Below, one piece after another: positions 1 through 62,749 of a DNA stretch of 62,749 nt; positions within the stretch are counted from its first letter, which is position 1; each line of letters starts with the position of its first letter. The stretch lies in NCBI GenBank assembly GCA_003551495.1, contig PUMT01000010.1:1-62749 (forward strand), read 5' to 3'. Both the position numbers and the translations under genes were made by a program. Origin of the DNA: Bacteroidota bacterium (GTDB lineage: Bacteria > Bacteroidota > Bacteroidia > Bacteroidales > PUMT01). A model generated the notes under the pieces. That model saw only the letters and a list, made by a program, of their open reading frames with translations. It made no database searches and had not been told where the DNA came from.

Positions 1-167
1 ATCTTCACAAAATTCAATGAAAATATTGTCATGGTAAGATACATAAGGCCAATAACTTAATAAATATATTTTCTTATGAAATAATTAATTTTACCCGTAA
101 TTATATCTGCTTTTTCAAATACTAACAGATATTATATAAATACTACAAAACAATTAAAACTTAACTT

Positions 168-2927
168 ATGCAAAAGCAAATTACCAACATGCCGTATATC
201 CTGGTCAAAAGGTTTGCGGTTCTGCTTCTGACCGCCATATTTGCGGCATCAGGCATCGCCCATTCACAAAAACGTGCGATGACACTTGAAGATGTGATGT
301 CCTTCATGCATATTGGCAACTCTGTTTTGTCTGAAGACGGCAGATGGGTAGGTTATGATGCTTCACCCGACCGCGGTGACGGGTACGGTGTTATTGTCTC
401 CTCAGACAACAGCACTGAATACCGTATTGAAAGAGGTGAGCGCCCTTCTTTTTCTGTATGCGGTGAGTGGGGATTGTTAACTGTTGTTCCCCCGTTTGAA
501 GAGACCGAAAACAGAAGGGGCAACCGGAGGCCGAACAATGGCGCAGCACTTGTCGAAACCGGAACGGGAAACATAACCAGGTTCGATGATGTGAGGCGTT
601 CAGGGTTCAGCAGCGACGGCTCATACCTTTTAATCCACAACCATTACGTTGCCGATACTACTCTCAGCAAAAGCGAACAGGACAAAATGAGGGAGGCGGG
701 TACGGATCTGCTTGTAAAAGATCTCAGGTCAGGTACCACCGTCACAGTCCCATTTGTTGAGTCATTCACAGCAGACAGCCTCTCCACTCTTCTGGTTTAC
801 ACACTTAATGATACGGCAAAAGCGAATAACGGACTCTACTACCTTTCACTTTCAGATATTAGTCCTCCCGGTGGAGTTATCGACACAACAGGGAATCCGG
901 AGTTCGGCAACTTCACATGGTTTGAAAAGAGTTCCCTGCTTGCGTATATGAGACAGGACAGGGACAAAAAGGAAAAAGAAGAAAATGCTGAACTGTTTGT
1001 ATGGGAAAAGGGTGCATCCCCACGTAAAATAGCCGGCAATAATTCCGCACCTGCTGAAATGTTCCTTCCCTTCAACAACAGCCTTACCTGGTCGAACAAC
1101 GGTGAGCGCCTGTTTTTCGGATTCAGGCCCGGCCGGTTTTCGACTGTCAGTGAAGACCCTGTTTACGAAAGCCTTCTGGATTCAATACAGCAGCAGTCAG
1201 ATATAGATGTGTGGCACGGGGAAGACCCTCTTATAAAGACCAATGAGAAATCTACCTGGAACAGGATACGCAACCAGAACCTGTTGTCAGTCTATCACAT
1301 GGACAGGGAGAGGCTGGTTTACCTGGCCGACGAGGATGTACCAGACCTCCAGCCGCACAGGAACGGCATGTATGCACTTGCTACAAGCAGCGTACCTTAC
1401 ATGAAAAGGATAACATGGGAAGGAAGGTTCCGCGACGTTTACCTCTTCAACATGGAAACCGGCGAGCGGAAGCTTATTGCTAAAGAGAATCAGGATGTGG
1501 CAAATATTTCACCATGCGGAAGGTTTCTTCTCTTTTTTGAAGAAAGGAACTGGTATGTATATGATATAGAAAGAGACCGGTATATGAATCTTACAGGCGA
1601 CCTGGACGTACCCTTTTTCGATGAGGATATGGACAGGCCTGCAGAACCTTCAAGCTACAGGATGACCGGTTGGGTTGACGACAACGAATCGGTTCTGCTG
1701 TACGACAAGTACGATATATGGCGTTTCAACCTTCTCAGCGGTGAAGCGGAAAATATTACCCGGGGTGAGGGGCGAAATACCGGAACTATCTTCAGGATCA
1801 GAAATCTTGAAAGGGAACCCCTTTACGGAAGGCGCCAGCAATTGCTGATTGAGGGATTCAACGAAGAGACAAAGGTACGTTCTGTTTTCTCGGCAAGAGT
1901 TGACAGGAGAGGCGTGGATGAACTGTTCTGCCGGGAGAGGAATATACGTCTCCGTTCTGCTTCGGATGACGGAAACACCATTATGTTCACCAGTGAAACA
2001 TATAACGAGTTCCCCGACCTGTGGATCACAAACAGGCGTTTCCGCAACCCCGTGAAGGTATCGTCACTGGGAGACCAGCTTGATCAGTTTGCATGGGGTA
2101 ATGCAGAACTTGTATCATGGCTCAGCGCTGACGGTGTTCCCCTGCAGGGGGCACTAATTAAGCCGGACGACTTTGATCCTGATAAAAGATATCCTGTTTT
2201 TGTCTACTTCTACGAACAGTTTTCACAAAGGGTGCACGAGTTCAACCAGACAGTGATAAACCACAGGCCATGCTTTGCATATTACGTTAGTAACGGTTAT
2301 GTGGTTTTCCTGCCGGATGTATATTATATTGACGGCAGGCCCGGAATGTCAGCCGTGAAGAGCCTGGTTCCCGGAATGCACAAGATAATTGAAATGGGAG
2401 TTGCCGACCCCGATGCAATAGGACTTCACGGGCATTCATGGAGCGGGTATCAGGCTGCATATGTAGTGACCCAGACCGACATTTTTGCTGCTGCCATTGC
2501 AGGTGCCCCGGTCTCAAATATGACAAGCGCCTACGGGGGGATAAGGTGGGGTACCGGACTGGCACGGCTGTTCCAGTATGAAACCGGACAAAGCCGCATT
2601 GGCTACTCCATTTTTGAAGCACGAGACCTTTATATAGAAAATTCTCCACTTTTCTATGCCAATGAGATCAATACACCGCTTCTGCTCATGCATGGCGACG
2701 TTGACGATGCCGTTCCCTGGGAACAGTCGATCGAACTGTATCTGGCGATGAGACGTGAAGGAAAAGATGTTATATTTCTTCAGTACCGCGACGAACCCCA
2801 TCACCCGAGAAGATACCCCAACAAACTGGATTACACCATAAGGATGAAAGAGTACTTTGACTACCATCTCAGGGGTATGGAACCGGCTGACTGGATTATA
2901 AACGGAGTGCCATATACAGGCAACTGA
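168..2927 (+). CDS. S9 family (prolyl oligopeptidase/acylaminoacyl) peptidase, exported
   Basis: Signal-peptide-like N-terminus, beta-propeller region, nucleophile motif GHSWSG, HGDVDDAVP (Asp) and DEPHH (His); true start may be a few codons downstream. Confidence 0.9.
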   Translation: MQKQITNMPYILVKRFAVLLLTAIFAASGIAHSQKRAMTLEDVMSFMHIGNSVLSEDGRWVGYDASPDRGDGYGVIVSSDNSTEYRIERGERPSFSVCGEWGLLTVVPPFEETENRRGNRRPNNGAALVETGTGNITRFDDVRRSGFSSDGSYLLIHNHYVADTTLSKSEQDKMREAGTDLLVKDLRSGTTVTVPFVESFTADSLSTLLVYTLNDTAKANNGLYYLSLSDISPPGGVIDTTGNPEFGNFTWFEKSSLLAYMRQDRDKKEKEENAELFVWEKGASPRKIAGNNSAPAEMFLPFNNSLTWSNNGERLFFGFRPGRFSTVSEDPVYESLLDSIQQQSDIDVWHGEDPLIKTNEKSTWNRIRNQNLLSVYHMDRERLVYLADEDVPDLQPHRNGMYALATSSVPYMKRITWEGRFRDVYLFNMETGERKLIAKENQDVANISPCGRFLLFFEERNWYVYDIERDRYMNLTGDLDVPFFDEDMDRPAEPSSYRMTGWVDDNESVLLYDKYDIWRFNLLSGEAENITRGEGRNTGTIFRIRNLEREPLYGRRQQLLIEGFNEETKVRSVFSARVDRRGVDELFCRERNIRLRSASDDGNTIMFTSETYNEFPDLWITNRRFRNPVKVSSLGDQLDQFAWGNAELVSWLSADGVPLQGALIKPDDFDPDKRYPVFVYFYEQFSQRVHEFNQTVINHRPCFAYYVSNGYVVFLPDVYYIDGRPGMSAVKSLVPGMHKIIEMGVADPDAIGLHGHSWSGYQAAYVVTQTDIFAAAIAGAPVSNMTSAYGGIRWGTGLARLFQYETGQSRIGYSIFEARDLYIENSPLFYANEINTPLLLMHGDVDDAVPWEQSIELYLAMRREGKDVIFLQYRDEPHHPRRYPNKLDYTIRMKEYFDYHLRGMEPADWIINGVPYTGN

Positions 2928-3034
2928 GAACAATAACAGAAATGAAAAACAGGCCAAAACAATATTTTATATTCTCAAATAATTCTTATATATTATTCTG
3001 TATCTTATATAAGTTAAACTAAAAACAGGCTGTT

Positions 3035-5062
3035 ATGAGAAAATTTGCATTATTGATCACATTTACACTTCTGTTTGTACATTTTTATGCAAACGGACAG
3101 GATAAAAGGAACTTTACCGCAACCGATATGTGGAAAATGGAACGTATCGGTGCGCCTGCCGTTTCCCCTGACGGGAAATACACTCTTTTTGCACTCACAT
3201 CTTATGACATTGAAAGTAACTCATCATCCACCTTCATTCACCTGCTTGACAATGAAAGCGGGGAAAAAAGGCAGATCACATTCACCGGCAGGGAGTCATC
3301 CCCTTTCTGGTGCCCTGAGGGCAAAAAGATCGGATTTATAAGCCGGAGGGAAGGAGGTACTGCCCAGCTTTATATAATGGAGAAAAGCTGGAGCGAGGCA
3401 AGAAGGGTCACGGACCTTCCGGTCGGGGTATTCGCCCCCAAATGGTTTCCCTGCGGGGAACGGATCGCCTTTGCAGCCAATATTCACCCTGACTATAACG
3501 GGGATTTTGAAAAGCTGGAGAAGATACTGAAGCAGCAGCAGGAAAGCAAGGTAACTGCGAAGGTGACTGAAAATGTGATGTATCGGTATTGGGACAGGTG
3601 GCTGACTGACGGATTTTTTCCCCGCCTGTTTTCAGTTGAAACAGGCACAGGCAAAGTGACCGACCTGATGCCTCATACATCAAACTACTTCGATATGATG
3701 GGCGGGGTTTCATACGATATCTCCCCGTGCGGGGAAGAGATTGCCGTTTCAATGAACAATACCCCTCCTCCTTTTGAAAAGCTGAATTACGATATCTTCC
3801 TGCTGAAAACAGACGGCAGCGGAGAGATGAAAAATATTACCCAACACAACCCTGCTGACGACATCAATCCTGTATACAGTCCGGACGGCAACTACATTCT
3901 ATATGGTGCAAGAGAAACTGCACATTTTTATGCCGACAGGGTGGAGATGATGGTATATGACAAAAGAGAGGAAACCAGGAAAAATATAACTTCGGGTATT
4001 GACCTCTCCTGCGAACAGTGGCAATGGTCGCCTGACGGAAATACAGTATTTTTCCACGCCCAGCATGAGGCAAAAAAGGCGCTTTTTTCAATTCCTTCAG
4101 GTGGAGGGAACCATACCAAAATTATCGGTGACGGAAACAATAACAATGTAAAACCGATCGGTAATAACAGACTGGTGTTTACTCACGATAATCTTAACAA
4201 ACCAGCAGATATATATACAATAGATACAAGGGGCAGAAACTTCAGACAGCTTACTTCGGTCAACAGTGAAATACTTGACGGGCTTGAACTGGGGAATATT
4301 GAAAATGTAACCTACAAGGGAGCCAATGGTGTTGATATACAAATGTACATAGTTTATCCCCCCGGATTCGACCCCAACAAAAAGTATCCCCTTGTACTGA
4401 TGATCCATGGAGGCCCCCACAGTATTTTCGGCGACCAGTGGCATTACAGGTGGAACTCCCACCTTTTTGCAGAACCCGGATATGTTGTGGCAATGCCCAA
4501 CTTTCACGGTTCAACCAGCTTCGGGCAGGAATTTGCAAAATCTATCCACGGCTCACATGCAGACCTTCCTTTCAGGGATATAATGAAGGCCACAGATTAC
4601 ATGCTGGAAAGGGGCTATATTGATGAAACAAGAATGGCTGCGACAGGTGGCAGCTACGGTGGGTACATGGTAAGCTGGATTGCAGGGCACACCGACAGGT
4701 ATGCATGTCTTGTGAACCATGCAGGAGTGTATAACATACACATGCAGTTTTCAGCAGATTATACCTGGCACAGAAAATATCAGTACGGCGGCTCGCCATG
4801 GGAGGACTTTGAAACACTCCAGTCGGCCAATCCGGCAATGTTTGCACACAATTTCAGTTCCCCTATGCTGGTAATACACGGGGAACTTGATTACAGGGTG
4901 CCTGTTGGACACGGACTTCTGGTTTACGGAATTTACAAAAGGATGGGGCTTGATGCCAGACTGGTTTATTACCCCGATGAGAACCACTGGATACTTTCAC
5001 CGCAAAATTCGATCTTCTGGTACAAAGAGCTCCACAACTGGCTGGACAGATACCTGCGCTGA
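3035..5062 (+). CDS. S9 family dipeptidyl/acylaminoacyl peptidase, exported
   Basis: Signal peptide, SPDG-type propeller repeats, IHGGPH, GGSYGG, HGELDYRVP, DENHW. Confidence 0.92.
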   Translation: MRKFALLITFTLLFVHFYANGQDKRNFTATDMWKMERIGAPAVSPDGKYTLFALTSYDIESNSSSTFIHLLDNESGEKRQITFTGRESSPFWCPEGKKIGFISRREGGTAQLYIMEKSWSEARRVTDLPVGVFAPKWFPCGERIAFAANIHPDYNGDFEKLEKILKQQQESKVTAKVTENVMYRYWDRWLTDGFFPRLFSVETGTGKVTDLMPHTSNYFDMMGGVSYDISPCGEEIAVSMNNTPPPFEKLNYDIFLLKTDGSGEMKNITQHNPADDINPVYSPDGNYILYGARETAHFYADRVEMMVYDKREETRKNITSGIDLSCEQWQWSPDGNTVFFHAQHEAKKALFSIPSGGGNHTKIIGDGNNNNVKPIGNNRLVFTHDNLNKPADIYTIDTRGRNFRQLTSVNSEILDGLELGNIENVTYKGANGVDIQMYIVYPPGFDPNKKYPLVLMIHGGPHSIFGDQWHYRWNSHLFAEPGYVVAMPNFHGSTSFGQEFAKSIHGSHADLPFRDIMKATDYMLERGYIDETRMAATGGSYGGYMVSWIAGHTDRYACLVNHAGVYNIHMQFSADYTWHRKYQYGGSPWEDFETLQSANPAMFAHNFSSPMLVIHGELDYRVPVGHGLLVYGIYKRMGLDARLVYYPDENHWILSPQNSIFWYKELHNWLDRYLR

Positions 5063-5140
5063 ATAAAAGGGCTTGCGGGGTGAGGGATATTTGAACCCTG
5101 CAAGGCATTTTCCCTGGAAGCTTTTACAATAAACCTGCTG

Positions 5141-5167
5141 CAAAAAAATCCTGAAGCTTCAGGATTT
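5141..5167 (-). terminator. Palindrome/putative terminator at the dapA stop
   Basis: Perfect 22-bp palindrome AAATCCTGAAGCTTCAGGATTT (5146-5167) overlapping the dapA stop, followed by a T-run on the minus strand; lies between convergent genes. Confidence 0.45.
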
Positions 5168-6082
5168 ATCAAGCGGCAGGTTTTTCTTTATCATTTCAAA
5201 ATCCTCCAAAAGAGACTCAATTTTTTTGAATGTTGTATCAGAAACCCTGTTAAGAGGCAACCGGAGATTATTCTCCACTATACCTTTCAGGCAAAGGCTT
5301 GCTTTCACCCCGGCAGGATTGCCTTCTATAAAATGAGCATCCATTATGTCCAGCAACGCATTCTGGATTGCCTGAGCCTTACTGAATTTATGCGATAAAG
5401 CATGCCTGACCATCTGTGAGAACTCAAAAGGGAAGGTGTTTGCGGAAACCGATATAACACCGGAAGCACCCAGCGATATCATCGGAACAGTAAGAGGGTC
5501 ATCCCCTGATATTACCAGAAACCCATCAGGCTTATCCCTTATAATGCGGTTTATCTGGTTAAAATTGCCAGAAGCTTCCTTTATCCCTGCAATATTGCTT
5601 ATTTCACAGGCCAGCTTGAGGGTGGTTTCTGCACTCATGTTAACACCGGTTCGTCCGGGAACGTTGTACAATATTACCGGGAGATTACATGCATTTGCCA
5701 CTTCCCTGTAATGCAGGCACAGCCCTTCATGTCCGGGCTTATTATAATAGGGGGTAACTGAAAGCACCCCGTCAATCCCGATATTCCCGTCACAAACCTC
5801 TTTCAGTTTATTTACAACCTCCTGGGTGTTGTTGCCCCCTACACCCATAACAACAGGTATCCTGCCGTCAACTTCATCAACAACAAAATTTATAACTGCA
5901 ATTTTCTCGTCATTTGAGAGGGTGACCGACTCGCCGGTTGTCCCGAGAGCAACGATGTAATCCACACCACCCTTGATCTGGTGTTCAATGAGCTTTCTCA
6001 TGGAAGAAAAATCCACGCTGCCGTCCCTGCGGAAAGGCGTTACAATGGCAACTCCAGTGCCTTTAAATTTTGTTTTTGGCAT
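5159..6082 (-). CDS. dapA: 4-hydroxy-tetrahydrodipicolinate synthase
   Basis: GTTGES, TPYYNKP, LYNVPGRTG, GIKEASG, SGDD motifs. Confidence 0.97.
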   Translation of the reverse strand: MPKTKFKGTGVAIVTPFRRDGSVDFSSMRKLIEHQIKGGVDYIVALGTTGESVTLSNDEKIAVINFVVDEVDGRIPVVMGVGGNNTQEVVNKLKEVCDGNIGIDGVLSVTPYYNKPGHEGLCLHYREVANACNLPVILYNVPGRTGVNMSAETTLKLACEISNIAGIKEASGNFNQINRIIRDKPDGFLVISGDDPLTVPMISLGASGVISVSANTFPFEFSQMVRHALSHKFSKAQAIQNALLDIMDAHFIEGNPAGVKASLCLKGIVENNLRLPLNRVSDTTFKKIESLLEDFEMIKKNLPLDKS

Positions 6083-6084
6083 AT

Positions 6085-6624
6085 TCAGCTACTGTTTAAT
6101 AAGTTAAGATAATGAATTATCTGCTGAAGGAGATAGTCAATGTCACGACTTTCCCTGATGTCAATACACAAGTCTAAATGGTCAGTGCCTTCCATACGTT
6201 TTCCTGCCTTGAAACCTGAATCTGAAAGAGCGGTGATATATTTCACAGGATATGAAGTATTAACGCTCAGGTCAATCAGCAGGTCAAATCTTTCATTAAT
6301 AAAAACCTCAACAAAAGGTTTAACAGGCTTGTAATACCAGTTCAAATCAGATATACAGAAGAAATGAAGGCTTTTCCTCAGAACGTAGTTTTCGGGAACC
6401 TTTTTTTCAGGAACATACCCTATTGCAAAAACATCCTTCCCCTCATCCCTGCATTTTTTCACGAAATTGTGTACCGCCTCAAACATATGGTTGTTTTCGC
6501 ATTTGAAAACTATCCCGACTGTACGGGCTGACCGGAGGTTGCAGACTTTTCTGTTGCGTGATCTTTTTTTCAGCTTCCTGCCGATCACGAAACGGCCTGT
6601 TTTATTTTTTAATTTTTCCAGCAA
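6085..6624 (-). CDS. Conserved Bacteroidota hypothetical protein (DUF6913-like)
   Basis: 179-aa ORF between ligA and dapA with DLNWYYKP and FDLLIDL motifs; TTG start. Confidence 0.7.
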   Translation of the reverse strand: MLEKLKNKTGRFVIGRKLKKRSRNRKVCNLRSARTVGIVFKCENNHMFEAVHNFVKKCRDEGKDVFAIGYVPEKKVPENYVLRKSLHFFCISDLNWYYKPVKPFVEVFINERFDLLIDLSVNTSYPVKYITALSDSGFKAGKRMEGTDHLDLCIDIRESRDIDYLLQQIIHYLNLLNSS

Positions 6625-6701
6625 GAGAGATTTTTTTTGAATATATTAGTAAAACTGCAATATTAATAAAAAATAGAGGGTTTTTCTTAAAAAATTAAGA
6701 C

Positions 6702-8956
<2,255 letters not shown>

Positions 8957-8978
8957 GTTCTCTTAAATAAATATTCAT

Positions 8979-8986
8979 TATATTTG
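8979..8986 (+). promoter_or_regulatory. Bacteroidota -7 promoter box for the B12 operon
   Basis: TATATTTG (TAnnTTTG consensus) 3 nt before the riboswitch P1 strand. Confidence 0.7.
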
Positions 8987-8989
8987 CAG

Positions 8990-9187
8990 TGATTTGGTTT
9001 CCCGAAAGCTTTAACCTGCCTTTGGGATGAAAAGGGAATCAGGTGACCCGGTTTTCCGGGGATTCCTGAGCAGTACCCGCTGCTGTAAGCTCTTTTAACT
9101 TTCTGAACACACCTGCCACTGTTGGGTCTCACACCCATAACGGGAAGGCGTTCAGAAGGGGAGCAAGCCAGAAGACCTGCCAGATCA
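8990..9187 (+). ncRNA. Cobalamin (B12) riboswitch
   Basis: AAAAGGGAAtcaGGTG, CCtgagcagtaCCCgctgCTGTAAG, GCCACTG, CGGGAAGG and B12 box AAGCCAGAAGACCTGCC; P1 pairing TGATTTGGT/GCCAGATCA; precedes a btuB-like gene. Confidence 0.95.
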
Positions 9188-9232
9188 GATGAATAAGTAA
9201 TGTTCGGGTTAAACATTTAAACCTTTACCGTT

Positions 9233-11176
9233 TTGAAAAAATATTTCATTATTTCATTTGTTTTTGCTTTTCTGTTTATACCCCGTGTTTCAGGCGGGAT
9301 GAAGGATGATACACTCTCCACATACCATATCGGGGAAGTGACCATAAGTCATTCACGCGTTCGTTTCTTCCAGGAAAACAGAAAGGTTACCGCAGCAGAT
9401 TCACTTGACCTGGCCCACTTTTCCAATGACGACCTGGGAGCTCTTATTAATCATATTTCGCCTGCATATATCAATGTCAGGGGCGGAAACGGGTCAGCCG
9501 CAGGTATTACACTGCGGGGGACAAATTCAAGCCAGACCACAGTTAACTGGAATGGTTTCCAACTGAACTCCCTTACACTGGGCTCGGCCGACCTGTCACT
9601 TGTTCCTGTGGAAAGCATCCAGTCGGTCAGCATAATACACGGCTCTTCCGGCACCGTTTCAGGCAGCGGATCATTCGGAGGGTCGATCGAGCTGAGGAAT
9701 GAACCGGACTGGAATAACCGCCTGTCGGTTAAAGCAACTTCAGCTTACGGGAGCTTCAGCACAAAAAGGGCTTCTGTTTCTGCAAGGGCGGGCAGAGAAA
9801 AAATTCAGTATCATCTGAATTTATTCAGCATAAATGCTCTTAACGATTTTTCCTATACCGACAAAATGAAGCCCGGAAGCCCGGAAGAGACCATATCCCA
9901 CAATGCACTTGAAAACAGGGGTGCAATACAGAACCTGTTCGTCCGCCTCCCTCATGACCAGGAAATAGAAGCCGGACTTTGGTACCAGTCCAAATCAAAG
10001 GAAATACCCTCTATCATGGGCTCATACACACCCGGTAATGCGGTTCAACGCGACAGTATTATCAGGGGTTTTGTGAGCTGGACAATGATGACGGGTAAAT
10101 CGAGAATAAATGTGAGATCTTCCTTTATGGATGAGTATATGTTCTACACCGAAACACCTTCGGAAGAAGATAGCCACAATGGGTTAAACTCATCTATCAG
10201 GGGAAGGAAGTTTATGAACGATTTCAGCTACCGGTATTATCTTAACAATTCCATTACCATTGATGCCGGAGCCTCCTACAACAATATGGAAGCTGATGTG
10301 GAGGATTACAACGGAAAAGTTTCCGAATACCAGTCAGCCGTCTATACCGGATTAAGACTTAGCCGCAGCAGAATTGCAGCCACTCTGACCGCAAGGAAGG
10401 AGTTTCACCCTGAAATATCGGTGCCCCTGTTATTTTCGGCAGGGTTGCGCTATGACCATCCGGGAATGGATTATGCTTTAAAAATAAACTATTCAGATCA
10501 GTTCAGGATACCAACATTCAATGACAAGTACTGGCGGCCGGGGGGGAATCCCGGACTGCTGCCGGAGTCGGGTTACACAGTTGACGGGGGCGTGGAGCTT
10601 TCGGGAGAACCTGCCGAAAACCTGGAGCTTAACGGGTAAATAAGCCGTTTCCACTCCAGGATCAAAAACATGATACAATGGGTTCCCGGAAGCAGCTACT
10701 GGTCACCCAGGAACAACAAGGAGGTTCACATAAGCGGTGCGGAGTTCTCACTTAACGGGTCACTTGGTTTGTCAGGTTACAGTCTTGATCTCGACGCAAG
10801 CTACAGTTACAGCATGCCAAGGATAAACAGGACATACGACCAGGAGAGCGGACTGAAGGGCAATATGACCGAGTATGTGCCTGCACATTCGGCAGTTACC
10901 CGGATATCACTTCTGAAAGACAGTGGACATGCAGGCATATCGGTAAACTACACAGGAAGCAGGTACACAACAAGAGATAATAATCCTGTTTACAAATTGC
11001 CGCCCTTCACTCTTTTCAATTTGCATTTCGGTTATAGTATTACCCTTCAGGATATTGAAACCACACTTCAGTTAAGGGTAATGAATGTTTTCGACCGAAG
11101 CTACCAGGTAGTCCGTGCCTACCCGATGCCCGGGAGGTCAATCCAGGGCACACTTAAATTAAACTTTTCAAGATAA
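9233..11176 (+). pseudogene. btuB: TonB-dependent cobalamin receptor interrupted by a single in-frame TAA (10637-10639); pseudogene or sequence error
   Basis: ORFs 9233..10639 and 10670..11176 share a frame; the junction reads LELNG*ISRFHSRIKNMIQWVP. Plug motif LRGTNSSQTTVNWNG, RIPTFNDKYW..GGNP.L.PESG and YPMPGR. Riboswitch upstream. Confidence 0.85.
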
Positions 11177-11219
11177 CTTTATTCAACACATTTTTTCATT
11201 TTAAAACTTTTTAATTCTT

Positions 11220-12299
11220 ATGAAGCGTATATCCAATTATTTTGTTTTTGTATTTCTGATCCAGGCAATGCTATTCCTCTCATGCGAAAAGGATGACGCC
11301 AACCCTGCCCTGGAGGGTTATGCCGGGGGAATTTTTATAACCAACGAGGGGGCTTTCGGGAACAGCAACGGTTCTGTCAGCCATTTCTGTATTGATTCAA
11401 ACAGGGTGGTAAACAATCTGTTTGAAAAGGTTAATGGAAGAAACCCCGGTGATGTTTTACAGTCATTTGGGACTGAAGGGAATTTGGGTGTGATTGTTGT
11501 AAATAATTCGCAGAAAATTGAGGTTGTTGACCTTGAAACTTTTGAATCGGTTGGGACAATAACCGGATTCAGCTATCCGAGATATTTCACTGGAATTGGC
11601 AACGGTATGGGTTACCTGTCCAACGGCAACCTTGCCGGGGAGGTGTACCTTATCGACCTGAATATGATGGAGGTTGCCGACACTATTGAAATAGGAATGG
11701 GTCCTGAACAGATGGCCAGGTCTGGTAACTATGTATTTGTTGCAAACAGCGGCGGCTGGGATTTTGACAACACCGTATCTGTAATAAATACCGGAACCCA
11801 TGAGGTAGAAAAAGTTGTTGAAGTGGGTGATATCCCGGTAGCAGCCGTTACCGATGCAAACGGTGATGTGTGGGTTCTTTGCCGAGGGAAAGTGGTTTAT
11901 GATGACACATGGACAACAATTATCGAAGAGACCGATTCGAGGCTGGTCAGGATTGACGGTACTACTCATGAAGTTGTTACCAGCATTGTTATAGGAGAGC
12001 AAGGTGATTACTTCAACCCTTCATGGTTATCCATTTGTCCGTCAGGAGAAGAGCTCCTGTTCGGGGAAGTGGAAGGACTTTATATGATGGAAATTAGCAG
12101 TGATGAGCAACCTTCCGCACCTCTCATAGAAGAAGAGTTTTCCCATGCCCTTATCGAAAGCCATACAGGCAATATACTGGCTCTCATGGTAACGGATTAC
12201 AGCTCTGCAGGACGGTTGCACATTTACACAGCAGGGGGTGAGAAAACAGGATCTTTTGATGTTGGCATAGGTCCGAACGGATTATACACCAATTATTAA
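11220..12299 (+). CDS. btuG: BtuG-like surface B12-binding beta-propeller lipoprotein (YncE/DUF5074)
   Basis: Lipobox LFLSC followed by acidic residues, NEGAFG.SNGSVS, IVVNNS.KIEVVD, GIGPNG C-terminus; directly after btuB. Confidence 0.8.
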   Translation: MKRISNYFVFVFLIQAMLFLSCEKDDANPALEGYAGGIFITNEGAFGNSNGSVSHFCIDSNRVVNNLFEKVNGRNPGDVLQSFGTEGNLGVIVVNNSQKIEVVDLETFESVGTITGFSYPRYFTGIGNGMGYLSNGNLAGEVYLIDLNMMEVADTIEIGMGPEQMARSGNYVFVANSGGWDFDNTVSVINTGTHEVEKVVEVGDIPVAAVTDANGDVWVLCRGKVVYDDTWTTIIEETDSRLVRIDGTTHEVVTSIVIGEQGDYFNPSWLSICPSGEELLFGEVEGLYMMEISSDEQPSAPLIEEEFSHALIESHTGNILALMVTDYSSAGRLHIYTAGGEKTGSFDVGIGPNGLYTNY

Positions 12300-12468
12300 A
12301 ATGACTCTTGCTCTTTTAAAAAATAAAATGTAGGTTTGGGTGTCCGTTCAGGGTGAAGGCTCCCGATAGCCTGTGTATGGGAAAGATTTTACACAACAAG
12401 CATGATCCGGCTTTTACAGGGAGCAATATCATATTTGACAGTAAGGGTAACGGATCAAACATGTCAGA

Positions 12469-14634
12469 ATGAAAAACCTGATCTATATTAAGGCTTATTT
12501 TCACAGACCTTTTTTTATTCCGGGCTTCCTGATTTTATTTTTATTGTTTTTTCCAAATGAACTCAATGGGCAAAAAAGTTATGGAGGCAGGCCTTTCCCT
12601 TTGTCCCCAACTGAGCTTGAAAAAACCCCCGTTGCTGAAATGCCCCGGTTTAATATTCATGATGCAAGAAAGAAAACAGAGATGAAGCTCAGAGAAAGCA
12701 ACCTGAAAAAACTGGATTTTGCACGCTCGTTTGAAGTTGATTTCACACCCGACAATTCGGGGAAGTGGACAGTTAACAGCGAAGGAACGAGGATATGGCG
12801 GCTGATTGTCCATTCGCGAAATGCTCATTCCATCAATATTATATTCAACAGGTTCCTGCTCAGTCCGGGTGCCACACTCTTTTTATACAACCCTGACCAG
12901 TCGGATATCCTTGGAGGCTTCAACCATTTGAACAACCGCCCATCAGGCACCCTTGCAGTTTCACCCCTGCCTGGAGACCGTGTTGTACTGGAGCTTCAGG
13001 TATTGCCAGGCGCGGACAACTGGGGCGAACTCTCTTTAGGATCGGTATCCCACGATTTCATGGGAGTTTTTGGTCAAAAAAGTCAGCAATTCGGACTTTC
13101 AGGTAAATGTAACATTGACATAAACTGTCCGGAAGGAGATTACTGGCAGATGGAAAAGAACAGTGTCGTCAGACTTGTTATTAACGGCAACAGCCTGTGT
13201 ACAGGTGTTCTCCTGAATAATGCCGAAAATGACGGAACCCCTTACCTCCTCACTGCAAACCACTGCATAGACAGCGAATCCAAAGCCGCCAACACTGTAT
13301 TTCTCTTCAATTTTGAAAGCCCATCATGCAATGGTCCGGGGCCTCCCGCTAACAACACACTTTCCGGGTCTGACCTGAAAGCAACAAGTACCGCACTCGA
13401 CTTTACGCTTGTAGAGTTTGACACCACCCCGCCAAGGGAGTACCGTCCTTTCCTGGCCGGCTGGAGCAGAAGCAGCGACCCGGCCGATTCAACCGCAGGC
13501 ATACACCATCCCATGGGAGATGTAAAAAAGATCTCAATGGACTTTGACAACCCTTCTGTAGCCACATTTGGCCTAAACTATGTTCCCGGTGGTTCATGGA
13601 GAGTAAACAAATGGGATATCGGAACTACAGAAGGAGGGTCTTCCGGGTCCCCCCTGTTTGACCAAAACAGGAGGGTTGTCGGAACTCTTATTGGGGGCGA
13701 TGCATACTGCGGCCATTCTGTCAATGATTACTATTCGCGTTTTGACATGGCGTGGGATTACTACCCGGAAGAAGACAGGCAACTGATGGCATGGCTCGAT
13801 CCCGAAGACAAGGGGGTAACGGAGGTTGACGGTCTAAATCCATATGCTGAATCGGACCTGAAAGCGGACTTCGAAATAAATTCATCAGAAGTTTGCGATG
13901 GCAGTCATTTTGTATTTACAGACTATTCGACAGGCGCTATCGATGCATATTTCTGGGATTTTGGCGAAGGAGCCGAACCTGCCACTTCGGTTGAACCCGG
14001 GCCACATTTTGTTTTGTATGAAAGTGGAGGGACTAAAACAGTTACCCTGAGGGTTGACAGCGGTGAAGAGTATGATATCATAGAAAGGGAGGCGGATCTG
14101 TCAATAATGACTGAAAACCTGCCTGTTGCTTCTTTTGATTATGAAACAGGGGAGCAGCAGAACGGCGAATCAGTCAGGATTAACTTTTTCGACCAGTCAC
14201 TTAACGCCGCAACTTACTACTGGGAGTTCGGGAACAGAACGATCAGCACACTTCAGAATCCAACAGCAACCTATTTTTTTGAAAGCAATTACGAGGTGAT
14301 GCTAATGATAAGGAACATGGTATGTACAGACCGGGAATCCAAAACAGTCGAAGTGGTCATAGAAGAACCTCCGGATGACCCGCCATTTGCAGATGAGATG
14401 TCAATATATCCTGTGCCTGCAACTGAAAATATTTACGTTGAACTTTCCAGGGCACTAAGGGGGCCCGGCACAGTCAGGATATCCAACATTAAGGGGCAGT
14501 TAGTTAAAGAAAAAAAGTACACAAGGGAAGATTATCTTATTGAGGTCAATATTCAGGATCTGTCCCCCGGAATTTACCTTGTGAATGTTTTCAACAATTT
14601 CAATTCAAAGGTTAAAAAAATATCAGTTTTCTGA
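12469..14634 (+). CDS. T9SS-secreted trypsin-like serine protease (lysyl endopeptidase family) with PKD domains and type A CTD
   Basis: LTANHC, DFTL, IHHP.GD.KK, TEGGSSGSPLF; WDFGEGA/WEFGN PKD motifs; IYPVPA...GIYLV...KKISV CTD. Confidence 0.9.
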   Translation: MKNLIYIKAYFHRPFFIPGFLILFLLFFPNELNGQKSYGGRPFPLSPTELEKTPVAEMPRFNIHDARKKTEMKLRESNLKKLDFARSFEVDFTPDNSGKWTVNSEGTRIWRLIVHSRNAHSINIIFNRFLLSPGATLFLYNPDQSDILGGFNHLNNRPSGTLAVSPLPGDRVVLELQVLPGADNWGELSLGSVSHDFMGVFGQKSQQFGLSGKCNIDINCPEGDYWQMEKNSVVRLVINGNSLCTGVLLNNAENDGTPYLLTANHCIDSESKAANTVFLFNFESPSCNGPGPPANNTLSGSDLKATSTALDFTLVEFDTTPPREYRPFLAGWSRSSDPADSTAGIHHPMGDVKKISMDFDNPSVATFGLNYVPGGSWRVNKWDIGTTEGGSSGSPLFDQNRRVVGTLIGGDAYCGHSVNDYYSRFDMAWDYYPEEDRQLMAWLDPEDKGVTEVDGLNPYAESDLKADFEINSSEVCDGSHFVFTDYSTGAIDAYFWDFGEGAEPATSVEPGPHFVLYESGGTKTVTLRVDSGEEYDIIEREADLSIMTENLPVASFDYETGEQQNGESVRINFFDQSLNAATYYWEFGNRTISTLQNPTATYFFESNYEVMLMIRNMVCTDRESKTVEVVIEEPPDDPPFADEMSIYPVPATENIYVELSRALRGPGTVRISNIKGQLVKEKKYTREDYLIEVNIQDLSPGIYLVNVFNNFNSKVKKISVF

Positions 14635-15794
14635 TGAACAGCACATTACGCTATATATTTGCTTTTTTTTTTATTCCTGCTGCAATATCCATCTGGTCAT
14701 GCAGCGGAAATATATCAACTGATGACGGATCAGGTGATAACTGCCGTGAGTTAAACCATGCAGTGGGATTCTGCATTGAAGACAGGGAGGGATACAGGAA
14801 ATTAACAGTTTACAATCCATGGCAGGGTGCAAGAAACAGGGTTTTTTCCTGGTATCTTGTAACCCGTAACGATCCGTTGCCTCCTGGTATCCGTGAAAGC
14901 AGGGTTATAAGGACACCTGTTGAAAGAATTGTCTGCCTTTCAACAACACATATCGCCCTGATTGACCAGTTGGGTGAAACCTCCAGTATATCGGCCGTTT
15001 CAAACAGTAAACTGGTCAACAATACCTTATTGAGAAGGCGAATCGAAGAGGGGAAATTGCCTGATATAGGCTACGAGCAAAATCTCGATTTTGAGAAGAT
15101 CCTGTCTCTGCAGCCATGTCTGGTTACAGCTTACGGTGTTGGAAGCGAAGCATCCGGATATGTTCAAAGGCTTGAGGAACTGGGTATAAATGTTGTAATT
15201 ATCGGGGAATATCTTGAACCCACACCACTTGCCCAGGCAGAGTGGATTAAGTTCATGGCTGCATTTTTCAATCTCGATGAACTGGCTGAAGAAAAGTTCA
15301 GTAAAACCGAAAAAAAGTACAATGAAGTTGCTTCCCTTATTTCTGCAGTTGAAGATAAACCTGTAGTGATGGCCGGACTGCCATGGAGGAACAGCTGGTT
15401 CGTCCCCGGCGGTCGCTCTTTTTTTGCAACAATGGTTGAAGATGCCGGGGGGAATTATATCTGGAAAAACAATTCCTCCAGGGAAAACTTTCCAATAGAC
15501 ATGGAAAAGATGTTTGAGGCCGGTGACAGCGCTGATATATGGCTCAATACCGGCTCAGCAAAAAGCACTGATGAGATACTCAATGTTGACACCCGGCTCT
15601 CAACACTGCCTCCTTTCCGGAATGGCAGAATTTACAACAATACAGCCAGGTTGAATGAATATGGAGGAAACGATTTCTGGGAAAGGGGGATAACAGAACC
15701 GCACATAATACTCAGGGATCTTGCATACATTTTCCACCCCTCCCTCCTGCCCGGCCACGAACATGTTTATTACGAAAAGATAGGCGAACGGTAA
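14634..15794 (+). CDS. btuF: B12/iron-chelate ABC transporter substrate-binding lipoprotein
   Basis: Lipobox IWSC, PVERIVCLSTTH, EYLE.TPL..AEWIKF, GGNDFWE.G; operon context. Confidence 0.8.
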   Translation: MNSTLRYIFAFFFIPAAISIWSCSGNISTDDGSGDNCRELNHAVGFCIEDREGYRKLTVYNPWQGARNRVFSWYLVTRNDPLPPGIRESRVIRTPVERIVCLSTTHIALIDQLGETSSISAVSNSKLVNNTLLRRRIEEGKLPDIGYEQNLDFEKILSLQPCLVTAYGVGSEASGYVQRLEELGINVVIIGEYLEPTPLAQAEWIKFMAAFFNLDELAEEKFSKTEKKYNEVASLISAVEDKPVVMAGLPWRNSWFVPGGRSFFATMVEDAGGNYIWKNNSSRENFPIDMEKMFEAGDSADIWLNTGSAKSTDEILNVDTRLSTLPPFRNGRIYNNTARLNEYGGNDFWERGITEPHIILRDLAYIFHPSLLPGHEHVYYEKIGER

Positions 15795-15804
15795 TATGTA
15801 ACCG

Positions 15805-16836
15805 ATGGAAAGAAATAAAAACATACTCCTGTTTGTGTTGCTGGGATTGCTGACTGTTGGACTGTTTACTGCATCAGTCTTTACAGGTTCTGTTCACATA
15901 CCGGTAAGTGAAATTGCCAGGATCATTGGTGGAGGAGAGCCTCTGAGGCCGGAATGGAAAACAATTGTGCTTGACCTCAGGGTTCCAAGGGCTCTTACAG
16001 CTCTTCTTGCAGGTATGGGGTTGGCGGTGAGCGGACTTCAGATGCAGACCGTATTCCGGAACCCCCTTGCAGGACCTTTTGTCCTCGGTATTACGGCAGG
16101 TGCCAGTCTTGGAGTTGCACTGGTCGTGCTCGGCTATGCCTGGATATTTACCGCAAGCCAGTCCATTCCCGGAAACTGGCTCCTCATTGCATCAGCATGG
16201 CTGGGATCGGGAGCCGTACTTTTTATTATAATGCTCGTCTCTGTGAGGGTCAGGGATATTATGACAATACTTATTCTCGGGATAATGTTTGGCAGTGCCG
16301 CTACCGCCCTGGTCAGCGTTTTGCAGTATTTCAGCGAAGAAGCAATGCTCAGGTCTTACGTAATATGGACTATGGGAAGTCTCGGCAATGTTTCCAGGTC
16401 ACAAATGCAAATTTTCCTGCCGGCAATTTTAACGGGAGTACTTATTTCGCTTATATCTGCTAAAACCTTAAACGCACTGCTGCTTGGGGAAAATTATGCA
16501 CGGAGCCTTGGTGTGAGTATCACAGCAGCACGTTTTACGGTGTTTCTGAGCACTAGTGTGCTGGCGGGCACTGTTACAGCTTTTTGCGGACCTATAGGAT
16601 TTATCGGGATTGCCGTACCACATATTGCAAGAATGATTACAAAAAATGCAAATCACAGGATGCTTCTCCCGTCAACCATTTTAACCGGGGGGATTATCAT
16701 GCTGGCAAGCGATATAGTTTCGCGGCTGCCCGGACACGAAAGCGCCCTTCCCATAAATTCGGTAACAGCACTTATCGGGATCCCGGTGGTGATCTGGATA
16801 ATTATCAAGAATCAAAAATTCTCAAAAATGGTCTGA
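15805..16836 (+). CDS. btuC: FecCD/BtuC family ABC permease
   Basis: R.PRALTA, QT.FRNPLA.P..LGI..GA, LLLGE.YA.SLG, GPIGFIGIAVPHIAR. Confidence 0.85.
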   Translation: MERNKNILLFVLLGLLTVGLFTASVFTGSVHIPVSEIARIIGGGEPLRPEWKTIVLDLRVPRALTALLAGMGLAVSGLQMQTVFRNPLAGPFVLGITAGASLGVALVVLGYAWIFTASQSIPGNWLLIASAWLGSGAVLFIIMLVSVRVRDIMTILILGIMFGSAATALVSVLQYFSEEAMLRSYVIWTMGSLGNVSRSQMQIFLPAILTGVLISLISAKTLNALLLGENYARSLGVSITAARFTVFLSTSVLAGTVTAFCGPIGFIGIAVPHIARMITKNANHRMLLPSTILTGGIIMLASDIVSRLPGHESALPINSVTALIGIPVVIWIIIKNQKFSKMV

Positions 16837-16837
16837 T

Positions 16838-17869
16838 ATGGACAACGGTGAAACTGAAAAACTATCTGTATCGGATTTGACTGTCGGATATCCGCGCCGT
16901 GGCAAAGAGGCGGGGATGATCTTTCCGAGTATTAATGCTTCAGCCGGGAAAGGTGAGCTGGTTGCCCTTTTCGGAAGGAACGGCATTGGCAAAAGCACCC
17001 TGCTTAGAAGTATGGCCAATTTGCAGAAGCCACTGGAAGGGAAGATCATGGTCTCAGGGAAAGAAATAGTAAAATACTCTCCCAATGAGCTTGCCCGGAC
17101 TATCAGTTTTGTTTCAACCGAACGGATCAACGTAAACAACCTGAAGGTTGCCGATATGGTGGCATTCGGCCGTTTCCCCTATACGGGGTGGACAGGCAGG
17201 CTGAGCAGGGAAGATTCGGAAACAGTCGACAGTGCCCTGAATATGGTAGGGATGAGCCACATGGCCGGCAAAAACATCAACCATATAAGCGACGGGGAAC
17301 GTCAAAGAGTTATGATAGCACGCTCCCTTGCACAAGACACCCCTTTCATAATACTGGATGAACCAACGGCATTTCTTGACCTTCCCAACAAATATGAGGT
17401 TGTGCATTTGCTGGGGAGGATGGCTTCGGAAAAAAACAAGACCGTCATATTTTCCACACACGACCTGGGTATAGCCATTCAGGCGGCAGACAAGGTATGG
17501 ATTATGCTGGAAGACCGGCTGACTGAAGGGTCGCCTGAAGACCTTGTGATTAACAGGTCGTTTGGAAGTATGTTTACCGATTCCAGGCTCACTTTCAATG
17601 ATGAAACCGCTGAATTCAGAATAAAAAGAAAAGCAGAAAGAAAAATTCGTGTTACCGGAAAGGGAAGGGAACATTTGTGGACAGGAAAGGCTCTTGAAAG
17701 AATAGGTTTCGAGGTCTCCTCCGAAAAAGTGGTGGACACTGAAGTCAACGTTATAAGCGGGAAAGGGAATAAAACCAAATGGGAATTGCGGAATCCGTCA
17801 AAGATAAAAGAATTTGATTCGGTTTACAGCCTGTGTTATTTCCTAAAAAACAATTTCAGCGCCATTTGA
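16838..17869 (+). CDS. btuD: ABC transporter ATP-binding protein
   Basis: Walker A GRNGIGKST, signature ISDGERQR, Walker B ILDEPT, STHD. Confidence 0.85.
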   Translation: MDNGETEKLSVSDLTVGYPRRGKEAGMIFPSINASAGKGELVALFGRNGIGKSTLLRSMANLQKPLEGKIMVSGKEIVKYSPNELARTISFVSTERINVNNLKVADMVAFGRFPYTGWTGRLSREDSETVDSALNMVGMSHMAGKNINHISDGERQRVMIARSLAQDTPFIILDEPTAFLDLPNKYEVVHLLGRMASEKNKTVIFSTHDLGIAIQAADKVWIMLEDRLTEGSPEDLVINRSFGSMFTDSRLTFNDETAEFRIKRKAERKIRVTGKGREHLWTGKALERIGFEVSSEKVVDTEVNVISGKGNKTKWELRNPSKIKEFDSVYSLCYFLKNNFSAI

Positions 17870-17926
17870 ATTTAAAGGCAGAGGTTCTTCACCAGGAAGG
17901 CTCAAAACTTATGCTGCTACTACCCG

Positions 17927-18904
17927 CTAATACCTGTTCAGCCAGCGGTATCTCCTTGCAGAATCACCAAATTTCATGCTTACCATTATCTCATGTGAGC
18001 CGAAGCTGTGCTTCCTTATGCTGCTCAATGTGTAATCAAATGCATAACCAAAATAGAGCCTGTCAACCCTCACTCCTCCCATCATTACAAATGCACCGCT
18101 TGTTCTGTAAGACAGCCCCGCCCAGTAGTCGTCCATATAATAGACCCTGGTGTTAATGTCAAATTGGGGCATCCCACTGAGAGTTGACTGCATCAGTAAC
18201 GAAGGTTCGATAGTTATTTCATCAAGGAATATACCGTATCCTCCCATCAGGTAAAAATGCCTCTCCATTTTGTAGTCCCTGAAACCGTCGCTCCCGAATT
18301 TCAGGGCTGATTCGAGCAGCTGTGCAACCGCCAATCCAACGTAAAAATCTGTTTCCCTGTAGTAAACGCCAAGGTTGGCATCCGGCACATATAGTGCGTT
18401 CTTGCTGCTGTTCAACAGCGGGTCGTTATCATCGTAAAGGTTCAGGTTCCTGTCGTCTATACGGAGCTGGAAACCGGTAAGTGAAACACCAAATGAAAGC
18501 TGCCTGGTCCGGTCCATGCTTATATGATATGAGTATGTAGCCTGAAACCCTGTCCTGTCAATTAATCCGTTTTTATCATTGTAAATATAACCTCCCAGTC
18601 CCACATTACCGCTGCGGCTCATTGAAGCCGGCCTTCTGCGTATACTTCTGGAGCGGTCGATAGGGCTCTGCCTGAGAAGGCGGGTTGTTGTACTGAGAGC
18701 AATTGTACGGGGTGAGTTCTCAAAACCAACCCACTGTTCCCTTGCTGTAAGGCTTACTGTCGTGAAGCCGTCATGACCTGCCACTGCAGGATTAAGCAGA
18801 AAGCTGTTCATCATGTACTGGCTGTACAGAGGCAATTGCTGTCCCTTCAATGAAATGAGCGGCAGGAATAATATCAATATTAATATATATCTCTTTTTCA
18901 GCAT
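17927..18904 (-). CDS. PorP/SprF family type IX secretion outer-membrane protein
   Basis: QQLPLYSQYM.N..LLNPA.AG, REQWVG...SP.T, GYAFDY, GSHEI motifs. Confidence 0.93.
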   Translation of the reverse strand: MLKKRYILILILFLPLISLKGQQLPLYSQYMMNSFLLNPAVAGHDGFTTVSLTAREQWVGFENSPRTIALSTTTRLLRQSPIDRSRSIRRRPASMSRSGNVGLGGYIYNDKNGLIDRTGFQATYSYHISMDRTRQLSFGVSLTGFQLRIDDRNLNLYDDNDPLLNSSKNALYVPDANLGVYYRETDFYVGLAVAQLLESALKFGSDGFRDYKMERHFYLMGGYGIFLDEITIEPSLLMQSTLSGMPQFDINTRVYYMDDYWAGLSYRTSGAFVMMGGVRVDRLYFGYAFDYTLSSIRKHSFGSHEIMVSMKFGDSARRYRWLNRY

Positions 18905-19047
18905 GTTTCTGCATTGTAAAAGTTAACGTCCATCTTTTGACATCATCTAAAACCGATGTATGAAGAACCGTATAATTACTTTAACGTAATGTTTAATTTG
19001 TAGTTTCAATAATTTAGTTAAACTTCAGCAATATAATAAAATTACAT

Positions 19048-20076
19048 TTATCTTACAATTGTTACGGTTCCGGTTACTTCAATCTTTGAACCATCATTGA
19101 GCCTGATAACATAATGGTATGAATCCATAGACAGCGGGCGTCCCCTGTATCTGCCGTCCCATGGTTCGGGATTCCCCGGTTGCGATACAAAAACTCTTTC
19201 ACCCCAGCGGTTGAATACTTCCACTACCGCATTCGGGAATTCAACTGAAAGTTCCTGGCCGTTCTCGTCACGTATGATCCATGTGTCATTGAACCCGTCA
19301 TCATTCGGAGTAAACACATTTGGCACATTAAGTTCGATTACAATTTCACAAAGGTCAATGAATATGGTATCCGATGCCGAACAGCCCTCATTTGTAAACA
19401 CTTCAACCCAGATTTCTGTTGGCACATCTGTGCCGAACACCGTTACAGTCTGGGTAACGTCGCCCGTTGACCAGTTGTATATATCGCCGTCATCACCGGC
19501 ATCGAGCAGGATGCTCTCATCAGGACAAAGAACGGTATCATCTCCCAGGTCAACTTCAGGAAGCGGGTTGACAACCAGCTCAACAGTATCCCTTCCGATC
19601 AGCCCATCTTCATTTACAACCTGCACCCAGTAAGTCCCAGCTTCACCTGTTGCAAATGTCCGGCCTATCTGATCCGGGTCATCATTCCAGAGATATGATA
19701 CATATCCTTCCCCTGCATCAAAAACATATATCTCCCCTTCGCATATCTCAACCCTGTCAGGGAACGGATCATAATCGAGGTATTCTGTTATTTCAACATA
19801 AGTATAAACTGTATCTCCCGTACAGCCGTAAATATTTGTTTCCACTACCTTCAACTCATATACGCCGGGCACTGTTCCCCAGTCAACCACTATCCGGTTG
19901 TTTGAGAAAGTGACGATCTCTCCTCCTTCAACCCACCATTCGTATAAAGACCCGGGGGTCTCATCCACGCCATAGTGAAAACCGGAAGAGCCGGCAGGGA
20001 CGGTGTGCAACACCTGCCCCTGCGCGGCTATCCCGTAAGAGATCAGCAGCAATATTGCAAGGTAGCGTAAAATCAA
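19048..20076 (-). CDS. T9SS substrate with type B (gliding-motility-associated) C-terminal domain and PKD/Ig-like repeats
   Basis: VPNVFTPNDDGFNDTW, VFNRWG..VF, WDGRYRG, G.VTIVR; P.VDLG.DT.LC repeats; signal peptide; TTG start. Confidence 0.9.
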   Translation of the reverse strand: MILRYLAILLLISYGIAAQGQVLHTVPAGSSGFHYGVDETPGSLYEWWVEGGEIVTFSNNRIVVDWGTVPGVYELKVVETNIYGCTGDTVYTYVEITEYLDYDPFPDRVEICEGEIYVFDAGEGYVSYLWNDDPDQIGRTFATGEAGTYWVQVVNEDGLIGRDTVELVVNPLPEVDLGDDTVLCPDESILLDAGDDGDIYNWSTGDVTQTVTVFGTDVPTEIWVEVFTNEGCSASDTIFIDLCEIVIELNVPNVFTPNDDGFNDTWIIRDENGQELSVEFPNAVVEVFNRWGERVFVSQPGNPEPWDGRYRGRPLSMDSYHYVIRLNDGSKIEVTGTVTIVR

Positions 20077-20118
20077 GTTTTACAGCTGTTTGTTATTTAC
20101 AGTTTATAATATATCTCT

Positions 20119-21033
20119 TTACAATTCACCGTGTCCTTCAGGTATGTGGAATATCGGACCTGTTTGCGGTGTGGGGTTCACAATAATTGCAAAAGTAACC
20201 GGGTCAGTTTCGTACCAGGTAGTCTCACCCAGAAGGTAATCAGACCTGCGCGAGATAAGGTCGGTTATACCTGTAATGGTGTAGGTGTACCTTGTACGCC
20301 TGTTGTTCTCAACAACAAGGTCGCGGTCAGCATCAAACACAAATGTCTCTTCGCTTACGCGTGTATAGCTCGTGCCTCCACCTACTACCGATTCACCACT
20401 CTCAACAGTAACAGCCTCGCCAACCGGGTTACCATCCTCATCGACCTCCTGTCTAACAAGCTCCCACCTTACCTGGAAGTTGGGAAAACCGCTCAGCTCT
20501 ATCGATGCGTCAAAACCCTCCAGGTCACCACACTGCTGGTAGGTTTCACCATCTGCAATTTCCAGTACATCCAGAAATGAAGGGAATGAATGGATCTCGG
20601 GAGCTTCAACAACCCTTATGGTAATATCTGTTCCCTCGGGATCTTCACAACCACCGAACTCTTCCGGGGCCTGCTCCTTCACGTTCAGAACGAAATCACC
20701 AACCTGGTTGGCAGTAATCTCCACATAATTGAGATCCTGATTAGCCAGTGTCAGCTGGTTCCCCCATTCCCAGGCTTCGGCAACCGGTCCCCAGTTCCAT
20801 GTAAACCCGGGTGTGATATTATCGGATACGGGTTCAAAATCCGGATGGTAATAGTTGTCAGGCTCGACATAAAAAGGCATTGTCCTTCCAACCGTAATGT
20901 ATGAAACATTTTCGTCATCGGCTGCATTACCGAAGTCCCCGGCATCCTGTGCCAGGGCACCGCCTATGGTAAACAAGGTTACCATTAACACTGTAAATAA
21001 CTTTTTAGCAAACTTTCTCTCTTCTGTTTTCAT
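20119..21033 (-). CDS. Exported two-domain Ig/PKD-like protein ending in PTPQTGPIFHIP; candidate filament subunit
   Basis: Signal peptide ending ALA-Q (start reassigned to MKTEERK at 21033); acidic, beta-rich; no canonical CTD. Confidence 0.75.
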   Translation of the reverse strand: MKTEERKFAKKLFTVLMVTLFTIGGALAQDAGDFGNAADDENVSYITVGRTMPFYVEPDNYYHPDFEPVSDNITPGFTWNWGPVAEAWEWGNQLTLANQDLNYVEITANQVGDFVLNVKEQAPEEFGGCEDPEGTDITIRVVEAPEIHSFPSFLDVLEIADGETYQQCGDLEGFDASIELSGFPNFQVRWELVRQEVDEDGNPVGEAVTVESGESVVGGGTSYTRVSEETFVFDADRDLVVENNRRTRYTYTITGITDLISRRSDYLLGETTWYETDPVTFAIIVNPTPQTGPIFHIPEGHGEL

Positions 21034-21129
21034 GATTAAAAAATTTAAATTAGTATTAGAATTGTTTTTGGTTTTCGAATTCATTTTTTCAGTTATTATG
21101 TTTTATCATTTCATTTTAATATCTTTAAC

Positions 21130-22350
21130 TTATTCAATATTAGCAATATGGAAATTAGAGCCAGCAACCGGCATCCTGTAAATTTCCGCTTCTGCTTCTT
21201 CACCTTCAACTATTCCAGCTCCATTGGCATCTGAAATGGATATGACGGAATAGATATACTGTGTCATAATACCGTTATTCAGCCATTCAGGAGGATCAGG
21301 CACAGCCAGTTCATATATGTAGGGGCTTCCCCCTTCAAGATCGGTTTCCTGAATTGTAATATCCTCCCATAAATTGCTATGGTTATCCTCAAGGGACAAT
21401 GTGAAAGGCGGTGTACCTGACAGTGAGATCTCCAAAACCACATATTCCCCTTCACATGCCGGTGAGCCGGATATCAACCCGGTTATTTCCGCAACCGGTC
21501 CTGCAATAACCATCACCTCCAGCGAATCGGAAATACGGCAGCCGTACTCATTTGTTGCGGAAAAAATATAGTATCCTTCCATTCCGGGTGTTGCAGGATC
21601 AGTTTCTGTCTCTGTGCCGTAATAAAGGAAATTTTCAGGCCCCTTCCATCTGTATGTCAGATCACTTTCGTCAGGATCCTCTGCTTCACCTGTAAGTTCT
21701 ATCGGTTCTCCCTGGGCAACCGGACTGTTTGAGGTGATGTGGGTTATCTCCGGAAATACGGGACAGTTATCCTGTATAAAGTCGTTTACCGGACTGTCTT
21801 CAGCATCATCCATATCTCCGTAGTTGCAGCCGGTATGTTCATGGCCTTCTGTATCACATTCCAGCACGTTGCTGTCGTCCATCTCCGGGACACTCCCACC
21901 TATATACACCTGGGGCGGTTCGGACTCACTGTTGAAGCTTCCCTGGCTGGATGAACCGCTTTTGGTCATATCCCCTGTTACGACAAGTGTGCCGTTTGCT
22001 GCAATATCTACACGATTTGCAATTGAGAGATTGCCATATATAATAAGTACTGCCCCCTCGTTCAGTGAAAGGTCGGCGTTATTTCCCAAAGTAAGGTCAC
22101 CGTGAATAATAAGAGTATCGTGGACTGTTAACAGGCCTCTGTGATAATCAATAGAAGTGCCTGATGAAATATATCCGAAAATATCAACATCTGCATCTAT
22201 ATGATCAACACCAGGAGATTCCCCTTCCACCCAGCTGTCGGGATCATTCCATTCACCTGTATAATTATCTTTTGATACAAAATCTTGTCCCGTTGCCGCA
22301 TATGAAATTGCAAAAAACAAAAATGCAGCAGCGAGGTATCTTAGTCTCAT
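21130..22350 (-). CDS. Exported protein with beta-solenoid-like N-domain, Ig-like domains and PVAGSNFHIA tail; candidate tip adhesin
   Basis: Signal peptide; repeats LIIHGDL/LIIYGNL/LVVTGDM; NSPV..GE.IEL and Y.WKGP.NF Ig motifs; C-domain resembles that of 20119..21033. Confidence 0.72.
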   Translation of the reverse strand: MRLRYLAAAFLFFAISYAATGQDFVSKDNYTGEWNDPDSWVEGESPGVDHIDADVDIFGYISSGTSIDYHRGLLTVHDTLIIHGDLTLGNNADLSLNEGAVLIIYGNLSIANRVDIAANGTLVVTGDMTKSGSSSQGSFNSESEPPQVYIGGSVPEMDDSNVLECDTEGHEHTGCNYGDMDDAEDSPVNDFIQDNCPVFPEITHITSNSPVAQGEPIELTGEAEDPDESDLTYRWKGPENFLYYGTETETDPATPGMEGYYIFSATNEYGCRISDSLEVMVIAGPVAEITGLISGSPACEGEYVVLEISLSGTPPFTLSLEDNHSNLWEDITIQETDLEGGSPYIYELAVPDPPEWLNNGIMTQYIYSVISISDANGAGIVEGEEAEAEIYRMPVAGSNFHIANIE

Positions 22351-22625
22351 CTTTTTAAGCGTAATAATTCCGTAGTTATAGCTTTAGATGTTTATTAAAT
22401 ATTCAGCTATTATTTTGAAGTGACCTCCATTTATTTCCCCCATTTTTAACGGATTAAGAGTCATTTCAAACGTAATGCACTATTCTTTACGGAAAAAAGC
22501 TGTATTAGGTTTTAAAAAAGGATGGATATTATGTGAAATATCGATTTTACCTGATAAAATAAACATTTCCTTCAGCGAAAGTGTTAACTGTTTACAAAAG
22601 AAAACACGGGTTATGAATTGTTTTT

Positions 22626-22633
22626 TATATTTG
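22626..22633 (+). promoter_or_regulatory. Bacteroidota -7 promoter box
   Basis: TATATTTG about 20 nt upstream of the ATG at 22653. Confidence 0.5.
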
Positions 22634-22652
22634 ATTTAAAATAAAGGCAAAA

Positions 22653-24059
22653 ATGGAAAGGGAAATATTAAGCAAAAGGAACAAGGCCTTGAACATAAAC
22701 CTCGACAATACAGTTTACGGAACATTTGCAGAGATAGGGGGTGGACAGGAAGTGGCAAGGGCATTTTTTCAGGCAGGGGGTGCTTCGGGGACGGTTGCCA
22801 AATCTATCTCGGCATACGACAAGACTTTCAGTGACAACCTTTATAACAACAAAAAAAGCGGCAGGTATGTATCTGAGACCAGACTTACCAAGATGCTTGA
22901 CATAGAATATGGTGATCTGATTAGTACATTATCCGGCAAGGTTGGAGATGACACCCGTTTTTTTGTATTTGCAGACACGGTTGAAACACTCAATTATCAA
23001 AAAGACAATAAAAGCAACGGATGGATAGGAATGAGATTCCAGCTCAGTCCGGGCTCACCCCCAAACCAGATATCGATACATATCAACCTGCTTGAGAACG
23101 ATTCACTCCTTCAGCAGCATACCCTTGGGAAATTCGGTGTAAACCTTATATACGCCTGTTACAATTTTCATGAAAGGCCAAATGTTTTCCTGCAGTCGCT
23201 TATGGACAACCTTGATACCGACCGTCTTGAGGTTAATATGGTAAGGATGGGCGGACCCGACCTCGACTTTGTTGACAACCGGCTGCTGAGCGTGCAGCTT
23301 GTAAACAACAATATGGCAAAAGCTACCATATTTGATGCAAAAGGGAATGTGCAGCAGCCCTCTGACATGCTCTACAAAAAGAACCTGCTTGCATTCAGGG
23401 GCAGTTTCCGCCCTATTACCAATGCAGGCTATGATATGATCAAAAAGAGCTGCACCACTTTCAGTGTCGACGAGGAATCTTCCCATGAAAACACCATCGC
23501 GCTATGTGAAATAACTTTAAGCAACCTTTTACAGGAAGGTGAGTTTGATGAACGGGACTTCCTTGACAGGGTAAACCTTCTGAACCAGCTTGGACAAAAT
23601 GTAATGGTCTCAAAATTCAGGGAGTATTACAAGCTGGTGAACTATTTTTCCCGTTTCAGGATAAAAAAGATGAGGGTTGTGATGGGGGTGCCGACACTTG
23701 TGAATGTATGGAACAGGAAATTTTACAAAAACCTTAAGGGTGGCATACTGGAAGCATTCGGGATGCTCTTCCCCGACAATATGAAGCTATACGTTTACCC
23801 TTCAATAGACCAGGATAGCGGCAAAATCATTACATCCGGTGATATACCGCTGAGCAAAGGCATGGTGCACCTGAATAATTACCTTAATGAGAAAGGCAAA
23901 ATCCGTGATCTTGAAAACGCAGATAAAAGGTGGCTTCACCTGAGCTCGAGACAGGTGCTTGAACTGATGCATAAAAAGGACCCTGCATGGGAGGAGATGA
24001 TCCCCGGGAAAGCACTCCGTTATATAAAAGAGAACGGGATATTCGGCTATAAGGATTGA
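22653..24059 (+). CDS. Conserved protein with nucleotidyltransferase-like (NadD-like) C-terminal region
   Basis: YGTFAEIG.GQEVAR.FF.AGGASGTVAKS.SAYD; RGSFRPIT; SSR.V...WEEMIP.....YIKENG.FGY end; no signal peptide. Confidence 0.6.
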   Translation: MEREILSKRNKALNINLDNTVYGTFAEIGGGQEVARAFFQAGGASGTVAKSISAYDKTFSDNLYNNKKSGRYVSETRLTKMLDIEYGDLISTLSGKVGDDTRFFVFADTVETLNYQKDNKSNGWIGMRFQLSPGSPPNQISIHINLLENDSLLQQHTLGKFGVNLIYACYNFHERPNVFLQSLMDNLDTDRLEVNMVRMGGPDLDFVDNRLLSVQLVNNNMAKATIFDAKGNVQQPSDMLYKKNLLAFRGSFRPITNAGYDMIKKSCTTFSVDEESSHENTIALCEITLSNLLQEGEFDERDFLDRVNLLNQLGQNVMVSKFREYYKLVNYFSRFRIKKMRVVMGVPTLVNVWNRKFYKNLKGGILEAFGMLFPDNMKLYVYPSIDQDSGKIITSGDIPLSKGMVHLNNYLNEKGKIRDLENADKRWLHLSSRQVLELMHKKDPAWEEMIPGKALRYIKENGIFGYKD

Positions 24060-24199
24060 TCCTGCGGAACTATTACTGTGGAAAACTTTTTTTAAAATTA
24101 TGTAATTTCACCAATAAACCATAAGGAACCGCTGACATAACAGGATTTAAATATTGTTGACAGTCAGTCCCCTTGTTAAATGAGACAAAATAATTTCAG

Positions 24200-26986
24200 A
24201 TGAAGAAGAATGATTCCTATCTGGGCAGTGCAGACCCTTCAGTTATTGAGAATCTTTACCGTGACTATATGGAAGACCCTTCTTCGGTTGAGGAAGGGTG
24301 GAGAAAATTTTTTGAAGGGTTTGAGTTTGCCAGAACCAATTACCGGACTTCAACATGTGACGAAACTGAAAAGGAGTTCAGTGTCATAAGGCTGATCGAT
24401 GCATACAGGCAAAGGGGGCACCTTTTCACCGAAACCAATCCGGTAAGGACAAGAAGACAGTATTCGCCAACCCTGGATATAGAGAACTTCGGACTTGAGG
24501 AAAAGGAGATGGAAACTGTTTTCAACGCAGGCAGTTACTGCGGGATAGGCCCTTCAAAGCTTAAAGATATAATAGCCCACATGAAGCAAACCTATTGCAG
24601 GTCTGTGGGAGTGGAATACCTCTATATCAGAACACCCGAAACTGTTAAATGGCTGAAGGAAAAAATGGAGGGAGTGAAAAACACGCCTTCTTTCTCAGCG
24701 GATGAAAAAAAGCATATATATCACTATCTCAAGCTTGCAGCAAAGTTTGAGCAGTATATGCACAAGAAGTTTACCGGACAAAAGCGGTTTTCCCTTGAAG
24801 GAGGTGAATCCCTTATACCGGCGCTTAATGCGGTCATTGAAAAGGGAGCTGAACTGGGAACAAGGGAGTTCGTTATAGGGATGTCGCACCGGGGAAGGCT
24901 AAACGTGCTTGCCAACATAATGCAAAAACCGTACGATGACATATTCGATGAGTTTGACGGAGAGGAGTATAACGAAGAGATTGCTCTTGGCGATGTAAAG
25001 TATCACCTTGGCTACAACTCGAAAATAATAACCGGTCAAGGCAAACAGGTCAGGCTGAACCTTGCCCCCAACCCTTCGCACCTTGAAGCTGTCGATCCCC
25101 TGGTGCTCGGCATTACAAGAGCAAAGCTGGATCATCAATATAACGGAGACAAGTCCATGATAGCCCCCATACTAATCCACGGGGATGCAGCTATTGCAGG
25201 CCAGGGTATAATTTACGAGATAATCCAGATGTCCGGGCTTGAAGGTTACGGTACAGGCGGGACGATACACCTTGTTATAAACAATCAGGTCGGCTTTACA
25301 ACAAACTATATCGAAGGACGGTCAAGCACATACTGCACAGATGCAGCCAAAGTGATAAGGGCTCCTGTTTTTCACGTTAACGGGGACGATGTGGAGGCAG
25401 TTGTATATACTATAAGTCTTGCAATGGAGTACAGGCAAAAGTTCGGTTCTGATGTGTTCATTGACATTCTGGGGTTCAGGCGGCACGGCCACAATGAAGG
25501 AGATGAACCCCGTTTCACACAGCCTCTCCTCTACAGGCAGATAGCCTCGCATCCGGGTGTTCTGAATATTTACGGCAAAAAACTACTGGAAGAGGGGGTG
25601 ATGAAAGAAGAGGAGGTAAAAAAAGCTGAAAAAGAATACGAAAACTATTTGGATGAAAAATATGCACTGGCGGAACTTGACAAGGTTGTAAGGATAGAGC
25701 CCTTTTGCGGGGAAGAATGGAAAGGGTTCCGCTATGCTGTAAATTCAGATTTCAAAACATCGCCTGACACAGGGGTGTCTGCCGGGAAACTGAAGGAGAT
25801 AGCGGAAAAGATAAACACCCTGCCCCCGGGTAAGGTGTTTTTCAGAAAAATTGAAAGGCTGCTGGAGGAAAGAAAAAAACTGAGCAAAAAAAACAGTCTC
25901 GACTGGGCAATGTGCGAATTGCTGGCATATGGTTCACTTTTGTCTGAAGGACATCCTGTAAGGCTGAGCGGACAGGACAGTGTTCGGGGCACCTTTTCAC
26001 ACAGGCATGCTTCTTATATAGTTCAGGATTCGGATGAGAAATATTATCCACTCAGTAATCTTTATAAAGAACAGGCAAAATGCAGCATATACAACTCACC
26101 CCTCTCCGAATACGGGGTGATGGGGTATGAATACGGTTATGCACTTGCACTGCCCCGGGGATTGACGATCTGGGAGGCTCAGTTTGGCGATTTCCATAAT
26201 GCAGCCCAGATAGTTGTTGACCAGTTTATAAGTTCTGCTGAGGAAAAGTGGGGACTGATGAACGGACTTGTACTGTTCCTGCCTCACGGTTATGAGGGGC
26301 AGGGACCGGAGCATTCAAGCGGGCGTATTGAAAGGTTCCTGACAATGAGTGCATCAAATAACATGCAGATAGTAAACCCCACAACACCGGCAAACTTCTT
26401 TCATCTGCTCAGGCGGCAGGTATTGCAGCCCTTCAGGGTTCCCCTTGTGGTATTCACCCCAAAAAGCCTGTTGAGGCACCCCGCATGCAGATCAACATAC
26501 GGGGAATTGAGCAAAGGAAAATTCAGAGAGGTTATTGACGATGAAACAGCTGACCCGGATAAGACGAAACAGGTAATCTTTACCTCCGGAAGGCTTTATT
26601 ACGACCTTGTTAAAAGGCGGGAAGAACGGGAAGCAACTGACACCGCAATAGTGCGAATAGAGCAGCTTTATCCCTTCCCGGGGGAACAGCTTTCAGGGAT
26701 TGTAAAGAAATACCCGAACTCTGAAAGGTATGTCTGGGCTCAGGATGAACCGGAGAATATGGGAGCATGGCATTTCATTCAGCGCAATTTCAAGGACGTT
26801 GAAATGCTGCCTGCAACAAGGCCTGCAAGCGGCGCTCCGGCGGGGGGACTGATGAAGCTTCATACAGCCAGGCTGGAAAAGATACTCAGCAAGTCGTTCA
26901 TGGAATGTGACTGCGATAAGTCAAGGAAATACTGTGGACAGGAATGCCAGAAATTTTCAATGAAATCAATGGTTGTCAGCAAATAA
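24200..26986 (+). CDS. sucA: 2-oxoglutarate dehydrogenase E1
   Basis: KRFSLEG, GMSHRGRLN, GDVKYH, HGDAA.AGQG, RGTFSHRH, WEAQFGDF, GPEHSSGR. Confidence 0.97.
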   Translation: MKKNDSYLGSADPSVIENLYRDYMEDPSSVEEGWRKFFEGFEFARTNYRTSTCDETEKEFSVIRLIDAYRQRGHLFTETNPVRTRRQYSPTLDIENFGLEEKEMETVFNAGSYCGIGPSKLKDIIAHMKQTYCRSVGVEYLYIRTPETVKWLKEKMEGVKNTPSFSADEKKHIYHYLKLAAKFEQYMHKKFTGQKRFSLEGGESLIPALNAVIEKGAELGTREFVIGMSHRGRLNVLANIMQKPYDDIFDEFDGEEYNEEIALGDVKYHLGYNSKIITGQGKQVRLNLAPNPSHLEAVDPLVLGITRAKLDHQYNGDKSMIAPILIHGDAAIAGQGIIYEIIQMSGLEGYGTGGTIHLVINNQVGFTTNYIEGRSSTYCTDAAKVIRAPVFHVNGDDVEAVVYTISLAMEYRQKFGSDVFIDILGFRRHGHNEGDEPRFTQPLLYRQIASHPGVLNIYGKKLLEEGVMKEEEVKKAEKEYENYLDEKYALAELDKVVRIEPFCGEEWKGFRYAVNSDFKTSPDTGVSAGKLKEIAEKINTLPPGKVFFRKIERLLEERKKLSKKNSLDWAMCELLAYGSLLSEGHPVRLSGQDSVRGTFSHRHASYIVQDSDEKYYPLSNLYKEQAKCSIYNSPLSEYGVMGYEYGYALALPRGLTIWEAQFGDFHNAAQIVVDQFISSAEEKWGLMNGLVLFLPHGYEGQGPEHSSGRIERFLTMSASNNMQIVNPTTPANFFHLLRRQVLQPFRVPLVVFTPKSLLRHPACRSTYGELSKGKFREVIDDETADPDKTKQVIFTSGRLYYDLVKRREEREATDTAIVRIEQLYPFPGEQLSGIVKKYPNSERYVWAQDEPENMGAWHFIQRNFKDVEMLPATRPASGAPAGGLMKLHTARLEKILSKSFMECDCDKSRKYCGQECQKFSMKSMVVSK

Positions 26987-27017
26987 ATAAATTTAAACCA
27001 CCGGAAAAATCACTATT

Positions 27018-28319
27018 ATGATTATAGAGATCAAAATACCTGAAGCAGGCGAATCGGTTACAGAAGCAGAACTTGCCAAATGGCTGGTAAATGACGGGGA
27101 CTATGTTGAAAAGGACCAGGAGCTTGCAGAAATCGAATCTGACAAGGCTACATTGCCTTTAATAGCCACTGAAAGCGGTAAAATTGAGATCCTGGCAGAA
27201 GAAGGAGCAACCGTGAAACCCGGTTCCGTTGCCTGCAAAATAGATACATCCGCCAAACCTGAAAAAAAGCCCTCCCCTGCCCCGGAAGAGGTCAAAGATA
27301 AAAGCACCGTTCAGGAAACAGGAACGGTAAAAGATGAAAAACAGTTACCAGAGGCAGCAAAAGATGAAAAAACAGCACCTGCGGGATCCGAAACCAAAGA
27401 AGCCGGTACGTCAGAAGGATCGCAGGTAAAGACAACCCCCCTTGCCCGCAGGATGATGAAGGAGAAAAACCTTTCCGTTAACGATATTATAAACGGACTG
27501 AGAAAGATAACCGCTGACGATGTGGAAGCAGCAGTATCGGCAGGAGCAGCGGCTGAAATAACCTCCCCGGTATCCCGTGGAGAAGCTTCCAGGGAAGAAA
27601 GCAGCAACAGGATGTCCAGGCTCCGCCGCAAACTGAGCGAAAGGCTTGTTGCCGTGAAAAACGAAACGGCCATGCTCACCACATTCAACGAGGCAGATAT
27701 GGGCAACATCATGGAGATGCGGAAGAAATACCAGATGAGGTTCACAGAGAAGCACGGGGTGAAGCTGGGACTGATGTCATTCTTTGTCAGGGCAGCCGTG
27801 AAAGCCCTTGAACTTTATCCCCTTGTAAACTCCCGGATAGAAGAAGAAAATATTGTAACCCCCGGATACTGCGATATTGGGATTGCAGTGCAGACTGACA
27901 AAGGCTTAATGGTCCCTGTGATAAGGAATGCCGAGGTGATGGGAATGGCTGAGATAGAAAAAAAGATCCTGGAGCTTGCCGAAAAGGCAAGGAAGAACCG
28001 TATCACCCCCGACGATATGGCCGGGGGCACTTTCACCATAACCAACGGCGGCATCTTCGGATCACTGCTGTCAACACCGCTTATCAACCCTCCCCAGTCG
28101 GCTATCCTCGGCATGCACAACATTGTGGAAAGACCGGTAGCAGTGAACGGTAAAGTTGAAATAAGGCAAATGATGTACCTGGCACTCTCGTATGACCACC
28201 GGATGGTTGACGGCAGGGACTCGGTAGGCTTCCTCGTCAGGATCAAGGAGATGATAGAAAACCCGGCCGCAATGCTAACCGGAGGCCACAACCCCGCTGA
28301 AATGCTCCTGGACGTCTGA
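27018..28319 (+). CDS. sucB: Dihydrolipoyllysine-residue succinyltransferase E2
   Basis: Lipoyl domain [36 protein letters not shown]. Confidence 0.96.
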
Positions 28320-28365
28320 ACCTGCCTGGAAACTGCTGAAATGTTCATGGTCGTCTGTGCCTGCC
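28296..28365. repeat. Imperfect 31-bp direct repeat duplicating the sucB 3' end
   Basis: GCTGAAATGCTCCTGGACGTCTGAACCTGCC (28296-28326) vs GCTGAAATGTTCATGGTCGTCTGTGCCTGCC (28335-28365), 26/31 identical. Confidence 0.75.
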
Positions 28366-28518
28366 CCTACCTTGCTGCATAACCAAACATTATACAAAGG
28401 ACTCTCCAAGACCCGTTTAAAAAACCTTCAAAAGTCAACATTCAAAAAAATATATACACTTGACGTTATGCCCAATAGTTTTAACTCAGTGATTTTTTGG
28501 ATATTCAGAATTAGGCAC

Positions 28519-28548
28519 TATCTTTGATAATATCAAATGATAGTATCA
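28519..28548 (+). promoter_or_regulatory. -7 promoter box plus tandem palindromic operator of the fic gene
   Basis: TATCTTTG (28519-28526) overlapped by TGATAATATCA (28525-28535) and followed by TGATAGTATCA (28538-28548). Confidence 0.6.
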
Positions 28549-29504
28549 TGAAGCCTCCTTATGAAATAACGCCTAAAATCCTCAAGCTTGTATCCTCAAT
28601 TTCTGAGAAAATTGGAGAAGCGCATGCTAATTATTTAAGTAGACCTTCCCCCCAGCTACGGAGGCATAACAAGATAAGAACGATTCACTCATCCTTGAAA
28701 ATTGAGGGCAACACCTTAACTCAAGATCAGGTTACTGCTTTAATTGACAATAAGCGGGTAGTTGGACCCAGGAAAGATATATTAGAAGTAAAAAATGCGA
28801 TCAAAGTATATGATGGACTTTCAGAATATGATCCATTTTCCTCAAAATCCTTTTTAAAGGCTCACAAGCATTTAATGGAGGGGTTAATTGAATATCCAGG
28901 AATATATAGACGTCAGGGCGTGGGTATATTTCAAGGGTCAAGAGTTGCTCATGTAGCTCCACCGGCAGAAAATGTTCCAGGCCTTATGAGAGATTTATTC
29001 AAATACATAAAAACTACTGAAGAGCTAACAATAATAAAGAGCTGTGTCTTCCATTATGAAATGGAGTTTATCCATCCATTCATGGATGGAAACGGGAGAA
29101 TGGGGAGATTGTGGCAGACATTAATACTTTTGGATGAATATCCGGTTTTTGAATTTCTTCCTTTTGAATCTCTAATAAGTCAAACCCAACAAGATTATTA
29201 TGAATCTCTTGCCAAATGTGATAAAGCAGGTGAATCCACCATTTTTATTGAATACATGCTTGAAGTAATTGATAAGTCATTAAATGAGCTACTGGGATTT
29301 AGTAATAGAGTTTTTACAGATATTGACAGATTAAACTATTTTATCTCTTTGGGTCATAGAGAATTTTCCAGAAAAGACTATATGAATGTATTTAAAAATA
29401 TTTCAACTGCCACAGCTAGTAGAGATTTGAAAAAGGGTGTTGAAATAGGATTATTTGGCAAGAGGGGTATAAAAAACAGTACTGTTTATAAAGTTTTAAA
29501 GTAA
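28548..29504 (+). CDS. Fic family protein with C-terminal HTH
   Basis: HPFMDGNGRMGR catalytic motif, S.KIEGN motif, ISTATASRDL HTH; start reassigned to ATG 28548. Confidence 0.93.
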   Translation: MKPPYEITPKILKLVSSISEKIGEAHANYLSRPSPQLRRHNKIRTIHSSLKIEGNTLTQDQVTALIDNKRVVGPRKDILEVKNAIKVYDGLSEYDPFSSKSFLKAHKHLMEGLIEYPGIYRRQGVGIFQGSRVAHVAPPAENVPGLMRDLFKYIKTTEELTIIKSCVFHYEMEFIHPFMDGNGRMGRLWQTLILLDEYPVFEFLPFESLISQTQQDYYESLAKCDKAGESTIFIEYMLEVIDKSLNELLGFSNRVFTDIDRLNYFISLGHREFSRKDYMNVFKNISTATASRDLKKGVEIGLFGKRGIKNSTVYKVLK

Positions 29505-29509
29505 CTACC

Positions 29510-29642
29510 GGGCATAATAAAGTGTATATTCCAGGCGGGTTTTTCATAGGAATTCATTAACTCGCTCATTGAGTAAATAAGGTAGAGGGTCAAGCTTAAG
29601 TAGATATAATTCCCGCCCGTAACATACAATCGATCGTTACAC
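29510..29642 (+). other. attC-like recombination site
   Basis: R''-like GCATAAT; arms GTATATTCCAGGCGGG (29524-29539) and CCCGCCCGTAACATAC (29612-29627); R'-like GTTACAC (29636-29642); about 130 bp. Confidence 0.6.
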
Positions 29643-29884
29643 ACCATTGAAAAAAGAGACGCACACCAAACAGGTGACTGATTTAAACATGATATTTTTA
29701 ATAGCGTTAATAGAAGCGACTGTTTCAGGAGAAGCAGACATCCGGGGCAAACCATTTTCCTGTTTATTTGTTATTTAATTGACAGAGTCCGGCATTCCAC
29801 GGATTGTTGACGTTAATTCAGACTGCTGGTTGTGGTTGTTTCAACCCTCTCAAATGCATTTAACTAAATATATTTATTTGTAGT

Positions 29885-32188
29885 ATGATAGTTAAAGTTT
29901 CACTTATTGTCGCTGCAATTCTATTTTTCCCTGTGCATTCGTTTTCCGGGTTAACCGGTAATGTTATTGATTCAGGCACCGGGAAACCTATAGTTGGCGC
30001 GAATATTTCTTACAGCGGCGGAGAAAGGGGAACAGTAAGCAATGCGAAGGGCTTTTTTGAAATAAAAGACTTTCATGAAGATGATTTTGTTGTTAGTGCA
30101 ATCGGTTACAAAACCAAGACTGTAGCTGTTATTCCCGGAAAGGACCATTACCGGATATATCTTGATCCTGCTGATTATTCACTGCAGGAGGTAGAGGTGA
30201 CAGCCTTTAACCGTACACGGCGGCTGGTCGATGTACCCGGGTCTATTTCAATGATCCCGGCCAGCCGGATTGAAAGGGAACGGCCGGTAACAGTGGTGCC
30301 TGTCCTGAACCAGGTTCCGGGAGTTTTTGCACATTCCGGCGCACTGAATACAAGCCGTATCACCATAAGGGGTATTGGCGCCAGGGTGCCTTATGCTACC
30401 GGTAAAATCCGTGCATACCTTAACAATATTCCGCTGACGAACGGTTCGGGGATCAGCATAGTTGAAGATATAGACCCCTCTGTCTTAGAGCAGATAGAGA
30501 TCATTAAGGGCCCTGCAACAAGTGTCTATGGTGCAGGACTTGGTGGAACCGTTGTAATGACCGCAAGGAACCCGGATCTGCAGCCCAACCAGGTCAGCAA
30601 CAGCTTTAATGCCGGGTCGTGGGGCCTTTACCGGAACACATTGAATATTGATGCCGGAACCAGTAATATGGGTATCAGTCTTAACTATAACCACACACAG
30701 AGCAGCGGCTACCGGCAAAACAACCAGTACAGGAGAGACGGACTAACTGCTGTTTCACAGCTGAATGCCTGGGAAAATACCAGCGTTACGGCAATTATTA
30801 ATTACACAAGCCTTAAGGCCCACATACCAAGCTCAATCGATAGCGCAACCTATGTATCACAACCAAGTTCAGCAGCGGCAAACTGGTTGCGTACAAGAGG
30901 CTATGAAGATTATGACAAGGTGCTGGCGGGTGTATCGGCTGAATATGATATCAGTAACTCGTTATCTGCAAACCTGAGCCTTTTTTCAACTTTTGTCCGC
31001 GAAAAAGAGATGAGGCCGTTTGACGTACTCAATGAAGACCGGTTAAGTGGTGGCACAAGACTCAAGTTAACCTGGTCAGGAACCACGGCTGCCGGCTCCT
31101 GGCAGATTCTTGGCGGCACTGAACTTTATCGCGAAAATTACGGTTACACCTCACATGAGAATATCGGTGGACTGGGGGAAAAAGGTTCAATGATAAGTGA
31201 TAACCACGAAGTTATTTCGTGGTATAATATATTTCTGCAATCTGACCTGGACTTAGCACGTCTGAAAGTTTCCGCAGGTGTTAACATGAATTCAAGCAGT
31301 ACAGATTACACTGACCTGTTTGTTACCGGTCCCGGTAATCCTTCTGGGAGATACAGCTACGGAAATATTATTTCCCCGCGTATCAGTGCCAATTACCGCT
31401 ATTTCCGGAACAATTCGGTCTTTATGACAATCAGTCACGGTTTTTCTCCACCATCGCTTTCCGAAACATTAACTCCCGAAGGCTTTATCAATCCCGATAT
31501 AAAACCTGAAAAAAGCTGGAACCTGGAGGCAGGTTTAAGAGGCAATCTTCTGGATAACCGGCTGTTTTATGATATCAATTTTTTCAGGATGCAGGTCGAG
31601 GATCTGCTTGTAGCGGAAAGAGTAGGCGAAGATGCATGGGTTGGAAGAAATGCCGGGGAATCACTTCATAGGGGGTTTGAAGGTGAATTCCAGCTTATCC
31701 TCTTTCGCAGCAGCGATACGGGCACGGGTTCATGGTGGGCACCGGATGAAGTCGTCCTGACTCCCAACCTGACCCTTAATAATTTCAGGTTCACTGATTT
31801 TACTGATGAAGGGGTTGATTATTCCGGCAACCTTCTTCCGGGAATACCTGACAGGGTTTTAAATACAGGGATTTATGGATCACTGAAAGGGGGATTGTAT
31901 GCAAACCTCAATTTCAGGTTCGTAGGCAAGATTCCCATGAATGATGCAAATAGCCGTTTTTATGAAGGCCATAATGTGATAAATGCAACTTTGGGTTTTA
32001 AAACAACGATATCAGATAATATTGAGACCGATGCATTTGTTTTTGCAGGAAATATTACCAACAACAAATATGCTTCCATGATCCTTATAAATGCCCCTTC
32101 TTTTAATGATACCCCCCGCCGTTATTACTACCCGGGCAATCCGTTGAATTTTTCGGCAGGAATAAATATCAGATACAGGTTTAACTAG
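29885..32188 (+). CDS. TonB-dependent receptor with N-terminal carboxypeptidase-regulatory-like domain
   Basis: G.VIDS.TG.PI.GANI, LQEVEVTA, RITIRGIG, IEIIKGP.TSVYGAGLGG, NPDIKPE, C-terminal YRFN. Confidence 0.92.
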   Translation: MIVKVSLIVAAILFFPVHSFSGLTGNVIDSGTGKPIVGANISYSGGERGTVSNAKGFFEIKDFHEDDFVVSAIGYKTKTVAVIPGKDHYRIYLDPADYSLQEVEVTAFNRTRRLVDVPGSISMIPASRIERERPVTVVPVLNQVPGVFAHSGALNTSRITIRGIGARVPYATGKIRAYLNNIPLTNGSGISIVEDIDPSVLEQIEIIKGPATSVYGAGLGGTVVMTARNPDLQPNQVSNSFNAGSWGLYRNTLNIDAGTSNMGISLNYNHTQSSGYRQNNQYRRDGLTAVSQLNAWENTSVTAIINYTSLKAHIPSSIDSATYVSQPSSAAANWLRTRGYEDYDKVLAGVSAEYDISNSLSANLSLFSTFVREKEMRPFDVLNEDRLSGGTRLKLTWSGTTAAGSWQILGGTELYRENYGYTSHENIGGLGEKGSMISDNHEVISWYNIFLQSDLDLARLKVSAGVNMNSSSTDYTDLFVTGPGNPSGRYSYGNIISPRISANYRYFRNNSVFMTISHGFSPPSLSETLTPEGFINPDIKPEKSWNLEAGLRGNLLDNRLFYDINFFRMQVEDLLVAERVGEDAWVGRNAGESLHRGFEGEFQLILFRSSDTGTGSWWAPDEVVLTPNLTLNNFRFTDFTDEGVDYSGNLLPGIPDRVLNTGIYGSLKGGLYANLNFRFVGKIPMNDANSRFYEGHNVINATLGFKTTISDNIETDAFVFAGNITNNKYASMILINAPSFNDTPRRYYYPGNPLNFSAGINIRYRFN

Positions 32189-32378
32189 CATCTTTAACCA
32201 GGCACCTATAATCATCTGCTTAATTTAGTGATCACTCCCCCACCCCGGGTATAAGGTGAGCGGATTATAGAACAGGGTGACTTTGGACTGTTTTGTCTAA
32301 TTGAAGGAGAAAAGTGGTTAAAGCCCCTTGCCGGGGAATAATTTTTGAGCATATTTAAAGGAAACAAAAATAGTTCTT

Positions 32379-33602
32379 ATGGAACTTGATAAAAGAAACC
32401 TTTTTAATATGCCTTGGTCAACAAATGACAGTCCGTTAGGCTGGGTCGAGGTGACTGATGTGTGCAATATTAAATGCAGGGGATGCTATCGCAGGAACAG
32501 GTCAGGGCATAAACCAATTGATCAGCTGAGAAATGAGGTGTTGTTTTTGAAGAAGTGGCGCAATTCCGATTCCATTGCAATTGCCGGCGGTGAACCAACC
32601 TTGCATCCGGATATTTATGAACTGATAAGGTTTATTAGGGAAAACAGGATGAAGTCCCTTATAATCACAAATGGTTACGGATTAACCAAAGAAAGGTTGA
32701 CTGAACTGAGGTCGGCCGGGTTAACGGGACTGAGTTTTAATATCAATGCCTCCCAGGAACGGCCTGATCTCCGGGATCTGGATGAAGTGAACAATACAAC
32801 AATAAATGATATAAGGTTAAAATATGCCAGAATGGTGGCTGATGCCGGTGGTTTGACGGCAGGATTCAAAATTACGGTAGACAACCAGACTATAAATGAT
32901 GTTCCGGATTTTGTTCAGTGGGCTGTCGATAATCCGGGATTGATCAATAGTATTACATTGGTCACATTCAGGGGTTTACCCGTTAGTCCGGAATTTGAAT
33001 ATTTTGTAAACGGGGAAAAGATCAGCATCAGCACGGAGAGCCTAGGATATGCCATCAGTGTCCGGGAAAAAGAAAAGATCAGCGTTACCTCAAATGATAT
33101 TTACAAGGTAATAAGAAAACATTTTCCGGAATATGACGCCAGTTCATACCTTGGCGGAACTGCCGGCCATACCTCATTCAAATGGCTGCTGGGGAATATC
33201 ATTATGAATTCAAGGGGGAAAATGTTTGGTTCCTATGGGAAGAAGACAATGGAGATAATTCAGGCACTCTATCATTTTATTTACGGTTCATATCTTCTCC
33301 ACCTCAAAAAACGAAAATCTGTCAGGAAGATATTTTTCCTGGCCATGTTTGACAAAAATCTTAGAAGATCTTTCCGCAAATTCCTGAAATATATCCTGGT
33401 TAATCCGCTCAGGTTGTTTTACAGGATCAATATACTCAATATAGCTGTATTACAGGCACCTGATGTGCTGCCGGACGGAACGTGTGATATGTGTGAGAGC
33501 TGTCCCGACCTGTGTGTTTATGATGGCAAGCTTGTCCCCTCCTGCAGGCTGGATGAGTATATTCAGTATGGTGGACTGCTCCGCATTCAAAGGAAGGATT
33601 GA
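32379..33602 (+). CDS. Radical SAM protein of unknown function
   Basis: CNIKCRGC (CxxxCxxC), GGEPTLHP, ITNG; C-terminal CDMCESCPDLC...PSC cluster. Confidence 0.9.
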   Translation: MELDKRNLFNMPWSTNDSPLGWVEVTDVCNIKCRGCYRRNRSGHKPIDQLRNEVLFLKKWRNSDSIAIAGGEPTLHPDIYELIRFIRENRMKSLIITNGYGLTKERLTELRSAGLTGLSFNINASQERPDLRDLDEVNNTTINDIRLKYARMVADAGGLTAGFKITVDNQTINDVPDFVQWAVDNPGLINSITLVTFRGLPVSPEFEYFVNGEKISISTESLGYAISVREKEKISVTSNDIYKVIRKHFPEYDASSYLGGTAGHTSFKWLLGNIIMNSRGKMFGSYGKKTMEIIQALYHFIYGSYLLHLKKRKSVRKIFFLAMFDKNLRRSFRKFLKYILVNPLRLFYRINILNIAVLQAPDVLPDGTCDMCESCPDLCVYDGKLVPSCRLDEYIQYGGLLRIQRKD

Positions 33603-33790
33603 AAAAAAATGCTTCACAACTTTACCACCGTGAATAAGGGGTTTTCAGCCTCAGGAAAATTTTCAGTTGCTTAACAGATTCTTTAATAATAATTTGTATT
33701 TTAGAAATCTATTCAGAGCCTGGATCAGGTGTGTGGTAATGCATGGCACACGAGGCTTTAAAAGAAATCGGCAACGAAAATAACAGAGAA

Positions 33791-35581
33791 ATGGAACCAG
33801 ATATTATTATAGCATTGATAATCCTCAGCGTCACAATAATAATGCTGGTATTCGAAGTGGTCCGCATAGATATTGTTGCCATTGCCTGCATGCTGGCACT
33901 TGGCTGGACAGGAATATTAACCCCGCAGGAAATGTTTTCCGGGTTTTCAAGCAATGCCGTTATAGCCATGCTGAGCGTAATGATACTGGGGCGGGGCATT
34001 GTCCACACTGGGATAATGGACGAATTTTCAAAATTTATTATCAAAAAGGCCGGCACCAACCAGCGAAATTTAGTTGGCTTGCTGTCAGCTTCAACCGGCG
34101 TGCTGTCGGGGTTAATTCAAAATATTGGTGCTGCTGCACTGTTTTTGCCCGGGGTTATTAAGGTTTCACGTCGAACAAAGATCCCGGCATCATCGCTTAT
34201 TATGCCCATAGGGTTTGCTGCCATACTGGGAGGCACACTTACCATGGTTGGTTCCGGTCAGCTTATCCTGGTGAATGATCTTTTAAGAAACGAGGGGCAT
34301 GACGCATATAACCTGTTCAGTGTAACCCCTGTTGGAATTGTACTCCTGTTATCGGGTATTGTTTACTTCCTGCTGCTGGGAAGTAAAGTCCTGCCAAAAA
34401 AAGAAATTGGGGAAACTGGCAAAACAGAGCAGGAAAGACTGGTGGAGAAGCTGAATTTGCCAGACAGCGTGAAATTTCTTTCCATTGACCAGAATAGTCC
34501 CCTGATTGACAAAACACCGGAACAGGCTGGCTTGTGGGATAAATACCATGTAAACCTGCTGGGTATCGGAAAGGGAGATGAGGTGGTTTACGCCCCATGG
34601 CGTGAAACCAAACTTGCTGAGGGGCAAATACTTGCTGTTCTGGGCTCTGCCGGGAACATTGAGCGGTTTTCAAAGGACTATAAGCTTGAGGACGTTTCTG
34701 GTTCACGTTATTTCTCCGATGATTTTAATCCGAATGTTAGTGGTTTTGCGGAGATAATAATTCCGCCGGGCTCTGAACTCACCGGAAAAAGTATCAGAGA
34801 GTATTCTTTACGAAAACGATACGCTGTTGAACCTGTAATACTCTTCAATAAAGGAGAAAGAGTAGATGGTGATTTTTCTGATGTCGAAATCCGCCCGGGC
34901 GACTCCCTTATTATTTATGGACGGTGGGATAATGTTAAAGGATTGAAAGAGAGCACTGATTTTGTTGTCCTAACAGGCTTTGATGTGGATAAAAAAGAGA
35001 AGTCAAAAACATGGCCGGCAATAGGCTGCTTTGTTTTTGCCATTATCCTGGCAATGGCTGGATTTCCCATCTCGATGGCTTTTTTAACAGGCGCCGTTTG
35101 TATGGTCTTTACCCGTGTGCTCAATATTGGTGAAGCCTATGAAGCTATTGACTGGAAAGTGGTTTTTTTGCTGGCAGGTTTAATCCCTTTGGGAGTGGCC
35201 ATGCAAAACACAGGCGCCGCTATGTTCCTTGCTGAATCTGTTATGAAAGTGGTTGTTGATTTGCATCCCGTTTACTTCGTTCTGATGGTTGGGGTGTTGT
35301 CAACCGTCTTTTCACTGTTTATGTCCAATGTCGGGGCTATTGTAGTGCTGGCCCCACTGGTAATGGGAATGGCCGGAATTGCAGACATTGACCCCCGGCC
35401 ACTTGTACTGATGGCAGCTGTTTGTGCATCCAACTCCTTTATTCTGCCAACCCATCAGGTGAATGCTTTCCTTATGTCGTCGGGAGGATATCGCAACGCT
35501 GATTACATAAAGGCCGGGAGTGGAATGACAATTATTTTTCTGGTAATTACTGTTATTATGTTCTATTTCTTCATCATATAA
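33791..35581 (+). CDS. SLC13/CitMHS family anion permease with two TrkA-C (RCK_C) domains
   Basis: Many TM helices, LGGTLTMVG, IDWKVVFLLAG.IPLG.AM..TG, GGYR..DY.KAG; start reassigned to MEPDII at 33791. Confidence 0.88.
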   Translation: MEPDIIIALIILSVTIIMLVFEVVRIDIVAIACMLALGWTGILTPQEMFSGFSSNAVIAMLSVMILGRGIVHTGIMDEFSKFIIKKAGTNQRNLVGLLSASTGVLSGLIQNIGAAALFLPGVIKVSRRTKIPASSLIMPIGFAAILGGTLTMVGSGQLILVNDLLRNEGHDAYNLFSVTPVGIVLLLSGIVYFLLLGSKVLPKKEIGETGKTEQERLVEKLNLPDSVKFLSIDQNSPLIDKTPEQAGLWDKYHVNLLGIGKGDEVVYAPWRETKLAEGQILAVLGSAGNIERFSKDYKLEDVSGSRYFSDDFNPNVSGFAEIIIPPGSELTGKSIREYSLRKRYAVEPVILFNKGERVDGDFSDVEIRPGDSLIIYGRWDNVKGLKESTDFVVLTGFDVDKKEKSKTWPAIGCFVFAIILAMAGFPISMAFLTGAVCMVFTRVLNIGEAYEAIDWKVVFLLAGLIPLGVAMQNTGAAMFLAESVMKVVVDLHPVYFVLMVGVLSTVFSLFMSNVGAIVVLAPLVMGMAGIADIDPRPLVLMAAVCASNSFILPTHQVNAFLMSSGGYRNADYIKAGSGMTIIFLVITVIMFYFFII

Positions 35582-35616
35582 ACAAATATGTCAAAACCAA
35601 CTAAAAACCCTTTTTT

Positions 35617-37065
35617 ATGCTGATTAAACATTTTTTTATCAACAAGATCGCACACAGTTCATACATTCTGGCCGGGTCAGATATTTGTGCTGTTATTGAC
35701 CCGCAACGTGACACTGATATTTATCTTGAAGAGGCCCGTGCGCTGGGTGTGGAGATCACTCATATCCTGCAGACCCACCTCCACGCCGATTTTATTTCGG
35801 GGCATATGGATCTGGCTGAAAAAACGGGAGCCAAAATCTATGTGGCCAAATCGGCTAAATGCACCTTCGACCATGTTGCATTAAGCGAAGGCGATACCAT
35901 TGAAATTGAAAATATGATCGTCAAAGTTTTGGAGACTCCCGGCCATACACCCGAACATTTGTGCTTCGTGGTAGTTGATACTTCCCGGGGGGAAGACCCA
36001 GTATGTGCTTTCGTGGGAGACACTCTCTTTGTCGGCGATGTGGGGAGACCCGACCTCTTCCCCGATATGGCCGTGGAGCTTGCCGGCAAGCTTTACCACA
36101 GCCTGCATGACAAAATTTTAAAACTGCCTGACTTTTGCGAAGTACTGCCTGCACACGGTGCCGGTTCTCTCTGCGGAAGGGCAATGGGCGCCAAACGACA
36201 CTCCACCATCGGCTACGAAAGAAAATACAATGCTGCACTACAAATTAAAGATAAGGATGAGTTTATCAGGTCGCTTACCGAAAATATGCCCCCCGCACCC
36301 GACCACTTCAGCCGTTGCAGCGACATTAACCGGAAAGGGCCTGCCCTAATCTCACAACTGCCAAGAATGCAGGAGCTTAACCCAAAAGTGTTCAGGGAAA
36401 TGATTGAAAAGGAAAATGTTGCTGTTGTTGATACCCGCAGCTACCTTGCTTTTGGCAGCCAGCACATTCCGGGATCATGGAGCCTCGACTTCAACGGCAA
36501 TCTGCCAACCTTTGCCGGCTGGGTACTGCCACTCGACAAAGACCTGCTGGTTGTATCAGACAGTTTCAGGGAAGCGGAAAAAACAAATGTCTGGCTAAGG
36601 CGCGTGGGACAGGACCGAATTGTAGGTTATCTGGATGGAGGAATGGCCGGATGGGCAGTGAAGGGATACAGAACCAGTTCAATTGCCCAGGTATCAGCAG
36701 AAGATCTTCACGATATGGCAACAGGATCCGATAAATTCGTTTTGCTTGATGTAAGGGCACCGCAGGAATATGAAAACAGCCATATCGAAGGTTCCGTCAA
36801 CATTCCTGTGGCCGATTTGCGTGAAAGGCATACAAAGCTGAACAAGGAAGTTCCCATTATCATTATATGCAGCTCAGGTAACCGCAGCAGTCTGGCTGCA
36901 AGCATTCTGGGACAACACGGTTTTAAGAGGCTGTTCAATGTAGCAGGAGGCATAACCGGATATAGCGCTGCAGGCTACACCAAACGCTGTTCAGTTTGCC
37001 AAAACCCTCACGGCTCAAGGTTTTATTCAAAAGTAGAAGAAGTGAAAACCCATTTTAACCAGTAA
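35617..37065 (+). CDS. MBL-fold persulfide-dioxygenase-like hydrolase fused to two rhodanese domains (CstB/Blh-like)
   Basis: THLHADFISG, TPGHTPEH, GDTLFVGDVGRPDL, PAHGAGSLCG; second rhodanese has the CSSGNRS active loop. Confidence 0.9.
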   Translation: MLIKHFFINKIAHSSYILAGSDICAVIDPQRDTDIYLEEARALGVEITHILQTHLHADFISGHMDLAEKTGAKIYVAKSAKCTFDHVALSEGDTIEIENMIVKVLETPGHTPEHLCFVVVDTSRGEDPVCAFVGDTLFVGDVGRPDLFPDMAVELAGKLYHSLHDKILKLPDFCEVLPAHGAGSLCGRAMGAKRHSTIGYERKYNAALQIKDKDEFIRSLTENMPPAPDHFSRCSDINRKGPALISQLPRMQELNPKVFREMIEKENVAVVDTRSYLAFGSQHIPGSWSLDFNGNLPTFAGWVLPLDKDLLVVSDSFREAEKTNVWLRRVGQDRIVGYLDGGMAGWAVKGYRTSSIAQVSAEDLHDMATGSDKFVLLDVRAPQEYENSHIEGSVNIPVADLRERHTKLNKEVPIIIICSSGNRSSLAASILGQHGFKRLFNVAGGITGYSAAGYTKRCSVCQNPHGSRFYSKVEEVKTHFNQ

Positions 37066-37070
37066 AAAAT

Positions 37071-37604
37071 ATGGAAACAATTGCTTCAGTTTTGACAAGC
37101 ACCAACTGGTCTCCCTATGCGGCAGGTATCGGCATAGGTGTATTGAGTTGGTTTAGCTTCCTTATCTCGGGCAAGCCCATTGCCACATCAACATCATTTG
37201 CCCAAACCAGCGGGATGATTGAAAGTATGATTTCAGGAGAAAAAGCCAAACAGAGGCCCTATTACAAAAAAATTAAACTTCGCATAAACTGGCAGTGGAT
37301 GCTGGTTGTAGGAGTCGTGGCAGGGTCATTCCTTTCGGCAATTATCTCCGGCGATTTTCAGGTTGGGGTCTGGGTACCATCACTCTGGGCTTCAGCTTTT
37401 GGCGAGGGTGCACTACTTAGGGTACTTGTTGCTTTAGCCGGTGGTATCATTCTTGGCTTTGGAGCCCGCTTTGCCGACGGATGCACCAGTGGACATGGAA
37501 TAAGCGGAACAATGCAACTGGCAGTTTCGAGCTGGATTTCGGCTATATTCTTTTTTATCGGGGGCATTCTAACTGCCCATATCATTTATTATTTTATAGC
37601 TTAA
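37071..37604 (+). CDS. YeeE/YedE family sulfur-compound transporter subunit
   Basis: WSPYAAG, FGARFADGCTSGHGISG. Confidence 0.88.
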   Translation: METIASVLTSTNWSPYAAGIGIGVLSWFSFLISGKPIATSTSFAQTSGMIESMISGEKAKQRPYYKKIKLRINWQWMLVVGVVAGSFLSAIISGDFQVGVWVPSLWASAFGEGALLRVLVALAGGIILGFGARFADGCTSGHGISGTMQLAVSSWISAIFFFIGGILTAHIIYYFIA

Positions 37605-37620
37605 CTCAAACCAGATAATT

Positions 37621-38217
37621 ATGGAACAAAAAAACAAAGTTGCAGAAACTTCAAAAGATGAAAAAAATCTGGTAGCAAAAGAAGATAAAAGACCCTTGTT
37701 CTTTGGCCTGGGTTTTGGCATCCTGTTTGGCTTTTTGCTGCACAAAGGAGGAGTAACCAATTACAATGTAATTGTTGGCCAGTTATTGCTCAACGATTTT
37801 ACGGTCTTGAAAATAATGCTCTCGGCAGTTGTAACCGGTATGATTGGTATTTATTTCATGAAATCTCTGGGCTGGATCGAGCTTTCACTGAAGAGCGGCT
37901 CATTCGGTATGAATGTTATAGGCGGTCTGATATTTGGTGTCGGCTTTGCCGTGCTGGGCTATTGCCCCGGCACCATTGCAGGAGCGATTGGTAATGGTTA
38001 TCTGGATGCAGTAACAGGTGGTCTGGCAGGCATTCTATTGGGTACCTGGATTTTTGCCATTATGTATCCAGGTCTTAAGGATGGTATCCTTAAAAAAGGT
38101 GATTTAGGGAGTATTACGATACCCCGCCTATTGAAAGTAAACGACTGGGGGGTAATTATACCTGTGGCCGGACTGATTATTCTTTTGCTGTTTTGGATTG
38201 AGAGAGCAGGTTTTTAA
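37621..38217 (+). CDS. YeeE/YedE family sulfur-compound transporter subunit
   Basis: FGILFGFLL.KGG, GGLIFGVGFA.LGYCPGT. Confidence 0.88.
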   Translation: MEQKNKVAETSKDEKNLVAKEDKRPLFFGLGFGILFGFLLHKGGVTNYNVIVGQLLLNDFTVLKIMLSAVVTGMIGIYFMKSLGWIELSLKSGSFGMNVIGGLIFGVGFAVLGYCPGTIAGAIGNGYLDAVTGGLAGILLGTWIFAIMYPGLKDGILKKGDLGSITIPRLLKVNDWGVIIPVAGLIILLLFWIERAGF

Positions 38218-38231
38218 AAATACAACTCATT

Positions 38232-38600
38232 ATGGAAACCTTTCTGAAAACTTTTTTTGAATATCTGTACATCGCCATAAGCAGTATTGGTGTGGCAATA
38301 ATTGTCTGGGGAGTGATTTTAACTGTTATCAGGTTATTGAGCCTTGAGTTCAACAGGTTTAAAAAAAAATCGATATACCATGAGCGAGAATCGGTACGCC
38401 ACCGGTTTGCCTCTTACCTGCTAATGGCGCTGGAATTTCTGATTGCAGCTGATATTATTGCCACGGTTATAAACCCAAAACTTGAAGGAATAGCTATTCT
38501 GGCCAGCATCGTAGCTATCAGAACAGTTTTAAGTTATTTTCTGGAAAAAGAAATTGATAAGTTCAATACGAGTAAACCTGTTGAGAAAAAAACAAGTTGA
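38232..38600 (+). CDS. DUF1622 family membrane protein
   Basis: LLMALEFLIAADII.T and IV.IRT.LSYFLEKEI. Confidence 0.85.
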   Translation: METFLKTFFEYLYIAISSIGVAIIVWGVILTVIRLLSLEFNRFKKKSIYHERESVRHRFASYLLMALEFLIAADIIATVINPKLEGIAILASIVAIRTVLSYFLEKEIDKFNTSKPVEKKTS

Positions 38601-38632
38601 CAGAAGAATTGAGCTGACTATTGTAGAGCCTG

Positions 38633-39055
38633 CTATCCGAAATATTTTTTATCCACGGAATATCTTCCTGAACCGTTATAAATTACAAAGATACTTGTAA
38701 GAAGCATCGAAATATCGAGCCTGGCGGAATGGGCAAATGCCCAGAAGCCATCTGAAAACTGAGGGAATTTAGTTGTGATAATTGCCACAACCATGGTAAT
38801 TGCCAGGGGTATAGCAGCCAGACGGGAAGCCAGCCCGATCAAAATCAGAAAACCTCCCAGAGTTTCAAAAAAGCCAACAAAATAAGCGGTAAATTCAGGG
38901 AATGGGAACCCCATTTCTATAAAACGACCTGGCCCCATATCATCGGGGAAAATGAACTTTTGCAAACCTGCAACAAGGAATACATAACCCAGGATAATTC
39001 GAACCAGCAGGTATCCGGTAATTTGATTGATTTGAAAAATTTTCTGCTTCATCAT
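38633..39055 (-). CDS. DoxX family membrane protein
   Basis: LVRIILG.VF..AG.QKF, GLASRLAAIPL, GSGRYSVD. Confidence 0.88.
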   Translation of the reverse strand: MMKQKIFQINQITGYLLVRIILGYVFLVAGLQKFIFPDDMGPGRFIEMGFPFPEFTAYFVGFFETLGGFLILIGLASRLAAIPLAITMVVAIITTKFPQFSDGFWAFAHSARLDISMLLTSIFVIYNGSGRYSVDKKYFG

Positions 39056-39223
39056 TTTAGTATTTGATGTTTAACAATTTCCATGCACTGTAACCCAAAG
39101 GTATGAAAATTAGTTTAAACATAACTTCCGGGTCTGTTATGAAAGAGAGTTATTAAACATTTGCTGTATCAGACTTGTTGTATATTTAAAATAAGGTTGT
39201 TGAACAGTAAAAAAACAAGTGAT

Positions 39224-39547
39224 ATGGATTTGGGTAATAAAAAATGCAAACCTTGTGAAGGGGGAATACCTCCGATGGACAGGAAGGAGATTGAGAAGTA
39301 CATGCAGGAGATAAACAGAGAATGGCAGGTTGTGGATGACAGGAAAATAACCAGGGAGTTCAAGCTTGTCAATTTCAGGCATGCAATGGTTTTTGTAAAC
39401 AAAGTAGCTGACCTTGCTGAGGATGAAGACCATCATCCTGATATACACATATTCTACGCCAGGGTTGTTATAGAACTCTCAACACATGCAATCAAGGGGT
39501 TGTCAGAGAATGATTTCATTCTTGCCTATAAAATTGATCAGTTGTAG
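39224..39547 (+). CDS. Pterin-4-alpha-carbinolamine dehydratase
   Basis: C.PCEGG, AE.EDHHPD, THAIKGLSENDFILA.KID; start reassigned to 39224. Confidence 0.92.
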   Translation: MDLGNKKCKPCEGGIPPMDRKEIEKYMQEINREWQVVDDRKITREFKLVNFRHAMVFVNKVADLAEDEDHHPDIHIFYARVVIELSTHAIKGLSENDFILAYKIDQL

Positions 39548-39617
39548 AGCTTTTTAATGCTCACTGAAATTGTGCATAATCCGGGTGTAAATTATTATAT
39601 TTCGGGTTTTATAGCTC

Positions 39618-40106
39618 ATGGCAAACAACATCACCATAAGGGAAGTCAAAAAGGAAGACAATTTAAATCTGGCTAAGCTGATCCGTAAAGTTTTTGACGA
39701 ACATAACGCACCCCGTCAGGGCACTGTATATTCCGACCCAACAACCGACAACCTGAGCGCTCTTTTCAGCAGAAGTAATTCCCTTCTACTGGTTGCAGAG
39801 GTGGAAGGACAAATATGCGGCTGCTGCGGGGTATATCCAACCGAAGGACTGGATAAAGATACGGCTGAGCTTGTAAAGTATTACCTTCACAGGGATTACC
39901 GGGGAATGGGTATTGGAAGGACTCTCATGGAGAAATGCATAGAGGCAGCAAAATCGATGGGATACAAAAAACTCTATATAGAAAGTATGCCGGAATTTTC
40001 ACATGCAGTGAGGATATACGAAAAACAGGGGTTCAGGAATATAAGCCACCCTCTTGGCAAATCCGGCCATACATCCTGCAGCATCTGGATGATCAGGGAT
40101 TTGTGA
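39618..40106 (+). CDS. GNAT family N-acetyltransferase
   Basis: YRGMGIGRTL acetyl-CoA motif, A.RIYEK.GF. Confidence 0.9.
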   Translation: MANNITIREVKKEDNLNLAKLIRKVFDEHNAPRQGTVYSDPTTDNLSALFSRSNSLLLVAEVEGQICGCCGVYPTEGLDKDTAELVKYYLHRDYRGMGIGRTLMEKCIEAAKSMGYKKLYIESMPEFSHAVRIYEKQGFRNISHPLGKSGHTSCSIWMIRDL

Positions 40107-40248
40107 AACAGCAATAGAAGCGTCCTGCAAAACAACTTTTCCAATCAGGGACTTTATTGCCTGATATGTTTTATCAGTTGGAAATTTTATTTACATTTAT
40201 CCTGTAAAAAACGAGTTAATAGTTTAGTAAACCAAACAAACCTACACC

Positions 40249-41937
40249 ATGAAAAAGCTTTTTCTTTGTTTATTTCTAATCACTTATTCCCTGAGTATGT
40301 TTTCACAAGACCGTATCACCGGCAGAAATTTTGCCTCACGCTCTGAAGTTCTGGGTCAGTACGGAATGGCCGCTACAAGCCAGCCTCTTGCCACACAGGT
40401 GGCTGTTGATATTCTGAAGCAGGGCGGATCGGCTGTTGATGCCGCTATTGCAGCAAATGCTATGCTGGGACTTACAGAGCCCACCGGATGCGGAATTGGT
40501 GGTGACCTTTTTGCTATAGTCTGGTGCGCCGAAACTGAACAGCTTTACGGACTGAACGCAAGCGGGCGCTCTCCAAAGTCACTTACACTGGAATGGTTCA
40601 AAGAGAATGACTACAACAGGATCCCTTCACGCGGACCTCTTTCCGTGAGCGTACCCGGTGCAGTTGACGGATGGTTTGAACTGCATGAGCGTTTCGGGAA
40701 ACTGTCCATGGAAAAGATACTTGAGCCTTCAATATTTTATGGCCGTGAAGGTTTTCCGGTAACTGAAGTTATTGCCTACTACCTTGAACGAGGTATAAGG
40801 TCGCTTTCCAGGTATCCCAATTTCTCAGAAACATTCTCCCCTGATGGAACCATACCCGGAAAAGGGGAAATTTTCAGAAACCCCGACCTGGCAAACACAT
40901 ATGAAAGAATTGCCAGGGGAGGACGCGAAGAGTTTTACCGCGGGGATATAGCACGGACTTTAGGCGAATATATTGAAGAGCAGGGAGGATTCCTTTCCTA
41001 TGAAGATATGGCAGCCCACACATCTGAATGGGTTGAGCCGGCATCAACCAATTACAGGGGCTATGACGTTTGGCAAATCCCGCCGAACGGACAGGGTATT
41101 GCCGTACTTCAGATTCTCAATATACTTGAAGGCTACGATATTGCTTCAATGGGATTTGGTAGTGCTGAATATTTGCATCATTTCATCGAAGCCAAAAAGC
41201 TTGCTTTTGAAGACAGGGCGAAGTATTATGCTGATATGGATTTCAGCGATGTACCCCTTGAAAGACTTATTTCAAAGGATTATGCTGATGAAAGAAGGAG
41301 ACTTATTGATCCTGACAGGGCAGCAAGAACCTACGAGCCCGGAATACCTGACGCCCCAAACACCATTTATCTCACTACAGCCGATAAGGATGGCAATATG
41401 GTCTCTCTTATTCAAAGCAACTACCGTGGGATGGGTTCCGGTATGACTCCGTGGGGACTCGGATTTGTGCTCCAGACTCGCGGTGAAGCATTCAATCTTG
41501 AGGAAGGCCACTTCAATACCTATGAGCCCGGCAAGCGCCCCTTCCATACAATTATACCAGGATTCGTCACAAAAGACGGCAGGCCGTATATGAGCTTCGG
41601 CGTAATGGGTGGTGACTTCCAGCCTCAAGGGCATGCACAGATCGTAATCAACATGGTTGATTTCGGGATGAACCTGCAGGAAGCTGGTGATGCACCCAGG
41701 ATCAGGCATATGGGATCATCCCAACCTACAGGCGAGACAATGACAGGAGGTGGAACAGTTAATCTTGAAAGCGGTTTCGATTTTGAGGTGATAAGGGAAT
41801 TGCTTGGCAAAGGCCACAGGATCCAATGGAATGTTGGAGGATTCGGAGGCTACCAGGCAATTATGTACGACTGGGTAAACAATGTTTATTATGGTGCATC
41901 CGAGTCGAGGAAAGACGGACAAGCTGCAGGATATTAA
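40249..41937 (+). CDS. ggt: Gamma-glutamyltransferase
   Basis: GGSAVDAAIA, GIGGD.F, PPNGQG, N-T autocleavage site (NTIYL), KRPFHTIIP, GVMGG..QPQG. Confidence 0.95.
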   Translation: MKKLFLCLFLITYSLSMFSQDRITGRNFASRSEVLGQYGMAATSQPLATQVAVDILKQGGSAVDAAIAANAMLGLTEPTGCGIGGDLFAIVWCAETEQLYGLNASGRSPKSLTLEWFKENDYNRIPSRGPLSVSVPGAVDGWFELHERFGKLSMEKILEPSIFYGREGFPVTEVIAYYLERGIRSLSRYPNFSETFSPDGTIPGKGEIFRNPDLANTYERIARGGREEFYRGDIARTLGEYIEEQGGFLSYEDMAAHTSEWVEPASTNYRGYDVWQIPPNGQGIAVLQILNILEGYDIASMGFGSAEYLHHFIEAKKLAFEDRAKYYADMDFSDVPLERLISKDYADERRRLIDPDRAARTYEPGIPDAPNTIYLTTADKDGNMVSLIQSNYRGMGSGMTPWGLGFVLQTRGEAFNLEEGHFNTYEPGKRPFHTIIPGFVTKDGRPYMSFGVMGGDFQPQGHAQIVINMVDFGMNLQEAGDAPRIRHMGSSQPTGETMTGGGTVNLESGFDFEVIRELLGKGHRIQWNVGGFGGYQAIMYDWVNNVYYGASESRKDGQAAGY

Positions 41938-41939
41938 TT

Positions 41940-42512
41940 ATGATATCACCGGAAGAATTACTGGAGATAATCAGAAACAGGCAAAGCGACCGCAAATACC
42001 TTGAGAAAGCGGTCGAAAAGGAAAAACTGAACCGTTGCCTGGAAGCGGCAAGACTTGCACCATCTGCCTGCAATTCACAACCGTGGACCTTTATTGTGGT
42101 TGATGAACCGCAACTGAAAAATGCTGTTGCCGATACAACTGCAAACAGGCTGCTGCCCCTGAACCATTTCACCAAACAAGCCCCGGTACATATTGTAATT
42201 GTTGAGGAAAGGCCCAACCTGACATCCAAACTGGGAGAAATGATAAGGGACAAGAAATTCACTTCCATGGACGTTGGGATAAGTGCAATCCAGTTGTGCC
42301 TCCAGGCTGAAGCGGAAGGCCTGGGTACCTGTATGATAGGGTGGTTCAACGAGAAAAAGGTAAAAGAGTTGTTGAGCATACCGGAGTCAAAAAGGGCTTT
42401 GCTGATCATCACCCTTGGATATCCGGCAGGAAGAAAACGTAAAAAGATAAGAAAGGAGTTTTACAGTGTGGTAAAGTATAATAATTACCACAGCGATATA
42501 AATCAGGCCTGA
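41940..42512 (+). CDS. Nitroreductase family protein
   Basis: RQSDRKY, ARLAPSACNSQPW.F, GLGTCMIGWF; start reassigned to MISPEE at 41940. Confidence 0.92.
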   Translation: MISPEELLEIIRNRQSDRKYLEKAVEKEKLNRCLEAARLAPSACNSQPWTFIVVDEPQLKNAVADTTANRLLPLNHFTKQAPVHIVIVEERPNLTSKLGEMIRDKKFTSMDVGISAIQLCLQAEAEGLGTCMIGWFNEKKVKELLSIPESKRALLIITLGYPAGRKRKKIRKEFYSVVKYNNYHSDINQA

Positions 42513-42545
42513 TTACCGGGACTTGCCAGGGCAGTCCCGGTAAAA
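42513..42545. terminator. Hairpin between convergent genes
   Basis: TTACCGGGAC-TTGC-CAGG-GCA-GTCCCGGTAA inverted repeat. Confidence 0.6.
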
Positions 42546-42568
42546 CCTGATCCTGTTAAAAAATTTTA

Positions 42569-43072
42569 TCAGGTGAAAATTATCTGTGAATCCTCCCCTC
42601 CTGCTTTTTCGTAGAACTCTCCTACTGTAAGGATTCCGGATACATGCTCACTGAGATCTTCCTTTTTCATTTTGAACATGTCAAAAGCAAGCTTGCAGGC
42701 ATATACTTCACCTCCGCCAGCGGTTATCATATCAAGGAATTCATCCACGGGCGGGACATCCAGTTTGTCCATCTCCTTTTTCATCATTTTGGAAACCATT
42801 GCCTGTACGCCGGGTATCAGTCCAAGCAGCTTCGGCATCCTGCTGCCGTTCGGCATCCTGAGTGCCGGATTACCCACCGTAGCGGTATGAAGCTTGTTCA
42901 TCCTCTTTTTGATTATTGCGTCCATCCCGAAAAAGGTGAAGAAGAGCTTTGCCTCAATACCTTCCATTACCGCACCGTTTGCAAGCACAAGAGCTGCATA
43001 GACATCTTCCAGGTTGCCCTTGGCACAGATTATCGAAACTTTTTTTATACTGCCGTTACTTTTTTTGTCCAT
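42569..43072 (-). CDS. DsrE/DsrF/DrsH-like family protein
   Basis: LFFTFFGMD, VYACKLAFDMF, terminal IIFT. Confidence 0.85.
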   Translation of the reverse strand: MDKKSNGSIKKVSIICAKGNLEDVYAALVLANGAVMEGIEAKLFFTFFGMDAIIKKRMNKLHTATVGNPALRMPNGSRMPKLLGLIPGVQAMVSKMMKKEMDKLDVPPVDEFLDMITAGGGEVYACKLAFDMFKMKKEDLSEHVSGILTVGEFYEKAGGEDSQIIFT

Positions 43073-43090
43073 ATCGCTATTTTTTCAGAT

Positions 43091-43402
43091 TTATACACAT
43101 GATGTTGGCTTGGGTATGCCGGCTATCCTTGAGCTCTTTTTAAGCGGTCCGCCGGGAAAGAGCCTGTATAACTCTTTTATGTCTGCAATACCCGATTTGC
43201 CGACCTTCCTGATGGTAAGTTCGGTTCCTTCCTCAAATTTTTTCCTGAGGAATTCCAGCACCTGAAAGTGCTTGTCTGTTAACTCAATGCCTTCTTCGCG
43301 TGCAATTTCTTTGGCTATTTCACTGTTCCATTGAGTGTGGTCTTCAAGGTAACCTTCATCGGTTAGATTTACACTATGTCCGGCTATAGTTTTTTGTGCC
43401 AT
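43091..43402 (-). CDS. tusE: TusE/DsrC-family sulfur relay protein (single C-terminal Cys)
   Basis: DEGYL....W..EIA..IA..EGI.LT..H, LFPGGP, AGIPKPTSCV; start reassigned to 43402. Confidence 0.85.
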   Translation of the reverse strand: MAQKTIAGHSVNLTDEGYLEDHTQWNSEIAKEIAREEGIELTDKHFQVLEFLRKKFEEGTELTIRKVGKSGIADIKELYRLFPGGPLKKSSRIAGIPKPTSCV

Positions 43403-43430
43403 GATATTGGTTTTTAATTGTTTATAATAG

Positions 43431-44132
43431 TTATTCATTGTTTTGAACCGGTAATTCCTCTGCCTGTTCATCGTTCATGTTTTTAACAAAGGCCATCATA
43501 AGTCCGGCTGCTTTGCGCATATCTTTGGAATTCATTGCTTTCAGGGTTTTCCATGGACTGTATTCCGCAACTTCTGAAGTAGTGATCTTCTTCATCACCA
43601 AAGCCATTTTGTTCATCGATTTTATCAGTTCAGGATCGGTAAGGTTTCGCAAAAGATCGGCAACGCTTCCGGCGTTATCTGACAGCCTGCGTAAATCTTC
43701 TGCTGTAAACCGGGTCACAATCCTGTCTGCTATAACTCCCGATTCCCGTATAAAATCGAAATATCCTTTATTTTCAAATTCATGCATCTTCCTGATTGCA
43801 TCTATTCCCATCTCGTTCACTACCGGGGCAGCATCTTTAATCATATCGTTCATACTCTCAAAGAAAGATATAGCATGGTTGAAATTTTTTATGTTTTTAA
43901 TGAACTTAAATATCAGCTGCCTGATATCATCAAGATCCAGCTCGATACCCTGGTCATCGAGTTCCTTCACTGTTGAGTCCCACGCATCCCTTGCAACAAT
44001 TGAAAGGTCAGCCATGAGGTCATCTGCCATCTCCCTTTTCAGGCGTTGCTGGTTTACATGCTCAAGTACCAGGTCAAGCTTTGTATTCAGCTCATTGATC
44101 TGTTTTTGTATATCAGTATTATTTTCTGCCAT
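43431..44132 (-). CDS. DUF1641-like helical protein
   Basis: Coiled-coil-like sequence ending W...KAMNS.DMR...G.M..F.K; directly downstream of sqr. Confidence 0.65.
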   Translation of the reverse strand: MAENNTDIQKQINELNTKLDLVLEHVNQQRLKREMADDLMADLSIVARDAWDSTVKELDDQGIELDLDDIRQLIFKFIKNIKNFNHAISFFESMNDMIKDAAPVVNEMGIDAIRKMHEFENKGYFDFIRESGVIADRIVTRFTAEDLRRLSDNAGSVADLLRNLTDPELIKSMNKMALVMKKITTSEVAEYSPWKTLKAMNSKDMRKAAGLMMAFVKNMNDEQAEELPVQNNE

Positions 44133-44144
44133 GAGTGAAATATT

Positions 44145-45374
44145 TTATAATTTTTTCCCGGCCATCGTCATTTGCGATTCAATGGGCAACTCCTTGTCTT
44201 TTAATATTATATGCCAGTAAAGCCAGCGAAAAAGCACCTTTCCGTAATGATTCATTTTTGTATTTTGCAGCAGTCCGAAAGGACCTATTCCGGGTAAAGG
44301 AAAAGTTCCGGGCAACGGCTCCGTATCGTAATTGAAATCAATTATTGACCCTTTGCCAAAGCCGGTTTCTATATAACAGTTGGAATGTCCGTCAAATTTG
44401 GCCTTCATAGGCCTTCCCTCCATCAGGCTCATCAGGTTATCGAAAACTACATCAGAGGCGAAGTGTACAACCGAACCTGCCTTGGAGGTTGGTATATCTG
44501 AAGCATCCCCGAGTACGAAAATATTTTCGTAATTCTTTGAGCGCAATGTGTACTTGTCGGTCGGAATAAAGTTAAGGTCATCTCCCATCCCGCTTTTTTC
44601 CACAAGTGCACTCCCTTTGTTGGTGGGGATAATTGTTAATACGTCAAAGGGGACTTCCCTTTCGTCATAGGAACGGATCACCCTCTTTTCATTGTCAACA
44701 CTTTCCAGTGAAAATTCAGGGATTACATTAATATTCTTTTCCACAAGCAGTTCACCAAGCATTTTGGATGCCTTGGGTTTTGTGAAGGCACCTGAAAGAG
44801 GTGTAACATAGCTGATATTTACCTTGTCGCGTATTCCAGCCTCAGTGAAGTACGAATCGGCAAGAAATGTGAACTCCAGCGGTGCAACAGGACACTTGAT
44901 GGGATATTCCGCTACATTTACAACCATGTTGCCTCCCTCCCAGTCACGGAAAAACTCCCTTAATGCTGTTGCCCCTTCAATGGTATAAAAGTCGAATATC
45001 CTCTTGCCCCATAGTTCTCCATTCATTCCGGGAGTTTCGTCAATATCGATATTCGTTCCTGTTGCTATTATAAGGTAATCGTAATTGAGAACCTGACCGC
45101 CCTCAAGCAATACCCTGTTTTCGGAAGGTTCTATCTTTTCAATTGATTTGAATACAAGCTTAACACCTGGCGGAATAAAATCTGCCTTGGGTTTTATAAC
45201 GTCATCCCTGTTGTATATTCCAAACGGGATGAACAGCAGTCCTGGCTGATAATAATGTGTTTTGTCCCTGTCAACTATGGTTATTTCTGCCTCGCCTTTA
45301 TCAAGTGCTTTACGCAGCTTGTTCGCCATAATGGTGCCGCCGGTTCCTGCTCCTAAAATCACTATTTTTTTCAT
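44145..45374 (-). CDS. sqr: Sulfide:quinone oxidoreductase (type III-like FAD-dependent oxidoreductase)
   Basis: GAGTGG, HYYQPGLLF, IKCPVAPLEF, GDASDIPTSKAGSV.H, FDGHSNCYIETG; start reassigned to MKKIV at 45374. Confidence 0.85.
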   Translation of the reverse strand: MKKIVILGAGTGGTIMANKLRKALDKGEAEITIVDRDKTHYYQPGLLFIPFGIYNRDDVIKPKADFIPPGVKLVFKSIEKIEPSENRVLLEGGQVLNYDYLIIATGTNIDIDETPGMNGELWGKRIFDFYTIEGATALREFFRDWEGGNMVVNVAEYPIKCPVAPLEFTFLADSYFTEAGIRDKVNISYVTPLSGAFTKPKASKMLGELLVEKNINVIPEFSLESVDNEKRVIRSYDEREVPFDVLTIIPTNKGSALVEKSGMGDDLNFIPTDKYTLRSKNYENIFVLGDASDIPTSKAGSVVHFASDVVFDNLMSLMEGRPMKAKFDGHSNCYIETGFGKGSIIDFNYDTEPLPGTFPLPGIGPFGLLQNTKMNHYGKVLFRWLYWHIILKDKELPIESQMTMAGKKL

Positions 45375-45471
45375 ACCTGTTTTTGTTAAATATTTTATAG
45401 TTTTAAATTCGTTTAGGAATTTTACATATGCAATTATACAACTATCATGACATTTTGATGTTTTATTTGCA

Positions 45472-45501
45472 CTGACATATATCATTAATGATAAATATCA
45501 T
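45472..45501. promoter_or_regulatory. Two tandem Crp/Fnr-type palindromic boxes
   Basis: CTGAC-ATAT-ATCAT (45472-45485) and ATGAT-AAAT-ATCAT (45488-45501), similar to Fnr TTGAT-N4-ATCAA, between divergent sqr and crp/fnr genes. Confidence 0.65.
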
Positions 45502-45517
45502 AAGTACGATAGCTTAA

Positions 45518-46213
45518 ATGGATAACAATAAAGGAAATCAGACCGGACAGGAATGTATTGAACACAAGGGGTTACTGGAAAAATTGACTGATGAGCAGTT
45601 CAACCGGATTTTACAAAACCATAACACCTTTCTTTTTGAAAAGGGTGAAATAATATGTAATGAAGGGAATGAAATAATCAATTTTCTTTTTCTTCGGAAA
45701 GGACTTGTAAAACTTTTAAAAACCGGGAAAAACAATAAGGAACATATTATCAATGTTGCTAAACCCGATGACTTTATCGGACTTCTGAACTTTTTTTCCA
45801 AAAAGGAATACCTGTATACAGTTACTGCCATTGAAGATTCAGTTGTTTGCGGAATTGATTTCCGGTTAATGAAACAACTACTTGAAGAGAATAGCGGATT
45901 TGCAATGGATATTATTGAAAAGATAAGCCTTGCTGCAAATGATGCTGTTAATGCAAGACTGAAGATCAATTCCAGGCAGCTCCGGGGAAGGATAGCCTAC
46001 ATTATACTTTTCTTTGCCGAGCATATCTACGGAAAAGACCATTTTGAACTGCCAATAAGCAGAAAAGAGATAGCACAGTTAATTGATATGAGCACCGAGA
46101 ATGTGATCCGCATTCTCTCTGAGTTCAGGAAAGATAAGATAATTAGTATTGAAGGCAAATACATAACCTTACACGACCATAACAGACTCAGAAAGATCTG
46201 TGAGATGGGTTAA
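45518..46213 (+). CDS. Crp/Fnr family transcriptional regulator
   Basis: cNMP-like domain (KGE.I..EG, GLVK, DFIG) and HTH ISRKEIAQLIDMSTENVIRILSEF. Confidence 0.92.
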   Translation: MDNNKGNQTGQECIEHKGLLEKLTDEQFNRILQNHNTFLFEKGEIICNEGNEIINFLFLRKGLVKLLKTGKNNKEHIINVAKPDDFIGLLNFFSKKEYLYTVTAIEDSVVCGIDFRLMKQLLEENSGFAMDIIEKISLAANDAVNARLKINSRQLRGRIAYIILFFAEHIYGKDHFELPISRKEIAQLIDMSTENVIRILSEFRKDKIISIEGKYITLHDHNRLRKICEMG

Positions 46214-46255
46214 CTTTTTAATAGGTTTTCCAGAAAATCAGGATTGATACTTTTT

Positions 46256-46385
46256 CACCGGCTGGCTGAAAACTGCACCGGCAGGCTGAAATCTGCATTG
46301 GCTGGCTGAAATCTGCACCGGCAGGCTGAAATCTGCACCGGCTGACTGAAATCTGCACCGGCTGGCTGAAATCTGCACCGGCTGG
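46256..46385. repeat. 20-bp tandem repeat, 6.5 copies
   Basis: Consensus GCTGGCTGAAATCTGCACCG, contiguous, no spacers. Confidence 0.95.
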
Positions 46386-46549
46386 TTTTAATTGCTGAAT
46401 TACCTGATAGAAAACTTCCGGATTATTAACTCTTTACGCAACAACCCTCATTATTCTTAATGTTTTGAAATAAATTATAAATAAACTTTACACAAAAAAT
46501 TCATAAATTGGCGGGTCGAAAATAATTTTTCAATCTAAAACCATAAACC

Positions 46550-49117
46550 ATGAAAAAATTCATTTTTATCCCTTTACTTTTCTTCATATTCCTGCGTGTT
46601 GGCGCACAGGTAGACCTTACATACTATCTGCCTGATATACAATATGACCAATCAATTCCCACACCTGAATCATTCCTGGGTTACCAGATCGGCGAATGGC
46701 ACATCCATCATCCCCTTTCCGTTCAGTATATGCAACTTATAGCTGAATCGTCCGATAGGGCTATGATCTATGAGTACGGCCGTTCGCATCAGCAAAGACC
46801 TCTTGTTCACCTTGTAATCTCATCCGAGGAGAATATAAGAAATATAGAATCTATCAGGGAAAATCATCTGGCTCTCACTGATCCCGAAAGATCAGCGGAT
46901 ATGGATATAAGCAATATGCCTTCAGTAGTGATGCTTGGATATGGCGTTCACGGAAACGAACCCAGCGCCCACAATGCCGCCCCCCTTGTTGCATATTACT
47001 ATTCTGCCGGCATGAGCATGGAGGTGAATGAAACACTTGACAATGTTGTGATTATTATTGACCCTTCACTCAACCCGGATGGACAGGACAGGTTTGCAAG
47101 CTGGGTTAACAGGCACAGAAGCCATACACTTAATCCCGATGTGAACGACAGGGAATTCAGCGATGTATGGCCTGGTTCAAGAACCAACCACTACTGGTTT
47201 GACCTGAACCGCGACTGGCTGCCTGCGCAGCACCCCGAAAGCTACGGCAGGGTAAACGCATACCACAACTGGATGCCCAACATCAACGGCGACTTTCACG
47301 AGTTCGGCTCAAACAATACATTCTTCTTCCAGCCGGGAGTACCGGAAAGGGTAAACCCCAGAATTCCCCGGAGAACAGATGAGCTGACAATGGAAGTGGC
47401 AATGTACCATGCTGCCGGATTCGACAGGATAGGCCAGCACTACTACACACAGCAGGGTTTTGACGATTTCTATTTCGGGAAAGGCTCAACCTACCCGGAT
47501 GTGCACGGCTGTATAGGAATTCTTTTTGAGCAGGCTTCTTCAAGGGGACACCTTCGTGAAACCGTTCACGGACTGCTGAGTTTTGCCAAAACAATAAAAA
47601 ATCAGGTTGTTGTATCCCTTTCTTCTGTTGAGGCTGGTTTTGAGATGAGGGAAACACTGCTTGAGCACCTTCGCTGGTTCTATACCTCCGCAATTGAAGA
47701 GGCAAACCAGGAAGACTTTGAAGCTTATATATTCGGCGACCAGTACGATATGGGCAAAAACTACCACCTTCTTGACATACTTAAAACACACCGCATCAAT
47801 TTTTACGAAATAAACGAAAGTGTGGAGATAGGAGGGCAAACCTACTCACCGGGCAAATCATGGGTGGTTCCTCTTAAGCAGCGCCAGTACAGGCTTATTC
47901 AGTCAATGTTCGAAAAAGTACTGGAGTTTGAGGACAGCCTTTTCTACGACGTTTCCACATGGACAAAGCCCCTGGCATTCAACCTGCCATATGACAAAAT
48001 AACTACATCCAGACAACTTTCCTCCATTCAGGGAAATCTTGTTGAGGAGGTTGCTTTCCCAACGGGAAGGGTTGTTGGAGGCAAAACCGAAAATGCCTAC
48101 CTTTTCGAATGGGATGAATACTATGCGCCAAAAGCTTTGTATTACCTGCAAAACAAAGGCCTGAGAACAAAAGTTGCAACCGCTCCATTCAGCATCTATA
48201 ATGCAGAAAAAGAGCTTGTAGACTTAAACTTCGGAACCATTTCAATTCCGGTACAGATACAGGATGTTGATTCTGATAAAATATATGAGTATGTACGTGA
48301 AGCGGCATCCAAAACAGGAGTTACCTTTCATGCAACTGAAACAAGTCTGGCAAAGGAAGGCATACACCTGGGAAGTCCAAGCTTTTCATCACTTGATAAA
48401 CCTGAGATAATGATCCTGATAGGACCCGGAACGAACAGCAGGGAGGCCGGTGAAGCATGGCACCTGCTCGACCAGCGCTACAGGATACCTTCAACAAAGA
48501 TGGAAATTGACAGGTTCAACAATGCCGATATTAGCAGGTATAACGTCATTATAATGACATCAGGGGGATACGGAGGAATAACCGAATCGGGCAGGGAGAA
48601 TCTCGACCGCTGGTTGCGCGGAGGAGGAACTATTGTGGCATTCGGTACAGCCAACAGGTGGCTTGAAAGAAACGGTTTCGTCAATATGGATTTTGTTTCA
48701 GGTCCTGATATTGAAGAACCGGTAATGCTTCCATACAACATCCGGTCTGAACACCGCGGTGCAAGAAGGATATCGGGCACAATATTTGAAGCAAAACTGG
48801 ATACTACACACCCGATTGGCTACGGGTACAGAAATGAAAAACTTCCGGTTTATGTATCGGGTACTTTTGCAGTAAAACCGGAAGAAGGCAACCCGTTCTC
48901 GAACCCGCTTATATTTACCGATGATGCTCTGATGAGCGGATACGTTTGGAAACCTTATGAAGAGATTGTAAATAATTCAGCCGGAATTCTTGTAAATTCA
49001 AGGGGCAGGGGTAATATTATTACAATTGCCCACAACCCCAACTTCCGTGCTTTCTGGTTCGGCAACAGCAAGCTTTTTGCCAATGCCATTTTCTTCGGTG
49101 CACGAATGGGCAGATAA
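46550..49117 (+). CDS. M14 family zinc carboxypeptidase
   Basis: HGNE, NPDG, DLNRDW, DFHE motifs; signal peptide. Confidence 0.92.
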   Translation: MKKFIFIPLLFFIFLRVGAQVDLTYYLPDIQYDQSIPTPESFLGYQIGEWHIHHPLSVQYMQLIAESSDRAMIYEYGRSHQQRPLVHLVISSEENIRNIESIRENHLALTDPERSADMDISNMPSVVMLGYGVHGNEPSAHNAAPLVAYYYSAGMSMEVNETLDNVVIIIDPSLNPDGQDRFASWVNRHRSHTLNPDVNDREFSDVWPGSRTNHYWFDLNRDWLPAQHPESYGRVNAYHNWMPNINGDFHEFGSNNTFFFQPGVPERVNPRIPRRTDELTMEVAMYHAAGFDRIGQHYYTQQGFDDFYFGKGSTYPDVHGCIGILFEQASSRGHLRETVHGLLSFAKTIKNQVVVSLSSVEAGFEMRETLLEHLRWFYTSAIEEANQEDFEAYIFGDQYDMGKNYHLLDILKTHRINFYEINESVEIGGQTYSPGKSWVVPLKQRQYRLIQSMFEKVLEFEDSLFYDVSTWTKPLAFNLPYDKITTSRQLSSIQGNLVEEVAFPTGRVVGGKTENAYLFEWDEYYAPKALYYLQNKGLRTKVATAPFSIYNAEKELVDLNFGTISIPVQIQDVDSDKIYEYVREAASKTGVTFHATETSLAKEGIHLGSPSFSSLDKPEIMILIGPGTNSREAGEAWHLLDQRYRIPSTKMEIDRFNNADISRYNVIIMTSGGYGGITESGRENLDRWLRGGGTIVAFGTANRWLERNGFVNMDFVSGPDIEEPVMLPYNIRSEHRGARRISGTIFEAKLDTTHPIGYGYRNEKLPVYVSGTFAVKPEEGNPFSNPLIFTDDALMSGYVWKPYEEIVNNSAGILVNSRGRGNIITIAHNPNFRAFWFGNSKLFANAIFFGARMGR

Positions 49118-49139
49118 GAATATGTTTAACTCCTATGAT

Positions 49140-49167
49140 AAAGCGGCTTTCGGGCCGCTTTTTTTTT
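49140..49167 (+). terminator. Rho-independent terminator
   Basis: AAGCGGC-TTTCGG-GCCGCTT followed by a T-run. Confidence 0.9.
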
Positions 49168-49256
49168 GATTAAAATTTCCTCTACATTTACATACTGGTT
49201 ACACCTATACATTATTGATCCGGAAGATGCTGAAAACATAAAACAGCTGTAATATT

Positions 49257-49937
49257 ATGATATATAAGGTTAAAGCAACTGCAGCAATTCTTTTTTTCTT
49301 ATCGGCAACTATAAGCTGGTCGCAAGTCCATACCACCGCTTACGGAACACTAACCGATATTGACGGGAATGAATATGAAACAGTCCTTATTGGCAACCAG
49401 GTCTGGATGGCCGAAAACCTCAGGGTTACACATTACAGTAATGGCGACCCTGTTCCCAATGTAAGGAATAATAATGAATGGGCATCCCTTGAAACAGGCG
49501 CCTACTCGATATACATGAATTTCAGGCTTTTTGCACGGATATATGGTGCTCTTTACAATTGGTACGCAGTTGAGGATGAAAGAGGACTGTGCCCCGCAGG
49601 CTGGCGGGTACCTGATCACAACGACTGGTGGGAGCTGATCCTTGCACTTGACGGCAAGGATGTTGCCGGAGGCAAACTGAAGTCAACCAGCAGGAGATGG
49701 AGAAGGCCCAATGAAGGTGCAACAAATGAAACCGGCTTCAATGCACTCCCCGGGGGTTACCGCTATGGCAACGGGAGGTTCCATTATCTTGGAAGCTATG
49801 GCGACTGGTGGACATCCTCGGCCTTTGACAACTCATATGCCTGGTTCAAAACCATTGCCTATGATGGTAGCGACATTGAGGAAGGCACTTTTCACATGAG
49901 AAACGGCCTTTCAGTAAGATGCATAAAAGACCAGTAA
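49257..49937 (+). CDS. FISUMP (Fibrobacter succinogenes major paralogous) domain protein
   Basis: DIDGN.Y.TV.IG.QVWMAENL, YG.LYNWYAV, CPAGW.VP, GF.ALPGG.R, GLSVRCIKD. Confidence 0.93.
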   Translation: MIYKVKATAAILFFLSATISWSQVHTTAYGTLTDIDGNEYETVLIGNQVWMAENLRVTHYSNGDPVPNVRNNNEWASLETGAYSIYMNFRLFARIYGALYNWYAVEDERGLCPAGWRVPDHNDWWELILALDGKDVAGGKLKSTSRRWRRPNEGATNETGFNALPGGYRYGNGRFHYLGSYGDWWTSSAFDNSYAWFKTIAYDGSDIEEGTFHMRNGLSVRCIKDQ

Positions 49938-49998
49938 TATTTCATCAGACACCAGCCCTTAAACACAAAACTGTACAGCTTTTTCCGTTATGGGAAGT

Positions 49999-50493
49999 TT
50001 AACCGTAAAGCTTCACATACTCATAACTGTTTCCTGCCCACTCCAGAAACTTAATAAAATCAGAATATGATATTATAAGTGAGGCAGTATTCAGGTTTGG
50101 GTGAAAACTGATCTTTTCAGAATTCCTGAGGTTTTCATCAATAAAAATATGTACATGATTTTCAGAGTCATGGATCAATCCAAACGGCGAAACAGATCCC
50201 GGTTCGAGCCCAAGATACTTTCTCATCCGGCGCGGAGATGCAAATGACAACTTTCCCTGTTTTAATCTCTGTTCAAGATCCTTTATTTCAAGAGAAGCGG
50301 AATGTTCGAGTATCACAAGGTAATGGCGGCTGCCCTTGTGATTCCTGAAAAAAAGGTTTTTGCAGTGAGCCGATTCAAGGTCTTTCCAGTAACGTGAAGC
50401 CTCTTCAACAGTGGCTACCGGAGGATGCTCGTGGTAATCATATTCAATATTGAGTTCGGCAAGTATTTTATAAAGTTTTGGATCTCCTCTCAT
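49999..50493 (-). CDS. YbaK/ProX (PrdX-like) aminoacyl-tRNA deacylase
   Basis: HPPV.TVEEA, CKNLF, LSFAS, PGSVSPFGL, FHPN.NTAS; start reassigned to 50493. Confidence 0.9.
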   Translation of the reverse strand: MRGDPKLYKILAELNIEYDYHEHPPVATVEEASRYWKDLESAHCKNLFFRNHKGSRHYLVILEHSASLEIKDLEQRLKQGKLSFASPRRMRKYLGLEPGSVSPFGLIHDSENHVHIFIDENLRNSEKISFHPNLNTASLIISYSDFIKFLEWAGNSYEYVKLYG

Positions 50494-50702
50494 ATCTGTT
50501 TTTTTCAATATTTTTGAGCTGCCAAAATAAAAAATATGTTTCAAAGAACCTCTATCGCCTATTTGATAAAAACTGCGATTTTTAAAAATAATGTCAATAA
50601 CTTTGTTTTAATGTAATATATTTGTTTTAGCAATATAATTTTTTGATGAATAGTTTTTTTATGGAAATATTCCCAAATTATAAACCAAAAATTATTATTA
50701 AA

Positions 50703-52805
50703 ATGAGATCATTATTCCTGATGTTTTTACCATTGATTCTTTTCATGGGTGGATGTGGTGACCCGGGATTGAGGGACAACCCATTCCTGACAGACTACAA
50801 TACACCCTTTGACGCTCCCCCGTTTGACCGGATTGATGATGAGCATTACCTTCCTGCGCTGGAAGAAGCAATAAGACAGCACAGGGACGAAATTGATGCA
50901 ATAATCGATAATCCCGAAGAGCCAACATTTGAAAACACAATCGTTGCCTATGACAATGCCGGCGAGCTCTTAAGGCGTGTAAATTCCGTATTCGGAGGTG
51001 TCAGAAGCGCAGAAACAAATCCAAGGCTTCAGGAGATAGCCCGTGAAACAACACCAATGCTGTCATCTCACAGCAATGAGATAAGCATGGACCAGGATTT
51101 GTTTGAGCGTATCAGAACTGTTTACGAAAACAGGCACGATAAGGATCTCGACCGTGAGCAGATGAGGCTCGTGGAAGTGTATTACCGTGACTTTGAGAGG
51201 AACGGTGCGGCACTCCCTGAAGAAGACCGCGAATTGCTGAAGGAACTGAATGAAAGGATATCTATGATATCCCTTCAGCTTGGAGAGAATGTGCTTGAAG
51301 AAACAAACAATTTCATCCTCGTTATGGAAGATGAAGAAGACCTGGCAGGACTGCCTTCAGGGGTTATCTCGGCGGCAGCAGAAGCAGCCGAGAGGGAAGG
51401 ACTGGAAGACAAATGGGTTATAACACTTCACAAGCCGAGCTGGATACCTTTTGTTACCTACTCTGAAAGAAGAGACCTGCGTGAAGAGATCTTCACAGCA
51501 TTCATAAACCGGGCCAACAATGATAATGACTACGACAACAAGGATCTGTTCGCTGAGCTTATACAGCTCCGCAACCAAATGGCACGCCTGCTCGGTTTTA
51601 ATAATTATGCGGAATACTTCCTGGACATCCAGATGGCTCAAAACCCACAGAATGTATACGACTTCCTTGATGAGATATGGCCTCCTTCCCTGAACAGGGC
51701 ACATATGGAGATAAGGGACATGGAAGCAATAATTGAAAGGGAAGGACATGGTATCAGTTTAGAGCCATGGGACTGGTGGTACTACGCTGAGAAAGTGCGC
51801 CAGGAAAAATATGAGCTTGACGAGGATGAGCTGGGCCCCTATTTTACAATTGACAATGTAAAGGAAGGGAACTTCATACTGGCAAACAAGCTGTTCGGAC
51901 TGACTTTTGAAAAACGTCCCGAAGTTCCCGTATACCATGAAGAGGTGGAAGCTTACGAGGTTTTTGACTATGACGGCAGCCACCTTGGTATTCTCTTTAT
52001 TGACCCCCATCCCAGACCCGGCAAAAGACAGGGTGCATGGTGCGGTACTTACCGCTCGGGCTCCTGGGAAAACGGGGAAAGGATCTCCCCAATTGTCACT
52101 ATAGTTATGAACTTCAGCAGACCCTCAGGAGGCAGGCCGGCTATGCTGAGCTGGAGCGAGGTCACAACTTACTTTCACGAATTCGGGCATGCTTTGCATA
52201 ATTTCTTTGCTGAAGGCAGGTACAGGAGAACTGCAAGGAGCGTACCGAGGGATTTTGTTGAGCTTCCCTCACAAGTACTTGAGAACTGGGCAGGTGAACC
52301 TGAGATGCTGAAACTTTATGCCAAACATTATGAAACAGGAGAGCCTATTCCGGATAATCTTATCGAAAGACTGAGAAGGGCAGAGCATTTCAACCAGGGT
52401 TTTGATATGACCGAGTATCTTGCTTCATCATATCTGGATATGGACTGGCATACAACAGATCACGGTGATGAAATTGACGTTCTTGCATTTGAAGAAGAGT
52501 CGATGAACAGGATAGATCTGCCTGATGAAATAGTCCCCAGGTGGAGAACTACTTATTTCGGACACATACACGGTCCGGGCTATGCAGCAGGATATTATGT
52601 ATACAGATGGGCAGGAGTTCTTGATGCAGATGCCTTCATGGCATTCAAGGAGACAGGCGATCTTTTCAACCAGGAAGTAGCTGAAAGGTTCAGGAAATAC
52701 ATACTTGCCGAAAATGCCCTCTGGGAAGGGATGGAAGCTTATGTGAAGTTCCGTGGAAGGGAGCCCGAGATTGAACCATTCCTGAGACAGAAAGGATTAA
52801 AGTAG
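50703..52805 (+). CDS. dcp: M3 family peptidyl-dipeptidase/oligopeptidase, probable lipoprotein
   Basis: PTFENTI, WDWWYY.EK.R, HEFGHALH, DFVELPSQ..ENW, GYAAGYY.Y.WA.VLDAD; lipobox-like MGGC; start reassigned to 50703. Confidence 0.9.
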   Translation: MRSLFLMFLPLILFMGGCGDPGLRDNPFLTDYNTPFDAPPFDRIDDEHYLPALEEAIRQHRDEIDAIIDNPEEPTFENTIVAYDNAGELLRRVNSVFGGVRSAETNPRLQEIARETTPMLSSHSNEISMDQDLFERIRTVYENRHDKDLDREQMRLVEVYYRDFERNGAALPEEDRELLKELNERISMISLQLGENVLEETNNFILVMEDEEDLAGLPSGVISAAAEAAEREGLEDKWVITLHKPSWIPFVTYSERRDLREEIFTAFINRANNDNDYDNKDLFAELIQLRNQMARLLGFNNYAEYFLDIQMAQNPQNVYDFLDEIWPPSLNRAHMEIRDMEAIIEREGHGISLEPWDWWYYAEKVRQEKYELDEDELGPYFTIDNVKEGNFILANKLFGLTFEKRPEVPVYHEEVEAYEVFDYDGSHLGILFIDPHPRPGKRQGAWCGTYRSGSWENGERISPIVTIVMNFSRPSGGRPAMLSWSEVTTYFHEFGHALHNFFAEGRYRRTARSVPRDFVELPSQVLENWAGEPEMLKLYAKHYETGEPIPDNLIERLRRAEHFNQGFDMTEYLASSYLDMDWHTTDHGDEIDVLAFEEESMNRIDLPDEIVPRWRTTYFGHIHGPGYAAGYYVYRWAGVLDADAFMAFKETGDLFNQEVAERFRKYILAENALWEGMEAYVKFRGREPEIEPFLRQKGLK

Positions 52806-52832
52806 TATTTTTATATAGCATTATGTAGCATC

Positions 52833-52870
52833 AAAAAAAATTGCCCCGAAGTTTTCGGGGCAATTTTTTT
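52833..52870. terminator. Bidirectional rho-independent terminator
   Basis: A-run TTGCCCCGAA-GTT-TTCGGGGCAA T-run between convergent genes. Confidence 0.92.
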
Positions 52871-52896
52871 ATACCTGTATTCAATGATTACAAATA

Positions 52897-54201
52897 TTAC
52901 ATAGCAGCCTGTCTTTGCTTTTCCTTGTACTTCTCATACAGCCGGCGCTGCTTGTCCATCATATCATCCTGTCTTCCCTGAATAAACACCTGTTCCACGT
53001 TGGTCCATAGCTCAACGGGACTCCCGTTTGTGACAATCAGGGTTGCATCCTTACCTACCTCAATTGATCCTACCAGATCGTCAATACCAAGTATCCTGGC
53101 TGCATTAATAGTAAGCGATTTAACAGCTTCTTCCTCAGGCAGTCCAAATGCTACTGCAGAACCTGCATGGTGTGAAAGGCGGAATGCATATGCTGCTGAT
53201 GACTCGCCTCCTATGCAAAACTCCACACCTGCTTCATATAATTGAGCCGGAGTTGTGTATGATTCGTCATAACCTTCCCATAAACGTGCAGGACCGGATA
53301 TTACCGGTGTAAGTATAACAGGAATGTTTTTCTCTGCAAGCTGATCTGCCACATAACCTGCATCCCTTCCTCCTACAAGTACTATCCTGAGTTTTTCCTT
53401 TTCAGCCCAGGCTATGGCAGACTGGATCTGGCGAAGTTCACTTGCCCTTATGAAAAGGGGCATTTCACCCTCAAGCACCGGTATCATTGACTCAAGACGG
53501 ACATCATGTAAATGACGCGGCACATTCCTTTCACCTGCTGCATATTTTACCGCCTGGTACATACGGGCTTCGTCAATGAACTGCTGAAGCTCGTTCAATG
53601 CTTCATCACGGGATCTGGTGTTTCCCATGCCCGGCCAGTTCAACATCATACCTACAGAGGATCTGAGCGTCATTTGCTCCCATGTCCATCCGTTTGTCAT
53701 CATGGCAGCTGCCCTTCCGGATATCAGTCCGCCAGTTGGTGTTGAAACTGCGGTAGTGATGCCGTTAACAGAAGCAGTGGGAACATGCTCGCTTTCAGGA
53801 TGGAAAGCAACCTCTGCCCTTACGTTGGGATTGATATTGCCATACTCATTAAGGTCAACAGTTTCAGTAAGCCTTCCAATTTCGGTCAAACCTAGTGTGG
53901 TACTCGCATGGATAAGTCCGGGATATACATACCTTCCGGTAACATCAATTACCTCAGCACCTGAAGGAATATCAACATTTGTTCCTACTGCGGTAATTTT
54001 GCCATCCTCAAAAAGTACTGTTCCGTTCTGAATTACACCGTCACTCATGGTGTGCACCGTTCCTCCAACAAGTGCTACCGGTCCCTCCTGCGGAGGTGCA
54101 GGTATTTGCGCCTGAACTGCAGGGACGGCAAGCAGTAAAAGAAGCGCTACCGGCAATGTTAGTCCGGTTATTGTTTTAAAAATATTTTTCATTTGTCTCA
54201 T
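52897..54201 (-). CDS. Amidohydrolase-family protein, exported
   Basis: GTVLFEDGKI..VG, VYPGLI, T.NAA.ILG....GSIEVGKDA; HxH motif degenerate (HASTT). Confidence 0.85.
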   Translation of the reverse strand: MRQMKNIFKTITGLTLPVALLLLLAVPAVQAQIPAPPQEGPVALVGGTVHTMSDGVIQNGTVLFEDGKITAVGTNVDIPSGAEVIDVTGRYVYPGLIHASTTLGLTEIGRLTETVDLNEYGNINPNVRAEVAFHPESEHVPTASVNGITTAVSTPTGGLISGRAAAMMTNGWTWEQMTLRSSVGMMLNWPGMGNTRSRDEALNELQQFIDEARMYQAVKYAAGERNVPRHLHDVRLESMIPVLEGEMPLFIRASELRQIQSAIAWAEKEKLRIVLVGGRDAGYVADQLAEKNIPVILTPVISGPARLWEGYDESYTTPAQLYEAGVEFCIGGESSAAYAFRLSHHAGSAVAFGLPEEEAVKSLTINAARILGIDDLVGSIEVGKDATLIVTNGSPVELWTNVEQVFIQGRQDDMMDKQRRLYEKYKEKQRQAAM

Positions 54202-54251
54202 ATCTTCTTATGTTGAATAATTGTATAAAATGTTTTTTTGGAGTAATTTGA

Positions 54252-57242
54252 CTAGTTACGGTTTTCAAGCAGGTATTCAATGAGCTTCATACGCTCTTCC
54301 TGAACCTCTTCACGCTTTCTGGAATCCTCTTCCCTGTCGAAATACTTCCTTCCGTCAACCCAGGTTTGTTTTGCAATTGAAAAAGCAGACATTGGGTTCC
54401 CGTTCCATATAACAAAGTCGGCATCCTTTCCGGACTCCAGCGTACCAACGCGATGGTCAATACCAAGTGCGATGGCCGGGTTTTTTGTGATCAAATCCAG
54501 CGCATCCTCATGTGAAACACCGCTCCTTATTACCTTTCCTGCCTCCCAGTTCATCCTGGTGGCTATCTGGGTATTATCGGAATGAAGAGAGGTAACAACT
54601 CCTGCGTCTATCAGAAGCTTTGCATTATGCAGAATACCGTCATATGACTCCACCTTGAAAGAGTGCCAGTCACTCCAGACAACCGGTATTGCACCGTGCT
54701 CGCGAAGTTCGTCGGCTATCTTGTAACCCTCCAGTGCATGTTCAAATGTCCCTACAGTAAAACCAAATTCTTCTGCCAGGCGCATCATCAAAAGCATTTC
54801 GTCCTGACGATATGCATGAACATGGGTTTTCCTCTCACCGTTAAGCACCTCAAGAAGAGCTTCAAGCTGAAGGTCCCTGCGGGGCGGAATACCGTTACCA
54901 TTGCTTTCCCAATCATTCCATTGTTTTTCATATTCCCTTGCTGCAAGAAAAGCATCCCTCATTATTTCCTCAACTCCCATACGTGTATTGGGGTACTGGT
55001 CAGGCCTTCGAACCACATTTTCCCCCATTGCCAGTTTCAGTCCGGGTGTTGCATCTTCAACCAGAACATCCTCGGGCAAACCTCCCCAGCGCATTTTAAT
55101 TACTGCATCCTGTCCGCCAACCGGATTTGCTGAACCATGGAAAAGCTTTGCTGTGGTGAGTCCGCCCGCCAGAAGCCTGTACATCCATACTGTATTTGGA
55201 TGTATAACATCCTGTATGCGGACTTCAGCGGTCATATTGTAGCCTGTTTCGTTTACACCGCCTGCAATACTTGAATGAAGGTGCGGATCTATGAGTCCGG
55301 GTGTAACATGCATTCCTGTGCCGTCTACCACAACCGCCCCCCTTGGAGCCGATATGTTCCTTCCGACCTCTTCAATTTTTCCTTCCCTCACAAGCAGGTC
55401 AGCGCTTTCCATTCTGCCTTGCGGACCCTGAGTCCAGATTGTTGCATTTTGTACCAGCACATAACGTGGCTGATCGGGAGTGCGCCTTATGCCGTAATCC
55501 ACTGACGGATATAGCGGATCAAGGGCAAGTGAAGGTCTCTCCCTGGCTTCCCTTTCTGTTTCAGCTTCAGGATCAGCGGTTTTAATTGCAGTCCAGTTAA
55601 AGAAAGTACCGTCTCCCTTTTCTCCAATACCTATCATCTCGCCTTCACTTAAGTTGGCTGACAAGCGGACATTACCGGTAAGTCCAAGGTCATCACCCTT
55701 GAACCGGAATGAGATCCTTTCGTTGTCGAACCTTACTGATGAAAGATCTGCACTTTCCTCGCCTATTGAAATAGTACCCGAAAGGCGTGATGGCGTACCT
55801 TTTATTTCCAGTACCGCATTCCTTAAAACATCCCCGTTTTTAACAGTGTATTCGCCACGTGCGTCTTTATCATCCTTTATAACATATCTTTTGCCGTCAA
55901 CCCATACCTGGTAAACCGAGGTATTATCAGCAAAAATATTGCCGTCAGCTATAACCAGGCTTGCAGCCTTGCCTTCCGCAATGGTCCCATACTTATTGTC
56001 CACACCTAGCATGGTTGCCGGAGTAACGGTAAGAGCCCTCAGTGCATCTTCTTCGTTAAGCCCCCGCTTCACGGCAACCCTGAGATGGTTCAGAAAGTCG
56101 CCTTTGTTACGCAGACCTGTTGCAGTAAACGTTACGGGTACACCTGACTGAACCAGTCTGGCAGGATTCTCAGGTTCCAGATACCAGTCCCTTAACTGTG
56201 AAAGCGATGTGTTCATTGCATCCTCAGGCTTTTCAACCGAAGGAGCCTGTCTGAAGTCGAGCGGTACAATTACCGGCAGATTTGTCCTGCTGATGGCATC
56301 TATCCTTTTGTATTCGTCACCGCTGCCAAGTACCCACATATCAAGAGAAAATTCCTTTGATAAATCGTAAGCGCGGAGAAATCCTATCTCATCCGCTGCA
56401 TCGGCTACAAAGGGAGTCCCTTCCCCGACAGCATCTGACAAGGAAGCAAGGGATATATTGAGTTCCGGTTGAGGTATTCCTGTTTGATTTCTGTATGCTT
56501 CGTGTGCACTTTTATACCAGTCGGCATCGTAAAACGACTGGCGCATTAAAGCAACCACACCCATAAGTGATGTTGGATACCTGCCGCCAAGTTCCCTTGA
56601 GCGACTGAATGACAAAACCTGAGCTACATCCTTTTTGGCCAGCAGCATATTTGCATCATCGTCGCCCAGACTTGCAACAGTGCTGTATCCGCGGAAAATA
56701 CCGTGTTTTGGTACTATATGAGCCATAACAATCCCTTGTGAACGAAGTTCAGCAGCAGCATTATTGTCAGGCTGAAATACTGCAGCGCTTCTGTAAAAGC
56801 TTCTCACCTGGGGATTCCAGTGAACCGCAGCCCTTCCCACTTCATCGGTGACCTGTGTTCTCATAATACCCTGTATCATCTCAAGATACTCTTCGGGAAC
56901 ACCTGTAAGGGTTTGAACTCCGGGAGGTGAACCCAGGTCGGGCATACCGATTTCAGAGTACATATCTATAAATCCTGGGTAAACGGTTTTACCCTCAAGG
57001 TCAATAACAGTTGCATCGGCCGGTGGTGAAACCCGGCGGCCTGCCTCTTCTATTATGCCGTCTCGGATAACAATTGTTGCATTATTTACAACATTACCAG
57101 GTTCGGCAACCATGGTGACATTGGTCAGGGCAAACACAGCAGGGGTGTTTTCCCTGACACCAACCACCTGGGCAGTTTGTGAATTAAGGTTGTGAATGAA
57201 CATAAAACTCACAACCACAAGCGAAATAAGAGTTTTTAACAT
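54252..57242 (-). CDS. Double-domain amidohydrolase-family protein, exported
   Basis: Two amidohydrolase units (YPGFIDMYS and TPGLIDPHLHS), HAYR.DE, EHALEGYK, GTLESGKDADFV. Confidence 0.87.
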   Translation of the reverse strand: MLKTLISLVVVSFMFIHNLNSQTAQVVGVRENTPAVFALTNVTMVAEPGNVVNNATIVIRDGIIEEAGRRVSPPADATVIDLEGKTVYPGFIDMYSEIGMPDLGSPPGVQTLTGVPEEYLEMIQGIMRTQVTDEVGRAAVHWNPQVRSFYRSAAVFQPDNNAAAELRSQGIVMAHIVPKHGIFRGYSTVASLGDDDANMLLAKKDVAQVLSFSRSRELGGRYPTSLMGVVALMRQSFYDADWYKSAHEAYRNQTGIPQPELNISLASLSDAVGEGTPFVADAADEIGFLRAYDLSKEFSLDMWVLGSGDEYKRIDAISRTNLPVIVPLDFRQAPSVEKPEDAMNTSLSQLRDWYLEPENPARLVQSGVPVTFTATGLRNKGDFLNHLRVAVKRGLNEEDALRALTVTPATMLGVDNKYGTIAEGKAASLVIADGNIFADNTSVYQVWVDGKRYVIKDDKDARGEYTVKNGDVLRNAVLEIKGTPSRLSGTISIGEESADLSSVRFDNERISFRFKGDDLGLTGNVRLSANLSEGEMIGIGEKGDGTFFNWTAIKTADPEAETEREARERPSLALDPLYPSVDYGIRRTPDQPRYVLVQNATIWTQGPQGRMESADLLVREGKIEEVGRNISAPRGAVVVDGTGMHVTPGLIDPHLHSSIAGGVNETGYNMTAEVRIQDVIHPNTVWMYRLLAGGLTTAKLFHGSANPVGGQDAVIKMRWGGLPEDVLVEDATPGLKLAMGENVVRRPDQYPNTRMGVEEIMRDAFLAAREYEKQWNDWESNGNGIPPRRDLQLEALLEVLNGERKTHVHAYRQDEMLLMMRLAEEFGFTVGTFEHALEGYKIADELREHGAIPVVWSDWHSFKVESYDGILHNAKLLIDAGVVTSLHSDNTQIATRMNWEAGKVIRSGVSHEDALDLITKNPAIALGIDHRVGTLESGKDADFVIWNGNPMSAFSIAKQTWVDGRKYFDREEDSRKREEVQEERMKLIEYLLENRN

Positions 57243-57737
57243 AGCTTTTAATAATTTGTTTTTGGTAAATAATAATATAAAAAATAATATGATCCGGAGA
57301 TTGTCAAAGGTTTAAAGGATATTCCAGACTTTGGAGATATAATTCTTTCAGCATAAAAAAAATACAGGTCTTTCATAAAAGTCAAAGTGAAAAAGAAGGG
57401 AAGCATCAAATATATTAATTATTTAATGAAATTTTTTATGTTTAAAAAAAGGTAGTTTTAATGTATATTTAGACTAAATTATGTTTTGCGATAAAATATT
57501 AATAAATTAGCATACCATTTATTATGGTGGCCTGTTTGAAACATCAAACATTGAATAAAAGCTGCCGGAAAACCGTTACAGCAGGCAACCCCTGCCGGGA
57601 CATTACTTCGCCAAAAAACGCGGGTTTTAAAAGCGAAACTGAAGATCGATTTCCAATATAATTGAACGGTTGTTTGTAATTACCGGGATTTTGTATACTT
57701 ATTGGAAAATTCAGGTTTTTTAAGACAAGAAATATAG

Positions 57738-58802
<1,065 letters not shown>

Positions 58803-58823
58803 TAAACAAGCCGGGTAGACCAG

Positions 58824-58860
58824 AAAAAAAGGGGTTGCATAAACAAAGGCAGCCCCTTTT
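58824..58860. terminator. Probable bidirectional terminator
   Basis: AAAAGGGGTTGC...GCAGCCCCTTTT between convergent gap and siaC-like genes. Confidence 0.7.
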
Positions 58861-58911
58861 ACTTTCAGACCCGGTTTGGTTTTTTAAATGTGGTAAAGCT
58901 TTATTAGGTTT

Positions 58912-59301
58912 TTAGTCAAAGGAGGTTTCTATAAAGTTGAACGGGACCTTGAAATGGGAGCTGAAATATTGTCCCAGCTCCAGTATGTTCTTGTCGTCTT
59001 CTTCGTAATGCCAGTTAATGAGGCATTTGTGGCCATCTCTCGTTTTTGATCTTATCAGATGGAAAAAGTCAAGTAGCGCCTTTACTGAGCCGCTGTTTAT
59101 ATATTCAAAACTGAAATTGAATGTGGTTACATCACATGGTTGTTTGTAATACTCAATCAGGGAACAGTAAATATTACTATAGAAATCCTCCGGATTCTCA
59201 GGAAGGGAACGGCCCTCGAAAGTAAATGTTCCTGTTGAGAAATCGGCCGATACAAAAGGTGTTCTTGGTGACTTTTCTATTCTTAGGTCTTCCATAAACA
59301 T
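58912..59301 (-). CDS. SiaC family (DUF1987) protein
   Basis: TP.V..DF..G...FEGRSLPEN...FY, EYINSGS.K, INWHYEEDD....ELG. Confidence 0.85.
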   Translation of the reverse strand: MFMEDLRIEKSPRTPFVSADFSTGTFTFEGRSLPENPEDFYSNIYCSLIEYYKQPCDVTTFNFSFEYINSGSVKALLDFFHLIRSKTRDGHKCLINWHYEEDDKNILELGQYFSSHFKVPFNFIETSFD

Positions 59302-59311
59302 CTAACTCTGC

Positions 59312-60553
59312 TTATTCATATCTTAAAGCAACAATAGGATCAAGGCGTGATGCCTTAACAGCAGGGATATAACCAGAGGCCAGTCCAACACCCAGGCAAA
59401 GGGCAACCCCGCTTATAATCCATACCCAGGGAATGACAAAAGGAGATCCTGTAAACAATGATACAACATTCCCTATCAGTATTCCAAGAAAAATCCCGGC
59501 TGCCCCGCCAATCTGTCCTATAAGAATAGCTTCAAGCAGGAACTGGTTTTTTATTGCTCCGCTTTTTGCACCTATTGCTTTCCTGACCCCTATCTCCATA
59601 GTCCTTTCAGCAACAGAAACAAGCATTATATTCATCAAGCCGACTGCCGCACCGAAAAGTGTAATAATTCCAATAAAAGTAGCTGCAAGAGTAACATACC
59701 TGATATTTTCAATAAGCATATTAACCAGACTGTCACTCTTAACCACCCTGAAGTCAGCCTGATCTTCCGGGCGCAGGTTCCTTACTATCCGGAAATGCCC
59801 TTCTGCTTCTCCTGTAGCCAGATCCAGAAGGTTAGGCCTGTCAGGCATAACATTTATTGAAAAGTTCATATTGGGTCTGGAAAAATATTGCCTGGCAACC
59901 GAAACAGGTATCAGAACCATGTTATCACCTCCAATAAGACTGGTTCCCCTTTCAGATAGAACTCCCACGACCCTGTACCGGGAACCACCTATGACAATAT
60001 GCTTGTCCAGCGGGTCAACTCCTGAATCGAATATGCCCCGGACAACCTGGCTGCCCAAAACGGCAACATTCATCCCTTTCTCCACGTCATGAGAGCTGAT
60101 ATTTCGTCCACTTGACAGGTCATAACCGGAAGTAAACAGGTAATTATCATCCACTCCTATAACATTAACGGTGGGATTGCTTTCGTTTGAGCCGTAACGT
60201 ACTATGGCCGAACCAGATGCCTGAGTGGATATTGAAACTGTTGCTGGAAAATCAAATCTTTCCTTGAAAGCCCTTGCTTCATTGAAATTGATAAAAGCAT
60301 AATTCCTAACCCTCTGCCTGTCGGTTGTCATAGTGGTAACAGTCCTGCCCTGAATGGTAAAAGTGTTTGCACCAAGTGTCATGAATGAGGTGCTTATGGA
60401 ACTCTTTATTGCATCAATTGCTGTTAGAATACCAACGAGGGCCATTATACCTGTAGCAATAATAAAGACAGTCAGGATAGTGCGCAACTTGCTGCTGCGT
60501 ATAGCCTGCAGTGAAATCCTTATATTTTCTAAAAACAATAAAATTTTACGCAT
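59312..60553 (-). CDS. MacB/FtsX-type ABC transporter permease
   Basis: LRTILT, MNIMLVSV.ERT.EIGVRKAIGA, PA.KASRLDPI.ALRYE. Confidence 0.92.
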   Translation of the reverse strand: MRKILLFLENIRISLQAIRSSKLRTILTVFIIATGIMALVGILTAIDAIKSSISTSFMTLGANTFTIQGRTVTTMTTDRQRVRNYAFINFNEARAFKERFDFPATVSISTQASGSAIVRYGSNESNPTVNVIGVDDNYLFTSGYDLSSGRNISSHDVEKGMNVAVLGSQVVRGIFDSGVDPLDKHIVIGGSRYRVVGVLSERGTSLIGGDNMVLIPVSVARQYFSRPNMNFSINVMPDRPNLLDLATGEAEGHFRIVRNLRPEDQADFRVVKSDSLVNMLIENIRYVTLAATFIGIITLFGAAVGLMNIMLVSVAERTMEIGVRKAIGAKSGAIKNQFLLEAILIGQIGGAAGIFLGILIGNVVSLFTGSPFVIPWVWIISGVALCLGVGLASGYIPAVKASRLDPIVALRYE

Positions 60554-60729
60554 TTCAGAATAATTATATCCGCCTTTACAGGTATCCAGACAAAAGTAAA
60601 AAAAATATCAGAATGTAATATACCATTATTAAACGATTATTATACATGGGAGGTATTTGTAATATGACATTTTAAGGTATTTTTTTAATGCAATTGCAGA
60701 AAAACTATTTTTTTACATCTTTACATATT

Positions 60730-61806
60730 ATGGAAACAGAAAAGCGTATCAAAGCCTTTGTAAGACTGGGATGCTTTTTGCGTCAGTTCGGCACATCCGG
60801 TGAAAATAAGGATAGTGAAAAGTGGCTTGAAAAACTGAACCTGGAGTTCATGGCAAAAGCAAAAGAAACTATATCTGAAGCAGCTTTTTACAATCCCTGG
60901 TTTACAGAAAAGAATACCCTACGAGCACTTGCCTCGGCCGGAAAAATGCTGAAGCAGGAAAAACTTGAAAAATGGCTTTCCCGGTACCCCCTTAAAAACC
61001 ATAATTATTCCAAAAAGAAAATCGCGGTTGTTATGGCCGGAAATATTCCGATCGTGGGGGTCCATGACATGCTTTGTGTGCTTGTTTCAGGACACACCTT
61101 CTACGGAAAGCTTTCATCAAAAGATGACAAGCTTATGCCTTTACTTGCATCAATTATATGCGGAATCGAACCCGGATTTAAAAATGAGATATTTTTTGAG
61201 AAAAGCATGATGAAAGATTTCGATGCTGTAATTGCAACAGGAAGCAATAACTCTGCACGCTACTTTGAATACTATTTCGGGAAACACCCTAATATTATAA
61301 GAAAAAACCGGAACTCAGCCGCCATATTAAACGGAAGCGAGACCCGTGAAGATCTTGAAGGGCTTGCTGATGACATTTTCAGGTATTTTGGACTGGGATG
61401 CAGAAATGTTTCTAAACTTTTCGTCCCTGAAAATTACGACTTTTCATACCTGATAAAAAAATTTTCCGGGTTTTCAGGCCTTTCAGACCACAACAAATGG
61501 GATAACAATTACCGTTACAGGAAAACTATTTTACTAATGAACAATATTCCCCACTATGATACAGGCTTTGCCCTGATTAAGGAAGACCCGTCCCTCTCCT
61601 CCCCCGTCACCGTTGTCCACTTTGAATATGCCGAAAACGAGGAATCTGCATGGGATATGCTTGAAAAACAGAAAAACAGTATTCAGTGCGTTGCCTCGAA
61701 GAACAAGGGGCGTTTCAGCAGCGTACCTTTTGGAAAAACTCAGGAGCCCGGGCTTTGGGATTATGCTGATAATGTTGACACAATGGAGTTTCTGCTCAAT
61801 ATATAA
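60730..61806 (+). CDS. Acyl-CoA reductase (LuxC-like)
   Basis: VMAGNIP.VG.HD, VIATGSNN.ARYFEYYF, YFGLGCRNVSK, DYADNVDT; start reassigned to 60730. Confidence 0.88.
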   Translation: METEKRIKAFVRLGCFLRQFGTSGENKDSEKWLEKLNLEFMAKAKETISEAAFYNPWFTEKNTLRALASAGKMLKQEKLEKWLSRYPLKNHNYSKKKIAVVMAGNIPIVGVHDMLCVLVSGHTFYGKLSSKDDKLMPLLASIICGIEPGFKNEIFFEKSMMKDFDAVIATGSNNSARYFEYYFGKHPNIIRKNRNSAAILNGSETREDLEGLADDIFRYFGLGCRNVSKLFVPENYDFSYLIKKFSGFSGLSDHNKWDNNYRYRKTILLMNNIPHYDTGFALIKEDPSLSSPVTVVHFEYAENEESAWDMLEKQKNSIQCVASKNKGRFSSVPFGKTQEPGLWDYADNVDTMEFLLNI

Positions 61807-61818
61807 CAATATCTAAAT

Positions 61819-62727
61819 ATGGGGGGAAAAGGCATATTGATTGTTTTAACAGGACCGACAGGATCAGGAAAAACTGATCTGGCAATAAAGCTTGCCCGGC
61901 ATTTAAATACCGTAATCATATCAGCCGATTCACGCCAGGTTTACAAGGAGATTAAAACAGGCACTGCAGCACCCACTGAAGAACAGTTGAAGGAGGCAAA
62001 ACATTTTTTTGTCGGCCACAAGTCCATACATGAACATTATAACGCAGGAATGTTCGAAAATGAAGCAATCACACTTCTTAACAAACTCTTCCCGGAATAC
62101 GGAAAAGTAATAATGGCAGGGGGATCGGGATTATATATTGATGCCGTTTGTAAAGGTATAGACGACCTGCCTTCGTCAGATCCGTTATTGAGAGAAGAGC
62201 TGGAGGATGATTTCAGGGAAAAGGGAATCGGATACCTGAGAAGTAAATTAAAAATGCTTGATCCGGAGCATTACAGGGTTGTTGACCTCAAAAACCCTAA
62301 ACGAATGCTCAAGGCAATTGAAATGTCACTTATTTCGGGGAAACCTTATTCTTCATTACTGACAGGCCGGATCAAAAAAAGGGAATTCAGCATATTCAAA
62401 GCAGGTATAAACCTCCCCAGGGAGGAACTTTACTCCAGGATTAACAGCCGTGTAGACAGAATGATAGCTGAAGGACTGGAAGAGGAAGCGCGCAGGTATC
62501 ACAGGTACAAACATTTGAATGCGCTGAATACTGTAGGATACAAAGAGCTTTTTGCTTATTTCGCGGGAGAGATAACTTTTAACAAGGCAGTCGAGCTGAT
62601 TAAAAGAAATACACGGCATTATGCAAGAAGACAGATCACGTGGCTCAGACGCGACAAAGATATCAAATGGTTCTCCCCGGATGAATTTGACAGATTGTTG
62701 TCGTACCTGGAAGAATATCAGGGATAA
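61819..62727 (+). CDS. miaA: tRNA dimethylallyltransferase
   Basis: GPTGSGKT, SADSRQVY, GGSGLYI, TVGYKE, TR.YA.RQ.TW. Confidence 0.97.
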   Translation: MGGKGILIVLTGPTGSGKTDLAIKLARHLNTVIISADSRQVYKEIKTGTAAPTEEQLKEAKHFFVGHKSIHEHYNAGMFENEAITLLNKLFPEYGKVIMAGGSGLYIDAVCKGIDDLPSSDPLLREELEDDFREKGIGYLRSKLKMLDPEHYRVVDLKNPKRMLKAIEMSLISGKPYSSLLTGRIKKREFSIFKAGINLPREELYSRINSRVDRMIAEGLEEEARRYHRYKHLNALNTVGYKELFAYFAGEITFNKAVELIKRNTRHYARRQITWLRRDKDIKWFSPDEFDRLLSYLEEYQG

Positions 62728-62749
62728 CCTGAAGCCTTTCGTATAGCTC

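Follow-up and report, generated by a model that had tools for sequence, protein, structure and literature searches.

Four co-oriented genes lie on the reverse strand of the window, by which we mean the whole 62,749-nucleotide stretch of Bacteroidota DNA that we analyzed. The original prediction read them as the tip, shaft, anchor and outer-membrane partner of a new surface filament, and all four open reading frames, together with the motifs quoted from them, are where it had placed them. The run comprises just A, B, C and porP, with opposite-strand genes on both flanks, and has the following features.

21130 to 22350, reverse strand: A, 406 aa, predicted tip adhesin and terminator.
20119 to 21033, reverse strand: B, 304 aa, predicted shaft subunit.
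19048 to 20076, reverse strand: C, 342 aa, TTG start, predicted base and anchor.
17927 to 18904, reverse strand: porP/sprF, 325 aa, PorP/SprF-family outer-membrane carrier, presumed cognate partner of C.
21133 to 21174, reverse strand: putative donor tail of A, the last 14 residues, a divergent copy that matches the B tail by profile.
20122 to 20175, reverse strand: predicted donor tail of B, residues 287-304.
22467 to 22474, reverse strand: candidate Bacteroidota -7 promoter element, one match, 117 bases upstream of A.
Parts of A: signal peptide, 1-21; beta-helix, about 22-195; complete Ig domain of the PKD-like kind, 200-283; final Ig domain, 284-392, which has the spare Cys299; donor tail, 393-406.
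Parts of B: signal peptide, 1-28; acceptor head, an Ig domain without its first strand, 43-142, with Cys129; second Ig domain, 146-286, with Cys168; donor tail, 287-304.
Parts of C: signal peptide; acceptor head, 21-100, with spare Cys85; two more repeats of Ig type; type B CTD, 250-342.

The B frame is open from 21084, and its second ATG is the start used by homologues. The octamer upstream of A matches what we take to be the Bacteroidota -7 promoter element; this motif occurs 38 times in the window against 55 expected, that is, without enrichment, and the candidate is weak. Searching the locus itself, we found no chaperone or usher genes in the four-gene run, and no porE-like gene is adjacent to C or porP in the window.

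A, B and C were expected to lack a lipobox and to have signal peptides ending before Gln, and this is borne out. Of 148 B homologues, 145 have Gln just after the signal peptide, as do A and C, and the two loose lipobox-like patterns in the B set both fall inside signal peptides. The proposed type B type IX secretion system (T9SS) CTD is present on C, which matches PF13585 (E 5.9e-19) and TIGR04131 above cut-off. The gene directly downstream matches PF11751 and TIGR03519 (E 1.3e-74), and SprA and GldM are present in the genome. On these family matches, C and porP appear to be an ordinary adjacent pair of type B cargo and carrier whose physical partnership is presumed.

Neither A nor B has a CTD or matches any family above cut-off in Pfam or NCBIfam, and none of the 148 B members has a CTD in Pfam. 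The model of A (pLDDT 84) opens with a beta-helix, as the suggestion of a beta-solenoid-like, adhesin-type N-domain would have it; in a fold search this domain matched the Caldicellulosiruptor adhesin domain 4wa0 (Z 12.2, rmsd 3.0, 140 aligned), and the Ig part of A matched GhpA 9flp (Z 11.8, rmsd 4.0, 166 aligned). The N-domain has no match above 0.81 in the ESM Atlas, and it recurs on 3 of the 12 homologues listed that end in a type B CTD (P0183, P0185 and P0186). Profiles of the B head and of the C head gave no match in A, so no acceptor head was detected there.

B, a protein of no known family, was modeled as two Ig domains (pLDDT 92.8) followed by a tail, and its last 18 residues have neither secondary structure nor a strand partner; folding of the tail back onto its own chain, which would count against docking between subunits, did not occur in this monomer. 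Its homologues form 192 clusters at 50% identity, with a mean column identity of 17%; P58, C129, C168 and T291 are invariant in 148 sequences, and conservation is strongest in the tail and at both Cys. The 148 members do not match the FimA/Mfa fimbrillin family in Pfam, nor was that family matched in NCBIfam or by profile against PDB sequences. Fold searches with B returned generic tandem Ig domains at best (Z 8.0 or less), with no type V pilin among the matches listed, and the ESM Atlas yielded unnamed Bacteroidota clusters and PKD-like leads. Three PDB sequence matches at E 0.2-0.4 were taken as chance.

Pairwise BLAST comparisons between the subunits are insignificant (A/B, E 0.066; B/C, E 0.22; A/C likewise), but a head common to B and C, as had been claimed, emerges when the two are compared as profiles (P 95%, E 2.8e-8, 41 columns). 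The claim that A and B share a tail also stands by profile (P 97%, E 1.2e-11), whereas a common C-terminal domain is supported no further than that both are Ig folds, the match being 23 columns of last strand plus tail. Nine of the ten other pairings of domains reached P 35% or less; the A tail domain against the C head reached 56%. The tail consensus in the family is P-x-T-G-P-I-Y-H-I-P-N, from which the A tail of the window departs, and when the 5,098 frames of the genome were scored with a tail profile whose training set included A and B themselves, these two alone were positive.

That the B tail inserts into the head of another B is predicted by a two-chain model, which placed the tail (about 286-304) of one chain in the head of the other with a score of 0.89, against a best of 0.00 for three controls; the docking mark was reached by 116 of 157 solved pairs and by 2 of 215 mismatched ones. 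This score is a model confidence computed from an alignment that we built. The chains were cut so that tail-to-head was the sole docking open, and the model represents one joint and not a polymer. Runs agreed in at least 94% of contacts, with partner pLDDT of at least 82. The lowest-error contacts are those of residues 293-297 with 53-57 and 34-37 in the partner chain. The donor strand is clamped by residues 33-40, and the model docks without any cleavage. The score may partly reflect that tail and head together rebuild an ordinary Ig repeat of the kind seen in solved structures. In favor of strand donation, another T9SS protein of the genome contains an unsplit repeat that resembles a tail joined to a head within a single chain.

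The B-B interface includes residues 166-169 and 125-135. C129 and C168, the invariant Cys, thus lie within it, and a disulfide joining B subunits through these two residues is predicted from the model. Both Cys are present in 148 of 148 B sequences, 124 of which have exactly two. The head loop Cys of C is found in 46 of 47 homologues. The head strand Cys of C and the loop Cys of the next domain are both present in 35 of 47 proteins, both absent in 12 and never single; those 12 all belong to one family, and this co-variation therefore counts as one event.

The cluster occurs across many, mostly uncultured, Bacteroidales. A motif-only scan for the tail over 185,579 genomes gave 83 matches, and in all 80 loci fetched the tail lies at most five residues from the stop. 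Where there was room downstream, a type B CTD gene follows in 66 of 66 of these motif-selected loci and porP follows within 4.5 kb in 63 of 66, so the neighborhood survey agrees with the predicted linkage of tail, CTD and porP. The order B-C-porP is kept in other genomes; A is often unlinked to the cluster and present in several copies. Perlabentimonas gracilis M08_MB, for example, has B-C-porP and two tail-bearing tips. Across 301 genomes, a strong B occurs together with a listed tail-bearing tip in 32, a tip alone in 2 and B alone in 5. Detached tip matches are C-terminal in 22 of 22 cases, and three further tail-bearing proteins (521, 2,516 and 3,266 aa) have neither a type A nor a type B CTD. 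Such tips commonly run to 2,000-6,000 residues, against which the A of the window is small (406 aa). The B profile found nothing at E 1e-12 or better in a phylum-wide sample of 400 genomes, so that among the genomes searched the family was not found outside this order. In the sister genus, the protein profile detected no tail-bearing tip in 3 of 5 genomes and did detect tips in the other 2, and a DNA-pattern search of the same five for unlinked tips gave no more matches than its control. None of 51 stretches was confirmed in a search for related loci with B alone, and downstream of two B-like genes with tails (loci L070 and L071) none was flagged as having a CTD.

Within a genome, the tails of tips resemble that of B. 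Over 13 families the likeness was 373 against 259 +/- 22, a value reached in 0 of 50,000 shuffles, while the region upstream, used as a control, gave p 0.58. In a ranking by likeness to its own B tail, the A tail of the window came 12th of 13. Co-variation is expected if both tails fit the groove of B, and it could also stem from gene conversion or common ancestry. A second B paralogue, which looks like an adaptor to C, is present at many loci, and some loci have two to four B paralogues; in 4 of 4 multi-B loci scored, the tip tail is nearer to the first B than to the second. On expression, one RNA library of the same study is available as contigs, which cannot rank genes or show transcription; a contig of a diverged relative there includes the greater part of B and the beginning of C but no part of A. 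Codon bias, measured against 28 mostly ribosomal-operon genes, places B 353rd, A 385th, C 861st and porP 1292nd of 1,740, and is too weak in this genome to rank expression.

Taken together, these data lend computational support to the original prediction that each tail docks into the next head to give A-(B)n-C tethered through PorP/SprF, with the B-B joint modeled and A-B, B-C and C-PorP inferred. We put the probability of a pilus-like fiber of this composition, anchored through PorP without lipid, protease, chaperone or usher and opposite in polarity to type V pili, at roughly 60%. A, B and C would be non-lipidated proteins that reach the periplasm by Sec, a route suggested by their observed signal peptides. 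The heads of B and C would be PKD-like Ig domains without a first strand, which the tails of A and B would supply, as if a tandem-repeat T9SS adhesin had been cut between the first and second strands of a repeat. Donation was modeled for B-B, and homology suggests it for A-B and B-C. At each joint, the spare Cys in the last domain of the donor would form a locking disulfide with the loop Cys in the head of the acceptor, and such locking would point to joining in the periplasm. Since only C has a T9SS signal, C would leave the translocon first on PorP and draw the chain behind it, with B added at the trailing end; CTD-first exit from the T9SS has been described (PMC10994853, in the part available to us). 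A, with a tail and no groove, more likely ends assembly than starts it; it would cap the distal end and stop growth, so that the A:B ratio would set fiber length and differing tail-bearing adhesins would serve as exchangeable tips. The function is likely attachment to surfaces or cells. Against such a fiber, a locus with neither chaperone nor usher leaves control of periplasmic polymerization without explanation, and the papers that we consulted offer no precedent for threading a multi-chain polymer through SprA.

The joints could be real and the chain nonetheless short. A fixed A-B-C or few-B chain that lacks a long shaft of B and displays exchangeable giant adhesins on a single T9SS anchor is a serious minority possibility, and the present data appear to fit either a long pilus or a short chain. 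Most tips are themselves Ig rods of 2,000-6,000 residues, and B need not supply length; loci with two to four B paralogues suit an ordered chain; and type B carriers are scarce and used stoichiometrically, at least as far as the available part of PMC12618676 describes them. The B tail, however, is predicted to fit B's own type of head, the tails of the tip and the first B co-vary, the first B of two-B loci has a tip-like tail and the second a distinct one, and B is highly diverse except at its joints, all of which argue for the longer A-(B)n-C fiber.

We consider it unlikely that assembly takes place outside the cell, with A and B exported singly, either piggy-back on C or with the tail as a sorting signal that C/PorP or the translocon would read, and either linked together or set free at the cell surface. 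Such export would need no periplasmic polymerization, and the tail does take the place of a CTD on proteins otherwise like type B cargo and is, like sorting signals, strictly C-terminal. At 14-18 residues, however, it is far shorter than a CTD, its predicted partner is the head of B, a single C on each PorP could not bring out many B subunits unless recycled, and the periplasm is the compartment that favors disulfide formation. Far less probable still is that the tail has been conserved as a leftover of a split repeat, without any role between chains, and that docking reflects likeness to ordinary Ig repeats. The pairwise likenesses are weak and the docking test can pass the halves of split genes by likeness alone, but the tail and both Cys are the best-kept parts of a very diverse family, neighborhood and co-occurrence are near-strict, and without a role for the tail no route by which A and B might leave the periplasm is evident.

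If the A-(B)n-C fiber is real, the T9SS is a pilus assembly route that exports CTD-less proteins as chain links, which CTD-based prediction of secretomes would miss, and the family is a pilus that arose from a tandem-repeat adhesin split within a repeat. It would also account for giant "hypothetical" adhesins in environmental and anaerobic Bacteroidales, and a tail of 14-18 residues that couples cargo to a self-locking rod could serve as a protein-joining tag. The claim is directly testable, mature B being 276 residues. Literature searches that covered main texts and few subscription papers listed no published account of the A-B-C-porP system.

Several known systems share parts of this design. 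The type V pili of Porphyromonas gingivalis (FimA-E and Mfa1-5), as described in the available part of PMC8512630, likewise have a tip, shaft and anchor gene cluster and a C-terminal donor strand that enters the N-terminal domain of a neighbor, a trait that B-B shares by prediction. There, however, the Mfa3/4 tips are without a donor strand and the Mfa2 anchor needs its own C-terminus, whereas here tips carry the tail and C has a head and a CTD, a reversed polarity. Type V precursors are lipoproteins with Cys at +1, where A, B and C have Gln; the model here has no propeptide to cleave, the groove apparently being left open by the gene itself, anchoring falls to a type B CTD/PorP pair instead of lipid, an inter-subunit disulfide is predicted and there is no sequence match.

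C and porP are like SprB-SprF and PG1035-PorP (PMC9143113 and PMC12618676, consulted in part), down to Ig repeats of the same PKD-like kind; the cargo described there is one polypeptide with its own CTD, whereas here the rod is split across genes with a CTD on the base only. The GhpA grappling hook of Aureispira (10.1101/2024.01.29.577165) is likewise a giant T9SS appendage of Ig repeats with disulfides between nearby Ig domains, and the Ig domains of A match it structurally. In the available portion of that account, however, seven copies of a single 5,898-residue chain, which has a sorting domain of its own, make up GhpA, and its subunits exchange no strands. Chaperone-usher pili, the Elr/WxL pilus (10.64898/2026.10.17.759780) and TLP-1 fibrils (PMC11494351) likewise complete an Ig fold with a neighbor's strand and combine variable tips with a constant attachment module. 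As far as the consulted parts of these sources describe them, their donor strand is N-terminal, whereas here it is C-terminal and gives the first strand of the fold, and chaperone-usher and Elr/WxL pili need a chaperone plus an usher or sortase, whereas this locus has neither chaperone nor usher. The parts (Ig repeats, strand donation, type B CTD with PorP) are familiar, but as a combination they do not fit type V or chaperone-usher pili in the defining features that were tested. We give even odds that it constitutes a new class of pilus: a disulfide-locked polymer built by C-terminal donation of a first strand, with no need of a chaperone, an usher, a protease or a lipid. A single CTD-bearing subunit would draw this polymer through the type IX translocon base first, and exchangeable adhesin tips, the largest of ~6,000 residues, would end it.

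All four genes of the cluster lie on the minus strand where the original prediction placed them, with opposite-strand genes on both sides, and the cluster is real and conserved. We list them with the neighboring features:

17927..18904, minus strand, porP, the PorP/SprF carrier gene
19048..20076, minus strand, C, predicted base (342 aa)
20119..21033, minus strand, B, predicted shaft subunit (304 aa)
21130..22350, minus strand, A, predicted tip (406 aa)
8978-17869, plus strand, vitamin B12 uptake operon headed by a cobalamin riboswitch (RF00174, 103 bits)
9233-11176, plus strand, TonB-dependent receptor broken by one in-frame TAA at 10637-10639
12469-14634, mid-operon, trypsin-like PKD protease carrying a type A T9SS C-terminal domain (CTD)

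Family searches recovered a type B CTD in C, identified the last gene as a PorP/SprF protein, and gave no match above the cut-off for A or B. The cluster has one CTD, its signal peptides end before Gln, and gene order, tail, and cysteines are conserved in sequence. The window's genome holds a single copy of B and also encodes SprA and GldM. The B12 operon comprises the TonB-dependent receptor, a DUF5074 lipoprotein, and an ABC transporter; the receptor's plug lies ahead of the TAA and its barrel end past it, indicating either a pseudogene or an assembly error. Elsewhere in the genome, contigs C27, C36, C58, C60, and C105 carry several more large type B CTD-like Ig-repeat proteins, and four of these genes are directly followed by a PorP-sized, barrel-like gene.

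The likenesses originally proposed between A and B and between B and C hold as profiles but are not significant pairwise (E 0.066 and 0.22, respectively). Profile comparison aligned the B and C heads (P 95%, 41 columns) and the B and A tails (P 97%, 23 columns); because the latter match spans 23 columns, it demonstrates homology of A and B for the last strand and tail rather than for a whole shared C-terminal domain. Clustered at the 50% level, the relatives of B number 192. When 148 of these are aligned, identity averages 17% per column, with P58, C129, C168, and T291 fully conserved and P289, G292, I294, and H296 of the tail almost so. The monomer model (pLDDT 92.8) consists of two Ig domains plus a tail (287-304) that is confidently positioned and unpaired within its own chain, and fold searches returned generic Ig tandems only.

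For complex prediction we combined B 29-287, without its tail, with B 143-304, without its head, leaving tail-to-head as the sole open joint. The two-chain score was 0.89 (best control, 0.00), above a mark passed by 116/157 solved complexes and 2/215 mismatched pairs, which is only a rough guide here because our own alignment was used. At least 94% of contacts recurred between runs, with partner pLDDT of at least 82. Tail residues 293-297 contact strand 53-57 of the other chain in antiparallel orientation and are covered by residues 34-37; on our reading of the contact list, the docked tail would replace the first strand of the Ig fold. The same genome encodes a large T9SS protein with an unsplit repeat in which the head comes after the tail within a single chain, so the A/B/C system resembles a repeat adhesin with the cut placed behind its first strand. 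Because of this resemblance, likeness to solved Ig repeats may have contributed to the B-B pass.

Both B cysteines, one in the head loop and one early in the second domain, are kept in 148/148 relatives, and 124/148 have no other; Ig topology would place them at opposite ends of the monomer. Among 47 C proteins, the early head Cys and the next domain's loop Cys are both present in 35 and both absent in 12, a co-variation that counts as one event because all 12 are one family. This pattern fits a rule pairing domain n with domain n+1, under which the head-loop Cys of C (46/47 homologues), both B cysteines, and the Cys near the start of the tip's last domain (34/34, by a loose pattern) would have no same-chain partner. 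Residues 166-169 and 125-135 both fall within the predicted B-B interface, and disulfides link nearby Ig domains in GhpA (10.1101/2024.01.29.577165). We infer a disulfide between neighboring subunits, for which the prediction gave no bond distance.

B was found in 16/41 relatives with a single-protein search and in 68/301 genomes of the order with a profile, 37 of the 68 holding a strong B (E below 1e-20) among the matches listed; a phylum-wide sample gave 0/400 matches. Across the window and 56 fetched loci, B is followed by a CTD gene in 48. Of the remaining nine, two have a divergent B-like gene without the standard tail and then a CTD gene, three are cut off by the contig end, two extend upstream from loci that had already entered the count, and two (L070 and L071) showed no CTD gene. 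A motif-only search for the tail in 185,579 genomes yielded 83 matches, of which 80 were fetched; the motif lies within 5 residues of the stop in all 80 (75 and 5, in two batches), and 74/75 motif-selected genes are B, owing to how the motif was built. A CTD gene lies downstream in 66/66 motif-selected loci with at least 2.5 kb downstream (porP in 63/66), and 23/48 having a close upstream gene show a tail-bearing one.

Several loci depart from this layout. In two (L066 261-1456; L069 6900-11452), a CTD gene, joined by porP in L069, is preceded by B-like genes that are shorter or divergent and have other tails; the Atlas shows small PKD-like clusters of a similar kind. Such genes may belong to a broader set of related split-repeat systems beyond the profile's reach. 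Expanded loci (L063 3-16839; L067 3-10767) hold three or four B paralogues, the later ones with degenerate tails, and L063 has two tail-bearing genes upstream. At L055 11513-15653, porP precedes two B genes rather than following C. In the sister genus (L020-L025, L028), C is followed by a tandem porP pair and no tip gene lies alongside; in 3/5 of its genomes no tip was found.

The tail-bearing non-B proteins, our candidate tips, are mostly giant. Matches including the tail occur in at least 34 genomes (150 matches listed, 987 beyond these), of which 32 also hold a strong B and one holds a weak B-like gene, and in one no B was found; 5/37 strong-B genomes lack such a match among those listed. 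In 22/22 detached matches fetched, the protein ends within 6 residues of the match, and a CTD scan of three tail-bearing tip proteins found none. In 13 families, each represented by one pair chosen by hand, tip tails resemble their own genome's first-B tail (373 versus 259 +/- 22; 0/50,000 shuffles reach it), and the five residues upstream show no such resemblance (p 0.58). Tip tails are nearer the first B than the second in four scored multi-B loci, with five more loci shown, which suggests that tip and first B use one groove, B's own, and that later B copies adapt to C. The likeness could also stem from common ancestry or gene conversion, and in this window the small size of A and the rank of its tail (12 of 13) speak against the shared-groove reading. 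The N-domain of A, found also on ordinary CTD-bearing proteins, is modeled as a beta-helix and resembles an adhesin domain of Caldicellulosiruptor (Z 12.2, rmsd 3.0, 140 aligned). In Perlabentimonas gracilis (L198 900-12892), a tail-bearing protein of 3,266 aa and an A homologue of 521 aa (40% over A residues 26-240) form a divergent pair, on a separate contig from B-C-porP.

T9SS substrates exit the translocon CTD-first with their carrier (PMC10994853), and type B cargo is thought to remain anchored through PorP-like proteins (PMC9143113, PMC12618676). In the simplest model, to which we assign a probability of about 0.6, C would exit first, B would join at the trailing end of the chain behind it, and A, because it has no groove, would stop growth and become the tip. 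Tail-into-head insertion between two B chains is predicted; the A-B and B-C joints, periplasmic joining, and export behind C we infer. The B-B prediction covers a single joint, not a filament, and a short adaptor chain is a serious though distinctly less probable reading. The simplest model leaves the check on premature polymerisation unexplained; assembly outside the cell, or a sorting role, is unlikely. That the tail has no inter-chain role at all seems very improbable.

The cluster, which we favor reading as this C-first fibre, is probably a new pilus class. We found no description of it in the mostly open-access literature searched, which included accessible parts of the reviews PMC13721041 and PMC10202324. 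A type V pilus was rejected, as the cluster has no lipoprotein signal and no family match, and its polarity is reversed relative to the description in PMC8512630. Chaperone-usher pili donate N-terminal strands, as do Elr/WxL and TLP-1 fibres, and all three were rejected. In its predicted working the A/B/C system resembles a donor-strand pilus, and C and porP make up a conventional type B cargo/carrier pair.
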